Shown here: positions 1 to 64,000 of the stretch, piece by piece | Layout of the letters: each line of letters starts with the position of its first letter | Position numbering within the stretch: position 1 is the first letter of the stretch | NCBI GenBank assembly: GCA_963758495.1 | Contig: CAVWVI010000003.1 | Span: 608,001 to 672,000, forward strand | Direction of reading: 5' to 3' | DNA length: 64,000 nt | DNA from: Oligoflexia bacterium | GTDB lineage: Bacteria > Bdellovibrionota > UBA1018 | Translations under genes and position numbers: made by a program | The notes under the pieces: model-generated | The model's input: only the letters and a program-made list of their open reading frames with translations | What the model was told of the DNA's origin: nothing | Database searches by the model: none

Positions 1-94
1 CAGTGTCTTGAAGGTTTACCCACTACGAAAAGATATGAATCTTTGCGGGTCATTCAGGCTATCTTGTAGGATTAAGATTAATAAAACGGTGAAA

Positions 95-104
95 AAATGG
101 TGGA
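95..104. other. Putative distal att core (copy of tRNA-Ala 3' end)
   Basis: AAATGGTGGA identical to 6346-6355. Confidence 0.6.
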
Positions 105-127
105 CCACCTCTGACAAAGACGAAAAA

Positions 128-499
128 ATGCTCCACATTTGGTATCCTTCCGACATTATAGAGTTTTCTTGGATACCTCAGTACAAAAACGTGACGTTGC
201 TCCACCAAAAATATGTTGAGGAGAAGCGCACAACCGCCCAAATTGCCAAGGACTTCAAATGCTCCACAACTGTCATTAAGCACCATCTCGCCAAAGCGGG
301 TATCCCTCGCAGGAGAGGATCAGTCATCAGCCTCAGTAGTAAAAGGGCTATCAACCTGATCCTCGAATACAGCCGTCTCGGGATGAGCGGAAGAAAGATT
401 GCCGATGCACTCAATCAGATGGGATTCCCCCCGACAAAAAGGGCAAAAAGCTGGGGAAGGAATACGGTATACCTGATCCTGAAACAATACTCCAAGTAA
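128..499 (+). CDS. Small HTH / recombinase-domain-like DNA-binding protein
   Basis: TTAQIAKDFKCSTTVIKHHL HTH and C-terminal SGRKIADALNQMGFPPTKRAKSWGRNTVYLIL, matching the Recombinase-domain motif IA..LN..G......W....V..IL; ATG at 128 (frame open from window start). Confidence 0.65.
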   Translation: MLHIWYPSDIIEFSWIPQYKNVTLLHQKYVEEKRTTAQIAKDFKCSTTVIKHHLAKAGIPRRRGSVISLSSKRAINLILEYSRLGMSGRKIADALNQMGFPPTKRAKSWGRNTVYLILKQYSK

Positions 500-504
500 G
501 CCCA

Positions 505-534
505 AAGTGAGCCGTCAGAAATGGCGGCTCACTT
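505..534. terminator. Hairpin terminator between convergent genes
   Basis: AAGTGAGCCGTCA-GAAA-TGGCGGCTCACTT stem-loop. Confidence 0.7.
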
Positions 535-565
535 GATTTAGGTTAGCTAAATTGTGACACTGGAG

Positions 566-1125
566 CTATTGTCTGTGATTTCTATCCTGACGCGTCTTTG
601 CTTCTAGGTCGCGCATAGTTTGTAGATCGAGCCCTACCCCTTGATTAGAAAGCTGTTTCAGCATGAGGTAAAAAGAATAGCCGGTCCAATGTAAACAGGT
701 TCGTCCATACACTAAGTCTTCATACATAGCTCTGAAACTGATCCCTAGTGTATGGATCTGATCAAGTTGAGCCTTTTCTTGATCAGGAAGGGAAGAATAT
801 ACCTGACTAAATTTCTCAATCGCAGTATTCGATTTTGTCTTCGCAGAGGATTGATCTAGGTCTTGGTCAGCACAAAGCCCAATAGCTAGTTCCGCAATTG
901 CATTTAAAGTACCTAGCGTAAGCTTAGGCAGTGACTCTAGATCCCGTAAATCTGAACACAACTGAGATGGGTGATTTACAATGATTTGAATATCTTCATC
1001 TGAAAAACGGCGGCTAGGCTCATACGGATTTGTAAATGCTTTTACAGTGAGTAAGCATTTTTTAAGCTCGCGAATGTCGTAGCATCTCCCATCTTGACCT
1101 TGAAGAAAAAGTCTTTGGGTATCTC
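566..1125 (-). CDS. Hypothetical; probably frameshifted C-terminal part of the peptidase-ankyrin gene
   Basis: Frame of ORF 566..961 stays open upstream to ~1125 (QGQDGRCYDIRELKKCLL...FTNPYEP) with no good start. Confidence 0.45.
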
Positions 1126-2813
1126 TAGAACAGGCACGCTTTCAAAAAGAGTTTCATCGTTTCTACAGACTGTTTAGGTTCAGACTCTATCTTAACGTCA
1201 GATAAAAAGGCTACAGGCGGGCGAATCCGAACTTCCGAAGCCAGTGCCTCGTCGATAAGTTCTATAATCCGGGGATTTTTAGACTCCTCTGCAAAATCGC
1301 TCACGGTAGCGGCACTTTTGTTTTGAACGTGTGGATCTGCATTAAGGGCAAGCAAAGCTTCAGTAATACCTACGTCTCCCCCTTGCGCCGCAAACATCAA
1401 CGTCGTACTGCCATATTGCAAATCTTGAAAGTTAACGGGCACTCCTCTTTTGACGAGATCAAGTGCCGCGCCTAATTTCTTGCTCCCCAAAGCAAAGTGA
1501 ATTGTCAGTTTTCCACCATTCATAGCGTAGAGATCGGCACCGGCATGCTGAAGTTCTAGGATAGCATCCACATTCCCTTGCTGTGCAGCAAACATCAAAG
1601 GGGTAGATAAATGTTGTCTGTGTCGATAGTTAACGAGATCAGGCACTTGTCGAATCCAGTCCATTACTTTGTTGAAATCTCCTACATCTAAAGCCTTGTC
1701 CAACTCTTTTTCTTGGATTGATTTTTCTTGAATTGATCCCTTCCAGTCGTCAAGTTGAACTATTGTGGGTCGTCCTCCAAGTAGAAAAACCTTTGCAACA
1801 TCTACGGCTGCCGAAGTGACTTGAGTGGCAAAATCAAAGTTCAAGGTTGCCTCTGTATCGAAGTTAGTATGGTAATAAGGGTTTCTGCGTTCAGCACCGT
1901 TAAACAGCAAAAGAGCAGGAAATTCATTTTCTTCGAAACTGACATGGTCTGAGCGGTTCCATCGAGCACCCCAGTCGTAAGCTTTTAATTTGCGATGCAA
2001 AGCCATCTGCATGAATGTAAGTCGAAGTGCTCTAGATGCTGGATTAGTGACAAAAGCAATATGGTCCGTAAAAGAACTTTCGGGATTTCTACCTGTATAA
2101 CCAATCATTTCGAAGACAATGCTGGATACGATAGTATCGCCACGCTTTCGAGCTTCCTTTAAATAAGCTTTTGATCCGACCATGAAATCTTCCTCTTGAT
2201 CCCAGAGAGCTAATTTCAATGTCCGACCCGATTTTTGTTTGGCGAGGAGTCGTGCGCTTTCCAAAACCGCCGCTATTCCACTCGCATTATCATCAGCCCC
2301 AGGAGAAGTCGGTACAGAATCATAGTGGGCAGATAGCCAGACCTGTTCGTTTGGCAAATCACTGCCTTTCAGGGTAGCAATGATATTCGTTCCTGTTGAA
2401 TACTTGTGAAGTTCCACCTCATAACCCAGAGATTCAAGAAAGCTCACACAATACTGTTGTACATACTGCCAGTGAGGTGAGTTTTTTGTGCGAACACCTG
2501 TAACTTCACTTACTAATTTTCGATATTGGACAGGATCAGCGACTGTATTTTTACTTTCTACTGGATTGTGAAGGTCAAAAATAGTCAAATGCGGCAACAA
2601 GTAGGGACCAACCGGATCATAACTTTGCTCACTTAACTTCAATACTTTAGGCGTTGGAGGTGGCATTACCGTTGGAGGTGGCATTACTGTTGGTGCTTTT
2701 TTATAATTCCCCTGCTTAGAGCGACCCTGTCCATAGGAGGACTGCGCTTGAAGAGCCAAAGCAATAACAAATAAAACGACTAAGTTTTTAACGGCATAAT
2801 CGAGGCGTATCAT
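1125..2813 (-). CDS. Secreted M28 family metallopeptidase with C-terminal ankyrin repeats
   Basis: Signal-like N-terminus; SAHYD, GADDNASG, QEE, FEMIG, RSDH, YHT motifs; ankyrin repeats TPLMFAAQQGN and TTLMFAAQGGD. Confidence 0.85.
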   Translation of the reverse strand: MIRLDYAVKNLVVLFVIALALQAQSSYGQGRSKQGNYKKAPTVMPPPTVMPPPTPKVLKLSEQSYDPVGPYLLPHLTIFDLHNPVESKNTVADPVQYRKLVSEVTGVRTKNSPHWQYVQQYCVSFLESLGYEVELHKYSTGTNIIATLKGSDLPNEQVWLSAHYDSVPTSPGADDNASGIAAVLESARLLAKQKSGRTLKLALWDQEEDFMVGSKAYLKEARKRGDTIVSSIVFEMIGYTGRNPESSFTDHIAFVTNPASRALRLTFMQMALHRKLKAYDWGARWNRSDHVSFEENEFPALLLFNGAERRNPYYHTNFDTEATLNFDFATQVTSAAVDVAKVFLLGGRPTIVQLDDWKGSIQEKSIQEKELDKALDVGDFNKVMDWIRQVPDLVNYRHRQHLSTPLMFAAQQGNVDAILELQHAGADLYAMNGGKLTIHFALGSKKLGAALDLVKRGVPVNFQDLQYGSTTLMFAAQGGDVGITEALLALNADPHVQNKSAATVSDFAEESKNPRIIELIDEALASEVRIRPPVAFLSDVKIESEPKQSVETMKLFLKACLF

Positions 2814-2917
2814 TACAAATAAATAACAACAGGTGTCAAACCAAACCATTTGGTCACTTAACATTTTTCAGTCACCACAGACTCGACCGGAGTAAACAGC
2901 AGGATTACTCCAAATCC

Positions 2918-3619
2918 TTACACAATATCTTCCGTCTTGATGTCACTCTTGATGGAGAACTTCTTGAGTTTGAGGGAGGCGATCTGGCTCGCGGCATTCA
3001 CAAAGGCAGGGGTGAAATCATGAGCCATCACGATAACACGAAAGCGATCTCCAACCGTCTTTCTTATCTCTGCCATCTTGGAAACCAGTCCACCGAATGT
3101 AGTTTCATGGAGTGTGCCGCTCTTGATCTCAACCAGAGTAATCCTCCCGCTGGTGTCTTTGCACCAAATATCAAAGTCCGCACCCACTTCAGATGGAGGC
3201 TCCACTATCCGAAGTCCTTTCTCGATTTTGTCGAGGTCATTCTTAGCGGCGGAAGCCAAATCAACTGCTAGGGCAATCCCTTTCTCCATGCGGAAAGAGT
3301 CGGGTACAGACCGAATCCCTTTCCAAAGTGCGGTCTTTGCCAGCGCAAACAGGATGTCGAGCACTTGATCTTGCGGAAGACTGTCATTCTCTGCAATCAC
3401 TTCCACCTTTCGCTCTAAAGCCTCCAATAACTCAACATTTTTGGCGGTGATTTCGTTTCTCTCGTTTGTCCAGTTCATGACTGAAGTGGGATTCACCCCC
3501 AGAAGGGTAGCGAGTTTGCGCACGGATAAGTGATTTCGGTGCATAAAACTTTTGACGTATTCCTGCGCGTTTTTGATCTTTTTCACGATTCTCACTATAA
3601 CATTTACTATACCATTCAA
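2918..3619 (-). CDS. XRE-type HTH regulator fused to PD-(D/E)XK (NucS-like) nuclease domain
   Basis: LSVRKLATLLGVNPTSVMNW HTH; DFDIWCKD...LVEIKSG nuclease motif. Confidence 0.7.
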   Translation of the reverse strand: MNGIVNVIVRIVKKIKNAQEYVKSFMHRNHLSVRKLATLLGVNPTSVMNWTNERNEITAKNVELLEALERKVEVIAENDSLPQDQVLDILFALAKTALWKGIRSVPDSFRMEKGIALAVDLASAAKNDLDKIEKGLRIVEPPSEVGADFDIWCKDTSGRITLVEIKSGTLHETTFGGLVSKMAEIRKTVGDRFRVIVMAHDFTPAFVNAASQIASLKLKKFSIKSDIKTEDIV

Positions 3620-3628
3620 TATAACAAG

Positions 3629-3706
3629 TTCATACGAAAATAGGTGAAATCAGACACATAAACTTACTCTTATTTACACACTAATATACTTTCATACGAT
3701 TTATGA
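3629..3706. promoter_or_regulatory. Candidate operator sites in divergent promoter region
   Basis: TTCATACGA repeated at 3629 and 3691; second copy forms inverted repeat TCATA-N5-TATGA. Confidence 0.35.
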
Positions 3707-3743
3707 TGGACTTTTATTTAACACTTGAGCTAATCTCTTTAGT

Positions 3744-4208
3744 ATGAGTGCCTGTAAAGTAAACTCGCATAAGGGCGAGTCAGACAGGGCTGTTCATAAA
3801 CTTTGTACGAAATGTAACCGTAAACAGCCCCTTAACTTGTTCTACACAAAGGGAAAAGATCGTAAGGGCAAGGTCCGACACGATCCCCTTTGCAAAAAAT
3901 GTAAGCTCGCACTTCGAGCGCGGAACGCCGAAAAACTTCGGCTTGTGCGACCACGGTCAGCACCCCAGAAAAAGATCAATCTCCGATCCTGTGGATTCGT
4001 CGAGATCGTCAATCAACTTGGCGCGTACCTGCCTAGCCAAATCAGGACATGCCTCACAAACCTCACTCACGAGGTTGTTTTTAGTTCACGACCACCTGAC
4101 GATACAGACCTGACCCTGAGTTCCGCCTTACGAGAGGAAGGAACTCATGAACCAGAAGCCATCACGGAAAATCCTGCTATTCAAGAAGCGGGTTCAAAAA
4201 CTCGTTGA
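3744..4208 (+). CDS. Basic Cys4 zinc-finger protein
   Basis: CTKC-x25-CKKC; first gene of the operon leading to the recombinase. Confidence 0.55.
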   Translation: MSACKVNSHKGESDRAVHKLCTKCNRKQPLNLFYTKGKDRKGKVRHDPLCKKCKLALRARNAEKLRLVRPRSAPQKKINLRSCGFVEIVNQLGAYLPSQIRTCLTNLTHEVVFSSRPPDDTDLTLSSALREEGTHEPEAITENPAIQEAGSKTR

Positions 4209-4652
4209 AGGTCGGGACTATTCTTCACAGCCGATCCTTGGGCTTGATGCGATAAGAGGACGATCCGGGTTTTACAAGATCAATCCTCAAGAAGTCTTCA
4301 TTCTGAACGACATCTTCTCCCGCTTCGTCGCGCTCGGTGGAAATTTCGACAAACTACTCGGCTACTGTCGCCGAAGGAAGTACACCACCAAAATCCAATC
4401 CTACCAATGTTCGAGGAAACTCGTTTCAAAGAAGACGGGCGGAAACCATGTCCCGCGCCTATCTTTGGAGCTACTCACCAATACAAAGATTTTTGGCTAT
4501 GGCTCGATCATCGACCATGATGACGTTTTTTCTGATCTGCAAAAAGAAGGGAAGCGTCTGGTTTTACCACTCGCACATGGTTGTGTGATTGATCCGCCTT
4601 AGCTGAAAAAGTCAGAGCAATTCTGCTCGATCAATTCAACATAACACTCTAA
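4147..4652 (+). CDS. Stand-alone recombinase-domain paralog of the downstream LSR (probable frameshift near 4598)
   Basis: PILGLD...GFYKINPQE...IFSRF aligns with LSR PVLGLD...GFYVINKEE...IFSLF; alternate frame LAEKVRAILLD continues the alignment to TAA at 4650-4652. Confidence 0.65.
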
Positions 4653-4665
4653 CAAAGGAGAAACT

Positions 4666-6413
4666 ATGAGTGTAGGACCGAAAGAACTGATGAGAAGACT
4701 GCTTAAACGTGCAGATAGACGACTGTATTTCGCTGCGATTGTCCGTGTTTCAACACAAAGGCAGGGCAATGTGCTTCACGGCTCAAAAGAACAGCAAAAC
4801 CACTTTATCGACAACTACCTTGCAGACTAGAAAAGCAATTGAACTGCAAAATCATCCTTTCAAAAAGAGTGGTGGAAGAAATGAGCGGAGGTGAAGACTC
4901 CATTATCCATAGAACAGAACTTCTTGAGGTCATGAAACTGATGGAAGCGGGGTATCTGGATGGAATCATTTACGAAAAGTTGGACCGCCTTTCCCGAGAT
5001 CAGGAGTTCAATATCCGCATCCTAAAAACCGCGCAGAAAGCCAACTGTGCCATCGTTCAGGTGAACAAGGGATTCATTGATCTGAAGCAACGCTCCGATC
5101 GTCTAGGTGTCACGCTGGAAAATGTAGTTGCAGAGGACTATCGTTTTGAACTTCAGGAGAAGGTTCAAAAGAAAACCCGTGCCGCTCGCGTGAACAACGG
5201 CAAGGATAACAGCACCACTCCTGTCCTCGGATTGGACCCGCACCCGACGCAAGCAGGTTTTTATGTCATCAACAAAGAGGAACAAAAGATGGTGACCGAA
5301 ATCTTCTCCCTCTTTGCAAGAACCTCAAGTTACGACGCGGTTGTGAAATACTGCCAAGAAAAAGGGTACAGGAGCAAGACCCGCATGACGAAAGAGAAGA
5401 TCGACAAAGAGGGGAACCGTGTGGCACCGCGAATGATCGGGGGAAAGCCAATTACCCCCACTATCTATTACGATCTGTTTAAGAATAAGAAAATTCGAGG
5501 TATCGGACGATTCAAAGATGATTGGGAACAATACCCCGACAAGCAGGATGTAAATGGTATAGTCCATTACAAGTTCCGCCACGACCCCGTGGTTCCTCCT
5601 GAATTGACCGTACAGGTTGATGCTGTACTTGAACGAATTGCCAAAGAACACGTGAAATACGGGAAGTTCGTGTACTTACTTCTGGTATATTCTTCACGAG
5701 TGACGGAAAGCGAATGAAGGGGACTGGAGGAAACAATATTGAAAACGGTCGATACAGGTACTATTCAAACTCCACCCTCAAACAAAGCATTCCAAAAGAT
5801 GAGATCGAAGCCCTCATCATCAAACGGATCAAGCACTATCTCGCCAACAGCGGGACCGTTGCATCAGCTTCTCGAAGAGACTCTGAAGAACAAGCACTCC
5901 TTTGTACCCATGTTCGAGGAGCAAATCCGAGAAGCCCAAATCAAAATGGATGAGGCGAGACTTGCCATCGATAAGTTCTCAGACACAATCCAAGCTGCGG
6001 TTTTGGATAAAACACAAAATCTCACCGAAGTTTGTAAGGTCATGCTGGAGGAAAAGACCAAAGCTCAAGCGACCGTGGAAAAGCTCGATGCGGAGATCAG
6101 GGAACTGGAACGGAAGAAGATTATCGCAAAGGACCGGTTTGAGAACTCCACACTACCCGACTTCTTGCAGAGGACCGTTCAGCATTTTGAAAAATTGCCT
6201 GATACTGAGAAAAAGAAGATCATCCAAACGATCATCGCTCGTATCGTGATTGACCCTGCCAAACCTGAAAAAATTGAATTGCTGATTAACCCGGACCCTG
6301 AAGGCTCACCGTTGGTAAGGTGGAGCATAAATTCTATTAAGTCAGAAATGGTGGAGCTGATCGGAGTCGAACCGACGACCCCCTGCTTGCAAAGCAGGTG
6401 CTCTACCAATTGA
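4666..6413 (+). pseudogene. Large serine recombinase, split by three frameshifts (~4820, ~5680, ~5853); real decay or sequencing indels
   Basis: AAGGAG RBS + ATG 4666; catalytic VRVSTQRQ, IIYEKLDRLSRD; recombinase domain; YLLSG...YRYY; coiled coil; C-terminus overlaps the tRNA antisense. Confidence 0.85.
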
Positions 6414-6424
6414 GCTACAGCCCC
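6349..6424 (-). tRNA. tRNA-Ala(UGC)
   Basis: GGGGCTGTAGCTCAATTGGTAGAGCACCTGCTTTGCAAGCAGGGGGTCGTCGGTTCGACTCCGATCAGCTCCACCA; G3:U70 pair, CCA encoded. Confidence 0.97.
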
Positions 6425-6571
6425 ACTGTACGAATGGTATTTATTGAGCGCCCTCATCTTTACGAAATCTCGAGCCATTTAGCAAATGTAAAGTTACAAA
6501 TTTTTCATCTTATTTTCAGCCTCATCGTCAGCCTATGGATTAGAAAACGCATTATGTGATAGATAGTCATC

Positions 6572-6898
6572 ATGTCAGCATTAACTATCGAGAATTACAG
6601 CAAAGGCTTTTTAATTGATGATGAACTCATGGCAGGTATCACATCAAATCCAGAAAATCCGGGTACTTATGTTGCTTTTGTACTACAACACACCACCGGA
6701 GAATACTTAGGTTATCAGCCCTTCTCTGATCTTCCTACTGCCCTTCAATCCCTCAATCAAATTCCCCGATCTTGGGCATTTGAGCAAGCAGGCGGTTGCG
6801 GAGGGGGCTGTAAGGAAGGGGGGTCTTGCTCAAAAGGAAGCTGTGGAACCCAAAAATGTAACAAAGGGGCTTGCTCCGTCCTCACTCCCAAAACCTAA
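6572..6898 (+). CDS. Hypothetical protein with Cys/Gly-rich C-terminus
   Basis: 108-aa ORF; GGCGGGCKEGGSCSKGSCGTQKCNKGAC tail. Confidence 0.7.
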   Translation: MSALTIENYSKGFLIDDELMAGITSNPENPGTYVAFVLQHTTGEYLGYQPFSDLPTALQSLNQIPRSWAFEQAGGCGGGCKEGGSCSKGSCGTQKCNKGACSVLTPKT

Positions 6899-6932
6899 TT
6901 ATTTTTTAACCAAAACTCTTCCTTCGCGGCAA

Positions 6933-7139
6933 GTACGTAGTTCCTTTAGGGCTGTTGACAAGCACTGAAAGGAGTCCTGTTGCGCCATAAAGATTAAATA
7001 AGTAGTTCCTTTAGGGTTGTTGGTAAGAACAGTGAGAAGTCTGTTGCGCCGTAAAGATTTGGATTCCCGGCGCAACAAGACTTCTTACTGTTCTTATGAT
7101 TTGAATTCCCGGCGCAATAGGACTCCTTTCAGTGCTTAC
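6933..7139 (+). mobile_element. Palindromic MITE-like element (outer copy) with second copy nested in its loop
   Basis: GTACGTAGTTCCTTTAGGGCTGTTGACAAGCACTGAAAGGAGTCCTGTTGCGCC ... GGCGCAATAGGACTCCTTTCAGTGCTTAC. Confidence 0.85.
6998..7097 (+). mobile_element. Palindromic MITE-like element (inner nested copy)
   Basis: ATAAGTAGTTCCTTTAGGG...GTTCTTAT, flanked by GATTAA / GATTTGAA (degenerate duplication of outer loop). Confidence 0.8.
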
Positions 7140-7833
7140 CTTTGATGAGCTCTGCACAATTTAAGTACCGATTTAATGTCTGGTACGCTTGGTTTCCAGA
7201 AAGATAGAATAAAAGAAGAAACAAACCTAAACCTACAAACTGAGAAAAATCATTAGAAGAAGTCTCTACCCATCCAAGCAAAGATGTCTTTACCCACGTC
7301 ATCTTTTCTTCACCGTCCATAAGTGAATCAATTCCTTGCATGAGCAAAAAAAACACAGCCCCCGCCAAAGCAGTCAAATACTTAGTCCGGTTCTGCATGG
7401 CTTGTAAGTCCATTTTGAAACTCGCGATAACCCATTCCCACTGATCAGCAGAGGCAGGAATTAAACGTGCCATCTCTTCGGAGACGCGCTCTCGCCATAA
7501 GCCTTCCTTTAAAGGTTGCTCCAGCATGGCCGCCCCCCCTCCTCTGCGGAAAAGACCGGGCACTTGAGCAAGAACCTCAATACTTAATATATAGATAGAA
7601 TAGAAAATCGGAACTACAAGAATTAACCAATCTAAATAGTTTCTAAAAGTTCTTGGAATAACCCTCAGCTTTACAAGAATCAGAAGAATAATGGACATCA
7701 GCACTGGCAGGAAAAAACACCAGAAAAAGACATTCAACATTCGTCGATTGACGCGATTTCTTTCTTTTTGAATATCTTCGGCAATAAAATGAATAAAACT
7801 TTTATAGAGTTCTTGTCGATTTAACCCCTGCAT
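7129..7833 (-). CDS. Hypothetical membrane protein (about 4 TM)
   Basis: Hydrophobic segments; last codons and stop lie within the repeat element. Confidence 0.75.
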   Translation of the reverse strand: MQGLNRQELYKSFIHFIAEDIQKERNRVNRRMLNVFFWCFFLPVLMSIILLILVKLRVIPRTFRNYLDWLILVVPIFYSIYILSIEVLAQVPGLFRRGGGAAMLEQPLKEGLWRERVSEEMARLIPASADQWEWVIASFKMDLQAMQNRTKYLTALAGAVFFLLMQGIDSLMDGEEKMTWVKTSLLGWVETSSNDFSQFVGLGLFLLLFYLSGNQAYQTLNRYLNCAELIKGKH

Positions 7834-7859
7834 TAACTCTATTCTACGTGGTCTCTCCG

Positions 7860-7898
7860 TTATGGGTAAATAATTTTTTATAAATTATTTACCCATAA
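7860..7898. repeat. AT-rich perfect inverted repeat (17-bp arms)
   Basis: TTATGGGTAAATAATTT-N5-AAATTATTTACCCATAA. Confidence 0.75.
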
Positions 7899-7914
7899 TG
7901 GGTGGCCATCCATC

Positions 7915-8724
7915 TTAAGAGGTGACCACAACTTCCCGCAAACGTAGAATTGAACGTGATTTTCCAGTTGATTCATCGATATCAATAATAACAGCACCAT
8001 AACCACCTGGCCCCTCTGCGGGCTCATACCGAACAGGGCGTTTTGTAAGGAATTTTTGAATAGAAATCTCTTTTTTCACGCCAATCACTGAGTCAAAACA
8101 TCCACACATTCCAACATCTGTAATTGCAGCGGTACCTCTAGGCAAAATTCTCTCATCGGCAGTTTGTACATGAGAATGGCTTCCAACCACCGCACTTGCC
8201 TTACCATCCATAAAGTAAGCAAATGCTTGTTTTTCAGAAGAAGCCTCACCATGGAAGTCGATTAAAATACTTTGAATTCCTAATTCATCTAGACGATCGA
8301 CCTCTCGCTCAGCAGCTCGGAAGGGACAATCTAATGCATCCATGAATACTCTACCCATGACTTGAACGACTCCCAATCTCAGCCCTGAACGCTTGCGCGA
8401 CTCCACGACAGTCACACCTCGCCCCGGAGCCCTAAATGATGGGTGATCAGGATAGTTCGCAGGACGAAGAATTCGTGTGCTTGTTGCCATAAAAGGAATA
8501 ATTTGTCTCTGATCCCACGCATGATTTCCTGTAGTAATCACGTCCACACCCAGATCAAAAAACTCTTCCGCCATTTCAGGAAGAATTCCATTTCCATGAG
8601 CAAAATTTTCACCATTGACCACAATAAAATCGATTTGATATTGAGAAGCCAATTTCGCAATAGCAATCTTTACAGCTTCACGACCTGGACGCCCAAATGT
8701 ATCACCAAAATAAAGAACTTTCAT
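7915..8724 (-). CDS. ymdB: YmdB-family metallophosphoesterase
   Basis: GDTFGRPGR, NGEN, TTGNHAWD, DFHGEASSEK, GSHSHVQTAD; downstream of rny. Confidence 0.92.
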   Translation of the reverse strand: MKVLYFGDTFGRPGREAVKIAIAKLASQYQIDFIVVNGENFAHGNGILPEMAEEFFDLGVDVITTGNHAWDQRQIIPFMATSTRILRPANYPDHPSFRAPGRGVTVVESRKRSGLRLGVVQVMGRVFMDALDCPFRAAEREVDRLDELGIQSILIDFHGEASSEKQAFAYFMDGKASAVVGSHSHVQTADERILPRGTAAITDVGMCGCFDSVIGVKKEISIQKFLTKRPVRYEPAEGPGGYGAVIIDIDESTGKSRSILRLREVVVTS

Positions 8725-9938
8725 TGAACTGCAACCTCTGTAACTCTCAACTCACGGAGAACCGTGACTTTAATTTGACCTGGAAAGCGAACCTCTGACT
8801 CAATTCGATCCGCAATTTGACGAGCCATTTGAGAAACCCCCGCATCAGAAACTCGAGTACTATCTACGAACACACGAAGTTCTCTACCCGCTTGAACTGC
8901 GAATGCCATACTGACACCTGGAATTTCTTTCGCAATTTTCTCAATAGCTGTCGCACGCTCCAAAGCATTTTGAGTAGAGCCGTGCCGAGCTCCTGGACGA
9001 GCCCCTGAAATTGCGTCTGCCGCAATCACCAAATAATCTAACACGCTTTTGGGTACGCACTCTTCATGATGACATGAAATAGCCTGTACCACTTGAGGAT
9101 CTTCGCCATAGCGCTTGGCAAATTCTGCCCCTGCCTCAGCGTGACCACCATCATGTGTTTGATCCAATGCCTTTCCCAAATCATGTAGCAATCCAGCACG
9201 CCGGGCTAACATCGGGTCAAAGCCAAGCTCCACCGCCAGATTTCCGCAGAGCCAAGCCGTTTCGACAGAATGCTCTAATTGATTTTGACCGAAGCTGTGA
9301 CGAAACTTTAAAGTTCCTAATACACGTAAAATCGCAGGATGAATGTTTTGAATTCCTAATTCTTGAACAGCCGCAAGACCCGCCGCTCTTGCCTCCAGAT
9401 CAACCTGGCCTCGTGCTTCAGCTAAAACTTCCTCAATTCTTGCCGGCTGGATTCTTCCATCTCGCACCAAAGTCTCTAAAGCAACGCGAGCGACTTCCCT
9501 ACGAAAAGAATCAAAGCTCGAAATCAAAATGGAATCTGCCTCATCATTTAAAAGTAAATCAACACCGGCACGCTCTTCAAAATGTCGAGCATTGCGCCCG
9601 TCTTTACCCACAATCTTTCCTTTGATTCCATCTTTTAATTGCAAGGGCGAGAGCTTAACCCGAGAAACTGTCAGGTGAGAAACCGTTTTTGTCACTTGTC
9701 GAGCAACTGCAATAGCAATCAGTCGTCGTGCCTGATCTTCTTCATCTAAATAGTTCGGCAATAGAGTGGAATAGGTAGTCACTGATGAATGAAGAGTCAG
9801 CGCTTCGTGATATACAGGTGGTACAACAGGCTGTGGTACAGCAGGATGTACAGGTCGTTCAGGCGGTTTTTTTTCAACCGTTAAACTCACTGAAACCGGC
9901 TTTTTAAACAGGAACAGCCAGCGTTTCCAAAAGCTCAT
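8721..9938 (-). CDS. rny: Ribonuclease Y-like protein (KH + HD), short N-terminus
   Basis: KGKIVGKDGRN KH motif, HSVE...LLHDLGK HD motif, ADAISGARPGAR; ATGA overlap with upstream gene. Confidence 0.85.
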   Translation of the reverse strand: MSFWKRWLFLFKKPVSVSLTVEKKPPERPVHPAVPQPVVPPVYHEALTLHSSVTTYSTLLPNYLDEEDQARRLIAIAVARQVTKTVSHLTVSRVKLSPLQLKDGIKGKIVGKDGRNARHFEERAGVDLLLNDEADSILISSFDSFRREVARVALETLVRDGRIQPARIEEVLAEARGQVDLEARAAGLAAVQELGIQNIHPAILRVLGTLKFRHSFGQNQLEHSVETAWLCGNLAVELGFDPMLARRAGLLHDLGKALDQTHDGGHAEAGAEFAKRYGEDPQVVQAISCHHEECVPKSVLDYLVIAADAISGARPGARHGSTQNALERATAIEKIAKEIPGVSMAFAVQAGRELRVFVDSTRVSDAGVSQMARQIADRIESEVRFPGQIKVTVLRELRVTEVAVQ

Positions 9939-10636
9939 AAACTTTCCCGCCTTTCCCACCATTGGAATACAAAAGGGGTTTTGAATTCACGTGCCTCGGT
10001 AAAAATCCAATGAACCGGCTGATCCAAAACTTTTTGCGGAACCTGTGGAAAAACCTGAAAATCAAAAGCAATGGCAATACGAAGAGCATGAGGCGCTTGA
10101 ATCAAAAAACGATCATAATAACCTGATCCCATTCCAATACGCTCACCCCTTTCGCCAAACACCACTCCGGGCACAAAAATTAAATCAAGACTTTCAGGTG
10201 GTACCGCACTTAAATGAGATTGGGGCTCTTGGATTCCATAGACGCCGGTTTTCCAAGTCAGTTGAGGATCAAGCATTTCTGAAACTTCAACAAACTCGAT
10301 CACCTGATTCGAATTGTTCATGACAGGTTCTTGAGCAATTCTTGAAGCAACACTTGGAACAACCCTGGGATAATGCAGCTTACATCCCAACTGAGAAAAA
10401 AGGGGGGTCAACGAGTCCAAATTGAGCTCTGACGGTAATGCCCGATAGAGTCCAACGTGCAGATTCTTATTCCTGAGTTGTGCATGTCTTGAAAAATTTT
10501 GGAATTCTGAAAACTTTAAAAATCGTGCAACAGCGTCAGCACTGAGAGCAGACACCTGCTCAGATGACAATAACTTACGTTGTTCTAAAACCTTTTGCCT
10601 AATTTGAATTTCTGACTCATCCGATTTTGAATACAT
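9935..10636 (-). CDS. 5-formyltetrahydrofolate cyclo-ligase
   Basis: DLIFVPGVVF...RIGMGSGYYDRFL motif. Confidence 0.9.
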   Translation of the reverse strand: MYSKSDESEIQIRQKVLEQRKLLSSEQVSALSADAVARFLKFSEFQNFSRHAQLRNKNLHVGLYRALPSELNLDSLTPLFSQLGCKLHYPRVVPSVASRIAQEPVMNNSNQVIEFVEVSEMLDPQLTWKTGVYGIQEPQSHLSAVPPESLDLIFVPGVVFGERGERIGMGSGYYDRFLIQAPHALRIAIAFDFQVFPQVPQKVLDQPVHWIFTEAREFKTPFVFQWWERRESL

Positions 10637-10728
10637 TCCATTTGCTCAGTTCCTGCATACCAGTCACACCACTCAACGAATGATTCTTAGACTGAAATTA
10701 GCATGTTAATGAGCGAAGAAATATAGCA

Positions 10729-11934
10729 CTAATTTAGTAAGGATTCAACCACCAATGCAATTCCCTGCCCTCCACCTATACAAGCAGACCCAACCCCATA
10801 TCTTTTCTTCTGCCGCCCTAACTCATAAAGCAAGGTTTGGAGGATTCGCGTACCGCTCGCAGCCAATGGGTGCCCTACCGCAATAGCTCCACCATTCACA
10901 TTTAATAATTCATGAGGGATTTCAAGCTCTTTAGCCACTGCTAAAACTTGTGGCGCAAACGCTTCATTCACTTCAATTAAGTCCATTTGCGAAAGGCTCA
11001 AGCCAGCTCGCTTAAGCGCTTCCCGGATAGCAGGTGCAGGCCCAATTCCCATAATACTTGGATCACACCCTACAATTCCATAAGATACCAACCGACCGAG
11101 TGGTTGAATCCCTCTCCTTTGCGCCTCTTTTTCCGTTGAAACGACTAAGGCGGCCGCGCCATCCACAATGCCGCTCGCATTTCCTGCGGTGACTAAGCCG
11201 TCATTTTTAAAGAGGGGCTTTAATCGAGCCAACTTTTCAGGCGTGCTATCCGGTTTAGGATGCTCATCCTTTTCCACCCGCATCAAATTTCCCTTTTTAT
11301 CGTGAACCATAAAAGGAACAATCTCATCTTGAAATTTCCCCTGAGTCATCGCGCTTTGATAAAGCTCCTGACTTCTCAACGCGAAGGCATCACAATCTGA
11401 ACGAGAAATTTGGTATTTCTCTCCTAAATTTTCTGCGGTAATCGCCATGGGAACTTGTACATGCGAATCATAAAGAGAGTCCACCATCATATCACTGATG
11501 GGACTGTGACCCATTTTCATTCCCCATCTTGCCCCACGAATCAAATAGGGGCTCATACTCATATTTTCAACCCCACCCACCAGTGCAATGCGCGTATCTC
11601 CGGCAAGCATCTGAAAATACGCTTCAATGACAGCTTGAAATCCAGAGCCACACAGACGATTTACCCCTAGAGCTGGGACAGAAGTTGGAATGCCCAATTT
11701 CAATCCAATATGCCGCGGGGTGTAAATACTGTCGGAAGCAGAATGTAAAACGTTTCCAAAAATCACATGATCCACTTCTTTAGGATCTACTTGCGCTTGC
11801 TCTAAAGCTGCCCGAGCTGCGGTCATGGATAAGTCGGTTGGATTGACATCTCGGAGTGCCCCCCCATTAGCACCAAATGGGGTTCGCTTTCCTGATAAAA
11901 AGACAAGAGATTCATGCTTCACAGATGTATTCAT
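10729..11934 (-). CDS. Acetyl-CoA C-acyltransferase (thiolase)
   Basis: NRLCGSG, NEAFA, GHPLAASG, CIGGGQG. Confidence 0.95.
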   Translation of the reverse strand: MNTSVKHESLVFLSGKRTPFGANGGALRDVNPTDLSMTAARAALEQAQVDPKEVDHVIFGNVLHSASDSIYTPRHIGLKLGIPTSVPALGVNRLCGSGFQAVIEAYFQMLAGDTRIALVGGVENMSMSPYLIRGARWGMKMGHSPISDMMVDSLYDSHVQVPMAITAENLGEKYQISRSDCDAFALRSQELYQSAMTQGKFQDEIVPFMVHDKKGNLMRVEKDEHPKPDSTPEKLARLKPLFKNDGLVTAGNASGIVDGAAALVVSTEKEAQRRGIQPLGRLVSYGIVGCDPSIMGIGPAPAIREALKRAGLSLSQMDLIEVNEAFAPQVLAVAKELEIPHELLNVNGGAIAVGHPLAASGTRILQTLLYELGRQKKRYGVGSACIGGGQGIALVVESLLN

Positions 11935-12075
11935 AATTTTTCACCATTGATCGCACCGTTAACCGAGTCCATTCACCTTAAAAATTGAAATATTTTAAGA
12001 CACCTGTCGGTAAATTATGCCTGTTTACAGATTTATCACTCCTAGACCATACTTAAATAAGAAAGAGACCAATGA

Positions 12076-12534
12076 ATGTCAACTGATGTATCGTCTACAA
12101 ACACTTTAAATTTCGACGAAGTGAGATTAAAGAACTACATTGCACAAACCGAACATCGAAACGAAATGCAAACCCGTGAGATCGAAGCCAACCATCAAAA
12201 AGATCTAGAAAAATTACAAAACACAAGCGAAGAGCAACTCAATAGCCTTCGACATGCCTACGACGTCAAAATCTCCAATGAAGCAGAAGCACTCGAAGAA
12301 AAACTCAACCAGACCCGTAAGAGCAATGAGGAAAAAATCAATCTCGAAAAACACTCAAGCGACGATGAAATAGCAAAACTCAAAACTGCAAATCAACAAC
12401 GAGTGGACGAATATAAAAAGAATTCAGAATTACGTCTGGATACTTTACGAAAAGAATTTCAAACTGTGGAAGAAAATATTCGTGACCAGGCTAAGAAAAC
12501 TACAAAACGAGAAAGGGAAAATGCGGGTCTATGA
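12076..12534 (+). CDS. Hypothetical coiled-coil protein
   Basis: 152-aa ORF rich in E/K/Q. Confidence 0.7.
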   Translation: MSTDVSSTNTLNFDEVRLKNYIAQTEHRNEMQTREIEANHQKDLEKLQNTSEEQLNSLRHAYDVKISNEAEALEEKLNQTRKSNEEKINLEKHSSDDEIAKLKTANQQRVDEYKKNSELRLDTLRKEFQTVEENIRDQAKKTTKRERENAGL

Positions 12535-12752
12535 GTCAATACACAGAACATTATAAAGATCACTATAAAGAGCAAGCTCCCAAACAACCCGAACCGCAAC
12601 CGGTTCAAATCAATGGATTCCAACAGGTGCTGGAAATGTTGAAAATCGCTGATCCGGTATTTCGGGAATCCCTCCTCAAGCGCCTTGCAAGTAAAGATCG
12701 TGAACTCGCAAATTCATTGAAGCGCGACCTAAGGGATTTGGATATCTTATAG
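12531..12752 (+). CDS. Small hypothetical protein (weak FliG-like helical motif)
   Basis: ATGA overlap with upstream ORF; INGFQQVLEML...LLKRLASKDRELA. Confidence 0.6.
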   Translation: MSQYTEHYKDHYKEQAPKQPEPQPVQINGFQQVLEMLKIADPVFRESLLKRLASKDRELANSLKRDLRDLDIL

Positions 12753-13098
12753 TAAACTAGATAACCTGCTTATAAATAATTCAAAGTTTACAAGCCTCAC
12801 ACCTGACTACGAGGATACTTCAGAGAGTGACGAGGACGAAAGCACTCCATCAGAACTAAACCACTCAATTGCCCAACACGATCTCAAAAAACCTTCTGAG
12901 AAAGATGAGTCACTTACTAGTTCAAAGACTAACCCTGTAAAAAATGATCTTTTAGAGCAGATTAGAACTTTCAAGCAACCATTACGTCCCATTCCAAAAA
13001 AAGGTATTGAACAATCGGGCCAAAAAGCAGATGTGCAATCAAGTTTAATTGAAGCTTTAAAAAAACGTATGAATTCATCTGGAAATTTAAAAAATTGA
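12733..13098 (+). pseudogene. ATG-less reading frame with acidic tract, WH2-like motif and C-helix
   Basis: Open frame 12733-13098: DYEDTSESDEDE ... NDLLEQIRTFKQPLRPI ... SSLIEALKKRM. Confidence 0.45.
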
Positions 13099-13133
13099 GC
13101 CCCTTCGTAAATCATTAACCTAAGCTGTCGATA

Positions 13134-14051
13134 CTACAAAGCTAGTGCCTTCGCCAACTCGGCTCCTACCCTCGCATTGTTTTTAATCAGCGAAATATTT
13201 GCAGTCAGGCTTTGTCCCCCGGTTTTTGAATTCAGATACGCGAGTAAAAATGGAGTCATATTTTTACCACGAATATTGTTCAATTCCGCTTCTCGAATCC
13301 CCTCTTCGATGAAACTTTCTAACTGAGCACCCTCTAATTCATCTTCTTTAGGAATCGGATTAGCCACTAGAACTCCTCCCGGGGATCCCAGTAACCATTT
13401 ACACTTCACTAAGTCAGCAATCTCTTTCAATGAGTCCATTCGATAAGTCACGGGAAACTGACTTTCACGACTATAAAAAGAGGGAAAGGAACTCGATTGA
13501 TAGCCAATCACTGGAACACTCAAGGTCTCTAAAACTTCTAATGTTAAGCCAATATCCAAAATCGATTTGGCTCCTGCACAAACAAGAGCAACGCTAGTTT
13601 GGGATAATTCATTTAAATCAGCTGAAATATCGAAAGTTTTTTCGGCACCCCTATGAACGCCTCCGATACCTCCCGTGCTAAAAACCCGAATTCCAGCTAG
13701 GTCTGCGCAATAAAGAGTCGCAGCTACTGTGGTACCTCCACTCACTCGAGTAGCAATAGCATAAGGTAGGTCTCTTTTACTCAGCTTTAAAATACTCCCT
13801 GATTGATTTTTACCAAGTCTCTCTAAGTCAGAACTCTCCAATCCGACTCGAATCTTTCCATCAAGAACTGCAATTGTGGCCGGTAACGCCCCTGAACTCA
13901 GAACAATCTGCTCTACTGAACGTGCAGTCTCAATATTTTGAGGGTATGGCATCCCATGCGTAATCAGCGTCGATTCTAACGCCACAACCGGATAACCCTC
14001 ATTCAGAGCCTCTTGGATATCCGGTCTTATATAAAAAATTTCAGAGTTCAT
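13134..14051 (-). CDS. psuG: Pseudouridine-5'-phosphate glycosidase
   Basis: VVALESTLITHGMPYPQN, TGGIGGVHRG, DISADL, CAGAKSILD. Confidence 0.95.
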   Translation of the reverse strand: MNSEIFYIRPDIQEALNEGYPVVALESTLITHGMPYPQNIETARSVEQIVLSSGALPATIAVLDGKIRVGLESSDLERLGKNQSGSILKLSKRDLPYAIATRVSGGTTVAATLYCADLAGIRVFSTGGIGGVHRGAEKTFDISADLNELSQTSVALVCAGAKSILDIGLTLEVLETLSVPVIGYQSSSFPSFYSRESQFPVTYRMDSLKEIADLVKCKWLLGSPGGVLVANPIPKEDELEGAQLESFIEEGIREAELNNIRGKNMTPFLLAYLNSKTGGQSLTANISLIKNNARVGAELAKALAL

Positions 14052-14121
14052 TCAATCTCCTCAAGGATTTTGATATATCGCTTATATTCTTGAACTTGCA
14101 AGCCTAGTTGTGGTTTCTAAG

Positions 14122-14142
14122 GTGAGTAGTTCCTTTAGGGCT
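14122..14142 (+). repeat. Isolated left end of the MITE family
   Basis: GTGAGTAGTTCCTTTAGGGCT. Confidence 0.6.
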
Positions 14143-14174
14143 CAGGCTTTGTTGGAATTGATTAGGGGGAAACT

Positions 14175-15869
14175 ATGATTCGTAATCCAAGCTTAAAAAA
14201 AGTTCTTAAATGGATTCAATTAGCAAGAATCGTAAACGAAAAAGCAATCAGTCCACAAGCCTTACTCGAAACGAAAGATTTACTCAGTAGACGCGATCTC
14301 CTCAAACTAGCTGGAAAAACTGCGGCAGTTCTTCCTTTTTCGAATTTTTTAGCCCACCCAGCCTTGGCGAAAATAATCCAAGCTCCAATGAAAAACTCTG
14401 AGCCCGTTATCATCTTAGGCGGTGGAACTGCGGGACTCACCACCGCGTATCGACTTCAAAAAGTTGGAATTCCTTGTGCAATCTATGAAGCTAGCAATCG
14501 CATCGGAGGACGAATGCTATCAGCGTCGAACTTCAACTCAGATGGGATGTTTTGCGAACTCGGTGGAGAACTGGTGGACAGTGATCACGAAGACCTCATG
14601 CAACTCTGTACAGAACTCAATCTCGGAATTCAAAACCTTCAAGAAGGAGATGCGGGTTTAAAAACAGACTTATATTATGCGGATGGCCGACTCATCCAAG
14701 ACTCAGAAATGCTTTTCGCTTTCCAACCTCTTGCTGCTCAAATCTCTTCTGACTTGAAAGAAATTTTTGGAGATACTGAAGTCAAAATGCCGACCTATAA
14801 AGATCAAAAAAATCCAACCTGGGTTAAGTACGATCAAATTCCACTTTCTGAATATTTATATTCAAAAAAAGACGTAGAAAAATGGGTCCTTGATCTCATC
14901 CAAGTCCTGTATGTATGTGAATACGGCCAAGATCTAGATCAACAATCAGCACTTAATTTTCTCACTTTGATTTCAACTGACACAAACGCCGGACTTAAGC
15001 TTCTGGGAGACAGTGATGAGAGTAAACGCATTGTAGGAGGAAGCAGCAAACTCCCTCTTGCCCTAGAAAAAGCGATCCAGGATAGAGTGCCTATTTACTT
15101 TGAGCACGAACTCGTGAAAATCAGCGATGGAGGAAGAAATTTAAAACTCATCTTCATCAAAGATAAAACAACCTTTGAAATTTCCACATCTCAACTCGTT
15201 TGCACAATACCCTTTTCAGTACTGAGAAATGTGGAGGGAGTTTCCAAGCTCGATTTGGGCTTGGCTACTCAAGAATGCATTCAAAAAATGGGATACGGCG
15301 CCAATTCGAAACGGATCATAGGATTTAAAAATAAAATTTGGCGTAATCAGATAGCAGGAAACTCTACCCTAGAAAACCCTACCAGAGGAAATTCAAACGG
15401 CGCACTTCTCACCCTGACTCATCAACAATTCTGGGAAACGAGTCGAATGCAGCCTGGAAAAAGTGGAATTCTGACTCAGTTCCTAGGAGGCAGCCAAGGA
15501 CAGCAAATCATGCAAGCGCCTTTACATTCTAGTTTGGATTGTCTTAATCAGACTTTTCCAGGCATAAGCGCCGCTTTTGACGGAAACATACGATTCGGAC
15601 ATTGGCCTGAAAATCCATGGAGCAAGGGAAGTTATATTTGTCTCAAGCCTGGACAATACACCTCTATGCATGGACTTGCTGCAGAAAGCTCTCTCTCAGA
15701 TCGCTTGTTTTTTGCCGGTGAACATACCAGTATTGAATTCAGTGGATTTATGAATGGTGCAGTTCAATCAGGAAATCGGGTCTCCCGGCAAATTATTTCG
15801 CTTCGAGGCCTTCAAAATTCCAAATCTCAATCCACGCGTACTGATTTGACAACTTTGGAAATTCAATAA
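14175..15869 (+). CDS. Flavin monoamine oxidase family protein
   Basis: IILGGGTAGL FAD-binding, EASNRIGGR, ELGGE, FAGEHT...GFMNGAVQSG; twin-arginine SRRDLLK. Confidence 0.9.
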   Translation: MIRNPSLKKVLKWIQLARIVNEKAISPQALLETKDLLSRRDLLKLAGKTAAVLPFSNFLAHPALAKIIQAPMKNSEPVIILGGGTAGLTTAYRLQKVGIPCAIYEASNRIGGRMLSASNFNSDGMFCELGGELVDSDHEDLMQLCTELNLGIQNLQEGDAGLKTDLYYADGRLIQDSEMLFAFQPLAAQISSDLKEIFGDTEVKMPTYKDQKNPTWVKYDQIPLSEYLYSKKDVEKWVLDLIQVLYVCEYGQDLDQQSALNFLTLISTDTNAGLKLLGDSDESKRIVGGSSKLPLALEKAIQDRVPIYFEHELVKISDGGRNLKLIFIKDKTTFEISTSQLVCTIPFSVLRNVEGVSKLDLGLATQECIQKMGYGANSKRIIGFKNKIWRNQIAGNSTLENPTRGNSNGALLTLTHQQFWETSRMQPGKSGILTQFLGGSQGQQIMQAPLHSSLDCLNQTFPGISAAFDGNIRFGHWPENPWSKGSYICLKPGQYTSMHGLAAESSLSDRLFFAGEHTSIEFSGFMNGAVQSGNRVSRQIISLRGLQNSKSQSTRTDLTTLEIQ

Positions 15870-16709
15870 CTCTAAAGCCCGCCATAGAATCATAGCTCCG
15901 GCCAGGATTACATCCGCCCGTTTAAATTCCATACACGGAAGGTCTCGTCTCTCTTCGATCGTTCTCCATTTGAGTTCCTCGACCATCCGATGAAGATCTC
16001 CTCGACTTAAGACAACAGAGTCTACCTGACTTGAATCAAATTGCTTCAAGCCTGCATGCCAGGCTGCGAGGGTAGTGGCGCTCCCTGCCACAGCAATTAA
16101 GTCACAAGAGCTTTTAATTTGTTCTCGCCAAGGAAGCATTGCTTGAAATGCCTGATCTATCGCTTCTTGGCAGGCCCAAAATTCAGCATCCGTCACTGGA
16201 TCGGACTTTAAGTAGCGCTCCGTAAATCTCACCGAGCCGATGTCAATACTTTGACAATCTTGAAGAGAGATCAGCTCAGTACTTCCCCCTCCGACATCAA
16301 TAACACACGAATGCTGAGGGCTCATTCCAGGAAGGAGTGCTCCCAAAAAGGTAAACCGTGCCTCATCCACTCCAGATAAAATCCGAAATGAAAATCCTGT
16401 GAGTTTTTGAATCTTAGAAAAAAACAAATCACTATTCTTCGCATCTCGAGCTTGGCTCGTTGAAACACAAATGACTTGATTCGTTGCGAGTCCCGCATCC
16501 TGCACTTTAAGCGCATAGTTTTTCAAACATTCCAGCGTGCGTTCCATCGGCCGGGTTTGAAGCTCTCGATTCTGATCCACTCCTTCGCCTAGACGAACCA
16601 CAGTTGAATTATCGCTGATCACACGGAGGATACTCTCCGTTTTGGGATCCCATTCTACAATTAAAAGAAGGCAAGTATTGGTACCCAAATCAATAGAAGC
16701 ACGAATCAT
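15768..16709 (-). CDS. ppx: Ppx/GppA family phosphatase
   Basis: IDLGTNT, VRLGEGVD, IDVGGGSTE, RADVILAG, GLRFG. Confidence 0.9.
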   Translation of the reverse strand: MIRASIDLGTNTCLLLIVEWDPKTESILRVISDNSTVVRLGEGVDQNRELQTRPMERTLECLKNYALKVQDAGLATNQVICVSTSQARDAKNSDLFFSKIQKLTGFSFRILSGVDEARFTFLGALLPGMSPQHSCVIDVGGGSTELISLQDCQSIDIGSVRFTERYLKSDPVTDAEFWACQEAIDQAFQAMLPWREQIKSSCDLIAVAGSATTLAAWHAGLKQFDSSQVDSVVLSRGDLHRMVEELKWRTIEERRDLPCMEFKRADVILAGAMILWRALELLNFQSCQISTRGLRFGILKASKRNNLPGDPIS

Positions 16710-16731
16710 AAAATCTACATCCCAATCTTAT

Positions 16732-17262
16732 TTAAGGCACTGCTGGAGCCAAAGAAGGAGCCGGAGATGGCGTCGAAGATACGGAGGGAGATCCTGAGAC
16801 AGGAGGAGAAATAGGCCCCTTCTTCACTGGTGGTTCATTCTCCTCTAGACTCTTCCCTTGCAACATGCTGATTTGAACTTTGAGTTTGTAATTTTCCTTT
16901 TCTAAAACATCAACCTTATCTTTCCAGTATTTAGACTCTTCCTCGAGCTCCGCAATTCGCTTATTACGTTCATGAGCAAGGGAATAATAACCTTCAGAGA
17001 AAGTTTCAGTATCTGGATTAAAAATACCGACTCGTGTTTCCCCGTCAACAATTCCTTTTACACGATAGCCGCCCTCTGCTTTTTCGGCCTCGATCACCTG
17101 AACGTCAAAGCTCTTTCCAGGATAGGCTTTATCTTGCCAAAACCGAGCAGCCGATTCCTTCGCTAGGTTTTTTGCGCGATCACTTGAACATCCTGCTAAG
17201 ATCAACAAGGCTCCCACAAAGATCCATAGAACTTTCTTAAACTTAGAATCTATTTTTTTCAT
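16732..17262 (-). CDS. Hypothetical lipoprotein
   Basis: Lipobox LAGC; Pro/Ser-rich tail. Confidence 0.75.
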   Translation of the reverse strand: MKKIDSKFKKVLWIFVGALLILAGCSSDRAKNLAKESAARFWQDKAYPGKSFDVQVIEAEKAEGGYRVKGIVDGETRVGIFNPDTETFSEGYYSLAHERNKRIAELEEESKYWKDKVDVLEKENYKLKVQISMLQGKSLEENEPPVKKGPISPPVSGSPSVSSTPSPAPSLAPAVP

Positions 17263-17282
17263 TTCTCATTCCTCTTCTTAAT

Positions 17283-19673
17283 TTAATGAAAAAAGTCTTT
17301 TAACTTTTCTTGCAACTTGTCATTCAATTTGTCGTTCAACTTGTTTTGGACAGCAGGGGGAACAACCTGTTTAATAATAGACTCCGCTTTTTTCCGTAAT
17401 TCCTCTTTAGCTCGACCTGTCAACGCATTCCCTATGTTTTTAAGTGCCACATGAGCTAATGCAGATGGAACCTCCGTATAAGAATAACAAGGCGCCATCA
17501 AATTACAATCCACATGAATAGGGAAATGAACAGGTGAACTTCCTTCAGCAAAGATATGCTCAACCTTCACCCCATTCTGCTCGACAGAAATATCTCGGAG
17601 TCGAGTGATGTTATAGGTATCAATGACATCCCAAAAGGTATTTAAAGAATAATTTTTTATACCTATCGTGGAACTTCCTTTTAAATCAATTCCTTGCTGA
17701 GGGACTGCTTTCGCATAAAAATCGGGTGCTATAAACTGATTATCTGCAATTGTAAAATCAGATGAAATAAAATCATATCGAGATGTACCATGAGGCAACG
17801 CACCCAATGATTTTCCTTTTAAAACAGGAACTTTATCTCCCAACTGACTCAAAGAGCGATTCAACGCCTCGGACACCATCTTCATGACGTCAATAGTAGC
17901 AAAAGTCGCTTGGTCTACTTTTAACTTTCCATGGACTTTCAGATTAGAAATCGCAGGATCAGGATTAAAACTAGCACCCTGACCCGACATACTCAAATGA
18001 GCCAAACCCTTGACTGTGTTTTTAAATAAAGCCATTTGTGATTCAACGGCCTGAGACATATTTAATCCGTCGATTTTAGCGTTAAACTGATAAGTAGGCG
18101 TTTTTGGCTTTAATTGAAAATGCGCATCTGCCGTAACAGTGCCCGAAAATATTTTTAGATCACACTGATCAAGCCCAGCCGTTAAATGACTGAAACTCAA
18201 CTTACATAAAACATCGGATACCGTAATCTGACGGGCTTTGATCATTTTCAGATTGACCCTCATCTTAGCAACGCTATCTGCGAGTATTTTATTGACTCGA
18301 AGAGGAGCGAGCATCGCATCGAAATTGGCTTGCGCTTCTGTAGGCATTTTTGAATCCCTATTTGAAGCCATTTTTGAAGATGGCTCGCTTGGATTCGAAG
18401 CTTCAGGCGCAGCAGCTTTTGCCTTTTGCGCCGGCGGAGGGAACTCCACGAGTTGATCCAGATCCATTCCCGTAGATGTCATTTCAAAATCCATTTGAGG
18501 CTGGGTAAATGACACTAACTTACCTTGAATTTTGAGATCATTTCCCGGTGCTTTCATTGTAATAAGAATAGGGTTGATTTGATCAGGAGATATTTGAATG
18601 ACCCCATCTAAAGTAGGCTGTGCCTTGAGCTGAGGTGCTTTTGCCGTCAATCCTGCAACCGTAATTTTTGCATGATATCCCATCTTCTGAGAAGACCCGC
18701 TGACATCAGCGACGAACTGCGCAGAGCCACCTAGCTCATATTCTTTCAACATGGGAAATAACCCCACCCACGGCTTTAAATCGATGGTATTGGATTTAAT
18801 ATTAAAACCTATCCTAGGTTCTATTTTAGATTCTGTTCTAGATTCTGTGCTAGATTTTGGCAGCCCCGCTGAAGAAGCTAAATCAGAAACTGTACCTTGT
18901 GCATTGATCTCAGCATTAAGAAATTTTGCAAGCAGACTGAGTTCAATTTGATCTATTTTACCCTCCTTCAAAGTCGGCTGAACTTTACCTGTAAGCCGGG
19001 CAGGACCTTGAAGAATAAAAGACTTTCCAAACTTTGTATCCAAATCTGCCCAGAGTTCGATTTCAGTGGGGTGACTTAAAGAAACATCTCGAAGTTCCAA
19101 ATTTAAATCTTTAACTTGAGTGGTTAAACCACTTAATTCATCTCGGTACTCTAATAAAGCGTGCTGAAGCTCTATTCCCAATTTAGCACGTGTCACTATT
19201 CCCGGTAGGTGACTCGTAGATGTTTTTGACCCAGTAACGGGAGAGGGAGGTATCGCCTGTGCATTCGATGCGGTAGATGAAATACCCTGAGGTACTTCCT
19301 TCATAAGCGACATGACATTCAACTTCCCATTTCGGTACTTGATTATTTTCAGAAGAGGTTGATTCATTTTAAAGGTAAGAATCGGTGCACCCGATAGAAT
19401 CGATAAGAAAGGAAGATGAAAATAGGCATCTTTCACTCTCACCACTTCTTCTCCAGTGGAGTCCAGAAGTTTTAATCCAGAAACCTCCACTCGAACTTGG
19501 CCCCAGAGAGAAAGAGAGAGCTTTCCCAATTCAAGCTTTCCATGAATTTGTTGACTCACTGTATCTACAATCTGAGGTCGATACTGATCGACATCCACTA
19601 CAAGTGGAATCATCACGATTGCAACTAATAACAACGCAAGAAAGGCACCCAAGACCCTAGCAAATTTTTTCAC
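17283..19673 (-). CDS. AsmA family protein
   Basis: N-terminal TM followed by DVDQYRPQI, repeated beta-rich segments. Confidence 0.8.
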   Translation of the reverse strand: MKKFARVLGAFLALLLVAIVMIPLVVDVDQYRPQIVDTVSQQIHGKLELGKLSLSLWGQVRVEVSGLKLLDSTGEEVVRVKDAYFHLPFLSILSGAPILTFKMNQPLLKIIKYRNGKLNVMSLMKEVPQGISSTASNAQAIPPSPVTGSKTSTSHLPGIVTRAKLGIELQHALLEYRDELSGLTTQVKDLNLELRDVSLSHPTEIELWADLDTKFGKSFILQGPARLTGKVQPTLKEGKIDQIELSLLAKFLNAEINAQGTVSDLASSAGLPKSSTESRTESKIEPRIGFNIKSNTIDLKPWVGLFPMLKEYELGGSAQFVADVSGSSQKMGYHAKITVAGLTAKAPQLKAQPTLDGVIQISPDQINPILITMKAPGNDLKIQGKLVSFTQPQMDFEMTSTGMDLDQLVEFPPPAQKAKAAAPEASNPSEPSSKMASNRDSKMPTEAQANFDAMLAPLRVNKILADSVAKMRVNLKMIKARQITVSDVLCKLSFSHLTAGLDQCDLKIFSGTVTADAHFQLKPKTPTYQFNAKIDGLNMSQAVESQMALFKNTVKGLAHLSMSGQGASFNPDPAISNLKVHGKLKVDQATFATIDVMKMVSEALNRSLSQLGDKVPVLKGKSLGALPHGTSRYDFISSDFTIADNQFIAPDFYAKAVPQQGIDLKGSSTIGIKNYSLNTFWDVIDTYNITRLRDISVEQNGVKVEHIFAEGSSPVHFPIHVDCNLMAPCYSYTEVPSALAHVALKNIGNALTGRAKEELRKKAESIIKQVVPPAVQNKLNDKLNDKLQEKLKDFFH

Positions 19674-19698
19674 ACCTTCCCCCTCTTCTTAGAAATAG

Positions 19699-19797
19699 AT
19701 AAGCACAGCAAGGAGTCCTGTTGCGCCGTAAAGATTTGGGTTCTCGGCGCAACAGGACTCCTTGCTGTGCTTGTCAACAGCCTTAAAGGTTACTTAC
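19699..19797 (-). mobile_element. Palindromic MITE-like element (loop inverted relative to other copies)
   Basis: ATAAGCACAGCAAGGAGTCCTGTTGCGCC-loop-GGCGCAACAGGACTCCTTGCTGTGCTTGTCAACAGCCTTAAAGGTTACTTAC. Confidence 0.85.
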
Positions 19798-19812
19798 ACA
19801 AACGATCAGCCA

Positions 19813-21294
19813 CTAACTGCTCGCTGTTAGCTTCTTTTTCAACAACTCACCTAGCATACCAGGATTTGCTTTTCCGCCAGTCTCTTTCATGACCTGGCCC
19901 ACAAAGAATCCTAACAGTTTTTCTTTCCCTGACCGATATTCTGCCACTTGCCCAGGAAATGCCGCAATCACCTGATTAATAGCTGGCTCAAGTGCTCCAG
20001 TATCACTCACTTGCTTAAGGCCCTCACGGTCCACGACTGACATAACAGCTTCGCCCGTCTTCCAAATAACAACAATAACTTGTTTTGCAGCCGTACTGGA
20101 AAGAACTTGGGTTTGTAGGAGCCGAACTAGGTCAGCGATGTGGGACGGTTTTAACCGACTTTGATTAATCTCGATGCTCTCTTCATTCAGAAGACGAGCG
20201 ACTTCACCGGTAATTAAATTAGCAGAAGGTTTTGCTGCGACCTTCGCATCCATGCCACTCTGTTCTAAACTTTGAATGACCTGTTCAAAAAACTGAGCCA
20301 GGGGTTTAGAACTGGTCAAGACTCCAGCATCATAGGCAGAAAGACCTAATTCCTTCATAAGACGATTCAATTTTTGCTCAGGAAGCTCTGGTAAACTCTG
20401 ACGAAGCTTTTCAATAGTCTCACTATTTAACTGAAGAGGAATTAAATCCGGCTCTGGAAAGTATCGATAATCATGTGCTTCTTCTTTCGATCTCATCGAA
20501 ATAGTGACATTCTTAGTAGAATCAAAAGTACGTGTTTCTTGTACTACTTTTCCACCGGCACGAATCACTTCAATCTGTCGGGCAATTTCATAATCAATTG
20601 CCTTTTCTACAAATCGAAAGGAATTCACATTTTTAATTTCTGTACGAGTTCCAAGCTCTTGAGATCCCTTTGGCATGACGCTCACATTCGCATCACATCG
20701 GAAATTACCTTCTTGAAGATTGCCATCACAAATCCCCAGATAAGTCACTACTGCATAGAGGGACCTCAAATAAGCCCCTGCTTCTTCAGAAGTACTCATG
20801 TCAGGGCCACTCACAATTTCAATCAAGGGAACACCGGCTCGGTTCAGATTCACCAGAGAAAACCCCGCCATATGAACATTCTTACCGGCGTCTTCTTCCA
20901 TATGAATTCGCCGAATGCTCACCTTTTTTTGGCCCTTGCTGGTCTCAATATTTAACCAACCATATTCGCAAATCGGGTGTTCAAATTGGGTAATTTGATA
21001 ACCTTTAGGGAGATCGGGATAAAAGTAATTTTTTCTCGCAAAAGTATTTTTCAGAGTAATTTGGCAATTTGTGGCCAATCCTGCTTTGATTGCATATTCT
21101 ACGACTTTTTGATTCAATACAGGAAGTGTTCCTGGATGCCCTGCACAAATAGGACAAGTATTGGAATTCACATCCCCATCTGAAACAGATTGACCGTCTG
21201 GCATTTTTGCCAGGCAACCACAGAAAATTTTAGTATGAGTCGCTAATTGGCAATGAACTTCTAAACCAATGACCGCTTCAAATTCAGGATGCAT
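19813..21294 (-). CDS. gatB: Asp/Glu-tRNA amidotransferase subunit B
   Basis: VIGLEVHCQL, RKNYFYPDLPKGYQITQ, HMEEDAGK, YRYFPEPDL. Confidence 0.97.
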   Translation of the reverse strand: MHPEFEAVIGLEVHCQLATHTKIFCGCLAKMPDGQSVSDGDVNSNTCPICAGHPGTLPVLNQKVVEYAIKAGLATNCQITLKNTFARKNYFYPDLPKGYQITQFEHPICEYGWLNIETSKGQKKVSIRRIHMEEDAGKNVHMAGFSLVNLNRAGVPLIEIVSGPDMSTSEEAGAYLRSLYAVVTYLGICDGNLQEGNFRCDANVSVMPKGSQELGTRTEIKNVNSFRFVEKAIDYEIARQIEVIRAGGKVVQETRTFDSTKNVTISMRSKEEAHDYRYFPEPDLIPLQLNSETIEKLRQSLPELPEQKLNRLMKELGLSAYDAGVLTSSKPLAQFFEQVIQSLEQSGMDAKVAAKPSANLITGEVARLLNEESIEINQSRLKPSHIADLVRLLQTQVLSSTAAKQVIVVIWKTGEAVMSVVDREGLKQVSDTGALEPAINQVIAAFPGQVAEYRSGKEKLLGFFVGQVMKETGGKANPGMLGELLKKKLTASS

Positions 21295-21296
21295 GG

Positions 21297-22778
21297 TTAA
21301 GCCTTTCCTTTAATAAAAGAATTCAAAAAAGCATGACCTACAGAGATCAACTTCTCGTCTCCAAATTGAGGAGCCATGAAGTGTAATCCTATAGGCAAAC
21401 CCTGCTGATCTTCGCCACAAGGAATACTCATTGCGGGGAGACCTGCGAGATTCGCTGGAATCGTAAAAATATCATTCAAATACATTTGAAGCGGATCATT
21501 ACTTTTTTCGCCTAATTTGAAAGCCGTTGTTGGAGAGACAGGCCCTAGAATAAAATCGACCTCTTTAAAAGCCTGATCAAAGTCTTGCTTAATCAAGGCA
21601 CGAACTTGACATGCCTTTTTATAATAGGCCTCTGAGTAACCACTTGAAAGTGCAAACGTTCCAAGAATAATTCTTCGTTTCACCTCAGCCCCAAAATTTG
21701 CACGAACATGCTCATAAAACTCTGTCAGATTTTGGGCATTTACCGCCTTTTGAGGTCTCACCCCAAATCGAACTCCATCAAATCGAGCTAAATTACTCGA
21801 GGCTTCACTCACAGCCACAATATAATAAACAGCCACTGCATACTGAGTATGAGGAAGTGAAATCGGAACTAATTGAGCACCTTGCGCTTCCATCCATTTC
21901 AAAGAACTTTGAATTGCCTTCTCCACGTCGGGGGAAAGACCGCCAATAAAGTATTCTTTTGGAACGCCAATCCGTAATTTTTTCCATTCAGGTTTCTGCT
22001 GTATTGCTTGAAATCCTTTCGTTGGGCCTAGAGGAGAAGACGTAGAGTCCATCGGATCATGACCCGACATGACGTCCAAAAGAAGAGCTGCATCTTCAAC
22101 ACTATTCGCTAACGGCCCTACTTGATCCAATGAAGAAGCAAAAGCGACCAAGCCATAACGGCTCAATCTCCCATAAGTGGGCTTTATCCCAACGACTCCA
22201 CAATAACTGGCAGGCAGACGAATGGAGCCGCCAGTATCACTCCCCAGAGCTGCCATACAGAGCCTTGCCTTCACGGCGGCCGCAGATCCCCCACTTGAGC
22301 CACCTGGGACTCGGTCAGGATGAGTAGGATGCTTGACGGGTCCGAAGGCAGAATTCTCATTCGATCCTCCCATCGCAAATTCATCCATATTGAGCTTACC
22401 TAAGCTAATCCCCCCTGCTGACTCAAGTCGTGCAACTACTGTTGCGGTATAGGGAGAAATATAATTTTCAAGCATTTTAGAAGCGCAAGTCGTTCGCACT
22501 CCGTCCATCGTAAGATTATCCTTAATGCCCAGTGGGATGCCGAGTAAAGGCTTCTGATCACGAGGAACTTTTCCGTGTTTTGTGAGAAGAATGTCTGCTG
22601 CTTTGGCTTGAGATAAGGCTCTGTCTTCGCAAATGGTTAAATAAGAGCCCGTTTGACTTGCCTTCACCGCAGCTAGGTAATCTCGAGTCAGTTCGACTGG
22701 AGAGAGGGTTTTCTTATCAAAAGCATCATGGATTTCACGAATTGTTTTAAACTGACCAATTAAACTCGAATGAGTCAT
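21297..22778 (-). CDS. gatA: Asp/Glu-tRNA amidotransferase subunit A
   Basis: Amidase signature GGSSGGS, GSDTGGSIR; EVKRRIILG. Confidence 0.97.
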   Translation of the reverse strand: MTHSSLIGQFKTIREIHDAFDKKTLSPVELTRDYLAAVKASQTGSYLTICEDRALSQAKAADILLTKHGKVPRDQKPLLGIPLGIKDNLTMDGVRTTCASKMLENYISPYTATVVARLESAGGISLGKLNMDEFAMGGSNENSAFGPVKHPTHPDRVPGGSSGGSAAAVKARLCMAALGSDTGGSIRLPASYCGVVGIKPTYGRLSRYGLVAFASSLDQVGPLANSVEDAALLLDVMSGHDPMDSTSSPLGPTKGFQAIQQKPEWKKLRIGVPKEYFIGGLSPDVEKAIQSSLKWMEAQGAQLVPISLPHTQYAVAVYYIVAVSEASSNLARFDGVRFGVRPQKAVNAQNLTEFYEHVRANFGAEVKRRIILGTFALSSGYSEAYYKKACQVRALIKQDFDQAFKEVDFILGPVSPTTAFKLGEKSNDPLQMYLNDIFTIPANLAGLPAMSIPCGEDQQGLPIGLHFMAPQFGDEKLISVGHAFLNSFIKGKA

Positions 22779-22846
22779 AAATCGTTCCTCTTTTGTGAGC
22801 TTTCAGTATTCAACTTTAAGCTGAAATCTGAAGCCTGTAGTCTCAT

Positions 22847-23146
22847 TTAAAGAATAGGAGGGACTTTAAATCCATCATAAAGAACATCAGGAGCCGAGCT
22901 TAGGACTTTCGGTTTTCCCTCCGCATCTCTCGGAAATAATCTAGCTACATCCTCCCGTAAAGGAGGTAAAAGCTCTAGAGGATGGGTGAGAGGCTCTACA
23001 TGATGAGTATCTAAACTTTGGAGTTGCTCAACATATTTTAGGATTTCTCCCAACTGAGAAGTAAAGATATTTACCTCTTGATCTGAAAGCTCTAAACGAG
23101 CAAGTTCAGCTACTCGACGAGTCAATGCTTCGTTTACTTCAACCAT
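22847..23146 (-). CDS. gatC: Asp/Glu-tRNA amidotransferase subunit C
   Basis: VAELARLEL...LREDV...FKVPPIL; upstream of gatA. Confidence 0.93.
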   Translation of the reverse strand: MVEVNEALTRRVAELARLELSDQEVNIFTSQLGEILKYVEQLQSLDTHHVEPLTHPLELLPPLREDVARLFPRDAEGKPKVLSSAPDVLYDGFKVPPIL

Positions 23147-23210
23147 AAAGTATTCCTTATCATAAGAGGAAAGTCTAAAGGGAATGTCTTAACGCTTATT
23201 TAAGACTTTT

Positions 23211-25469
23211 TCACCCAAAATAGCTTACCACATAACGTAGAATAAACTTCTTCTGTTGTTGCCCTCGAAATTGAATCGTCACTTTTTGATCTGTGCCCGA
23301 ACCCTCGCTGTTTACGACAGTTCCACGTCCATAGTCAGGGTGCACCATTTGTCGTCCTACCCAATCTTCTTTTGCCTCGATCATGGTTCCACCCCTTGAC
23401 TCCACCCCAAGTCCAAATTGACGAGACGACCCTGTACGATAGGTATCCGCCCGAATACCATAAGAAAGATCTTTAAATTCAAGCAGCTCTTCCGGAATTT
23501 CAGAAAAAAATCGGGACGGCTCCTGATAGCTCACATTCCCCCAAATTCGCCGCACGATCACATTCATCAAATAGAGGCGCTGCCGTGCTCGAGTCATTCC
23601 AACATAGCAGAGCCGTCGTTCCTCTTCGATATCTTCTTCCGGGGTTTCCTCCCAAGCTTTAATAGAGGGAAACAAGCCTTCTTCCATACCCACCATAAAA
23701 ACAACCGGAAACTCTAACCCCTTAGAGGAGTGCAAAGTCATCATTTTTATTGAATTTAAATTCCCGTCCAGATTGTCCAAATCAGAAACTAAAGAGGATT
23801 GCTCGACAAAAAGAGGTAAAAGTTCAACTTTAATTTTTTCAATTTCAGCTTCAGTCACGCCCTCTAGACGATCCAACTCAAATTCTTGCAAGAGAGAATC
23901 AAATTCCTCCAAGTTTTGAACTCGAGATAATGCTTCTTCAGTCCCCTCTTGCTTGAGTTCCCGCACATACCCAATCTCATCTAAAATCAAATGATAGAGC
24001 TCTGAAAGCAGAAGTTTTGGCTGCTCCGCCATGAGCCTTTTGATCAGTTGGATAAATTGAAATAGTTTCTTAGCAGTCCCCGCCGAAGTGATGGATGAAT
24101 CTAGAGAAGCACGCTCAACTATATCAAAGTAACTTAATCCTGCTTCACTCATTGCTGAATGATATTGGTCTAACTTTTCTAATGTTGTTTTTCCGATTCC
24201 TCGTGCTGGAACATTGATAATTCTTTTTAAACTGACGGAATCTGAAGGATTTAAAATGACTTTAAAATAAGACAAAACATCTTTAATTTCCTTACGATCG
24301 TAAAACCTCAAACCACCCACAATTTGATAGGGAAGTTTTTCCCGTCGAAGAACATCCTCAAATTGGCGACTTTGAGCATTGGTTCGGTAAAAAATCGCAA
24401 AATTTTGATACGTAAAATTCTCTGATTCAGCTAACCGCTTAATTTCAGAAACGACCATTTCCGCTTCTGCCCGTTCATCCGGAAGCTGAGCTCGAATCAC
24501 GGCATTTCCATCTTCATTTTCCGTCCAAAGTCTCTTATCTTTTCGAGAACGGTTATTTTGAATCACATCACCGGCTACTGCCAAAATCGTCTTGGTAGAG
24601 CGATAATTTTGCTCAAGTTTCACAACCCGGGCACCGGGATAATCCACTTCAAAATCAAGAATATTTCTAATATCTGCCCCACGCCACTTGTATATGGACT
24701 GATCCTCGTCACCCACTACACAAATATTTTGATGCCCCCCCTGAGTGGCACCAGCCAAAAGAGATAAAAGTAAATATTGAGATCTATTGGTATCTTGATA
24801 TTCATCGACGTGAATATAACGATAACGGTGTTGGTATTTTATTCGCAAATCTGCGTGGTCTCTCAAAAGTCGGTAAGTCATACAAATAATTTCTCCAAAA
24901 TCTAGAGCATTATTGGAGAAAAGATCTTTTTGATAGTGTTCGTAAACACGCTTTAACTGACGAGAAAAAATATCATGATTCGCTGGTTCTAATTCATGAG
25001 GCTCAATCGCATCGCATTTAGCGCGATTGATACCACCTTGAATCGCTTTAGGATTGAAATTTTTCTCATCTATCTGAAGGGTTGTCATTGCTTTTTTGAT
25101 TAAACTGAGCTGATCCGAATCATCGTAAATCACAAATGGCTTGGTAAAAGGGGTTTTGGCGATTTCCCTCCGCAACAAACGCACACAAACAGAATGAAAA
25201 GTTCCAATTTCGGGTCCATTTGAACTTGTCCCAGTATGCCCTAGAAGCTTTTCAACTCTCTCTCTCATTTCAGCGGCAGCCTTATTTGTGAATGTCACTG
25301 CTAAAACTTGGTAGGGAGCAATCCGCTTCTCCTGGATGAGGTAAGCGATTCTGGAGGTTAACATTTTTGTTTTTCCGGAACCTGCGCCGGCTAAAACAAT
25401 CAAAGGCCCTTCTGTCGCTAACACGGCTTCGCGTTGTGGTTCGTTTAATAATGACTCAAGTTTACTCAT
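23211..25469 (-). CDS. pcrA: ATP-dependent DNA helicase PcrA/UvrD
   Basis: AGAGSGKT, VDEYQDTN, VGDEDQSIY, TLHSSKGLEF, EERRLCYVGMTRA. Confidence 0.93.
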   Translation of the reverse strand: MSKLESLLNEPQREAVLATEGPLIVLAGAGSGKTKMLTSRIAYLIQEKRIAPYQVLAVTFTNKAAAEMRERVEKLLGHTGTSSNGPEIGTFHSVCVRLLRREIAKTPFTKPFVIYDDSDQLSLIKKAMTTLQIDEKNFNPKAIQGGINRAKCDAIEPHELEPANHDIFSRQLKRVYEHYQKDLFSNNALDFGEIICMTYRLLRDHADLRIKYQHRYRYIHVDEYQDTNRSQYLLLSLLAGATQGGHQNICVVGDEDQSIYKWRGADIRNILDFEVDYPGARVVKLEQNYRSTKTILAVAGDVIQNNRSRKDKRLWTENEDGNAVIRAQLPDERAEAEMVVSEIKRLAESENFTYQNFAIFYRTNAQSRQFEDVLRREKLPYQIVGGLRFYDRKEIKDVLSYFKVILNPSDSVSLKRIINVPARGIGKTTLEKLDQYHSAMSEAGLSYFDIVERASLDSSITSAGTAKKLFQFIQLIKRLMAEQPKLLLSELYHLILDEIGYVRELKQEGTEEALSRVQNLEEFDSLLQEFELDRLEGVTEAEIEKIKVELLPLFVEQSSLVSDLDNLDGNLNSIKMMTLHSSKGLEFPVVFMVGMEEGLFPSIKAWEETPEEDIEEERRLCYVGMTRARQRLYLMNVIVRRIWGNVSYQEPSRFFSEIPEELLEFKDLSYGIRADTYRTGSSRQFGLGVESRGGTMIEAKEDWVGRQMVHPDYGRGTVVNSEGSGTDQKVTIQFRGQQQKKFILRYVVSYFG

Positions 25470-27150
25470 TTCCCCCTTCTCCCATAAAAGAGAAGGATCT
25501 TCTAGCAACTTCGCGATCATAAGCAGACCGCATATTATATCCGAACAAAAGTCCAACCACTCTACTGTCTTCTCCTAATACTGGAATACAAGGACTTTCA
25601 TTAAACATTTTAGCGACGACTAAAAGTCGATCATTTGCATTTACCGTCGGGGGTCTAAAACCACTTCGATAGACCAAATCCTTGGCCTCAACCAACGCAC
25701 CCAAATGCAACCGTGAAGAAGACGGCGATTTCCAAGCATCCTGGATGAGATCTATAGTCAAAAGACCACTAAAAACGCCTTGCGTATTCACTACTGGAAG
25801 AAAAGGATAACGTGCATTAGTCAATCTCGCATACAATGTTGCGACAGTCTCTTGTTCGTGAACAATTTCATAATCAGTGATCATAGCGTCTCGAACATAA
25901 ACTGCATCTAAAACCTCTGTGGATCGACCTCCCACCATAGAAATACCCCGCATCTCTAGGTTTTTATCAATCAAAGTGGGTGTCCCAACAAATTGTCGAC
26001 ATTGCCTCGCTATCAAACCTGCTAAAAAACAGGGCAAGAGGATATGAGCGTTCTGAGTTAATTCCAGCACGAGTACGGCGCCAGTAACTGGAATGCCTAA
26101 AACGGCCCCCCAAAGAGCAGCGCCGCCAATGAGAGCCGATGCAGCAGCAAAATGGATAAAATCATTTAAAATCCAATGATTTATACAATAACCCAAATAA
26201 CCACCTATGACAAAAAGTGGCCAAAACACTCCTATGGTTCCATAAGCAGCAATCACGAGTGCAAGACATAGGACTTGAGCAAAACAAAGAAGCAAAACTT
26301 CATTCACGGAGAACTTTATCCAGAGTACTTGCTCCAATAAAACTACGGGTAAGTTATGAATAGGCTTATAAATAGAAAATACTAAACAAAGTAATATCGC
26401 CCCCATCATAGGCTTCAACCCAGGTCGTTTCAGAAATAGGTTCGACAGACTTTCTTGAGAATAACGGAAAAAATGAATCAGTCCGGCGCCTCCTAATCCT
26501 GCCATAATCCCGATGATAATCACTCCGAACCACTCTCGCCAATTTGAAAAATGGAATCCAATCTGCATGCCGGTGACATTCAAACCCTCGAACGAGAATA
26601 GATTCATCAAAAAATGAATCCCTAAATAAGCGAAAAGAGCGCTGATTGTTGCAGATATACTTCGCCCCCCTATCCCAAGCTCAATGGGCAAAAGGACACT
26701 GGCGAACGGAGCACCAAAAGCCGCAGAAATCCCTGCTGCTAAACTGACTGCAACATCTGTCCGTCTTTTTTGCTCAAACCAGAGAGATGAACGTGCATTC
26801 AACCTCATATTTAAAAATTGGATAGTTTCTATCGCAACGCCCTCAGGCCCTATAGATCCGCCAAAGGTTGTCAGAAGAAAAGAAATACTCGCACGCATCA
26901 CCCATAGAAGCGACGATTTAGGTCTAAAGGGAGAATGAATATGATAAAATAAATCCGCTAAACCATCATAGCGTGGATTTCCGGTTCGACGATGTAAAAT
27001 GATCCTCTGAAAAACCATCAACGCTACACCCATAACAAGAAGAAAGATGAGTGGCGATCCAATTAATTCTTGATATTTTAAAAACAAGTACCGCTGAAAG
27101 AAAACCAAGAGTGCCGCGATCAAACCGATCAAGGCAGGCGAAATCATCAT
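25462..27150 (-). CDS. ClC-family chloride channel/transporter with CBS domains
   Basis: GSIGPEG, AAGISAAFGAP, GVFWP, C-terminal CBS pair. Confidence 0.85.
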   Translation of the reverse strand: MMISPALIGLIAALLVFFQRYLFLKYQELIGSPLIFLLVMGVALMVFQRIILHRRTGNPRYDGLADLFYHIHSPFRPKSSLLWVMRASISFLLTTFGGSIGPEGVAIETIQFLNMRLNARSSLWFEQKRRTDVAVSLAAGISAAFGAPFASVLLPIELGIGGRSISATISALFAYLGIHFLMNLFSFEGLNVTGMQIGFHFSNWREWFGVIIIGIMAGLGGAGLIHFFRYSQESLSNLFLKRPGLKPMMGAILLCLVFSIYKPIHNLPVVLLEQVLWIKFSVNEVLLLCFAQVLCLALVIAAYGTIGVFWPLFVIGGYLGYCINHWILNDFIHFAAASALIGGAALWGAVLGIPVTGAVLVLELTQNAHILLPCFLAGLIARQCRQFVGTPTLIDKNLEMRGISMVGGRSTEVLDAVYVRDAMITDYEIVHEQETVATLYARLTNARYPFLPVVNTQGVFSGLLTIDLIQDAWKSPSSSRLHLGALVEAKDLVYRSGFRPPTVNANDRLLVVAKMFNESPCIPVLGEDSRVVGLLFGYNMRSAYDREVARRSFSFMGEGGNE

Positions 27151-29018
27151 TCAACCGTCACACTTTTCGCAAGATTTCTAGGTTTATCTACATCTGTCCC
27201 TTTTAAAACCGCTCGTTGATAACTCAATAATTGTACAACGGGTGTTAAAATAAAAGGCAATAGACCAGGATCTACCGATCTATTTTCTGTGGGTAGTGGA
27301 ATCCAATGATCGCAAAGTCCTCGCAAATCTATATCGTCAGAATCACCGATACCTACAATCGTAGCGCCCCTTGCTTTTACTTCTTCCAAATTCGAGACCG
27401 TCTTATCTCTCCAGGAATCACGAGGTGCTAAAACTACGACTACCATTCCACGATCAATCATCGCGATGGGGCCATGCTTAAGCTCTCCTGCTGCGTAACC
27501 TTCAGCATAATCATATGCGATTTCTTTCAACTTAAGCGCTCCCTCTAATGCAATGGGATAGGAATATCCTCTTCCAATAAAGAAGAAGCCTTTCGCATCA
27601 ACTACTGCATCAGACGCAGCTCTTATTTGACGAACCATCTCAGAACCCTCTTCAAGTCCTCTGGCCAATAAATGAGGCAATCGAATGAGATCCTCAAAGG
27701 CCTTACAGAGTTCTTCGGAACTTCGATGCTTTCTCTTGACCCCTAAATATCCAGCGAGCACAAAAAGCTCTGCTAATTGGGCTATAAATGTTTTAGTTGC
27801 AGCCACACCGATTTCTGGTCCTGCTGATGTATAAAATACGCCCTCTGCTTCACGAACGATAGAACTCCCTCGGACATTAGAAATTCCTAACGTAGAAATT
27901 CCTCGTGCTCTCATTTCCCGAAGTACTGCAAGGGTATCTGCAGTTTCACCCGATTGAGAAATACCTAATATCACTGTTCTTGGTTTAATGACGGGATCCC
28001 GATATCTAAATTCGCTCGCAAGCTCAACACTGACAGGGACCCCCGCCCACCGTTCAATCCAATACTTACCCAACAATGCGGCGTGCCAAGAAGTCCCGCA
28101 AGCCACGAGGATCAGCTCTTCAGCTTCCTCAAGAATTTTAACTTCTGGGCCAAAGGCTAATGGAAATGGCTCTGTTTTAACTCGGTCTAAAATTCCATTC
28201 AAAGTATCAACAAGAACGGCCGGCTGCTCATGAATTTCTTTGAGCATAAAATGAGAAAAGCCACCCTTATCTAATTTCTCCACAGACCAATCTAATTTAA
28301 CTGGTCTTCTTTTAACTGACGCACCCGTCACAAGATCAAAGAACGCCATTCCATCTCGCGTACCGACGACCACATCACCATGCTCTAAGAAAGTGACTTC
28401 ATTGCAGTATCCGACTAAGGGTTGAGCATCACTTGCAATAATCCCCCCTCCATTTAAATCCTGTCCTATCACTAAGGGTGACCCATTTCTCACTCCTACG
28501 AGAACACCTGGCTCACGCTCTGACATCACTACAACACTGCATTGTCCGTGCAAACCTGAAAAGCTTCTTCTGACTGCTTCCACTAATCCAAAACCCTTTT
28601 CCATTTCATCTAAAACTAAAAATCCGAAAAGCTCCGAATCAGTTTCAGACTTTGGCTGATGTCCCCGAGAAAGGAGTTCACGTTTTATGGAAAGATAATT
28701 TTCGATAATTCCATTATGAACTAAGACTATATGTCCAGTCTTGTGTGGATGTGCATTTTGGGTAGTAGGTTTGCCATGAGTTGCCCATCGAGTGTGGCCA
28801 ATTCCGCAAGTTGCACTTTGATGTAATTCATTCTTATCACGCAACAGCTTTTCAACGTTCTGCAATCGACCTTCAGCTTTGATAATCTCAATATGATGAT
28901 TGCTCTCGAGTGCAACACCAGCAGAATCATAACCTCTATATTCAAGACGTCTTAAACCTTGAATTAAAATATCAACAGCGGGTCTACTTCCAACATACCC
29001 TACAATACCGCACATCAT
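27147..29018 (-). CDS. glmS: Glutamine-fructose-6-phosphate transaminase
   Basis: MCGIVG, GHTRWATHG, SQSGETADT, PRNLAKSVTVE. Confidence 0.98.
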   Translation of the reverse strand: MMCGIVGYVGSRPAVDILIQGLRRLEYRGYDSAGVALESNHHIEIIKAEGRLQNVEKLLRDKNELHQSATCGIGHTRWATHGKPTTQNAHPHKTGHIVLVHNGIIENYLSIKRELLSRGHQPKSETDSELFGFLVLDEMEKGFGLVEAVRRSFSGLHGQCSVVVMSEREPGVLVGVRNGSPLVIGQDLNGGGIIASDAQPLVGYCNEVTFLEHGDVVVGTRDGMAFFDLVTGASVKRRPVKLDWSVEKLDKGGFSHFMLKEIHEQPAVLVDTLNGILDRVKTEPFPLAFGPEVKILEEAEELILVACGTSWHAALLGKYWIERWAGVPVSVELASEFRYRDPVIKPRTVILGISQSGETADTLAVLREMRARGISTLGISNVRGSSIVREAEGVFYTSAGPEIGVAATKTFIAQLAELFVLAGYLGVKRKHRSSEELCKAFEDLIRLPHLLARGLEEGSEMVRQIRAASDAVVDAKGFFFIGRGYSYPIALEGALKLKEIAYDYAEGYAAGELKHGPIAMIDRGMVVVVLAPRDSWRDKTVSNLEEVKARGATIVGIGDSDDIDLRGLCDHWIPLPTENRSVDPGLLPFILTPVVQLLSYQRAVLKGTDVDKPRNLAKSVTVE

Positions 29019-30469
29019 TCCTCCTTTGGCTGTCTCAACTTCAGAGCATAACCAGGTTTATTGATCTGTCTTGCACGAGCTATCGCCATATCTCCAGGAG
29101 GTACATCCTCAGTAATAGTAGACCCCGAAGCAATAAAAGCGCCCTTGCCGACTTTAACAGGCGCAATCGTTTGACAATCACTTCCTAAAAATACTTCATC
29201 TTCAATAATGGTTCGATGTTTTCTCTCACCGCGAATCACTCTTCCGTCAAAATTACAGGTCACGAAACCGCAACCAATATTCACATTCTGACCCACGACT
29301 GCGTCTCCCAGATAAGAGAGATGAGCAATACTGGTATAATTACCTATAGTCGCTTTCTTTAATTCTACAAAATTACCTATTTTTGCTTTAAACCCAACGT
29401 GAGTATCAGGTCGAAGATGTGCGTACGGTCCCACCTGGGCTTCAGCATCAATCTTAGACTTTTCTGCAATAGTACCCGTCTTAAGCTGAGCTCGCTCCCC
29501 GACTTGTACATGAGTTAATACAACATTGGGTCCAATCACCGCACCCTTACACACTCGAGTTTCACCCCGTAAAATTGCACCTGGATGCACAATGACATCC
29601 TGTTCTAATTGGACAGTCACATCTAACCTTGTGCTTGAAGGATCAATAAATATAACTCCAGTGAGTGCCCAACTTCGAAGGCATCGCTCATTGAGAATAG
29701 AACTAATTTGAGCGAGTTCCCACGGATCATTTACACCACGTAAGTCCACTGCATTCTTCCAAGGTAAAACTGCTATTTTTTTCTTAGACTGGGCAGCACT
29801 TCCAATCAAATCCGTGAGATAGTACTCTCCTTGCACATTATGATTGGAGAGCTGTTTTAAACCCTGCATTAAAAACTTGGAATCAAAGTGATAAATGGAT
29901 GTTGCAACTTCCTGAATAGCCTTTTCCTTTAAACTTGAATCTCTCTCTTCTACAATTCTAAGAACAGGTCCACTTTTTCCCTTTCTTACAATTCGACCTA
30001 ACCCTGTAGGATCATCCATAATACAGGTCAATAGCCTGAGAGCCTCACCCTTTTTGAGTGGCAGGATCATTTGTGAAATCAGCTCCTCAGGAACTAAAGG
30101 AAGATCTCCTGGGAGAACTAGGATTTGAGACTTTTCTTTAAGCCTAGCCTCACCCCAATCTGAATCCATCGCACACCGAACTGCATGACCAGTACCCTGC
30201 TGTTTAGGCTGAAAAATAAACGTAATGTTCATTTTTTGGAAGAGAGGTTCGCTTTGAATGTAAGCCTCTACCTTCTCCCTCCCGTGGCCCACTACTATGC
30301 TCACATAAGCAGTAGGTATGACCTCGCAGACCTTAATCAATACGTGATAAAGTAATGGCTTACCCCCCATTTCATGTAACACTTTAGGTTGAGAAGAACG
30401 CATTCTTTTCCCTAAACCCGCAGCCAAAATAATGACCCCACAGTCCTGTGAATTATTAAGTTTTTCCAT
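29015..30469 (-). CDS. glmU: Bifunctional UDP-GlcNAc pyrophosphorylase / acetyltransferase
   Basis: ILAAGLGKRMRS..PKVLH, EYYLTD, hexapeptide repeats, IGNFVELK. Confidence 0.97.
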   Translation of the reverse strand: MEKLNNSQDCGVIILAAGLGKRMRSSQPKVLHEMGGKPLLYHVLIKVCEVIPTAYVSIVVGHGREKVEAYIQSEPLFQKMNITFIFQPKQQGTGHAVRCAMDSDWGEARLKEKSQILVLPGDLPLVPEELISQMILPLKKGEALRLLTCIMDDPTGLGRIVRKGKSGPVLRIVEERDSSLKEKAIQEVATSIYHFDSKFLMQGLKQLSNHNVQGEYYLTDLIGSAAQSKKKIAVLPWKNAVDLRGVNDPWELAQISSILNERCLRSWALTGVIFIDPSSTRLDVTVQLEQDVIVHPGAILRGETRVCKGAVIGPNVVLTHVQVGERAQLKTGTIAEKSKIDAEAQVGPYAHLRPDTHVGFKAKIGNFVELKKATIGNYTSIAHLSYLGDAVVGQNVNIGCGFVTCNFDGRVIRGERKHRTIIEDEVFLGSDCQTIAPVKVGKGAFIASGSTITEDVPPGDMAIARARQINKPGYALKLRQPKEE

Positions 30470-30632
30470 GAAATCAATGAGCTACCGGAATTTTTCTATT
30501 TTCTCAAGTATAGTTTTAGTCGAAATGTCATCAACACATAGAAATTCATCAAGATTATCCATCTATTTAAGAAAATGAATACCCGTGACAACTGTTTTAG
30601 TTGATATTTCTTAGAAATCCTTATAAAATTCG

Positions 30633-30660
30633 TTGTCAAAATCCTATATAGGGTTAAAAT
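30633..30660 (+). promoter_or_regulatory. Candidate sigma70 promoter for dksA-lon
   Basis: TTGTCA-N16-TAAAAT. Confidence 0.4.
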
Positions 30661-30701
30661 AGTTTGAATCATACGTGGGAATCACTATTAGTGAGGGGAA
30701 T

Positions 30702-31070
30702 ATGAGTATGGATACAAAGATCTTAGCCAAGTATAAAAAACTGCTCCTGGAAGAAAAACAACGGATCTTGAATAATTCAAAAAATGCACTTAAAAATGAG
30801 ATCGTATTGTCTCCTGACGATCTTCCTGATGAGACCGATTTGGCAGCAAGTGAAATTAATCAAAATTTAGTATTTAAATTACGGGATAGAGAACGCCAAC
30901 TTCTCACCAAAATCGACGAAGCCTTGGCTCGAATGGATGAAGGCAGTTTCGGCACCTGCGAAGACTGTGAAGAGCCCATTGAGCCCCGTCGGCTGGAAGC
31001 TCGCCCTGTCTCCACCATGTGCATTGCCTGCAAAGAACGACAAGAGCATCGCGAAAAAATCTACGCCTAA
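30702..31070 (+). CDS. dksA: DksA/TraR family C4 zinc-finger protein
   Basis: DETDLA coiled-coil tip; CEDC...RLEARP...CIAC; GAGGGG RBS. Confidence 0.9.
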   Translation: MSMDTKILAKYKKLLLEEKQRILNNSKNALKNEIVLSPDDLPDETDLAASEINQNLVFKLRDRERQLLTKIDEALARMDEGSFGTCEDCEEPIEPRRLEARPVSTMCIACKERQEHREKIYA

Positions 31071-31203
31071 ACTATGGAATTACAGTTACCATCCATTCAT
31101 TGATGTGTATGGGTGAGAAAAAACCCTAAAGGCCCCTGAGAGTTCCGCCGAATCTATATTTAGAGTCATTTATAATCGCAATGCGGCTCGAAGGAGATAA
31201 TGG

Positions 31204-33666
31204 ATGGTAACGAATTATGACGGTGAGCAGATCGAAATTCCTGAAACTTTGCCCATGCTACCCGTGCGTGACATTGTCGTATTTCCCTACATGATCATTC
31301 CACTTTTTGTAGGACGTGACTCCTCAATACGGAGCGTCGAAGAAAGTCTTTCAAGGTCAGATCGGCTGATCTTACTTTCTTCACAAAAAGACATTGGAGA
31401 TGAACATCCCTCACCAGAGGGTATTTATAAAACAGGCACCGTGGCAATGATCATGCGGATGAGAAAATTGCCCGATGGCCGAATCAAAATTTTGACACAA
31501 GGCTTATGTAAGGCCAATATCAAGGAGTTTTCACAGCTTCAGCCCTACTTCGAAGTCAAAATCGAGAAAATGACCGAACCCAACCTCGGACCTTTTCCTG
31601 AGACTGAAGCACTCATGCGTAATGTCCGTGAACAATTGGAAAAAGTCATCTCATTAGGAAAACTTCTTACTCCTGACATACTCATGGTTTTGGATGATAT
31701 CGCTGACCCAGGAAGATTGGCCGATCTTGTCGCATCCAATCTAGGACTCAAAGTAAGCGATGCACAGGCCATTCTGGAAACGATTGATCCCATTGAACGA
31801 CTTGCTAAAATTCACGATATCTTAACAAAAGAAATCGAAGTTCTATCTATTCAAGCGAAAATCCGGTCTCAAGCAAAAGATGAAATGACCAAATCTCAGA
31901 AAGAATACTTTTTAAGAGAACAGATCCGTGCCATCAAGACCGAACTAGGTGACGCGGACATAAAAGGCGAAGAAATCGGCGAATTAAAGGAAAAAATTTC
32001 TGTTTGCAAAATGCCAAATGAAGTCGAACAGGAGGCTTTTAAACAGCTAGGTAGACTCGAGCGAATGCACCCAGATGCTTCTGAAGCCTCTATGCTTCGA
32101 ACTTATATCGATTGGTTAATTGAGACTCCCTGGAGTAAACATACTATCGACAATTTAGATTTAACTCGCGCCAAAGCCATTTTAGACGAAGACCATTATA
32201 ATCTTTCTAAAATTAAAGAACGAATTCTTGAATACTTGGCTGTGAGAAAATTGAAAGATAAAATGAAAGGTCCCCTCCTCTGCTTTACTGGCCCTCCAGG
32301 AGTTGGAAAAACCTCATTAGGTCGCTCTATCGCTCGCGCACTGGGTCGAGAATTTGTTCGAGTGTCTTTAGGCGGAGTCAAGGATGAAGCTGAAATTCGA
32401 GGACATCGCCGTACTTATGTCGGTGCCTTACCTGGACGAATCATTCAAGGACTAAAACAAGTCGGAACTAACAATCCCGTTTTTATTCTCGATGAAATCG
32501 ATAAACTGGGAAGTGATTTTCGGGGTGATCCATCCGCAGCACTCTTGGAAGTCCTTGATCCAGAGCAAAACAATAGCTTCCGAGATCATTATTTAAATGT
32601 CCCATTTGACCTTTCCAATGTGATGTTCCTCGCGACCTGCAATGTTCTTGATTCCATTCCCTCTGCCTTAAGAGACCGAATGGAAGTGATCCAGCTAGCT
32701 GGTTATACTGAAGAAGAAAAATATTTCATCTCTAAGAAATATCTTATACCAAAACAAACAGTGGAAAATGGAATCAAAGACACTCAGATTGAATTTGATG
32801 ATTCCTCCATTAAAACTATTGTTTCTCAGTACACTCGAGAAGCAGGTTTAAGAAATTTAGAACGAAATATTGCAACGGTCTGTAGAAAAACTGCTCGCCT
32901 GGTAGCAGAAGGTAAAGCTGAAAAAACTTTGATTAATCAAGAACAAGTTTATCGGTTTTTGGGGCCTGCTCCCTATTTAAGAGAAGACGAGCAAGAAAAA
33001 GACGAGATCGGTATCGCTACTGGACTTGCCTGGACATCAGTCGGAGGAGAAATCCTATTTGTCGAAGTGACCCGGATGAAAGGTAAAGGTGGCATCATCT
33101 TAACTGGGCAGCTAGGAGATGTCATGAAAGAATCAGGTCAAGCAGCCCTAGGCTTAATTCGATCCCGGGCGAAAGACTTCGATTTAAATGAAGATATCTT
33201 TTCGAATACTGATATTCATGTGCACTTTCCTGCTGCTGCAGTTCCAAAAGATGGACCTTCCGCTGGAATCACGATGGCCGCAGCCATGATATCGCGTTTG
33301 ACTGGCATTCCTATTCGTAAAGATGTAGCAATGACAGGTGAAATCACTTTGACAGGTCGCGTACTTCCAATCGGCGGGTTAAAAGAAAAGGCGCTTGCCG
33401 CTATGCGGCATGGAATTAAAACGATTATTATTCCTGCAAAGAATAAAAAGGATTTAGAAGATATTCCTGAGGAATACAGACAACATCTCAAGTTTATCCT
33501 CGTAAAAAATATCGATGAAGTCCTGGATGTGGTCTTAACGCAAAAACTGTCTGCTAAAGGTCGAGAGAAATTCTCCCCTTCAAGTAATAAAGACGAAAAG
33601 CAGCTAAAAGGGCCTCGAAAAAAGGTACCAGCGGCTGCTGGCCCTGGCTTTGATAAAGCAGCTTAA
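31204..33666 (+). CDS. lon: ATP-dependent protease La
   Basis: GPPGVGKTS, LDEIDK, PKDGPSAG, GGLKEK. Confidence 0.97.
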   Translation: MVTNYDGEQIEIPETLPMLPVRDIVVFPYMIIPLFVGRDSSIRSVEESLSRSDRLILLSSQKDIGDEHPSPEGIYKTGTVAMIMRMRKLPDGRIKILTQGLCKANIKEFSQLQPYFEVKIEKMTEPNLGPFPETEALMRNVREQLEKVISLGKLLTPDILMVLDDIADPGRLADLVASNLGLKVSDAQAILETIDPIERLAKIHDILTKEIEVLSIQAKIRSQAKDEMTKSQKEYFLREQIRAIKTELGDADIKGEEIGELKEKISVCKMPNEVEQEAFKQLGRLERMHPDASEASMLRTYIDWLIETPWSKHTIDNLDLTRAKAILDEDHYNLSKIKERILEYLAVRKLKDKMKGPLLCFTGPPGVGKTSLGRSIARALGREFVRVSLGGVKDEAEIRGHRRTYVGALPGRIIQGLKQVGTNNPVFILDEIDKLGSDFRGDPSAALLEVLDPEQNNSFRDHYLNVPFDLSNVMFLATCNVLDSIPSALRDRMEVIQLAGYTEEEKYFISKKYLIPKQTVENGIKDTQIEFDDSSIKTIVSQYTREAGLRNLERNIATVCRKTARLVAEGKAEKTLINQEQVYRFLGPAPYLREDEQEKDEIGIATGLAWTSVGGEILFVEVTRMKGKGGIILTGQLGDVMKESGQAALGLIRSRAKDFDLNEDIFSNTDIHVHFPAAAVPKDGPSAGITMAAAMISRLTGIPIRKDVAMTGEITLTGRVLPIGGLKEKALAAMRHGIKTIIIPAKNKKDLEDIPEEYRQHLKFILVKNIDEVLDVVLTQKLSAKGREKFSPSSNKDEKQLKGPRKKVPAAAGPGFDKAA

Positions 33667-33675
33667 TCATGATTC

Positions 33676-33714
33676 GAAGTAGTTACTGTAAGGAACCCTA
33701 AAGGAACTGCTTAC
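33676..33714. repeat. Short derivative of the MITE (two left ends head-to-head)
   Basis: GAAGTAGTTACTGTAAGG-AA-CCCTAAAGGAACTGCTTAC with GATTCG on both sides. Confidence 0.6.
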
Positions 33715-33788
33715 GATTCGCACGAGAAAGCATCACTTTGATTTTCATTTAAATTGAAGGGTTACCGCAACCGTGCGAAAACTAAATT

Positions 33789-34940
33789 ATGACTTCATTG
33801 GAGTTATTGATTTGTGTAGTGCTCGTTTTTTTGTCCGCCTATATGTCAGCCTCGGAAATCGCCTTATTTAGTCTTTCAAAATTCCAATTGAGGTCTTTAA
33901 AAGAGAATTTTAGACCGGTTCATCGTAAAATAAAGCGCCTCTTATCGGATCCAGGGGGCTTACTCATTACCACGCTTGTTGCAAATGAAGTCCTCAATAT
34001 AGCTTTAGCGTCATTCATTACAGAATTTGTATCTCGGAATCAGGCGTCCACCCATCTAAGACTCAGTCACATCCCTGATTGGGCATCTCAAACTTTAATC
34101 GGAATTTTAATTGCAACTCCCATCATCCTTCTTTTTTGCGAGATTACCCCCAAGGTCATCGCCGCACGAATGAACCGGCTGATTGCCATACTTACCGCCG
34201 GCCCTCTCAACATCATTTATGACCTATTTAAACCCATCCGCTACGCTTTAAAAATAACTGTAGCCATGATTATTCGCCTTATCCCTTCCGAAAATAAAAG
34301 AAGAATAGTGCTCTACCCAGAAGTGAATTCAACCGATACTACGAAGCATGAGACTATTCTCAAAGAGTCCGACTTTCTTTTAATGGTCGAAGAGGGTCAT
34401 AAAGAAGGCGCGATTCAAGAGGAAGAACTTGAGCTCATCCGTAATGTATTTGAACTCAACAATACCCCTGTATCAGAAATCTCAACGCCCCTCTCTCAAG
34501 TTTTAACGTTACCTGTAACCACCACTATCAAAGGAGCCTTAGCAGCAGTTCGAAATCAAAAATATTCTCGAATTCCCATCATTGGAATGAATCGAAAAGA
34601 AATCGTAGGCATTTTATACTCCAAAGATTTACTGAGATCCAAAATTCAAGCCGACAGTTTCCCAGATACGGTAACCTCGCTCATGCGTAAGCCCTTTTTT
34701 GTTCCACCCACTATGAAGCTCAATGCTCTCTTCCGACGATTCAAACAACATAAAATCCATATGGCTATAGTCAAAGCACCCAATGGCGAAATCACTGGGG
34801 TCGTGACTATGAATGACATTCTAGATGCTCTTTTTGAAGATCTTTTTACAGAAGAGGATTTACGAAAAAAATCAGAACATCCTCCTTCACGAATGCACCC
34901 CCATCATAAGAAACAGACTTCCGGGAGAAAAATCAAGTGA
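33789..34940 (+). CDS. CNNM/DUF21-CBS (HlyC/CorC family) protein
   Basis: SASEIALFSL, CEITPK, YSRIP, CBS pair. Confidence 0.88.
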   Translation: MTSLELLICVVLVFLSAYMSASEIALFSLSKFQLRSLKENFRPVHRKIKRLLSDPGGLLITTLVANEVLNIALASFITEFVSRNQASTHLRLSHIPDWASQTLIGILIATPIILLFCEITPKVIAARMNRLIAILTAGPLNIIYDLFKPIRYALKITVAMIIRLIPSENKRRIVLYPEVNSTDTTKHETILKESDFLLMVEEGHKEGAIQEEELELIRNVFELNNTPVSEISTPLSQVLTLPVTTTIKGALAAVRNQKYSRIPIIGMNRKEIVGILYSKDLLRSKIQADSFPDTVTSLMRKPFFVPPTMKLNALFRRFKQHKIHMAIVKAPNGEITGVVTMNDILDALFEDLFTEEDLRKKSEHPPSRMHPHHKKQTSGRKIK

Positions 34941-36208
34941 TCACGCTTACAGTTTGGAAGCTCGTTGCAATGGTCACTCCACTTACAATCATAGAAGGTT
35001 TCTTTGCAGGTTCAGAAATCGCACTTCTATCTGCAGACAAACTCACCCTTATACAACAATCTAAACAAGGAAATACTCGAGCATCCTTAGCTTTAAAATT
35101 AGCAACTCACCCGGAACAAGTATTTTCAACCACCTTACTCATCACAAGCATCTGCGTCATCAGTAACTCAGCACTCATAGCTCTCTTTTTCTTAGAACAA
35201 TCACTCAAACATGCTGAATGGATAGCAGTCCTTGTCACTTCACCTCTGGTTGTCCTTTTAGGAGAACTCATTCCAAAAACAATTTACCAGAGGAATGCCA
35301 ACTTTTTGGCACCCTGGGTAGCCTATCCTATCCATTGGACGTATTGGTTATTTTACCCCATTACTCGGATTTTATCTTCTTACACAAATCGTCTCTCTCT
35401 TATCATTGGGCCTATAGAAGAGTTGCTCGCAGGAAGACGAAAAACGACTCGAGAGGAAATACGGGCACTTCTCTCATATACAAGAAATGAAACGGAGATC
35501 AAAACAAACGAAAAAAGAATGATCAAACGTATATTTGATTTTCGGTATTCCGAAGCGCAGCATGCGCTCATTCCTCTAGTCAGGGTAGACGCCATTGATG
35601 AGTCTGTTTCAGTTAAAGAAGCATTAGAAAGCTTTGAACGACATCGGCATTCTAGAATGCCTGCATATTTGGAACGCATCGACAACATCGTGGGAGTGAT
35701 AGAAGCAGTTGATATCCTATTTGCTACCGACCTGGAAGAGCCAATTAGTCACTACATCACTCCTGCCCAATACGTTCCGGAAACACAACCCCTTGCAGAC
35801 CTCATGCTTGATATGCGGCGAGAAAATCATGAAATGGCTGTAGTCGTTGATGAACACGGTGGGGCTGTCGGAATTTTGACGTTTGAAGATATTGCCGAAG
35901 AAATTGTTGGAGAAATTAGTGATGAGTATGATTACGAATCCCTGCCTTTCAAGGCAGTCTCAGAAACAAGCTGGGTCGTCAAGGCCAGCATGGAAATCCA
36001 GCAAATAAACGAGATCTTAAAACTTGAACTACCTGAAGGAAACTATGAGACTTTAAGTGGATTTTTGCTTCAACAATTTGGAAGAATTCCAGACATAGGA
36101 GATGAATTGTTCTTTGACACTCCTGCAGGTGCTTTCAAATTTACGATTCAAAAAGCTACCGAGCGACATATAGAAACCGTGCTGATTCAAAAAATGGAAT
36201 CCATCTGA
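34937..36208 (+). CDS. CNNM/DUF21-CBS-CorC (hemolysin family) protein
   Basis: AGSEIALLS, GELIPK, VVDEHGG...EEIVGEISDEYD, YETLSGF. Confidence 0.9.
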   Translation: MITLTVWKLVAMVTPLTIIEGFFAGSEIALLSADKLTLIQQSKQGNTRASLALKLATHPEQVFSTTLLITSICVISNSALIALFFLEQSLKHAEWIAVLVTSPLVVLLGELIPKTIYQRNANFLAPWVAYPIHWTYWLFYPITRILSSYTNRLSLIIGPIEELLAGRRKTTREEIRALLSYTRNETEIKTNEKRMIKRIFDFRYSEAQHALIPLVRVDAIDESVSVKEALESFERHRHSRMPAYLERIDNIVGVIEAVDILFATDLEEPISHYITPAQYVPETQPLADLMLDMRRENHEMAVVVDEHGGAVGILTFEDIAEEIVGEISDEYDYESLPFKAVSETSWVVKASMEIQQINEILKLELPEGNYETLSGFLLQQFGRIPDIGDELFFDTPAGAFKFTIQKATERHIETVLIQKMESI

Positions 36209-36268
36209 CCTATTTTTTTAAATATTTTTAACAAGAAGTCTGTACAATCATTATAAAGAGGCCATTCA

Positions 36269-36679
36269 ATGCAGAAGACAGTGCTCATTGTCGATGATAT
36301 TTCTTTCGTCAGAAAAACTCTCTCAGATATTTTAACAGCAGCACATTATCAAGTGGTTGGGGAAGCATCGGATGGCGCAGAAGCAGTGAATCTGTACGCC
36401 CAACTTCGACCCGATATTGTGACCATGGATGTAGTCATGCCCATGATGAGCGGAATTGATGCCACTCGACGAATTATCAAAGCCGACAAACATGCTAAAG
36501 TAATAATTATTTCAGCCATGGGCCAAGAAAATCTCGTTATGGAAGCGATCAACGTTGGAGCAAAAGACTATATTTTAAAGCCTTTTAGTACTGAAGACAT
36601 TTTAAAAACCGTTGAGCGAACGCTGCAAGGTGAACAAAACATCTTAGCGCGATCGACTCACCGGGAGAAACTGGGTTGA
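36269..36679 (+). CDS. CheY-like single-domain response regulator
   Basis: VLIVDD, MDVVMP, SA, KPF. Confidence 0.9.
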   Translation: MQKTVLIVDDISFVRKTLSDILTAAHYQVVGEASDGAEAVNLYAQLRPDIVTMDVVMPMMSGIDATRRIIKADKHAKVIIISAMGQENLVMEAINVGAKDYILKPFSTEDILKTVERTLQGEQNILARSTHREKLG

Positions 36680-36720
36680 GTGGGATTTAATCAATTAATC
36701 ATGAAAAGGCAGGAAGCCGC

Positions 36721-37257
36721 ATGATTGCACAGGAAGAGACAATACGAAGAGTAGTGAATGCATTACCGCATGAATTTCAATTTTATCATCTTGGAAAAGT
36801 AGAATTGCAATCCATTGATGTAAGCACTGCAAGGAGTCCTGTTGCGCCGGGAATTCAACTCTTTACGGCGCAACAGGACTCCTTGCAATTCTTGTCAACA
36901 GCCCTAGAGGAACTCATTACCATTGATTTTAAGGAAACCGATGCGATCGCGTACCATCTTTTTGGAGACTTACGAGCACTCATCATTATCCTTTTTGCAA
37001 AGGATTTAGATTTCGCGACTTATTCTGAATTGGGCAATGTACTCGCAAGTAAAATAGCCAATCAGTTGAGCTTAGACAACGGAGCAGATATTTTAATTTC
37101 TCCCCCACAACAGCTGAATCACGCTCAAATAGAGCAACTTATCCAAAATAAAAATACGGTTATCAGACGAACTTACACACACTTGAATAAAAACTCGGTT
37201 ATTCCTATAGCAACCTGGGTCTTACCGACTCCATCAGAAGGGTTTGGATATGCTTAA
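36721..37257 (+). CDS. CheC/CheX-like protein carrying an in-frame 36-codon repeat insertion
   Basis: ELGNVLAS and ISPP motifs; adjacent to cheY-like gene. Confidence 0.6.
   Translation: MIAQEETIRRVVNALPHEFQFYHLGKVELQSIDVSTARSPVAPGIQLFTAQQDSLQFLSTALEELITIDFKETDAIAYHLFGDLRALIIILFAKDLDFATYSELGNVLASKIANQLSLDNGADILISPPQQLNHAQIEQLIQNKNTVIRRTYTHLNKNSVIPIATWVLPTPSEGFGYA
36820..36920 (-). mobile_element. Palindromic MITE-like element inserted in frame in CDS
   Basis: GTAAGCACTGCAAGGAGTCC...GGAACTCATTAC, flanked by CATTGAT direct repeats. Confidence 0.9.
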
Positions 37258-37576
37258 AGCAATTGGTTCTTGTTTAAAGATTTTGACCTTTTCAATTCTT
37301 GTATTGATTTTAGGAAATTGGTTCAAATGGGATGGCAGAACGATTTCAGATCAAGTAAAGTTTCACATGGCTCATGCTGAACGTTCCGAAACACTGAATA
37401 CGGTTCGTGAATGGGCACAGAAAATCACTCATGAAGCAAGCAAAGGGGCGCATATTAAATCCATCCATTTCTCCTCTCCTATGACTGTCACAGTACCCGA
37501 AGAGATTTCCCCTTCCGAAAGACAAAAACTTAGAGCACTCATCCAAGAACTCAATAGTTCACATAAAAAAGATTAA
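37250..37576 (+). CDS. Hypothetical protein with N-terminal TM helix
   Basis: ORF overlapping upstream stop; hydrophobic N-terminus. Confidence 0.7.
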   Translation: MLKAIGSCLKILTFSILVLILGNWFKWDGRTISDQVKFHMAHAERSETLNTVREWAQKITHEASKGAHIKSIHFSSPMTVTVPEEISPSERQKLRALIQELNSSHKKD

Positions 37577-37593
37577 AAACCCCAAATTTGATT

Positions 37594-37624
37594 AAAAAAA
37601 ACCCACTTCATTTCTGAAGTGGGT
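37594..37624 (-). terminator. Rho-independent terminator of HU gene
   Basis: ACCCACTTCA-GAAA-TGAAGTGGGT followed by T run on minus strand. Confidence 0.8.
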
Positions 37625-37659
37625 CATCACTTTCATTCAATCGAATGATTCGTATTGAG

Positions 37660-37932
37660 TTATTTCAAACTGTCTTTGAATTCACGTCCTGGGCGAAATT
37701 TTGGAACTGTCATCGCAGGAATCTTAATCTCTTTGCCAGTCTGAGGATTACGACCAATACGAGCTTTACGCTTGGTCTTCGTGAAGGTGCCAAAACCGAT
37801 TAAGGTAACATCATCACCCTTTTTCACACTCTTCTTAATCGTATCTAACGTAGTATTTAAAACCATTTCTGCATCTACTTTGGTCATCTTCGTGTTCTTT
37901 GCCACTGCTTCGATCAATTGAGCCTTGTTCAT
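37660..37932 (-). CDS. hup: HU family DNA-binding protein
   Basis: MNKAQLIEAVA...GFGTF...RIGRNPQTG; AAGGAG RBS. Confidence 0.96.
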   Translation of the reverse strand: MNKAQLIEAVAKNTKMTKVDAEMVLNTTLDTIKKSVKKGDDVTLIGFGTFTKTKRKARIGRNPQTGKEIKIPAMTVPKFRPGREFKDSLK

Positions 37933-38098
37933 TGTGTCTATCTCCTTAACATGTTGATTACGTGTCACTGACTTACCCCAAATTATTACTTCCTTGGAGG
38001 TATCCCCTTCACGAGGCTCCATGCGGCAAGCCAAACCTAACTAGCTTGAGATGATGTCCAAATACGGGGTCTCTGTCAACGCCAGTTTTAAAAAAAGT

Positions 38099-38650
38099 TC
38101 AACTTTCTCGGACAATCCTGAGCTTCTTGATTCCAACTTCCTCACGAGGTCGATCCATAGGACCCGTTTGAACACTTCCGAGCTTTTCCAATACATCTAG
38201 CCCTTTCACGACACTACCAAAAACTGAATGCTTGCCATCCAGCCACTGAGTGGGAACCAAGGTAATGAAAAACTGGCTGCCATTTGTATTTGGACCCGAA
38301 TTTGCCATAGATAAAACGCCTGCTGCGTTGTGTTTGAGCGTTGGATGAAACTCATCCTTAAATCGATAGCCCGGCCCCCCCGTACCCAGACCTAACCGAT
38401 CGCCACCTTGAACCATAAAATTTTTGATAATTCGATGAAAAATCGTTCCATCGTAAAAAGGATCAGTGCAGCTTTTTCCAGATTTTGGATCGGTGTAATC
38501 TTTCTCACCATTTGCTAAAGTCACAAAGTTTTTAACGGTTTCAGGTGCCTTTTCCTCCTCAAGCTTACAAGTGATATCGCCCAAAGTTGTTTCAAAAACC
38601 GCATAAAGACCTTTACCTAAACCTAAATTCTCTTCCACTGTAGATCGCAT
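38099..38650 (-). CDS. Cyclophilin-type peptidyl-prolyl isomerase
   Basis: FHRIIKNFMVQGGD, SMANSGPNTNGSQFFIT, WLDGKH. Confidence 0.95.
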   Translation of the reverse strand: MRSTVEENLGLGKGLYAVFETTLGDITCKLEEEKAPETVKNFVTLANGEKDYTDPKSGKSCTDPFYDGTIFHRIIKNFMVQGGDRLGLGTGGPGYRFKDEFHPTLKHNAAGVLSMANSGPNTNGSQFFITLVPTQWLDGKHSVFGSVVKGLDVLEKLGSVQTGPMDRPREEVGIKKLRIVRES

Positions 38651-38728
38651 AATAGACTCCTTTTTACAGAGCGGTATCATGAATTCACTCAAGCCAGAAG
38701 CGGAAAGCAGAAGATCAGGCCCCTAGAC

Positions 38729-39196
38729 CTAAGAGGACTCATTTGATGACTTGAGTTGCTGCAATATACTGATTAACACCTCAGAGTTAGAGGCAAAGCA
38801 AATGAGCTTTAATGCCTCGTCCGCACTCACCCATCGATAATCATCATGTTCATGAGGGTCTAAGCGCACCCGAGGCGGTAAACGATCTTTGGAAACTATC
38901 ATGATCAAAAATCCGTACTCTACGACTTGCGATCCACGACTCTCAAACTGAAATGGCCTTCCTACCGATTGGGGATAGCCGGAAAAGGACAATCCGGTTT
39001 CCTCTTCAGCCTCTCGTAATGCAGCCTTATCCAAAGACTCCCCTTTTTCAACACTTCCAGTCACCGGTTGCCAAAAGCCTCCCCTTTGAGGGAGCGTTCT
39101 CAGAATCAAAAAAGAATACAAGCCTTCATTGAGATGATGAAAGCAAATCCATACTTGAACCTTTTGTTTTATTTTCTGAAAAATGGGATACCTCAA
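38729..39196 (-). CDS. NUDIX hydrolase (NudB-like)
   Basis: WQPVTGSVEKGESLDKAALREAEEETG. Confidence 0.88.
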   Translation of the reverse strand: MRYPIFQKIKQKVQVWICFHHLNEGLYSFLILRTLPQRGGFWQPVTGSVEKGESLDKAALREAEEETGLSFSGYPQSVGRPFQFESRGSQVVEYGFLIMIVSKDRLPPRVRLDPHEHDDYRWVSADEALKLICFASNSEVLISILQQLKSSNESS

Positions 39197-39244
39197 AGTA
39201 AGCGAAACTCTCTCATGAGTCAGTCACAAGTCTCTTAAATTAAT

Positions 39245-40825
39245 TTAATACCAATTGAGTGGGGCTTCATCCAAGTTGTCGGTCACCTGTTTAACCTCTA
39301 AATACTCTTCGATGCCGTAGGTACCGAGCTCTCTTCCTATTCCACTTTGTTTATATCCACCCCAAGGGAGTTCATTGTAAGTGGTATTGAAAGTATTGAT
39401 CCACACAATGCCGACACGAAGCTGCCCTTTAACTCGGTTTGCTCGAGCTTTATCTTTTGTCCAGATTCCTGCTGCTAACCCGTATTCTGAGTCATTAGCT
39501 AATTCGATGGCTTCTTCCTCAGTCTCAAATGGCATAACAGTGAGGACAGGACCAAAGATTTCTTCCCGCGCGATTCGCATAGAAGGTTTTACATTGTCAA
39601 AAATAGTAGGTTCTAGGAAATTTCCATTAGCAAATTCCTGACCCTCGGGTCGTTTTCCACCGCAGCGGAGGGTTGCACCTTCTTGAATTCCGATTCGAAT
39701 GTACTCTTCCACTCTATTTCTATGAGCGGCAGAAATCAGAGGACCCATTTTTACATCTGGGTTCAGACCCTGTCCTAATTTAATCCGTGGAATTTTCTTG
39801 AGCATCGCCTCGATGAATGCTTGATAAATGGTTCGCTCTACCAAAAGACGAGAGCCAGAAGAGCAGACTTCTCCTTGGTTAGCGAAGATTCCAACGAGGG
39901 CGCCATCGACAGCAGCTTCAAAATTCGAATCTGCAAAAACAATATTAGCGCTTTTTCCACCCAGTTCTAACGAGCATTTTTTAAGGGTTTCTGCAGCTGC
40001 ATGCGCTACTTTGCGTCCAGTTACTGTGCCTCCGGTGAAAGCAAGCTTATCTACCTGAGGATGAGAGGTCAGTTCTTCTCCTGCTCCAGCTCCTGGACCT
40101 GTAACGATATTCACCACGCCGGGAGGGAGGTTTAAATCCATGATGATTTGAGCTAGTTCCAGTGCGGTGACAGGAGTCATTTCAGAGGGCTTTAGAACAC
40201 ACGTATTGCCTGCAGCAAGTGCAGGTGCGAGTTTCCAGGCTGCCATGAGAAGAGGGTAGTTCCAAGGAATGATTTGTCCGCACACGCCGATTGGTTCGCG
40301 GACTACAGAGCATTTTACATTGTTTATTGGAACTTGAACGGGTTCTTCAGTGAGTTTAACTGCTAAATTGCCATAATACTCAAAAAGGTTCGCTGTATCT
40401 GTGATATCGGCTTCAGCTTCTCTGAGGGGTTTTCCATTATTTCTGACTTCAAGCTCAGCGAGCATTTTGGCCCGCGTCCGAATGGCTTCAGCTATTTTGA
40501 AAAGAATCTCTTTTCGATCTTGAGTCGTCGTTTTACGCCAAGGGCCGTGATCAAATGCTTCCCGTGCAGCATGGATGGCTTTAGCTACGTCCTCTCGGCT
40601 GCTCTCAGGAACGATTGCAATGAGCTCGTTATTGGCGGGATCTCGGATTTCTCGAGTAGCGCTATTTTTTGCATCTGTCCACTGACCGCTGATCATCATC
40701 TGATATTTCTTCACGTCATTCTCTCCTGCGAAACTAACGTGAGTATCGAAAGCAGTAGAGATGAGCATTAAGAAAATTTGAGTCGTAAAAAATTTTAAAA
40801 GAATCTTATTGTATTTTTTCATCAT
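39245..40825 (-). CDS. NAD-dependent aldehyde dehydrogenase (betaine-aldehyde DH-like)
   Basis: PWNYP, FTGG, LELGGK, GEVCSS, EEIFGP. Confidence 0.93.
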   Translation of the reverse strand: MMKKYNKILLKFFTTQIFLMLISTAFDTHVSFAGENDVKKYQMMISGQWTDAKNSATREIRDPANNELIAIVPESSREDVAKAIHAAREAFDHGPWRKTTTQDRKEILFKIAEAIRTRAKMLAELEVRNNGKPLREAEADITDTANLFEYYGNLAVKLTEEPVQVPINNVKCSVVREPIGVCGQIIPWNYPLLMAAWKLAPALAAGNTCVLKPSEMTPVTALELAQIIMDLNLPPGVVNIVTGPGAGAGEELTSHPQVDKLAFTGGTVTGRKVAHAAAETLKKCSLELGGKSANIVFADSNFEAAVDGALVGIFANQGEVCSSGSRLLVERTIYQAFIEAMLKKIPRIKLGQGLNPDVKMGPLISAAHRNRVEEYIRIGIQEGATLRCGGKRPEGQEFANGNFLEPTIFDNVKPSMRIAREEIFGPVLTVMPFETEEEAIELANDSEYGLAAGIWTKDKARANRVKGQLRVGIVWINTFNTTYNELPWGGYKQSGIGRELGTYGIEEYLEVKQVTDNLDEAPLNWY

Positions 40826-40945
40826 GAGAATGCCATGGCTAACATTCTAGACTATGCATGTCAAACGATGAGGGATCAGGGGAATGTCGGATCTGATCAT
40901 CCCCTCGTATCCCCCCATGAACCGAATTGACATGAGCCGAATTGA

Positions 40946-41890
40946 TTAAAGACAATGAGTCAAAGTAATGCTCGAAGCGGTCCCACCTGATGGAGTGAGC
41001 GTTGCTTGTCCGCAAGTCGATGAGAATACCAGAGTTTCAGATTTTCCGTCGTAGGGTCCACCCGAATAAGATGTTGAAATCGTTCCACCCGTGGGGAAAC
41101 AGCATCCCGCAGTATGGGTGAGTGGACTTGCAACGGTTGTGACAGACATAAATTGAGCTAGATTATGTTGAACGCGAACCGTCATGGAAGAAATCACCCG
41201 AGTTCCACCTGTTCCCGTCATCACAACAGGGTCATCAGTGGAAACTGTATGATCCCATTTAGGTAGACTGACAGAAGATCCTGTGTAATGCACTCCGTTG
41301 ATCACTATGGATCTTCCGCTGGAACAACCGGAAGATCCACACGTAATGGTCATTCCTCCTGTTTTAGGAGTTGAATAACCGCTGGAGTCCTGAGTCGTCG
41401 TTACGATGGAATTTGAACCTGCAGTCCGAGTCAAACCCGTTGTATCCGTGGTACGAGTAAAGACCGCATTAGCAGCACTATTCTTAGGAGAGTTCACACA
41501 CGAGCCAGTTGTCCAAGTAAAGATCATATTTCCAGTCCAACTTACAGCTCCAGTTGTGCAACCGTTGCCGGAGGTCCCTAAATCATAAGTTAAAGTGCTT
41601 CCAGAGCAGCTAGCTCCAGCAGCGATACTTGAGCACGTTGTACCCCAAGCATTCTGGAGTAAGGAAAACTGATCCTTCACACTTGCAAATAGACTTTTTT
41701 TTATCGTTGGACCCATATTTAGAAGAGCAATGGTGCCCTCTGTTGAGCTTGAAGCTCCGGCTACAGACGATGCTGCTATTTCCGATCCCGATCCATTGGA
41801 GGTAGTGGAAGAACCGCTTGAGCCGCAACCGTTGATCAGTAAAGTGAACACAGAAAGTAGAACTAGAACGAATCCGGTTTTATATTTCAT
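40946..41890 (-). CDS. Ser/Thr/Gly-rich lipoprotein with multiple Cys
   Basis: Lipobox INGC; low-complexity composition. Confidence 0.75.
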   Translation of the reverse strand: MKYKTGFVLVLLSVFTLLINGCGSSGSSTTSNGSGSEIAASSVAGASSSTEGTIALLNMGPTIKKSLFASVKDQFSLLQNAWGTTCSSIAAGASCSGSTLTYDLGTSGNGCTTGAVSWTGNMIFTWTTGSCVNSPKNSAANAVFTRTTDTTGLTRTAGSNSIVTTTQDSSGYSTPKTGGMTITCGSSGCSSGRSIVINGVHYTGSSVSLPKWDHTVSTDDPVVMTGTGGTRVISSMTVRVQHNLAQFMSVTTVASPLTHTAGCCFPTGGTISTSYSGGPYDGKSETLVFSSTCGQATLTPSGGTASSITLTHCL

Positions 41891-41982
41891 TGGTAATAAT
41901 CCATCCTCTCTAAATTTGTTTTGTTATTACTATTGCATTTTTAGTGAAATAATTAAAATCTATTTATGAAAGATAAATAGAT

Positions 41983-42840
41983 ATGACATTTAATAAATCG
42001 ATCTTAAATTTCAAATTTAATTTGATATGGATAGGGTGGGTTTTGTGCTTGGGCGTAGGACCTCTTGCGCGGGCAAGCTGGGAATTCTTACCCGAATCGA
42101 GGCATCAGCTTTTCCAAACCTACAGTTTTTTTATCGAGCAGCATAATATCCTCGTTTATAGAGGAGAAGGTCGCTACTGGGCTGCCGTGAGTGCTAACCT
42201 TCCATTGGTTGGAAATAATGAGTTGTCTACTCACCCTCAGCTCCTGTTTCATTTCTCCGGAAATGACTCGATGCATGTCGATGATGAAGGAGGAGTGTTC
42301 ACAGAGACTCTTGATACTCGAATAGGCTTAATGTTTGAAATAGTGACACCTCAGTTTTTGGGTTTGAAATGGTCAATCGGGTTGTTTCATGAATCTGGAC
42401 ATACGGTGGATGGATCCCAAGACCCGAGCTTGGCGCCCCTGAATCTGGGAGATAACGTGCTTCGGGCACGAGTACTCCGTGATTTTGGAACCAAGATACG
42501 CGCAGGTATTACCTATGTGCCCGTGATCCACGCTATTCCAGATAACTTAAATGCCGGAATGAATGAATTTATTGAATACTTCCCTTGGGGATCTAAAGAG
42601 GATCATTCAGCGTCTCCATTTTTGGCAATGGGTTTGGCAAATGGTATTTCTTTCACGGGATCGAGCACATTTCATGCGCAGTTGGGGCTTTCATTTGGTT
42701 CACATTTTCAAGATCGGCACACTCACGATGCTCGATTGGTTGTCGGTTATTACAACGGAGTCGATCCTCGCGCCAAGTATTCTCAATTTGACGGAGATAG
42801 GGGAGCTTTTGAATACCTGGGCATTATGTTTGATATTTAG
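41983..42840 (+). CDS. Hypothetical exported / outer-membrane protein
   Basis: Signal peptide ARA; HESGH motif; beta-strand-like C-terminus. Confidence 0.65.
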   Translation: MTFNKSILNFKFNLIWIGWVLCLGVGPLARASWEFLPESRHQLFQTYSFFIEQHNILVYRGEGRYWAAVSANLPLVGNNELSTHPQLLFHFSGNDSMHVDDEGGVFTETLDTRIGLMFEIVTPQFLGLKWSIGLFHESGHTVDGSQDPSLAPLNLGDNVLRARVLRDFGTKIRAGITYVPVIHAIPDNLNAGMNEFIEYFPWGSKEDHSASPFLAMGLANGISFTGSSTFHAQLGLSFGSHFQDRHTHDARLVVGYYNGVDPRAKYSQFDGDRGAFEYLGIMFDI

Positions 42841-42897
42841 GCGTTTTAGTCGAGATCAGGGAGGACCTATTAATAGTCAGCTATTCATTTTCGTTAA

Positions 42898-43017
42898 AAT
42901 CATCGACTTCAACCTGAAGAAAACCCGTCTCTTTTGAAAAAAATAAAAGGAAAGAAATTTGGAAAAATTAAGAAAAGTTCACTTGAACTTTTACTCGAAG
43001 ATAGAGACTCGCGATGA
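42898..43017 (+). pseudogene. 5'-truncated antitoxin remnant
   Basis: ...KKSSLELLLEDRDSR* overlapping vapC start (ATGA); no start codon, in-frame stop at 42895. Confidence 0.55.
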
Positions 43018-43430
43018 TTGCATACATTGACTCATCTGTATTACCCAGAATCTTATTAGACGAAGAAGGAAAGATTGAAGAATTTAAAAAAATTGAACGA
43101 GGTATTTCAAGCGTATTACTCAAAATTGAATGCCTTAGGACTTTAGATCAACTAAAATTCGAAAATCAATATAGTGACGACGAGTACATAGAGTCACGCT
43201 CACTCTTTCTTTCGGCTTTTAAGAAAATATCATTCATTAAACTGAGCAACTCAATCGTTGAATCCTCCTGTCGGCCCTGGGAAATACCTGTTAAGAGTCT
43301 TAATGCAATTCACCTAGCTTCTGCTCTTCAATGGAAACAAAATGAAGAAAAGAACTTAATGTTTCTTACTCACGACAAACGACTTGGGAACGTGGCCAAG
43401 TCCAATGGATTGGACGTTATTGGACTTTAG
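43014..43430 (+). CDS. VapC/PIN-domain toxin (possibly inactivated)
   Basis: AYIDSS, E, KSLNAIHLASA, LTHDKRL. Confidence 0.8.
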   Translation: MIAYIDSSVLPRILLDEEGKIEEFKKIERGISSVLLKIECLRTLDQLKFENQYSDDEYIESRSLFLSAFKKISFIKLSNSIVESSCRPWEIPVKSLNAIHLASALQWKQNEEKNLMFLTHDKRLGNVAKSNGLDVIGL

Positions 43431-43716
43431 TCCCACCGCGAGGGAGAAAATGCCACGATTTTAAATAAATGAGCGAGGCTATCCGAGTACTTCTTACCGT
43501 TGTAAGAATAAGAGCAATCCTTGCCTCTGTCGATTCTTCGACCCCTTTCTCTACATAATCAGCCAAAAGAATATGTTGATTTATTGTGTTCAGCCATTGC
43601 GAAACTAGAGTAACTTAAGCTATAAGAAAGTCTTAACGCATCCTTCTTGAATTTAAAAAGCTCAGAAGTTATCGCGTTGAAAGGGGATTGATAACCCAGT
43701 GGTTGATCATGATTAT

Positions 43717-43792
43717 GCCGATGTAGCTCAGTTGGTAGAGCAACGCTTTCGTAAAGCGTAGGTCGTGTGTTCGATTCACATCATCGGCTCCA
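43717..43792 (+). tRNA. tRNA-Thr(CGU)
   Basis: GCCGATGTAGCTCAGTTGGTAGAGCAACGCTTTCGTAAAGCGTAGGTCGTGTGTTCGATTCACATCATCGGCTCCA. Confidence 0.96.
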
Positions 43793-43954
43793 GTTTAAAT
43801 GTTACATTCTAAATTAATTTGCACTTAAATATTAAATAATAAAATCTAAAACTAGCTGATCTATAAGGTGTTTTCTTAATTTTGACATTAAAAGTCAAGT
43901 AATGGCCGCACTCAAGTATAAGTTGATTTTCTGAAGTTTAAGTTGAATTTTACG

Positions 43955-44926
43955 TCAGCCTAAAGAGGCTGTACGAGTAAAAATCACACTAGGGAGCCAG
44001 GTATAGTGGAAGGCAAATTGAGCTGACCAACCGAGCCGAGTGAGCAGAGAGGAGTCTTGGCGGGTCGAGTGAAGGTGACCGCAGGTTTGTCTTAGAATAC
44101 GAACAGGGATAGGAACTCCGACCGCAGCGATGGTAGCTTGCGCTATCAAAGTAGCAACGTATTCAGATGAGACAGGGCGATTGTGATTTCCTCTGGGTGG
44201 CAATATGAGTGACTGACGGGGGTAGGTCCATTTTGTTTTTTTGTAAATATTTAACCAATGTAGATAGTATCGTCTTTGAAGCTTAAAGAACCAGTCTGGC
44301 GAGGACTGGAGTTGGAGCTTCTGAGGCCGATTATAAAGTCGTCTTCCTTTTGTTCTCTGAGTACGATGATGAACGATGTTGAGAGTGGCCTGATCTTCCA
44401 TACAAAGAGTAGCAAGACGAAGGTCCTCACGACTCCAGCCGTAAAATAAAATAAGACTCAGAAGCAATGCTTGCTGAGGATCTGACTTGGGGGTTTTTAT
44501 GAAGGCAAAGATTTTTTTGATCTGAGATTCATCACATACTGTTAACTGCCCAGGAGATCTACTGACGATCACACTCTCTGCCGGATTAACAACTATATGC
44601 CGATTGGATTTTAAGAAACGGTAGAAACTATTGAAGCATGATAGAGCCTTTCGGCGATAGCCGAGATCCCCCGCATAAAGGCATGACAGGTATTTGAGAT
44701 AGTCCTCCATCATTCTTGGAGTGACATGCAATAGTGATACAGGGGCATCCAGAGTCTTTAGCCATTGGTTAAAATTGTCAATTGCATGCAAATAATGAAG
44801 ACAAGTAGCGTCCGCTCTTTTTGTCCTTTGCAGCATTTCCACGAAGCTTTGAAGAAGGGGATGTATTTCTGCATCAATTCGAATCTTTATGAGTTCAAAT
44901 CGGTGGTGATATTCACTCAAATGCAA
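43955..44926 (-). CDS. Tyrosine-recombinase-like protein, probably 5'-truncated, atypical catalytic motifs
   Basis: SAM-like core-binding domain (YL..L...FYRFL...NP); GWSREDL; RILRQT; LGW...Y; next to tRNA 3' end. Confidence 0.7.
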   Translation of the reverse strand: MHLSEYHHRFELIKIRIDAEIHPLLQSFVEMLQRTKRADATCLHYLHAIDNFNQWLKTLDAPVSLLHVTPRMMEDYLKYLSCLYAGDLGYRRKALSCFNSFYRFLKSNRHIVVNPAESVIVSRSPGQLTVCDESQIKKIFAFIKTPKSDPQQALLLSLILFYGWSREDLRLATLCMEDQATLNIVHHRTQRTKGRRLYNRPQKLQLQSSPDWFFKLQRRYYLHWLNIYKKTKWTYPRQSLILPPRGNHNRPVSSEYVATLIAQATIAAVGVPIPVRILRQTCGHLHSTRQDSSLLTRLGWSAQFAFHYTWLPSVIFTRTASLG

Positions 44927-45138
44927 AAGTTATTTTTCCAAAAACACATGATTTGAGTGTTCTTATCGATTTATTAGTACAAAGCCAAATTATAGTCCCG
45001 TTTTTGGAGGATGATCTTGAAGAATTGACCCCATATGCGGTCACTTTCCGATACGATGAAAGCTCAGATAAGCATCCCCTTTTGGGGATGCTGGCCCCCC
45101 AACACGTTCTAAGTAACATTCAGGTCCAAGGACTTTAG
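44923..45138 (+). pseudogene. C-terminal fragment of a HEPN-domain protein
   Basis: FPKTHDLSVLIDLL...LEELTPYAVTFRY motifs; no N-terminus. Confidence 0.6.
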
Positions 45139-45343
45139 GAAAGTCCTTGGGATGGAAGTACAAAACAGGAGGTTTCTGCTTCACCTGTTGATTATAATTT
45201 TCGATTTCCCTCATCTGCTTTTCACCCTGAGCCTGATAAACTTCAAGGCAAGCTTGAATTCCTGAAGCCGCATGTGTGTAAGAATGAGTGACTAATATCA
45301 GAGTGATTACAATCGCTGATTTTTTTAAGACTTGGGTAAACAT
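45041..45343 (-). CDS. Small secreted hypothetical protein (possibly truncated)
   Basis: MFTQVLKKSAIVITLILVTHSYTHA signal peptide. Confidence 0.45.
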   Translation of the reverse strand: MFTQVLKKSAIVITLILVTHSYTHAASGIQACLEVYQAQGEKQMREIENYNQQVKQKPPVLYFHPKDFPKVLGPECYLERVGGPASPKGDAYLSFHRIGK

Positions 45344-45716
45344 TCGTGCTCCAAATGGGTACGAGTAGGAATTAGACGCACCTTGCTGCAATCGGTAGAT
45401 TTTGCCAACTCTCGGATGAGCGTGCGAAAGTATCGTCAGGTCGAATTGCCAAGCCGGCTACAACTTAAAATCAAAGAAAAGAGTGCAGAAGCAGCCAGAA
45501 AGTGTCGGGAGCTAAAATCCGAATAACATATTGTAATTTATATCGTTTTATGACCTAGACCCAACATAGAATAAAATTTATTGCATTAACTTCTAGAAAA
45601 GAATTACACTAACCTCTAGTAAATATTTACATTATTTTCGAGTGATTTTGTATTCTACAGAAGAACAACAAGTCTCGACTCATTGCATAGCAGTACCAAA
45701 AGAATCGAGAATTTTT

Positions 45717-47252
45717 ATGAACCACATCCTTGCCGATTCTCTCCAAAAAGCCAAAGAAGCCTCAAAGAATGGTGTAGTGCGCTCAAAAAATATCGATCGA
45801 GGAGTCAGAGAACGACTCGTAAAAGCTCATTTTTTAACCGAAGTCATTCGTGGCTGGTATTTGCTTACAAGTCCAACAGGAGCCGGCACAACGATTCTCT
45901 GGTACAGCAATTATTGGGAATTTATTAAACAGTATTTAACCGATCGCTTTGGAGAAGATGGATATTGCCTATCACCAGAATCCTCTTTGGATGTAATCGC
46001 AGCCCACACCTTGATCTCACAGCAACTCATAGTCATTACAAAAAAATCTTCTAATCAATTGATCACCTTGCCTCATGACACATCTATCATGCTTTATTGC
46101 GATACGAATCATTTTCCAACCACCCTCATTCAGAGAAATGGTTTGAACTTGATCCCCTTAGCGGATGCACTCTGTAGAGTGGCTCCTACTTATTTTCAGA
46201 ATAATAGTTTAAATACAGAAATTTGCTTAAAACTTGTGGAGTCCTCTGCTGAAATTTCCAGAGTTCTTTTAACTATGCAATCACCCACTGCGGCCAATAG
46301 AATAACGGGTGCTTATCAACGCATCGGGGATCAAAATAGAGCCGAGCATGTCGTTAAAGACATGGCTGCTGCTGGCATGACTGTCCATCCTGAAGACCCA
46401 TTTAATAAAGTATCGCAGTTTTTTGAGAAAGTAAGACTGTCTTCTCCTTATGCCGGCCGAATGCAATCAATGTGGAAACAAATGCGTTCCTCCGTTATAG
46501 AAACATTTCCAAACCCACCGAAGACTCATCAAGATGTACAGAAATCTCTTCGAATCATTGGAATGTTATATAAAGAGGACGCGTACCACTCCCTATCTAT
46601 AGAAGGATATCAAGTCACTGAAGATATGATTCTTCGAATTAAAGAGGGCAACTGGAATCCTGATAGCGAAAAATCGGATGCTGAGCATCGAAACGCCTTA
46701 GCGGCAAAAGGCTATTTAGGTGCCTTTAATTCTGTTACAGAAAGCATTACCAAAGTCCTAAAAGGCTCAAATTCTGGGAAAGTATTTGCGAGTGACCTAC
46801 AGACCTGGTATCGGGAACTTTTTGCCCCTTTAGTCCAAGCTCAATTATTAGCGCCATCAAACCTCGCCGGTTATCGAAATAATCAAGTTTATATTTCGAA
46901 CTCTCGTCATTTACCCCCTCCTTCGAGCGCCATACTTGATTCTATGGATACTTTGCAAAATCTCTTAGTAGAGGAAAAGGATGCTCGCGTCAGAGCTGTA
47001 CTTGGACATTTTATTTTTGTTTTTATACATCCCTATATGGATGGAAATGGCCGAATTGGCAGATTTCTAATGAATTTGATGCTGCTATCTGGCGGATATA
47101 ATTGGACTGTCATTAGGACATCCGAAAGAACCCGCTATATGGACTCTTTGGAAGCCGCCTCGACACAAGGAAAAATCGAAAACTTTTCCAAATTTATCGC
47201 ATCTGAAATGGATTTCTGGAAAAAAGAAATTTCTAAAATGAATATCCCCTAG
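45717..47252 (+). CDS. Fic-domain protein
   Basis: Canonical HPYMDGNGRIGR; SLSIEG; long N-terminal region. Confidence 0.9.
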   Translation: MNHILADSLQKAKEASKNGVVRSKNIDRGVRERLVKAHFLTEVIRGWYLLTSPTGAGTTILWYSNYWEFIKQYLTDRFGEDGYCLSPESSLDVIAAHTLISQQLIVITKKSSNQLITLPHDTSIMLYCDTNHFPTTLIQRNGLNLIPLADALCRVAPTYFQNNSLNTEICLKLVESSAEISRVLLTMQSPTAANRITGAYQRIGDQNRAEHVVKDMAAAGMTVHPEDPFNKVSQFFEKVRLSSPYAGRMQSMWKQMRSSVIETFPNPPKTHQDVQKSLRIIGMLYKEDAYHSLSIEGYQVTEDMILRIKEGNWNPDSEKSDAEHRNALAAKGYLGAFNSVTESITKVLKGSNSGKVFASDLQTWYRELFAPLVQAQLLAPSNLAGYRNNQVYISNSRHLPPPSSAILDSMDTLQNLLVEEKDARVRAVLGHFIFVFIHPYMDGNGRIGRFLMNLMLLSGGYNWTVIRTSERTRYMDSLEAASTQGKIENFSKFIASEMDFWKKEISKMNIP

Positions 47253-47352
47253 CAAGTCTTCGATATACAAATGAGTTTAAGAAAATAATAAACCTTTTCA
47301 GGATTAGTTTCATTCATTTAACTCTAAGCGAACCGCACCTAAAGATAATAAA

Positions 47353-50300
47353 TCAATACTGGTAATGGAATGACTGGGAATCATGACCAATAGTACCAAT
47401 TTGATAAGTGAACGAGTAATCGATTCCATCTCCAGTTTTCAGCCCCTGAATGACGAGACTCCAGCTCTTATCTTGAGCTTGTATCATTCGAACATTTTGT
47501 TGCAGACCATTTTTATTCACTAGATAGTGAATATCCACAAATCCAAACCCAACCGATGAATTAGTTGGAATGACAGTAATTGTAACTTGTCCATTTCCAC
47601 TCACTACAACGTTTTGGCTCAAATCACCTACCGGCGTTGGCGTTGGCGTTGGCGTTGGCGTTGGTGTTGGCGTTGGTGTTGGCGTTGGCGTTGGCGTTGG
47701 CGTTGGCGTTGGCGTTGGTGTTGGCGTTGGCGTTGGTGTTGGCGTTGGCGTTGGTGTTGGCGTTGGCGTTGGTGTTGGCGTTGGTGTTGGATTCACACTT
47801 GGATAGATAAATTGAAACAGACTCGAATCATGACCAATAGTGCCAATTTGATACGTAAAAGAATAACTGAGCACATCACCTTGTTTCAACCCAGATATAT
47901 TAAGACTCCATGTTCCGTCATTAGCTTGCACCATTCGGACATTCTGCTGAGGATTAGCTTGATTTATTATATAATGGATATCTGCAAATCCGAATCCTGT
48001 TGATAGATTACTTGGAGTGAGAGTAACAGTTACTTCTCCATTTCCGCTCACTACAACCATTTGAGTAAAATCACCTACTGGCGTTGGTGTTGGCGTTGGT
48101 GTTGGCGTTGGTGTTGGCGTTGGCGTTGGTGTTGGCGTTGGCGTTGGCGTTGGCGTTGGCGTTGGCGTTGGTGTTGGCGTTGGCGTTGGCGTTGGTGTTG
48201 GTGTTGGTGTTGGTGTTGGCGTTGGCGTTGGCGTTGGCGTTGGTGTTGGTGTTGGTGTTGGCGTTGGTGTTGGTGTTGGTGTTGGCGTTGGTGTTGGTGT
48301 TGGTATTGGTGTTGGTATTGGTGTTGGCGTTGGCGTTGGTGTAATACCTCCTTGTGATGAAATCAGTGCACCGGCAGGCACACTTAACTGAGTTCCGTCT
48401 GAAAAATTCACCGGAACAGTTGAAGAACTAGAATTATAAGCTACGTATTGACGAACCCCGTTATTGTTAAATACTGCATAGGTGGGAAGATCTGCAGTAA
48501 CTTGAGTATCAAGTTGACCAAATGTATTTAAATTCTGAATCCAATAATAAGTATGGGCGTTTGTCTCTCCGGTTTCGATAGTGTAATTCAGATTATTATT
48601 AAATTCAGCTACAGCTGCAGCAGGGTTATACAGGGCTTCAATACTCATATGAATATCCCTCCATCTATCAGGATTCGATCCACTATGAGTTCTCATATAA
48701 GTTTGATTGGTTTGAAGATAACTTGGATTTCTTCCTAAATAAAGAGAGCCTCCTGTAACTGGCATAAAATTAATACCGTGCAATTCTTCTCGATAACCAT
48801 CCCACCAGATTGAGTAAGCGCCTCCATCAAGCCAAACCATCCCCAAGGTGGGTTCAGGAAAATCTGATGGAATAGTCTGTTTATCAATATTAAACCAATA
48901 CTGCTCGATCGCGGACGCCTCAGTAGCATAAAGATAAATCCCAAAATCGCGAATCGTATCATTGTGTGTCGCGACACCCCAAAGCATCACACCTGACGAA
49001 AAATTCATACTTTCTGATGAAGATTCTTCGTTATTACCAGCAGCAAAAAGAGAGGGCCCACTCGCCCAACCATGACCAGAAAAGGAATCAAACATTCGTA
49101 AAAATGGAAATCGACTGTCCGTTCGGTCCCAGTTATTCGCGTCCTTAATTAAAAGTTCGACCATGCCACCGTATTGACTTTGGGATGCCCAGTTCGAATC
49201 ATATTGAGCAATCGTTGCTGCTGCTTGAATAAAATAACCATAATGAAAATGATGATCATTTAATTGAGTATCAGTTCCGTAACTAGCAGGATAGCCAATG
49301 AGAGTGTTCCAAGTAGAATCATAATAAAATTGACGCGAGTTTTGACCTTGAAACCAGTCCTGCAACCCACTTTTTAATTCGGATAAGAAAAGATCACGTG
49401 CAGCCGTGTAATTAATTTGATCTGCGATGCGAACTAACCTTGCAATTCGACCTAGAGCCTTTCCATACCAGTAGGTATCAGTCCCTGCATTAACACCCCA
49501 ACGATCAGATGGGCTTAGATTATAAATATTATTAACATACTGATAAAGTTGGGCAGATGAAAAACCGTTTATTCCATCTTGTGCTACTAAAGGTAGCTCA
49601 GGTAGAATTCCATTGAAAGTTAATTGAGTTGAAAAACTTGAAGCATCGACTACTTTCATCGTTCCTCGTGAAGAAACATACGTGTAGGAAGTAACCGGAT
49701 CACTCGAATTCATCCATTGATGACGAAACAAAGCTATCAAGGGTCGATTTACATTATTATTTCCACTCTCTTTTAAAACAGTGTCCGCACTATATTGAGT
49801 CACTATCTGAGCGTGCGTTGAATCATAAGTCCAATTAACACTCGTATTTACAACAAATGCATAAGCATGCTGTCGATAAATTTCAAGAGTACTTGTTGTA
49901 TTATCAGGCAATACTGCAACTGAAAGATAGTCTTGTCCATTTTGACTTGACGTTAATTGCGTTGAACTCGGCGAAGTCCAAACTGACCCCGAGGGAGCAA
50001 AGATTCCGTAATTATGTCCATTAACACTAACGCCCAGAACACCACCGTTTTGATACCAGACGACCGGAGTACTGCTAAAATTAATTACCGCATTGCCTCC
50101 GTTTACACTAAAATAAGCATACGGAATACCTTGACTCATTGTGCTTTTTAAAGTTCTAACACCATCACTCCAGACCGCTGTCACAGCCCAATCAGAATAA
50201 CTTTCAACTTCAGTGTCAGAAGAAGTTAATCCTTGTACACCTACACTCAAATCTTGCTGAAATCCATAATGATATTCATGAACCGTCAATCCTAAATCCG

Positions 50301-50631
50301 TAGTCACATAAGGCGTAATTGAGTATTGGGTACTATAACCTAACCCTAATCCTCCACTCACTGCCTTCATCGAAAGCGGATACGAAAACAAATTTTGAGA
50401 ATATTGCTGAGTTGGGTCATATTTCCATAATATTGAGGTCCACCATTTATGTGTGGCAGTTGGAAGCGAAAAACTCGAAGTAACCCGAGGCACCACGGAA
50501 GTGCCATTCTGGTCAGAGGGACCTGACGTACCTGCAGGGAGAGTTGTGGTATAATTTCCAGCACCTACTGGAACTAAAACAAACAAAAGCGACCAATAGT
50601 CCTGGAAACACTTAAAGTTAATTTTTCTCAC
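47353..50631 (-). CDS. GH81 endo-beta-1,3-glucanase with PT linkers and two CBM56-like modules
   Basis: [16 protein letters not shown]; repeated C-terminal modules DIHY..N...QQNVRM...YSFTY. Confidence 0.88.
47632..47790. repeat. Hexamer tandem repeat encoding (Pro-Thr)n, about 26 units
   Basis: (TGGYGT)n on plus strand. Confidence 0.95.
48079..48342. repeat. Hexamer tandem repeat encoding (Pro-Thr)n, about 44 units
   Basis: (TGGYGT)n on plus strand. Confidence 0.95.
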
Positions 50632-50898
50632 AAGCCCCCCATGCTGAAGTTATCAACAAGAATGAAGTCCCCACAGTAAGCAGACAACCTAAGAATTATT
50701 ATTATTATGTGTAGATATTTACAAATTAACAATAGATCAAATTTATATTTATAAATACCTTCTGAAGATTTTCTTTAAGGGTAGGTAATTCTTTTACCCA
50801 TTTCTAGCTCAAATAAGTAAGACGATCACATCAGGGCGTGAATATTTCAGCCATTTTTTCAATTTTTCGTGTATGAATGACATTCGGAGTTAAAAACC

Positions 50899-51843
50899 AT
50901 GCATTCAAAAAATGAGAATTCTTCACGAAAACTGAAGAACTATCTAGTGGCTGTTATTATCTACAACGTTCTTGTTATTCTCTGGGGTGCGTATGTTCGG
51001 GCTACTGGATCAGGAGCAGGATGCGGAAGTCATTGGCCTCTTTGCAATGGGCAATTGATTCCTATCCAAACAAGTATTCATACTCAAATCGAGTTTTTGC
51101 ACAGAATCTCTTCTGGACTCTCTCTACCCTTGGTCCTTCTAGGTACGAGTTGGATTTTTCGTCAGTATTCAAAAGGAACCTGGATAAGAAAACTTGCTGC
51201 AATAGCAAGCATTTCTATTATTATGGAAGCTCTACTTGGAGCTGCGTTGGTGTTATTTGAGCTAGTTTCTCATGATCAGTCTTTAAAGAGAACAATCTCC
51301 ATTTCATTGCATTTTGCTAATACACTCATACTTTTAGGCTCGCTTGTTCTTACCGCTGCCAGTAGCGATCGAGAGGGAAAAGGCTGGAGTTGGAATTACC
51401 TTCCTTTTAAACGACAGGCCTTTCTTTTTGTTGCTCTTTTCTTTTGTGTAGGCATGGCTGGCTCAATCACGGCTTTAGGAGATACATTATTTCCATCCCA
51501 ATCGTTATCACACGGCATTCAGCAAGATTGGAATGCCTCAAGTCATTTTCTAGTTAAATTAAGGATTATCCATCCGCTGCTGGCAATTACTTTTGTATTA
51601 CTTGCAACTCCGTGGATTTTTTCAAATTTAGCTCAAAGTCTTTCATCAACCTTTAAATATTGGGGAAAGCTTTTGCTCTCCCTATTATTTTTGAATGTTG
51701 TTATTGGAATTTTGAATTTAGTTTCTCTTGCTCCGATTCCACTTCAACTTCTACATCTATGTATGGCAGTGACCGTGTGGATTGTATGGGTTATTTTCTT
51801 AGATCAAGCTTTAGTTCAATCTAAAAATATCCAGACTTTATAA
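50899..51843 (+). CDS. ctaA: Heme A synthase (COX15/CtaA family)
   Basis: GAYVRATGSGAGCGSHWPLCNG, EFLHR, conserved His in TM helices. Confidence 0.85.
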   Translation: MHSKNENSSRKLKNYLVAVIIYNVLVILWGAYVRATGSGAGCGSHWPLCNGQLIPIQTSIHTQIEFLHRISSGLSLPLVLLGTSWIFRQYSKGTWIRKLAAIASISIIMEALLGAALVLFELVSHDQSLKRTISISLHFANTLILLGSLVLTAASSDREGKGWSWNYLPFKRQAFLFVALFFCVGMAGSITALGDTLFPSQSLSHGIQQDWNASSHFLVKLRIIHPLLAITFVLLATPWIFSNLAQSLSSTFKYWGKLLLSLLFLNVVIGILNLVSLAPIPLQLLHLCMAVTVWIVWVIFLDQALVQSKNIQTL

Positions 51844-51976
51844 AATTTATGTTAATTTTCAAGCAGGTCCTTGCTGTGTTCAGATTGAATTTAGCACTAA
51901 AAGCATGCCCGCTACAAATACAAATTTGTTTAAACTTTTGTAGCTCGCTCTAAGAAAAGTCTTCAGTAGCACTGAA

Positions 51977-52618
51977 ATGAAATATCCTATATGTCATAGT
52001 CTCCAACTTATGGAAGCAATTACTTTCTTCTCTCATTTGAGTCATTGGCAAATCGATTTTTTAACTTTTGGGTTACTACTATTAAGTACAATATTTACTC
52101 TTATTCCTGAAGAATTACTTTTCGTCACGCTTGGTTACCTTGCTCATTGCGGACGGATACACTCTCTAGAAGCCATTTTTGTTGCTAAGCTCGGGTTAAT
52201 TCCTGCTGATGCCCTTACCCTTTGGATCGGAAGAAAACTTGGAAAAAATATACTCAACCATAGGCCATTTCGATTCCTGTTCGCTGAAGAGACAGTAAAT
52301 CGTTCGTTAGAAAAATTTAAAAAATCCGGGGGTGTTCTCTTATTTTTTACTCGATTTACACCCTTCTTGCGTGCTCCCGTGTATGTGGCTGCCGGCATCT
52401 CTGGCTTTTCATTGCGACGCTCTATTGGGATCGATTTATTGGCAGCTTGTATACAAGTCCCTGCCCTCTTTTTAGTAGGCTTTATTTTTGGCAAAAGTGC
52501 GCAACCTTTTGTGACGCTTTTTACTTACTTAACACTGACTATAGCATTAATTTTTGGCATAGTCAGTATAGCCAAACCGATCATTCAATCTCGACGTAGA
52601 TGTCATGACCTGTCCTGA
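51977..52618 (+). CDS. DedA family membrane protein
   Basis: IPEE...GY, RFTPFLRAPVYVAAG. Confidence 0.88.
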   Translation: MKYPICHSLQLMEAITFFSHLSHWQIDFLTFGLLLLSTIFTLIPEELLFVTLGYLAHCGRIHSLEAIFVAKLGLIPADALTLWIGRKLGKNILNHRPFRFLFAEETVNRSLEKFKKSGGVLLFFTRFTPFLRAPVYVAAGISGFSLRRSIGIDLLAACIQVPALFLVGFIFGKSAQPFVTLFTYLTLTIALIFGIVSIAKPIIQSRRRCHDLS

Positions 52619-52656
52619 TCATGTGCCCCAAAAACCAGCACCTACAGGCGCTCTAA

Positions 52657-52757
52657 GTAAGTAGTTCCTTTAAGGCTGTCGACAAGCACTACAAGGAGTC
52701 CTGTTACGCTGTAAAGAATTGGATTCCCGGCGCAACAGGACTTCTCGCAGTGCTTAC
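52657..52757 (+). mobile_element. Palindromic MITE-like element (101 bp)
   Basis: GTAAGTAG...GTGCTTAC; flanks CGCTCTAA / CGTTCTAA. Confidence 0.9.
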
Positions 52758-52770
52758 CGTTCTAATCATA

Positions 52771-53271
52771 CTATGATTTTGTACGCTCAAGTCTTGTCAC
52801 ATCAACTTGAGCAGGAGTACCTATGCCGGACCAACTGGATTTCTCATAACCCTCGTCTCTGACTTTTTTCGAAGTTATTTCCGCTTCAACAATGGCATTA
52901 AAACCATTTTCTGCAGCAATAAAGGCAAGCCTCAGTATAGTTTCGTCCCGATCCTCGCAGTTATCAACCCGAGCGGTTTCCTTTGACTTTTTGAGCACTG
53001 GAACCGGTCTTCGTTGCGTATTAAAGAAAAAATAAAGACTTCGTGCCCGTTCCATGACCTCATTATAAGACTGGAGCTGAGGATCAACCTCTGCATCGTA
53101 ACACGGCGAACAATAATAGGTATGACTTAGCTCTTCTGGAAGATTTCTTAAAAACGAAAAAGTAGACGCCTCAAGAAATTGCACACACTCTTTACATACA
53201 AAATCTTGGCAAATCTCACAACTTAATGTAGCTTTTGGTCGACGACACGAAATACATACTTCTTGAAGCAT
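52771..53271 (-). CDS. Hypothetical Cys-rich protein with YbjQ-like C-terminal domain
   Basis: Four CxxC pairs; LAFIAAENGFNAIV...GIGTP. Confidence 0.7.
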   Translation of the reverse strand: MLQEVCISCRRPKATLSCEICQDFVCKECVQFLEASTFSFLRNLPEELSHTYYCSPCYDAEVDPQLQSYNEVMERARSLYFFFNTQRRPVPVLKKSKETARVDNCEDRDETILRLAFIAAENGFNAIVEAEITSKKVRDEGYEKSSWSGIGTPAQVDVTRLERTKS

Positions 53272-53380
53272 AATGACTCTTATCTATAGTTATTTCTAGC
53301 GATATAGCAAGAGCTGACTTAGAAAGTCAATATCTTAAAAAGGAGGCAATTAGAGCTGCCCAATTGCCCCCTAAACCTTG

Positions 53381-53935
53381 TTACTGAGTTTTATGCTGCT
53401 GAGTGAGTTCTAAAGTAATATCCCCAAACTGGGTGGTCATAACCTGTTTTACAGTCCCATCAATTACAACATCTCGTGTATTATCCCATATTTCAATATG
53501 ACTTACACTTTTTGTTTTAGCGACAATATGCAATGCCTTAAACGTCCCTGCTGGTACAGTGACTTCAGTATAATCTTGTGAAACAAGGACAGGCTTCTCA
53601 TCAGGAACTGACTCTTCCTTGCCATTATGAATTAATTTAAGTACTTTTGCTGAATCACGATCAAACAGAACATCTGTTTCATCTTCCTTTCCCATGGCAA
53701 CTACTTTTTCAGATAACCAAACACCATTCCCCTCTTCTTTGGTTACTTCCTTATGCATAGTTCCAAGACTTCCAAAGCTAGCATTTAAGTTATAATCGGA
53801 AGAATCCCCCACCTTCCACTTCAAGATCGACATTGGATCGATATTATATATTTGAGTCAAAGACTGACTAGCATTAGCTGCAAACCCCAGAAACAGCGAA
53901 AACATTATTAAAAAGCTTTTTTTCATAAATATCAT
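53381..53935 (-). CDS. Secreted hypothetical protein
   Basis: Signal peptide ANA; EVTVPAGTF motif. Confidence 0.75.
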   Translation of the reverse strand: MIFMKKSFLIMFSLFLGFAANASQSLTQIYNIDPMSILKWKVGDSSDYNLNASFGSLGTMHKEVTKEEGNGVWLSEKVVAMGKEDETDVLFDRDSAKVLKLIHNGKEESVPDEKPVLVSQDYTEVTVPAGTFKALHIVAKTKSVSHIEIWDNTRDVVIDGTVKQVMTTQFGDITLELTQQHKTQ

Positions 53936-54049
53936 TTCTCCTTATCTCAATAATATAGTCGTTCGCTAAAATGACCATCAGCATAAAATAAGGATTTATA
54001 TTTATTTTGTATTTTAATTTCTTGTAATTATCCTTTTGGATTTACTTAC

Positions 54050-54598
54050 TTACTCATTCAATCCCGACTTCGCAGAAACTCCAATCTTCCCTGCAACATT
54101 TTCAGCAACTCGGAGGTGATTTTCCAATACCGGAAGTATAGTTACGGCTAATTCCTTTACTTTAGGATTTTTTGCATTTTCTGCAGTCTGCTGAACTTCG
54201 CGCACATCCTCCCTATGATCCTTCAGCATCATCTGAACATACTCCTTGTCAAGCGCTCTTCCTGTTTGTCCCTCAATCCTTTTTACCGCTGAAAGCTGTT
54301 GTGCATCTATCTTTGAAGGAAGAGTGGCCCCATTCTCAATGGCCCATTGTTTAAGTTGATCATTGAGCTTCGTATGATCCTCCACCATCATCTTGCCGAA
54401 CTCTTTTACTGATTTTGACATGGCTTTTTGTTCCGCAAGTTTTCCAAGTTGAACTTCCGCCATATTTCCCATAGCTAGTTTATTAACAAAGTCCATGTCG
54501 GTTTGAGTTAAATTCGAAGTCTGTGCAGCGAAAGCTGCACCTTTCATTAAAATAAGCCCTATCAAAAATCCATGAGTCGTAAATAATCGCATATACAT
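54050..54598 (-). CDS. DUF4142 family exported protein
   Basis: EVQLGKLA...VKEFGKMMVEDH...DH...LPVLENHL. Confidence 0.85.
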   Translation of the reverse strand: MYMRLFTTHGFLIGLILMKGAAFAAQTSNLTQTDMDFVNKLAMGNMAEVQLGKLAEQKAMSKSVKEFGKMMVEDHTKLNDQLKQWAIENGATLPSKIDAQQLSAVKRIEGQTGRALDKEYVQMMLKDHREDVREVQQTAENAKNPKVKELAVTILPVLENHLRVAENVAGKIGVSAKSGLNE

Positions 54599-55107
54599 GG
54601 AGAAATGTCCTTCCTATTTGATTAGTTTGATGCGGGAGTTCTTTAAGTCATTCAGCAAAATGCTTTAGCAAAAAGAAGTCCAATTTTAAGTCTAAAAACA
54701 TAGCTCGTTAAAAAGTTTCAATCCATTCTGAATCTTAAAGCAGAATTCTATCCTAGACTCGTAGCAGGCTTACCAAAATCTTTAGTGGAACTTAACATTG
54801 AAAGTACTTACCTCCGAGTGAAAGAGTTTAAACGCTGGCAGAGAACCTTAGATCGCTTCAATCACTCACTATCGATAATAATGGATGTGGTGACGAGGTA
54901 ACCTACTTTAATTCAATTCATGTTAGAGTTTATTTAAAAATGAGATATTAAAGTGAAAAAATTTCACTGATTGCTTCAATAGTTTTTAAAGAATAATGAC
55001 CCCTTCAAAACGGCTGCCCTATTCAGAGCCGCTCCACCTTACGCACACCCCTTGCAAGTTAAATGAGTAATCTCAACATCATTTAATTTAAAAGGAGAAA
55101 ACAAAGT

Positions 55108-55971
55108 ATGTCTTTAGCAAACAAGAACAAATACAAATGGATATGGAAAGGAACATTAGCAACTTCCATACTCAGCCTGGCTGCTATTGCCTTCGCTCAA
55201 GAAAACATGCCAAACCAACCGGGTACTACTCCCGCAAGCCGACCAGGAATACCTAGCACTAGACCTTCGCCATCTGGAACTCCATCTACAACTTCACCTT
55301 CAGAAATGGTTTCACAACGAGAAGTCTACGAAGCCAATCTTCAATCATTAAATACGAATACTGCAACTCCAGTAACTGGAGCAGTACGATTCGTAGTTGA
55401 TGGAAGCAATGTAGGAATAGATCTTCAAGCCTCAGGACTAGCGCCTGACATGGCACATATACAAAATATTCGCGCCGGCAACACTTGTCCAGATTTGAGC
55501 GCCGATAAAAATGGAGACGGGATTATCGATAGTATAGAAGCAAGTAAAGTAGCCGGCCCTCCTGCCTTTATGCTCACTTTAAAGCCTCAACAAGGCGACA
55601 ATATTACTTTGTCCAGCACAACACAACTGGCAAACTACCCCGTATCTTCCTCGAGTGGTGATTTATTCTATATTAACTCATTTCCAGCAGCCATGGTCAC
55701 CACAGCATTAAATTCTCAGAGCCCCACTACCGGAAGTAGCACCCCCGGAACGATTGGCGCTCCAGGAACTACGGAAACACCCACCAGTCCCACAGGCTCT
55801 ACTTCCAGTTCAAATACTGAATCTAAGGTGAACTTGGAAAATCATTTAGTTTTTATTCATGGAGTTGCCCCAAACACTTCCTTACCTAGCACAGTCCAAA
55901 GTGAAAATGGGCTTTCAGCAACAGACACGATTCCTGTTGCATGTGGCGTGATTGTCCGAGTCACCCAGTAA
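55108..55971 (+). CDS. Secreted hypothetical protein (SOD-like fold candidate)
   Basis: AGGAG RBS, signal peptide AFA; CP...ADKNGDGIID, IHG, PVACG. Confidence 0.7.
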   Translation: MSLANKNKYKWIWKGTLATSILSLAAIAFAQENMPNQPGTTPASRPGIPSTRPSPSGTPSTTSPSEMVSQREVYEANLQSLNTNTATPVTGAVRFVVDGSNVGIDLQASGLAPDMAHIQNIRAGNTCPDLSADKNGDGIIDSIEASKVAGPPAFMLTLKPQQGDNITLSSTTQLANYPVSSSSGDLFYINSFPAAMVTTALNSQSPTTGSSTPGTIGAPGTTETPTSPTGSTSSSNTESKVNLENHLVFIHGVAPNTSLPSTVQSENGLSATDTIPVACGVIVRVTQ

Positions 55972-56014
55972 TTGAAGCAAAATTCTTTAGAAAAGCTCAA
56001 TTATTGTTCCATTA

Positions 56015-56045
56015 CAGGCCCTAGAAAGAACATTCCTAGGGCCTG
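56015..56045. terminator. Hairpin between convergent genes
   Basis: CAGGCCCTAG...CTAGGGCCTG. Confidence 0.65.
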
Positions 56046-56078
56046 AATTTTATAATATTTATACGCAATTTCACTCCC

Positions 56079-56615
56079 CTAATTCGCCGATGCACTTTGC
56101 CCATAAAGTATACCGTTAACTATCAAATAGCCCGACTCATGCCCCCTCGAAGAGGGATTTTTATGTACCCAATGCATAATAGCACCTGCTGGAGAGGCTG
56201 AATAAGACACGGTATTAGCGGTTGATGTTATATAATCACCACAAGCCTCTACTATCATTCCCAATGAAAGCTCAGGTAAAACACCAAAGCTTTCGTTGTA
56301 AACAATCTCTAAAGTATCTTCATCTACTGGTCCTAGCCGAATTTCGAAATGCTGGTGGCCATTTTTATTTTTATAAATCTGCTCAATAACCCCTTGCACA
56401 TGTGCACGTGCTCTGAATTGATTTTGAGTTGTATGCTTCCAGTTCAAAACCTGTTCATCATTCGTCGGAATTACAACTCCTCGATCAAGGCAATTAGGGC
56501 CTACTTGAGAGGCGAAAGCAGAATTCACCATCAAAACTAGAATAAAACTAAAAGTAGAAATCACACATATACAGTGACTTTGCAATCTTCTTGACTCCAT
56601 TTTTCTTCCCCCCAT
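56079..56615 (-). CDS. Secreted hypothetical protein (DUF3465-like OB fold)
   Basis: HQHF...G.Y...IMHWVH...HESGYL. Confidence 0.65.
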   Translation of the reverse strand: MGGRKMESRRLQSHCICVISTFSFILVLMVNSAFASQVGPNCLDRGVVIPTNDEQVLNWKHTTQNQFRARAHVQGVIEQIYKNKNGHQHFEIRLGPVDEDTLEIVYNESFGVLPELSLGMIVEACGDYITSTANTVSYSASPAGAIMHWVHKNPSSRGHESGYLIVNGILYGQSASAN

Positions 56616-56785
56616 TTACCTATATAAACTTCACAACAGTACCTTGAGAAAACCTATTAGAAAAGAGGGATTAAAAAAAATAAATAATACACTAAGAAGT
56701 CTAACCACCTATATTTGGACTCATCATATTAGAATCACCTAAAATCCTTGTTGAATCCCATTTTGCTCATCCTTTACTGTTTTTC

Positions 56786-56886
56786 GTAAGTAGTTCCTTT
56801 AGGGGTGTTGATTAGCACGATAAGGAGTCCTGCTGCGCCGTAAAGATTTGAATTCCCGGCGCAACAGGACCCCTTATCGTGCTTAC
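56786..56886 (+). mobile_element. Palindromic MITE-like element (101 bp) with perfect 8-bp target duplication
   Basis: TGTTTTTC | GTAAGTAG...GTGCTTAC | TGTTTTTC. Confidence 0.92.
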
Positions 56887-56973
56887 TGTTTTTCTATCTT
56901 CTAGTTGCGTAGTACTACACTAAAGGATAAGTGATGTCTTAATAAAATCTTCGAATTCGAAGTAGGAGGCAGT

Positions 56974-58689
56974 GTGATTCTTTTAAATCCAAAAAGGCAC
57001 GTACGTGAGTACCCTGACTCTCAATCCCGAGAGATCATGCTCAAAACGATCGCATTCTTCGAGTCTCGAGGCAAAAAACGACTTAAGCATGATGATCATG
57101 AAAGGATTTGGTACGCTGATTTTCTAGAATTTGTAAAAAAAGAAAAGATTTTTGCTACTCTGATGACACCCTCTTCCTACGGATCGCCTGACTCTCGTTG
57201 GGACACTTGGCGGATTTGTGAATTTAATGAAATCCTTGGCTTTTACGGACTTAACTATTGGTATACCTGGCAAGTTTCCATGCTCGGATTAGGTCCTATT
57301 TGGATGGGCCAAAACGAAGAAGTAAAGAAAAAAACTGCAAAACTGCTACAAGACGGAGGTATATTTGCCTTTGGCTTATCCGAAAAGGAGCATGGTGCAG
57401 ATCTATACTCAAGCGAAATGCGCCTTGAAAAACAGGAAAATGGCCAGTTCCTCGCCAATGGTCGTAAATATTATATTGGGAACGCGAATAAAGCCTCCCT
57501 CGTTTCAACTTTCGGAAAAATTGCAAATACCGATGACTATGTTTTTTTTGTCGTAGATTCTCAGCATAAAAACTACGAATGCGTAAAAAATACAGTAAAC
57601 TCTCAAAATTACGTTGCTGAGTATGCATTGCATAATTATCCTATCACAGAAGTTGATATTTTAACCCAAGGCAGGGCCGCGTGGGATTCCTCTTTGAACA
57701 CGATAAATATTTGCAAGTTCAACTTAGGTTGGGCTTCCATCGGCATCTGTACTCACTCCTTTTATGAAGCGATCAATCATGCTTCTAAGCGAAATCTTTT
57801 TGATCATTATGTAACTGACTTCCCCCATGTTAAGCAACTCTTTGTAGACGCTTATTCACGCCTGGTGGCTATGAAGTTATTTGCACTTCGAGCGGCAGAC
57901 TATATGCGCTCAGCTTCTTCTGAGGACCGCCGTTATCTACTCTATAATCCAATGGTTAAAATGAAAGTGACAACCCAGGGAGAAGAAGTCATTAATCATC
58001 TTTGGGATGTGATCGCTGCAAAAGGATTCGAAAAGGATATGTATTTCGAAATAGCAGCAAGAGATATTAGAGCTCTCCCTAAATTGGAAGGCACTGTTCA
58101 CGTCAACATGGCTCTTATCATCAAGTTCATGCAAAATTATTTCTTTAAACCAGCCAAACTCCCCTCTATCCCTAAGAGGGATGACCCTAAAAATGATGAA
58201 TTTCTTTTTCATCAAGGTCAAACAAAAGGATTGGGAAAAATCCGTTTTCATGACTACCGTATAGCCTATAACAGCGTCAATTTACCCAATGTAGAAGTTT
58301 TTAAAAAGCAGATTAAGATTTTAAAAGGTCTACTTGTGCTTGCTCGTCCAAGTAAAGATCAGACTCAAGATTTTGATTTCTTACTCATATTAGGTGAACT
58401 CTTCACCCTAGTTGCTTATGGTCAACTTATTATTGAAAATTCAAAAATTTATAAAATTGACGATGACTTGCTTGATCAAATATTTGATTTCATGGTGCGA
58501 GATTTCTCTAAATTTGCACTCCAACTCTACTCCAAAACGAGTAGTACACGCATCCAAATGTTCCTTTCTTCTCGAATGATCCAAAAACCTATTGGAAATC
58601 CAAAACGCTTTGAAAAAATCTGGACGGAACAAGTATATGCACTTAGAGAAAAGTATACAATGAACGAAGAACCCTCTACCATTCCTTAG
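56974..58689 (+). CDS. Acyl-CoA dehydrogenase
   Basis: FGLSEKEHGAD, NGRKYYIGN, LEGT; AGGAGG RBS. Confidence 0.92.
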   Translation: MILLNPKRHVREYPDSQSREIMLKTIAFFESRGKKRLKHDDHERIWYADFLEFVKKEKIFATLMTPSSYGSPDSRWDTWRICEFNEILGFYGLNYWYTWQVSMLGLGPIWMGQNEEVKKKTAKLLQDGGIFAFGLSEKEHGADLYSSEMRLEKQENGQFLANGRKYYIGNANKASLVSTFGKIANTDDYVFFVVDSQHKNYECVKNTVNSQNYVAEYALHNYPITEVDILTQGRAAWDSSLNTINICKFNLGWASIGICTHSFYEAINHASKRNLFDHYVTDFPHVKQLFVDAYSRLVAMKLFALRAADYMRSASSEDRRYLLYNPMVKMKVTTQGEEVINHLWDVIAAKGFEKDMYFEIAARDIRALPKLEGTVHVNMALIIKFMQNYFFKPAKLPSIPKRDDPKNDEFLFHQGQTKGLGKIRFHDYRIAYNSVNLPNVEVFKKQIKILKGLLVLARPSKDQTQDFDFLLILGELFTLVAYGQLIIENSKIYKIDDDLLDQIFDFMVRDFSKFALQLYSKTSSTRIQMFLSSRMIQKPIGNPKRFEKIWTEQVYALREKYTMNEEPSTIP

Positions 58690-58729
58690 AAGTTATATGT
58701 AATTCTAACTACTAACGAAAATAGTAAAA

Positions 58730-59230
58730 ATGAGTAAAAAATATATACCTATATTTCTGTTAGTTTGTCTCATCTTCTTATTGAACTTCCTAGGGTGTTC
58801 AAATCATACTTTTAAAGACGCTGCACCCACTATTGGCGATCAAAAAACTAAACAGGAAGACATTTCCCTTACTCCGTCATCTTCTACCGCTCTACTAGAA
58901 CAGAACAAGAAAGAAATTGAAGCTCAAATTACAATTCAAGGTTCTTGCGTTATCATGAGACCACCCAGTCCTGACGAATCTCAACTGATGCCATGTAATA
59001 AGTCTGCCTTGCAACTGGTCTATCAGAAAAACCAGCAACTTATTATTACAGTGATCCGTACTCAAGAAGATGGAAAATTCGCAATTGTAATACCAAAGAC
59101 TTCACCTTGGAAGCTCACTTCAGCTACGACAAATTGGCAAGCAGAAGTGGAATTGCTAGGCAATCATAATGGCAGTAATAAAGTGATTGTTATTCTCAAG
59201 CCTGAGAAGGTTTTAAAAATAATAAAGTAG
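58730..59230 (+). CDS. Hypothetical lipoprotein
   Basis: Lipobox FLGC. Confidence 0.7.
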   Translation: MSKKYIPIFLLVCLIFLLNFLGCSNHTFKDAAPTIGDQKTKQEDISLTPSSSTALLEQNKKEIEAQITIQGSCVIMRPPSPDESQLMPCNKSALQLVYQKNQQLIITVIRTQEDGKFAIVIPKTSPWKLTSATTNWQAEVELLGNHNGSNKVIVILKPEKVLKIIK

Positions 59231-59377
59231 CTCTTCACTTCATACATCCAAGGGTCTTATTCAGGGAGTATCCTATCGGCACTGCTGGATCATCTGGCGA
59301 GCTGATGGTTACAGCTATTCACTTATAGCGTAAAAAGAAAAGAGGAGTGGGAATCAGGGGCTCGCTACGCGTCCTGT

Positions 59378-59415
59378 GCTATCCATCCTCGCCTGAAGGC
59401 CGAGGTTTCCCGCGC
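59378..59415 (+). mobile_element. Possible IS200/IS605-family end remnant
   Basis: CTATCCATCCTCGCCTGAAGGCCGAGGTTTCCCGCGC hairpin resembling subterminal palindromes of that family. Confidence 0.4.
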
Positions 59416-59437
59416 ATAAACGATGAAACCTAAGTCC

Positions 59438-59513
59438 ATAAACATTAAATCGAGCTCTGTTGCAGCGTAAAGATTCCGTCTTTCGCTACTACAGAGCTCG
59501 ATTTAATGCTTAC
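59438..59513 (+). repeat. Divergent relative of the palindromic MITE family
   Basis: Stem CATTAAATCGAGCTCTGT / ACAGAGCTCGATTTAATG, loop GTAAAGATT, end TGCTTAC. Confidence 0.65.
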
Positions 59514-59535
59514 GCTGTATTTTCACTTCTAAAAA

Positions 59536-61110
59536 TTATATCCCTAATACACCACAACCTAAACCTGTACAGCTGGGGGTAGGGCTAGCTGAGGGTACTG
59601 GTGTTGGCGTTGGTGTTGGTGTTGGTGTTGGTGTTGGTGTTGGCGTTGGTGTTGGTGTTGGTGTTGGTGTTGGTGTTGGTGTTGGTGTTGGTGTTGGTGT
59701 TGGTGTTGGTGTTGGTGTTGGCGTTGGTGTTGGTGTTGGTGTTGGTGTTGGTGTTGGTGTTGGTGTTGGTGTTGGTGTTGGTGTTGGTGTTGGTGTTGGT
59801 GTTGGTGTTGGTGTTGGTGTTGGTGTTGGTGTTGGTGTTGGTGTTGGTGTTGGTGTTGGTGTTGGTGTTGGTGTTGGTGTTGGTGTTGGTGTTGGTGTTG
59901 GTGTTGGTGTTGGTGTTGGCGTTGGTGTTGGTGTTGGTGTTGGTGTTGGTGTTGGTGTTGGTGTTGGTGTTGGTGTTGGCGTTGGTGTTGGCGTTGGTGT
60001 TGGTGTTGGTGTTGGCGTTGGCGTTGGTGTAGTACCTGCCTTTACACAATAATTGACGTCTATTAAATCTGACGACCCTAAAAAAGAATCCTGTACTGTT
60101 ATTTGATTCAAACTTGCGTTGAAAGTAAACTCAACGCTTGAGTCATTGCTTATAGATACTTTCAATGAATCTGGATCTATCCCAGAATGTGCAAGGGTAT
60201 AAATAGAAGAATTTTCTGTCAATTGATTTGCAATGAGATCTCCTATCTTAACCAAGGCATCATCCCAGCTAGACTGGTTCATATCCACATAATGACCTTT
60301 GCATAATTGAATTAAAGATAAAAAACTGTTTGGTTCATTTGATGAATTACTCGCACCACCGTTAAACCAAGAGTAATCCCAAAAGTGAGAAAACCCTTTA
60401 AAGAAAATTCCAGTCGCGATGACTAAACCGCTTACATTGAGTGCATCTATTTTATCTTGAAGCCAAGTAGGGATTTTCGATTGATCGTCTTGACTACATC
60501 TATGTCCTTTTTCAGATAAAAGAATAACAGCAAGTTTCGAACCCACTCTGAAAAATAAGGAGGGACTCATTGGATTCAATTGACCTGATTCGAGCTTGTA
60601 AACGAGAAACCCATCTTGAGAGGACTTTTGATACCCATTACGATCATCTTCTTGATGTGTATCAAATGTTAAATTCCTTCTTTCCGAATTCCCTATATCT
60701 TTGTCGTTATCAGAATGGGCATGGTCGCGTCCACAACCGAAATCGTCATGATGATCATCGTCCCGATCCCAACCTTCATGATCACCTCTATGTTTATGGT
60801 GCACCTGAACAAACCCTACTTCATAGTCGACTCCAGCAGGTAATTGACTAGTCAGTGAGTTGAGATCTTGTAGAACCTCTTTTTCTTGCATTTGAAGCGA
60901 CTGATAAGACTCTACAACAAAGAGCAAATCCAGCTTGGTTCCGATAAGAGTAGGATTGAACTGCTCTTGGTAGCAATTGCGACTAGAATTCACATTGCAT
61001 GTAGCATTGGGATTTTGAGAAACTGAAGGCAATACATTTTGACTTCCCGTCAACATTAAAACAAGAATCCAAGATAGAATTTTATTTTGAAGTCTTAAAA
61101 AAGATTTCAT
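59536..61110 (-). CDS. Secreted VWA-like protein with His/Asp-rich insert and (PT)n tail
   Basis: [10 protein letters not shown] (degenerate MIDAS strand), [15 protein letters not shown]; long PT repeat; C-terminal [11 protein letters not shown]. Confidence 0.7.
59599..60030. repeat. Hexamer tandem repeat encoding (Pro-Thr)n, about 72 units
   Basis: (TGGYGT)n, mostly TGGTGT. Confidence 0.95.
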
Positions 61111-61234
61111 AATACCTCCAAACTCGTCTAATATTTATATACTCATACTGTATATTAATATTTCAAACACAGACATGAAAATATTACCAAGGAACTCTTG
61201 CCAATTTAATAAACTGTTAATATAAATTAATGTA

Positions 61235-61732
61235 CTAATCTTTGAATTTTGGGAATTTAGGAACTGATGACCATCTTAATTGATAATGCCACAAGCGAGC
61301 AGCATAGTTAACACCTATTACTGATGCATGAGTTGATGTACTTTGTTTAGAAGCACCATCATATAGATTAAGATCAACAACACTTCGAATGACAAACTTA
61401 AGTCCATCCTCTTTTTGATGAGAGATCAAAGTACACCCACTCTCAGTGGGACACTGTATCTTTCCACTCACTAGGGAAAATCGATCGAAACAAACGGCTT
61501 GTATAAGCTCCCAGTTTACAACTTTACCGTTCCCCTTGGCGTCAGCATAGAAAACTGTACCCGGAGGATGAGGAGGAAGTTCAATGGGTTTCCAGATTTG
61601 ATTTTTTGATTCCCAGATCCACGTAAAATCTGAAATCTTTCCAGAAGTATGCATTTGGTCATACTCTTCAGAAGTAAAGGGGCCATAAGATTTTCCAAAT
61701 TTACCAAGAAATATCTCGCTTTTTTCAATCAT
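61235..61732 (-). CDS. GYF_2/DUF4339-like domain protein
   Basis: YGPFTSEE...G.I...TWIW......WKP. Confidence 0.65.
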   Translation of the reverse strand: MIEKSEIFLGKFGKSYGPFTSEEYDQMHTSGKISDFTWIWESKNQIWKPIELPPHPPGTVFYADAKGNGKVVNWELIQAVCFDRFSLVSGKIQCPTESGCTLISHQKEDGLKFVIRSVVDLNLYDGASKQSTSTHASVIGVNYAARLWHYQLRWSSVPKFPKFKD

Positions 61733-61744
61733 AACATCCCCTAT

Positions 61745-63619
61745 TCATTGTATAGATGCATCTTTCTCTACTGCAAGATACTTATCTTTACTTTCACAGT
61801 TATCATAAATATCCGCAGCAAGAGATCCAATTTCATCTTCCCAAATCTCACTTCTTCCATCTAGCCCGCCTTGAGTTTTTCCCCAATTCCAAACTTTTTC
61901 TGCCGGGGCCTGACTTCCAGTTTGCTTCATTTTTTTTGCAGCTTCTTTAAAATCAGGGTGAGCATTTTGCCAAATAATATCTTCACTTGCTCCGTTGAAT
62001 ATTTCTACTTCAATCAATTCATTATTTTCAGCTATTTCCTCCAACTGAGCATACATTCGTTGATTAAGCTGATTAATTTCTCTATTTATTTCAGCAACCG
62101 CTGCCCTTTGAATATGTAGAACTCTACCCATATGAGCAGATAACATTTTTCTCCAAAGAGGAGCAGCACTCTTCATATGCTGAAAATGAATCAATTCTTG
62201 CTTCAGTATGTTCATTTGAGAAATTAAATCTTCCGATAGTTTCTCATTAGGTCGACCATTAATCTTCACCCGCTTAAACTTTTCATTTAATTTACGAACA
62301 TCTGCTAGTAACTTCAAGAGCATCAATCTTTGCTCATTCTTCCCTTCTTGACTCAGCTGATTAGCGAGCCCATTTTCTTTGAAAATTAAATTGATTTGCT
62401 CCTGATTGGCAAGAAATACAGAGGACCGAATCCATTCACTCGCTATGGGTGCTGGAACTTGAGCACTTGCAAGCCCTTTTGCAAAATCAACGGCCCGATG
62501 ATAATGATCAACTTGTAATTTTGGATCACTTAACGAGTCATTTTTTAACCAAAAATAGGAGTCTTTAAAATTTCTTCTAAATGATTGAATCACACTCATT
62601 GCATCAGGAAAACGGCACATCTCGTTTAATGCCATAGCCATGACCATAAGGGCCTCAGGAGCAAAAGTTTGCTTCAGCGCTCCCGACTGTAGGCCAATAG
62701 CAGTTCCAATTGCCTCCCGGTATCTTTGCATCATTAAAAATGACCACGAGAGTTCAGATAATCCATGCACTCTTTCATTAGAACGCATCCCAATAGATTG
62801 ATAGTGCTGAACCGCATCCTGATATCGTTCGAGCGCGTATGCCGCCCTTCCATAAAGCAGGTGAGCGCGATCCATAAAAGATTTAAATAGATCATTTCCT
62901 TTAGCATTTAAAAAGAATGAGTCCAAATCCTTCAATGCTTCTGTGTATCGACTTTGCGATATATGAAGGACTGCTAAACTAAAATTCTCATAAGCGCCAG
63001 AGCCATTGAGTAAATCCAAAATTTCAGGGGTATTATGTGAACCATCTAAAGCAAGGTACATCGCAGCTTCCCAAATACTAGATTTCAGGATTTTAGAATT
63101 TGAAGATAGATTCGAAATGGCTGAATTGAGTTCAATAATCCTGGGTATTAAATTTGCGTCAATTAGAATTCCTGAATACTTTCTATGAATAAATGATAAA
63201 CACCCAAGAGCTGCTAATTGAAAAGGCGCCGTATCAGAAATTACCTCACTTTTTAAAAGTGCGCTAAATCCCTTTTCCGCTAAATGCACCAAACCAGCAG
63301 AGAAAAGGACCCGAGACATCCAGTACTCAGAGAAAGCTCGCTCTCGATCACTCTTTGCAAGTTTTCGTAAAGCCAAAGCTTCAGAAAAACCTCGAACTTT
63401 AGAGCTCTTCCTTAAGGCAGAGCTTTCAAACTCCTGAACCCAAATTGAACCTTTTAAACTATCATTATCAGGCCACGACCATCGCTCTGACGGAGTACAT
63501 GTCTCCTCACTATAAACCGATGAAATTTGACTTTTAGATGGAAGTTCTGCAGCACCTACCATCCGAGTCGCAGTCAAAAAACAAAAAATAAAATAACCAA
63601 CGGTTTTATTTTTAAACAT
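61745..63619 (-). CDS. Secreted tetratricopeptide-repeat protein
   Basis: Signal peptide; TPR-like helices; C-terminal W.W....EIWEDEIG motif. Confidence 0.75.
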   Translation of the reverse strand: MFKNKTVGYFIFCFLTATRMVGAAELPSKSQISSVYSEETCTPSERWSWPDNDSLKGSIWVQEFESSALRKSSKVRGFSEALALRKLAKSDRERAFSEYWMSRVLFSAGLVHLAEKGFSALLKSEVISDTAPFQLAALGCLSFIHRKYSGILIDANLIPRIIELNSAISNLSSNSKILKSSIWEAAMYLALDGSHNTPEILDLLNGSGAYENFSLAVLHISQSRYTEALKDLDSFFLNAKGNDLFKSFMDRAHLLYGRAAYALERYQDAVQHYQSIGMRSNERVHGLSELSWSFLMMQRYREAIGTAIGLQSGALKQTFAPEALMVMAMALNEMCRFPDAMSVIQSFRRNFKDSYFWLKNDSLSDPKLQVDHYHRAVDFAKGLASAQVPAPIASEWIRSSVFLANQEQINLIFKENGLANQLSQEGKNEQRLMLLKLLADVRKLNEKFKRVKINGRPNEKLSEDLISQMNILKQELIHFQHMKSAAPLWRKMLSAHMGRVLHIQRAAVAEINREINQLNQRMYAQLEEIAENNELIEVEIFNGASEDIIWQNAHPDFKEAAKKMKQTGSQAPAEKVWNWGKTQGGLDGRSEIWEDEIGSLAADIYDNCESKDKYLAVEKDASIQ

Positions 63620-63621
63620 AA

Positions 63622-64000
63622 TTATTTCCCGAAAGGCATAAAGCTAATTCCGAGAGTAACCACATTATTAAAATTGTTACGATCACCGCGGGATTGTCCA
63701 AGTATTGCTGGAATCACCTGTTCGATTATCGTCTCCCGATAGTACATTAAATTGTAATCCAAGCGGATGGATAGAAACTTGTTTAAATAAAACCGTTGTC
63801 CAAATCCAACAGAAGGGGTCATGTCATTTCCAGACCCTGTATTGGTCATTCCATATCCCCCTAAAAAATAAAAATCATAATAAATAATAGATTTTCCTAA
63901 CACACTCAATTTTCCATAAAAAATACTTCCCATTCCTTCCAAACCCACATAGTAATTAGGAATATTTGTATTTACAGTTGCTCCTTGCACAGCCTGGAAA
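63622..64000 (-). CDS. Outer-membrane beta-barrel domain protein (5' end outside window)
   Basis: FYGKLSVLGKSIIYYDFYFLGGYG...GFGQRFY...LGISF. Confidence 0.75.
   Translation of the reverse strand, partial: FQAVQGATVNTNIPNYYVGLEGMGSIFYGKLSVLGKSIIYYDFYFLGGYGMTNTGSGNDMTPSVGFGQRFYLNKFLSIRLDYNLMYYRETIIEQVIPAILGQSRGDRNNFNNVVTLGISFMPFGK

Follow-up and report, generated by a model that had tools for sequence, protein, structure and literature searches.

How can a gene take up a complete mobile repeat and still keep its reading frame open? The question is raised by a locus in a 64,000-nt stretch of DNA from an Oligoflexia bacterium (the window, whose numbering is used unless a contig is named), at which a putative chemotaxis gene contains a 101-bp hairpin repeat. 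The insertion comprises the following features:

36721..37257, forward strand: host gene, encoding a phosphatase-like protein of the CheX/CheC fold, 178 aa including the insert (PF04509 E-value 0.002, below the cut-off; fold match)
36813..36819, forward strand: left copy of the 7-bp target duplication CATTGAT
36820..36920, forward strand: 101-bp MITE copy, GTAAG...TTAC, read in forward frame 1, with seven differences from the family consensus
36822..36893, forward strand: hairpin internal to the MITE copy, with 28-bp arms (36822-36849 and 36866-36893) and a 16-nt loop
36921..36927, forward strand: right copy of CATTGAT (7 bp), its junction bridged by a public contig

The insertion site

An earlier note on this DNA had counted 101 nt of element plus one 7-bp duplication as 108 nt, that is, 36 stop-free codons of the open reading frame, and recomputation gave the same numbers. 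The element starts exactly at a codon boundary, and a 142-codon open frame is left after excision. A 7/7 match of the flanks is expected by chance in 0.08% of cases, as estimated from 20,000 random pairings of unrelated flanks. The hairpin of this copy has a folding energy of -50.9 kcal/mol (z -7.0), and none of 200 shuffles was equally stable. Two stem pairs are broken in the copy without compensation.

The assembly contains about 40 similar copies, one of which could in principle have been misplaced into the gene. Such an artefact is so improbable as to be practically negligible, because the flanking duplication is perfect, the copy has its own sequence (the closest other copies in the genome are 92% identical), and a 151-nt contig of a publicly available DNA run matches positions 36880-37030 with zero differences and thereby spans the right junction. 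This contig comes from one study, possibly that of the source sample. Four DNA runs of the study, each with a small share, cover only short pieces and not the left junction; among the sequencing runs listed, none was an RNA run. Taken together, the in-frame insertion of a mobile 101-bp hairpin repeat into the CheX-like gene at 36820-36920 is confirmed.

The repeat family in the genome

The genome surveyed comprises 3.66 Mb in 5 contigs and has a coding density of about 0.90. It contains 37 near-full copies of the 101-bp element and, above the level of a reversed-genome control, 93 copies or fragments altogether, 79 of which are intergenic, 8 are at gene edges (7 of these cover the last codons and the stop of an ORF), and 6 lie within ORFs. 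The termini are GTAAG...CTTAC, with a short inverted repeat (about 5-9 bp) that is imperfect past 5 bp. The family thus has the hallmarks of a MITE: it is short, multi-copy and transposase-free, and it has terminal inverted repeats, target duplications, and empty sites. Further copies in the window are:

6934..7139, reverse strand: cluster of three overlapping partial copies
19693..19772, reverse strand: partial intergenic copy, hairpin part
52657..52757, reverse strand: full intergenic copy, 8-bp duplication with one mismatch
56786..56886, reverse strand: full intergenic copy, exact 8-bp duplication

The window also contains a long tandem repeat region with a 12-nt period (47378-48460) and a separate palindrome with 32-bp arms that is unrelated to the MITE (59439-59512).

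Insertion targets are not fully random. Among the 37 left flanks, T is found at -6 in 22, A at -4 in 28, and A at -3 in 27 cases. In addition, 17 of the 37 copies begin no more than 15 nt from a same-strand stop codon, and 6 have one at their opposite end. In the stems of the near-full copies, where chance would give about 10 double changes, there are 63, and all 63 keep Watson-Crick pairing. They comprise 28 types, 17 of which are confined to a single copy each. This pattern suggests that the hairpin arms may copy each other (arm-to-arm); alternatively, the RNA structure may be under selection, or the changes may have been inherited from donor copies.

An Rfam search of the element yielded only weak miRNA-hairpin matches far under the cut-off, and no DNA match was present in 60 related genomes. 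The pattern of the loop occurs in 2 of 74 other genomes of the family, in one of them as a single match with two mismatches. Accordingly, the search yielded no closely related allele of the CheX-like gene with an empty site. A description of this MITE family was not found in a literature search that covered few subscription journals.

Other repeats accompany the family. A second MITE of 166 bp with ATTGTGCGCC ends is present at C4:456169-456334, C4:837076-837241, and about 18 other places, and is nested in the loop of two 101-bp copies, at the same 8-bp site. Its likely parent is a 1.37-kb IS with similar ends, present in 6 copies (e.g., C3:350185-351551). There are also many fragments of the 101-bp element that comprise only the 3' part (e.g., C1:565240-565297), a tail with an AAAGGA word and TTGACA on the other strand. 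An ATG follows one base after the end of the fragment at C1:565297, and donation of a ribosome-binding site or a promoter by such 3' tails is possible.

Other genes with element sequence

The earlier note had proposed a search for further in-frame copies. Such copies were found in four other genes, so that five genes (CheX-like, zinc-finger, transglycosylase, DegP-like, and mevalonate-kinase-like) contain in-frame element sequence, and three of the six frames of the MITE consensus are open. The four genes are:

C4:1470-2495: C2H2 zinc-finger gene, full MITE copy in forward frame 3
C2:40952-42403: lytic transglycosylase gene, 44-nt remnant plus 7-bp duplication (one mismatch), together 17 codons
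C1:460976-462535: DegP-like gene, 68-nt remnant in reverse reading, N-terminal region
C3:938253-939209: mevalonate-kinase-like gene (TIGR00549 E-value 4.5e-5, under the cut-off), about 13 element-derived residues in a variable linker

Three paralogues of the zinc-finger gene in the same genome lack exactly 108 nt and contain the 7-mer once. These empty paralogues are direct proof of the mobility of the MITE and of a true 7-bp duplication. The copy in the zinc-finger gene carries three of the double-change pairs that preserve Watson-Crick pairing. The 17 element codons of the transglycosylase gene correspond approximately to a gap in 11 orthologues. For the DegP-like gene, the 11 orthologues listed align poorly at the remnant and most are shorter; a duplication is not readable. 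The differing lengths of the genic copies may represent stages of in-frame erosion. An ORF at C4:1091424-1091903 that also spans a MITE copy has no Pfam match and is left out of the gene count.

The zinc-finger gene belongs to a region (C4:1-2495, and also C1:573620-574888) that encodes a tandem protein family with a hydrophobic, signal-peptide-like N-terminus and C-terminal arrays of C2H2 zinc fingers of the eukaryotic type, which are unusual for a bacterium.

The host protein and the position of the insert

The surroundings of the insertion and the motifs of the host protein are:

36269..36679, forward strand: CheY-like single-domain response regulator, likely the substrate of the host protein (PF00072 E-value 2.6e-30)
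36781..36795, forward strand: FYHLG motif, residues 21-25, upstream of the insert
37015..37104, forward strand: phosphatase motif A99-X3-E103-X2-N106-X21-P128, with E, N, and P kept and A replacing D/S at the first position
37244..37576, forward strand: 110-aa ORF overlapping the host gene downstream, no assigned function, position conserved in 19/19 relatives' loci

A cheY homologue adjoins the orthologue of the host gene in all 19 relatives' loci, and the complete order CNNM-type gene - cheY - host gene - 110-aa ORF recurs in each of them. A promoter and terminator scan of 36150-37700 gave nothing on the strand of the host gene. Homologues of the host protein numbered 26 in a single-sequence search and 71 in a profile search. 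The gap that the earlier note had expected in orthologues is present throughout: the insert is absent from 71/71 homologues, and the spacer between G25 and E103 has 77 residues here versus 43-61 in the homologues. P16, F21, Y22, and G25, all N-terminal to the insert, are conserved in the 71 homologues, so the orthologues do not begin downstream of the insert, the case in which the earlier note would have failed.

The best Foldseek matches of the host-protein model are CheX and CheC structures, and the matches to CheC, CheX, and FliY folds have Z-scores of 9.5-11. The superposition on CheX 1squ is nearly the same with the insert (Z 11.0, rmsd 3.3, 125 residues aligned) and for the model of an insert-free orthologue (Z 11.1, rmsd 3.3, 123 residues aligned). 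The host protein therefore resembles the CheC/CheX/FliY phosphatases in its fold, in the E-X2-N-X21-P motif, and in having cheY as a neighbour. The subfamily is divergent, however: it stays under the Pfam and NCBIfam cut-offs (for the host protein 18.4 of 22 bits with PF04509 and 16.8 of 280 with NF041094, while several insert-free homologues do carry PF04509), and a helix is predicted after the motif proline. The host protein itself differs further by its 36-residue insert and by an A at the first position of the family motif, which is given as D/S-X3-E-X2-N-X21-P in the account of PMC12887009. Because D/S is missing at position 99, which is occupied by S in 57 and by A in 2 of the 71 homologues, the protein is named CheX-like only.

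The earlier note had proposed modelling whether the insert lies in a surface loop. It is predicted to lie in a low-confidence loop: its pLDDT values are 50-68, compared with 81-98 for the core. A comparison restricted to aligned ranges would place the insertion point near residues 31-42 of Vibrio CheX, which are described in PMC12887009 as variable, partly disordered, and unused in substrate recognition. According to the models, the 36 residues are disordered, sit in a length-variable, flexible loop, and would leave the core fold unchanged.

The view that removal of the element restores the original protein was borne out for the reading frame and only in part for the length. After excision, the spacer between G25 and E103 has 41 residues, 2 fewer than the shortest one among the 71 homologues, so excision restores the ancestral CheX-like protein only approximately, and a further 6 nt would have been lost near the insertion site at some time.

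Duplication length and reading frame

In 36 near-full copies (one misaligned copy was dropped from the 37), with one mismatch allowed, the duplication has 7 bp in 8 copies and 8 bp in 7 copies, and none is readable in 21. The chance rates of such matches are 1.2% for 7 bp and 0.5% for 8 bp. Among the copies with a readable duplication, the 7-bp class accounts for 6/13 intergenic and for 3/3 genic copies. Random genic insertions were simulated, and the frame stayed open in 4956 of 10021 cases with 7 bp and in 0 of 9979 cases with 8 bp, in agreement with the earlier claim that an 8-bp duplication would break the frame. The further claim that only a frame-preserving variant survived needs correction, since a length of 7 bp is nothing exceptional. 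The 7-bp duplication makes up about half of what the element generates, and frame-keeping insertions are therefore routine.

Only 2 of the 36 near-full copies are inside genes, both with a 7-bp duplication. In view of the coding density, most frame-keeping insertions would thus be lost as well, provided that the choice of targets is nearly random. When the 36 near-full copies were excised in silico at their own duplication lengths, no gene that had been broken by a copy came to light. Six other long frames appeared only at unmatched or unknown lengths, five near the end and one near the start of a frame, and are read as fusions.

The CheX-like gene might instead have lost its frame through an 8-bp insertion and regained it by a small deletion, in which case it would have survived by compensation and not as a member of the 7-bp class. 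A C is present both before the left CATTGAT and as the last base of the element, so an 8-bp duplication minus one base also fits this copy, and the shortened linker would agree with a deletion. Yet unambiguous 7-bp duplications exist, including the one proven by the empty zinc-finger paralogues, and a single event suffices, with no frameshifted intermediate. We therefore consider this two-step history improbable and direct 7-bp insertion the better explanation.

Possible selection on the CheX-like gene

The host gene keeps 32/34 family-conserved columns and is on a par with its homologues in this respect. Frame 1 of the MITE contains a stop in 27/34 intergenic copies, and in 9/12 of those with comparable length and divergence, but none in the copy in the CheX-like gene. 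In a neutral simulation, the gene stayed open in 7-19% of the runs at 7% divergence and in 32-49% at 3%. An excess of synonymous changes in the insert was not significant (3 of 7 changes, p 0.24), and 6 of the 7 differences of this copy are shared with further copies and could have been inherited. Together, the comparisons give modest support for selection on the gene after the insertion.

It is also conceivable that the insertion is harmful. The gene would then be a pseudogene at an early stage, backed up by a second CheX: although open, it would be crippled or hardly expressed, due to ribosome stalling, a cut by RNase III, or blocked folding. Indeed, a second CheX-family gene is present in the genome (C2:28536-28829) and could relax selection on the host gene; the very stable hairpin would be part of the mRNA; processing of Correia hairpins by RNase III has been published; and S is changed to A at motif position 99 in a protein that is 2 residues short beside the insertion site. 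However, A at position 99 is found in two insert-free homologues as well, the conserved columns are retained, the 178 codons contain neither a stop nor a frameshift, and frame 1 is open here in contrast to most intergenic copies. We regard a harmful insertion as rather unlikely.

At the other extreme, the insert could have been domesticated, with the peptide or the RNA hairpin tuning the phosphatase or the operon mRNA. A helix is predicted within the insert (residues 52-66), the amino-acid changes include a conservative I-to-L and L-to-I, and MITE RNA hairpins regulate mRNAs in other bacteria. Against this, the confidence of the helix is low (56-68), only a single genome is known to contain the insert, and the broken stem pairs are uncompensated. 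The idea that the helix fills the helix slot of CheC-type proteins received no clear support: aligned residues with the insert and for an insert-free orthologue were 140 versus 133 for CheC 1xkr and 128 versus 124 for CheX 1xko, a comparison between two different proteins that shows no clear gain. Domestication thus appears unlikely, and a tolerated, nearly neutral insert remains the preferred reading.

A probable mobilizer and a sister family

According to PMC12888890, the ends of IS66 elements begin with GTAAGC or GTAACC; PMC12898284 reports an 8-bp repeat for an element of the ISBst12 group. The GTAAG...CTTAC ends together with the 8-bp duplications point to an IS66-type mobilizer, and the MITE was likely moved by an IS66-type transposase. 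With the ISBst12 group of the IS66 family it shares the GTAA termini and, in about half of the copies with a readable duplication, the length of 8 bp. A single-ORF member resides in the genome (1720 bp, 3 copies, GTAA ends, one copy with an exact 8-bp duplication), and its intact transposase gene is located at C3:100911-102515. In contrast to IS66 elements, the MITE lacks a transposase, has a terminal repeat that is short and imperfect, and generates 7-bp duplications as frequently as 8-bp ones. The resident element has GTAA alone in common with the ends of the MITE. An autonomous parent with matching ends and an IS66 TnpB gene were not found in the genome, and the exact right-end pattern had no match in metagenome contigs; the parent may be lost or unsampled. 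At C4:40180-40290 and C1:101690-101790, a collapsed IS66-type element is present, its ends fused in a short palindrome and its flanks the same as those of two full copies.

A sister family has kept the loop sequence, the tail motif, and the hairpin layout of the MITE, with different arms and with TA ends. It was found at 64 metagenome loci, 63 of them from one assembly, and at three sites in the same genome (C3:414292, C3:1127052, and C3:1146717); three eroded relatives are present in a Bdellovibrionia MAG. Of its 46 scoreable copies, 36 have TA...TA and none has a 7/8-bp duplication. All six frames of its consensus are closed.

Discussion

The explanation that we consider probable, based on sequence comparison and structure prediction, is that a 101-bp non-autonomous element with 7/8-bp duplications, likely moved by an IS66-type transposase, inserted in frame into a variable loop of a CheX-like protein. 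An IS66-type transposase would insert the element with a target duplication of either length, and 101+7 preserves the frame, whereas 101+8 never does. Selection would then act as a filter, first for the 7-bp class, next for an open frame, and last for a tolerant site. The 36 added residues would likely be translated and tolerated as a near-neutral passenger, and the host protein, with its predicted phosphatase core intact, would retain CheY-P phosphatase activity. Later, inserts may be trimmed in frame to short remnants.

A broader scenario is possible, though doubtful as a whole: one genome might harbour a complete route from selfish DNA to protein linkers. An IS66-type transposase with a 7/8-bp wobble would render half of the insertions frame-neutral; in-frame trimming would lead from 36 codons (CheX-like, zinc-finger) to 17 (transglycosylase) and about 13 (mevalonate-kinase-like); arm-to-arm copying, even in coding DNA, would let paired residues change together; and the family would have become protein-coding when a hairpin core, elsewhere with TA ends and closed frames, acquired GTAAG/CTTAC ends.

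The earlier note had likened the insertion to Rickettsia palindromic elements (RPEs), which sit in frame in Rickettsia genes (Ogata et al., 2000, 2002, as cited in PMC10969869 and PMC2229807); an RPE-bearing guanylate kinase is reported to be translated and active (PMC2229807). The likeness, for which RPEs were compared by their published description, lies in the way of working: both are hairpin repeats in the range of 100-150 bp with open frames, which occur in frame in unrelated genes and are apparently neutral or slightly harmful for the enzymes that carry them. The MITE is not counted as an RPE, given its target duplication and IS66-like ends. While the target duplication of RPEs is listed as uncertain, that of the MITE is plain and sets the frame. 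About half of the RPEs are described as genic, compared with 5-6 of 93 MITE copies, and the MITE inserts are read in three or more frames instead of encoding a single conserved peptide. Moreover, the host is not Rickettsia; the homologues and the related MAG are named Bdellovibrionia or Bdellovibrionota.

ERIC/IRU, YPAL, RU-3, and the 107-bp Correia elements are also described as short MITEs that are mostly intergenic near gene ends, are occasionally fused in frame, signal peptides included, and have related forms that differ in the openness of their frames (PMC2229807, PMC3184786). ERIC, Correia, and RUP are reported to carry TA termini, in contrast to the GTAAG/CTTAC ends and 7/8-bp duplications of the 101-bp MITE. 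In-frame peptides are established for RPE, ERIC, YPAL, 107-bp Correia, Anabaena MITEs, BRE, and BOX (PMC10969869, PMC2229807, PMC3184786). The insert in the CheX-like gene thus points to no new type of system. The notion that the repeat is a source of new protein sequence is borne out at the DNA level, and the locus adds a case from the Bdellovibrionota to the known donation of peptides by MITEs, with an empty-site proof inside one genome. It also illustrates a rule for such donation, namely that the length of element plus duplication is divisible by three, which is set here by the 7/8-bp wobble. The CheX-like protein and a form lacking the 36 residues make a simple pair for the question of whether such inserts are neutral or ever useful.
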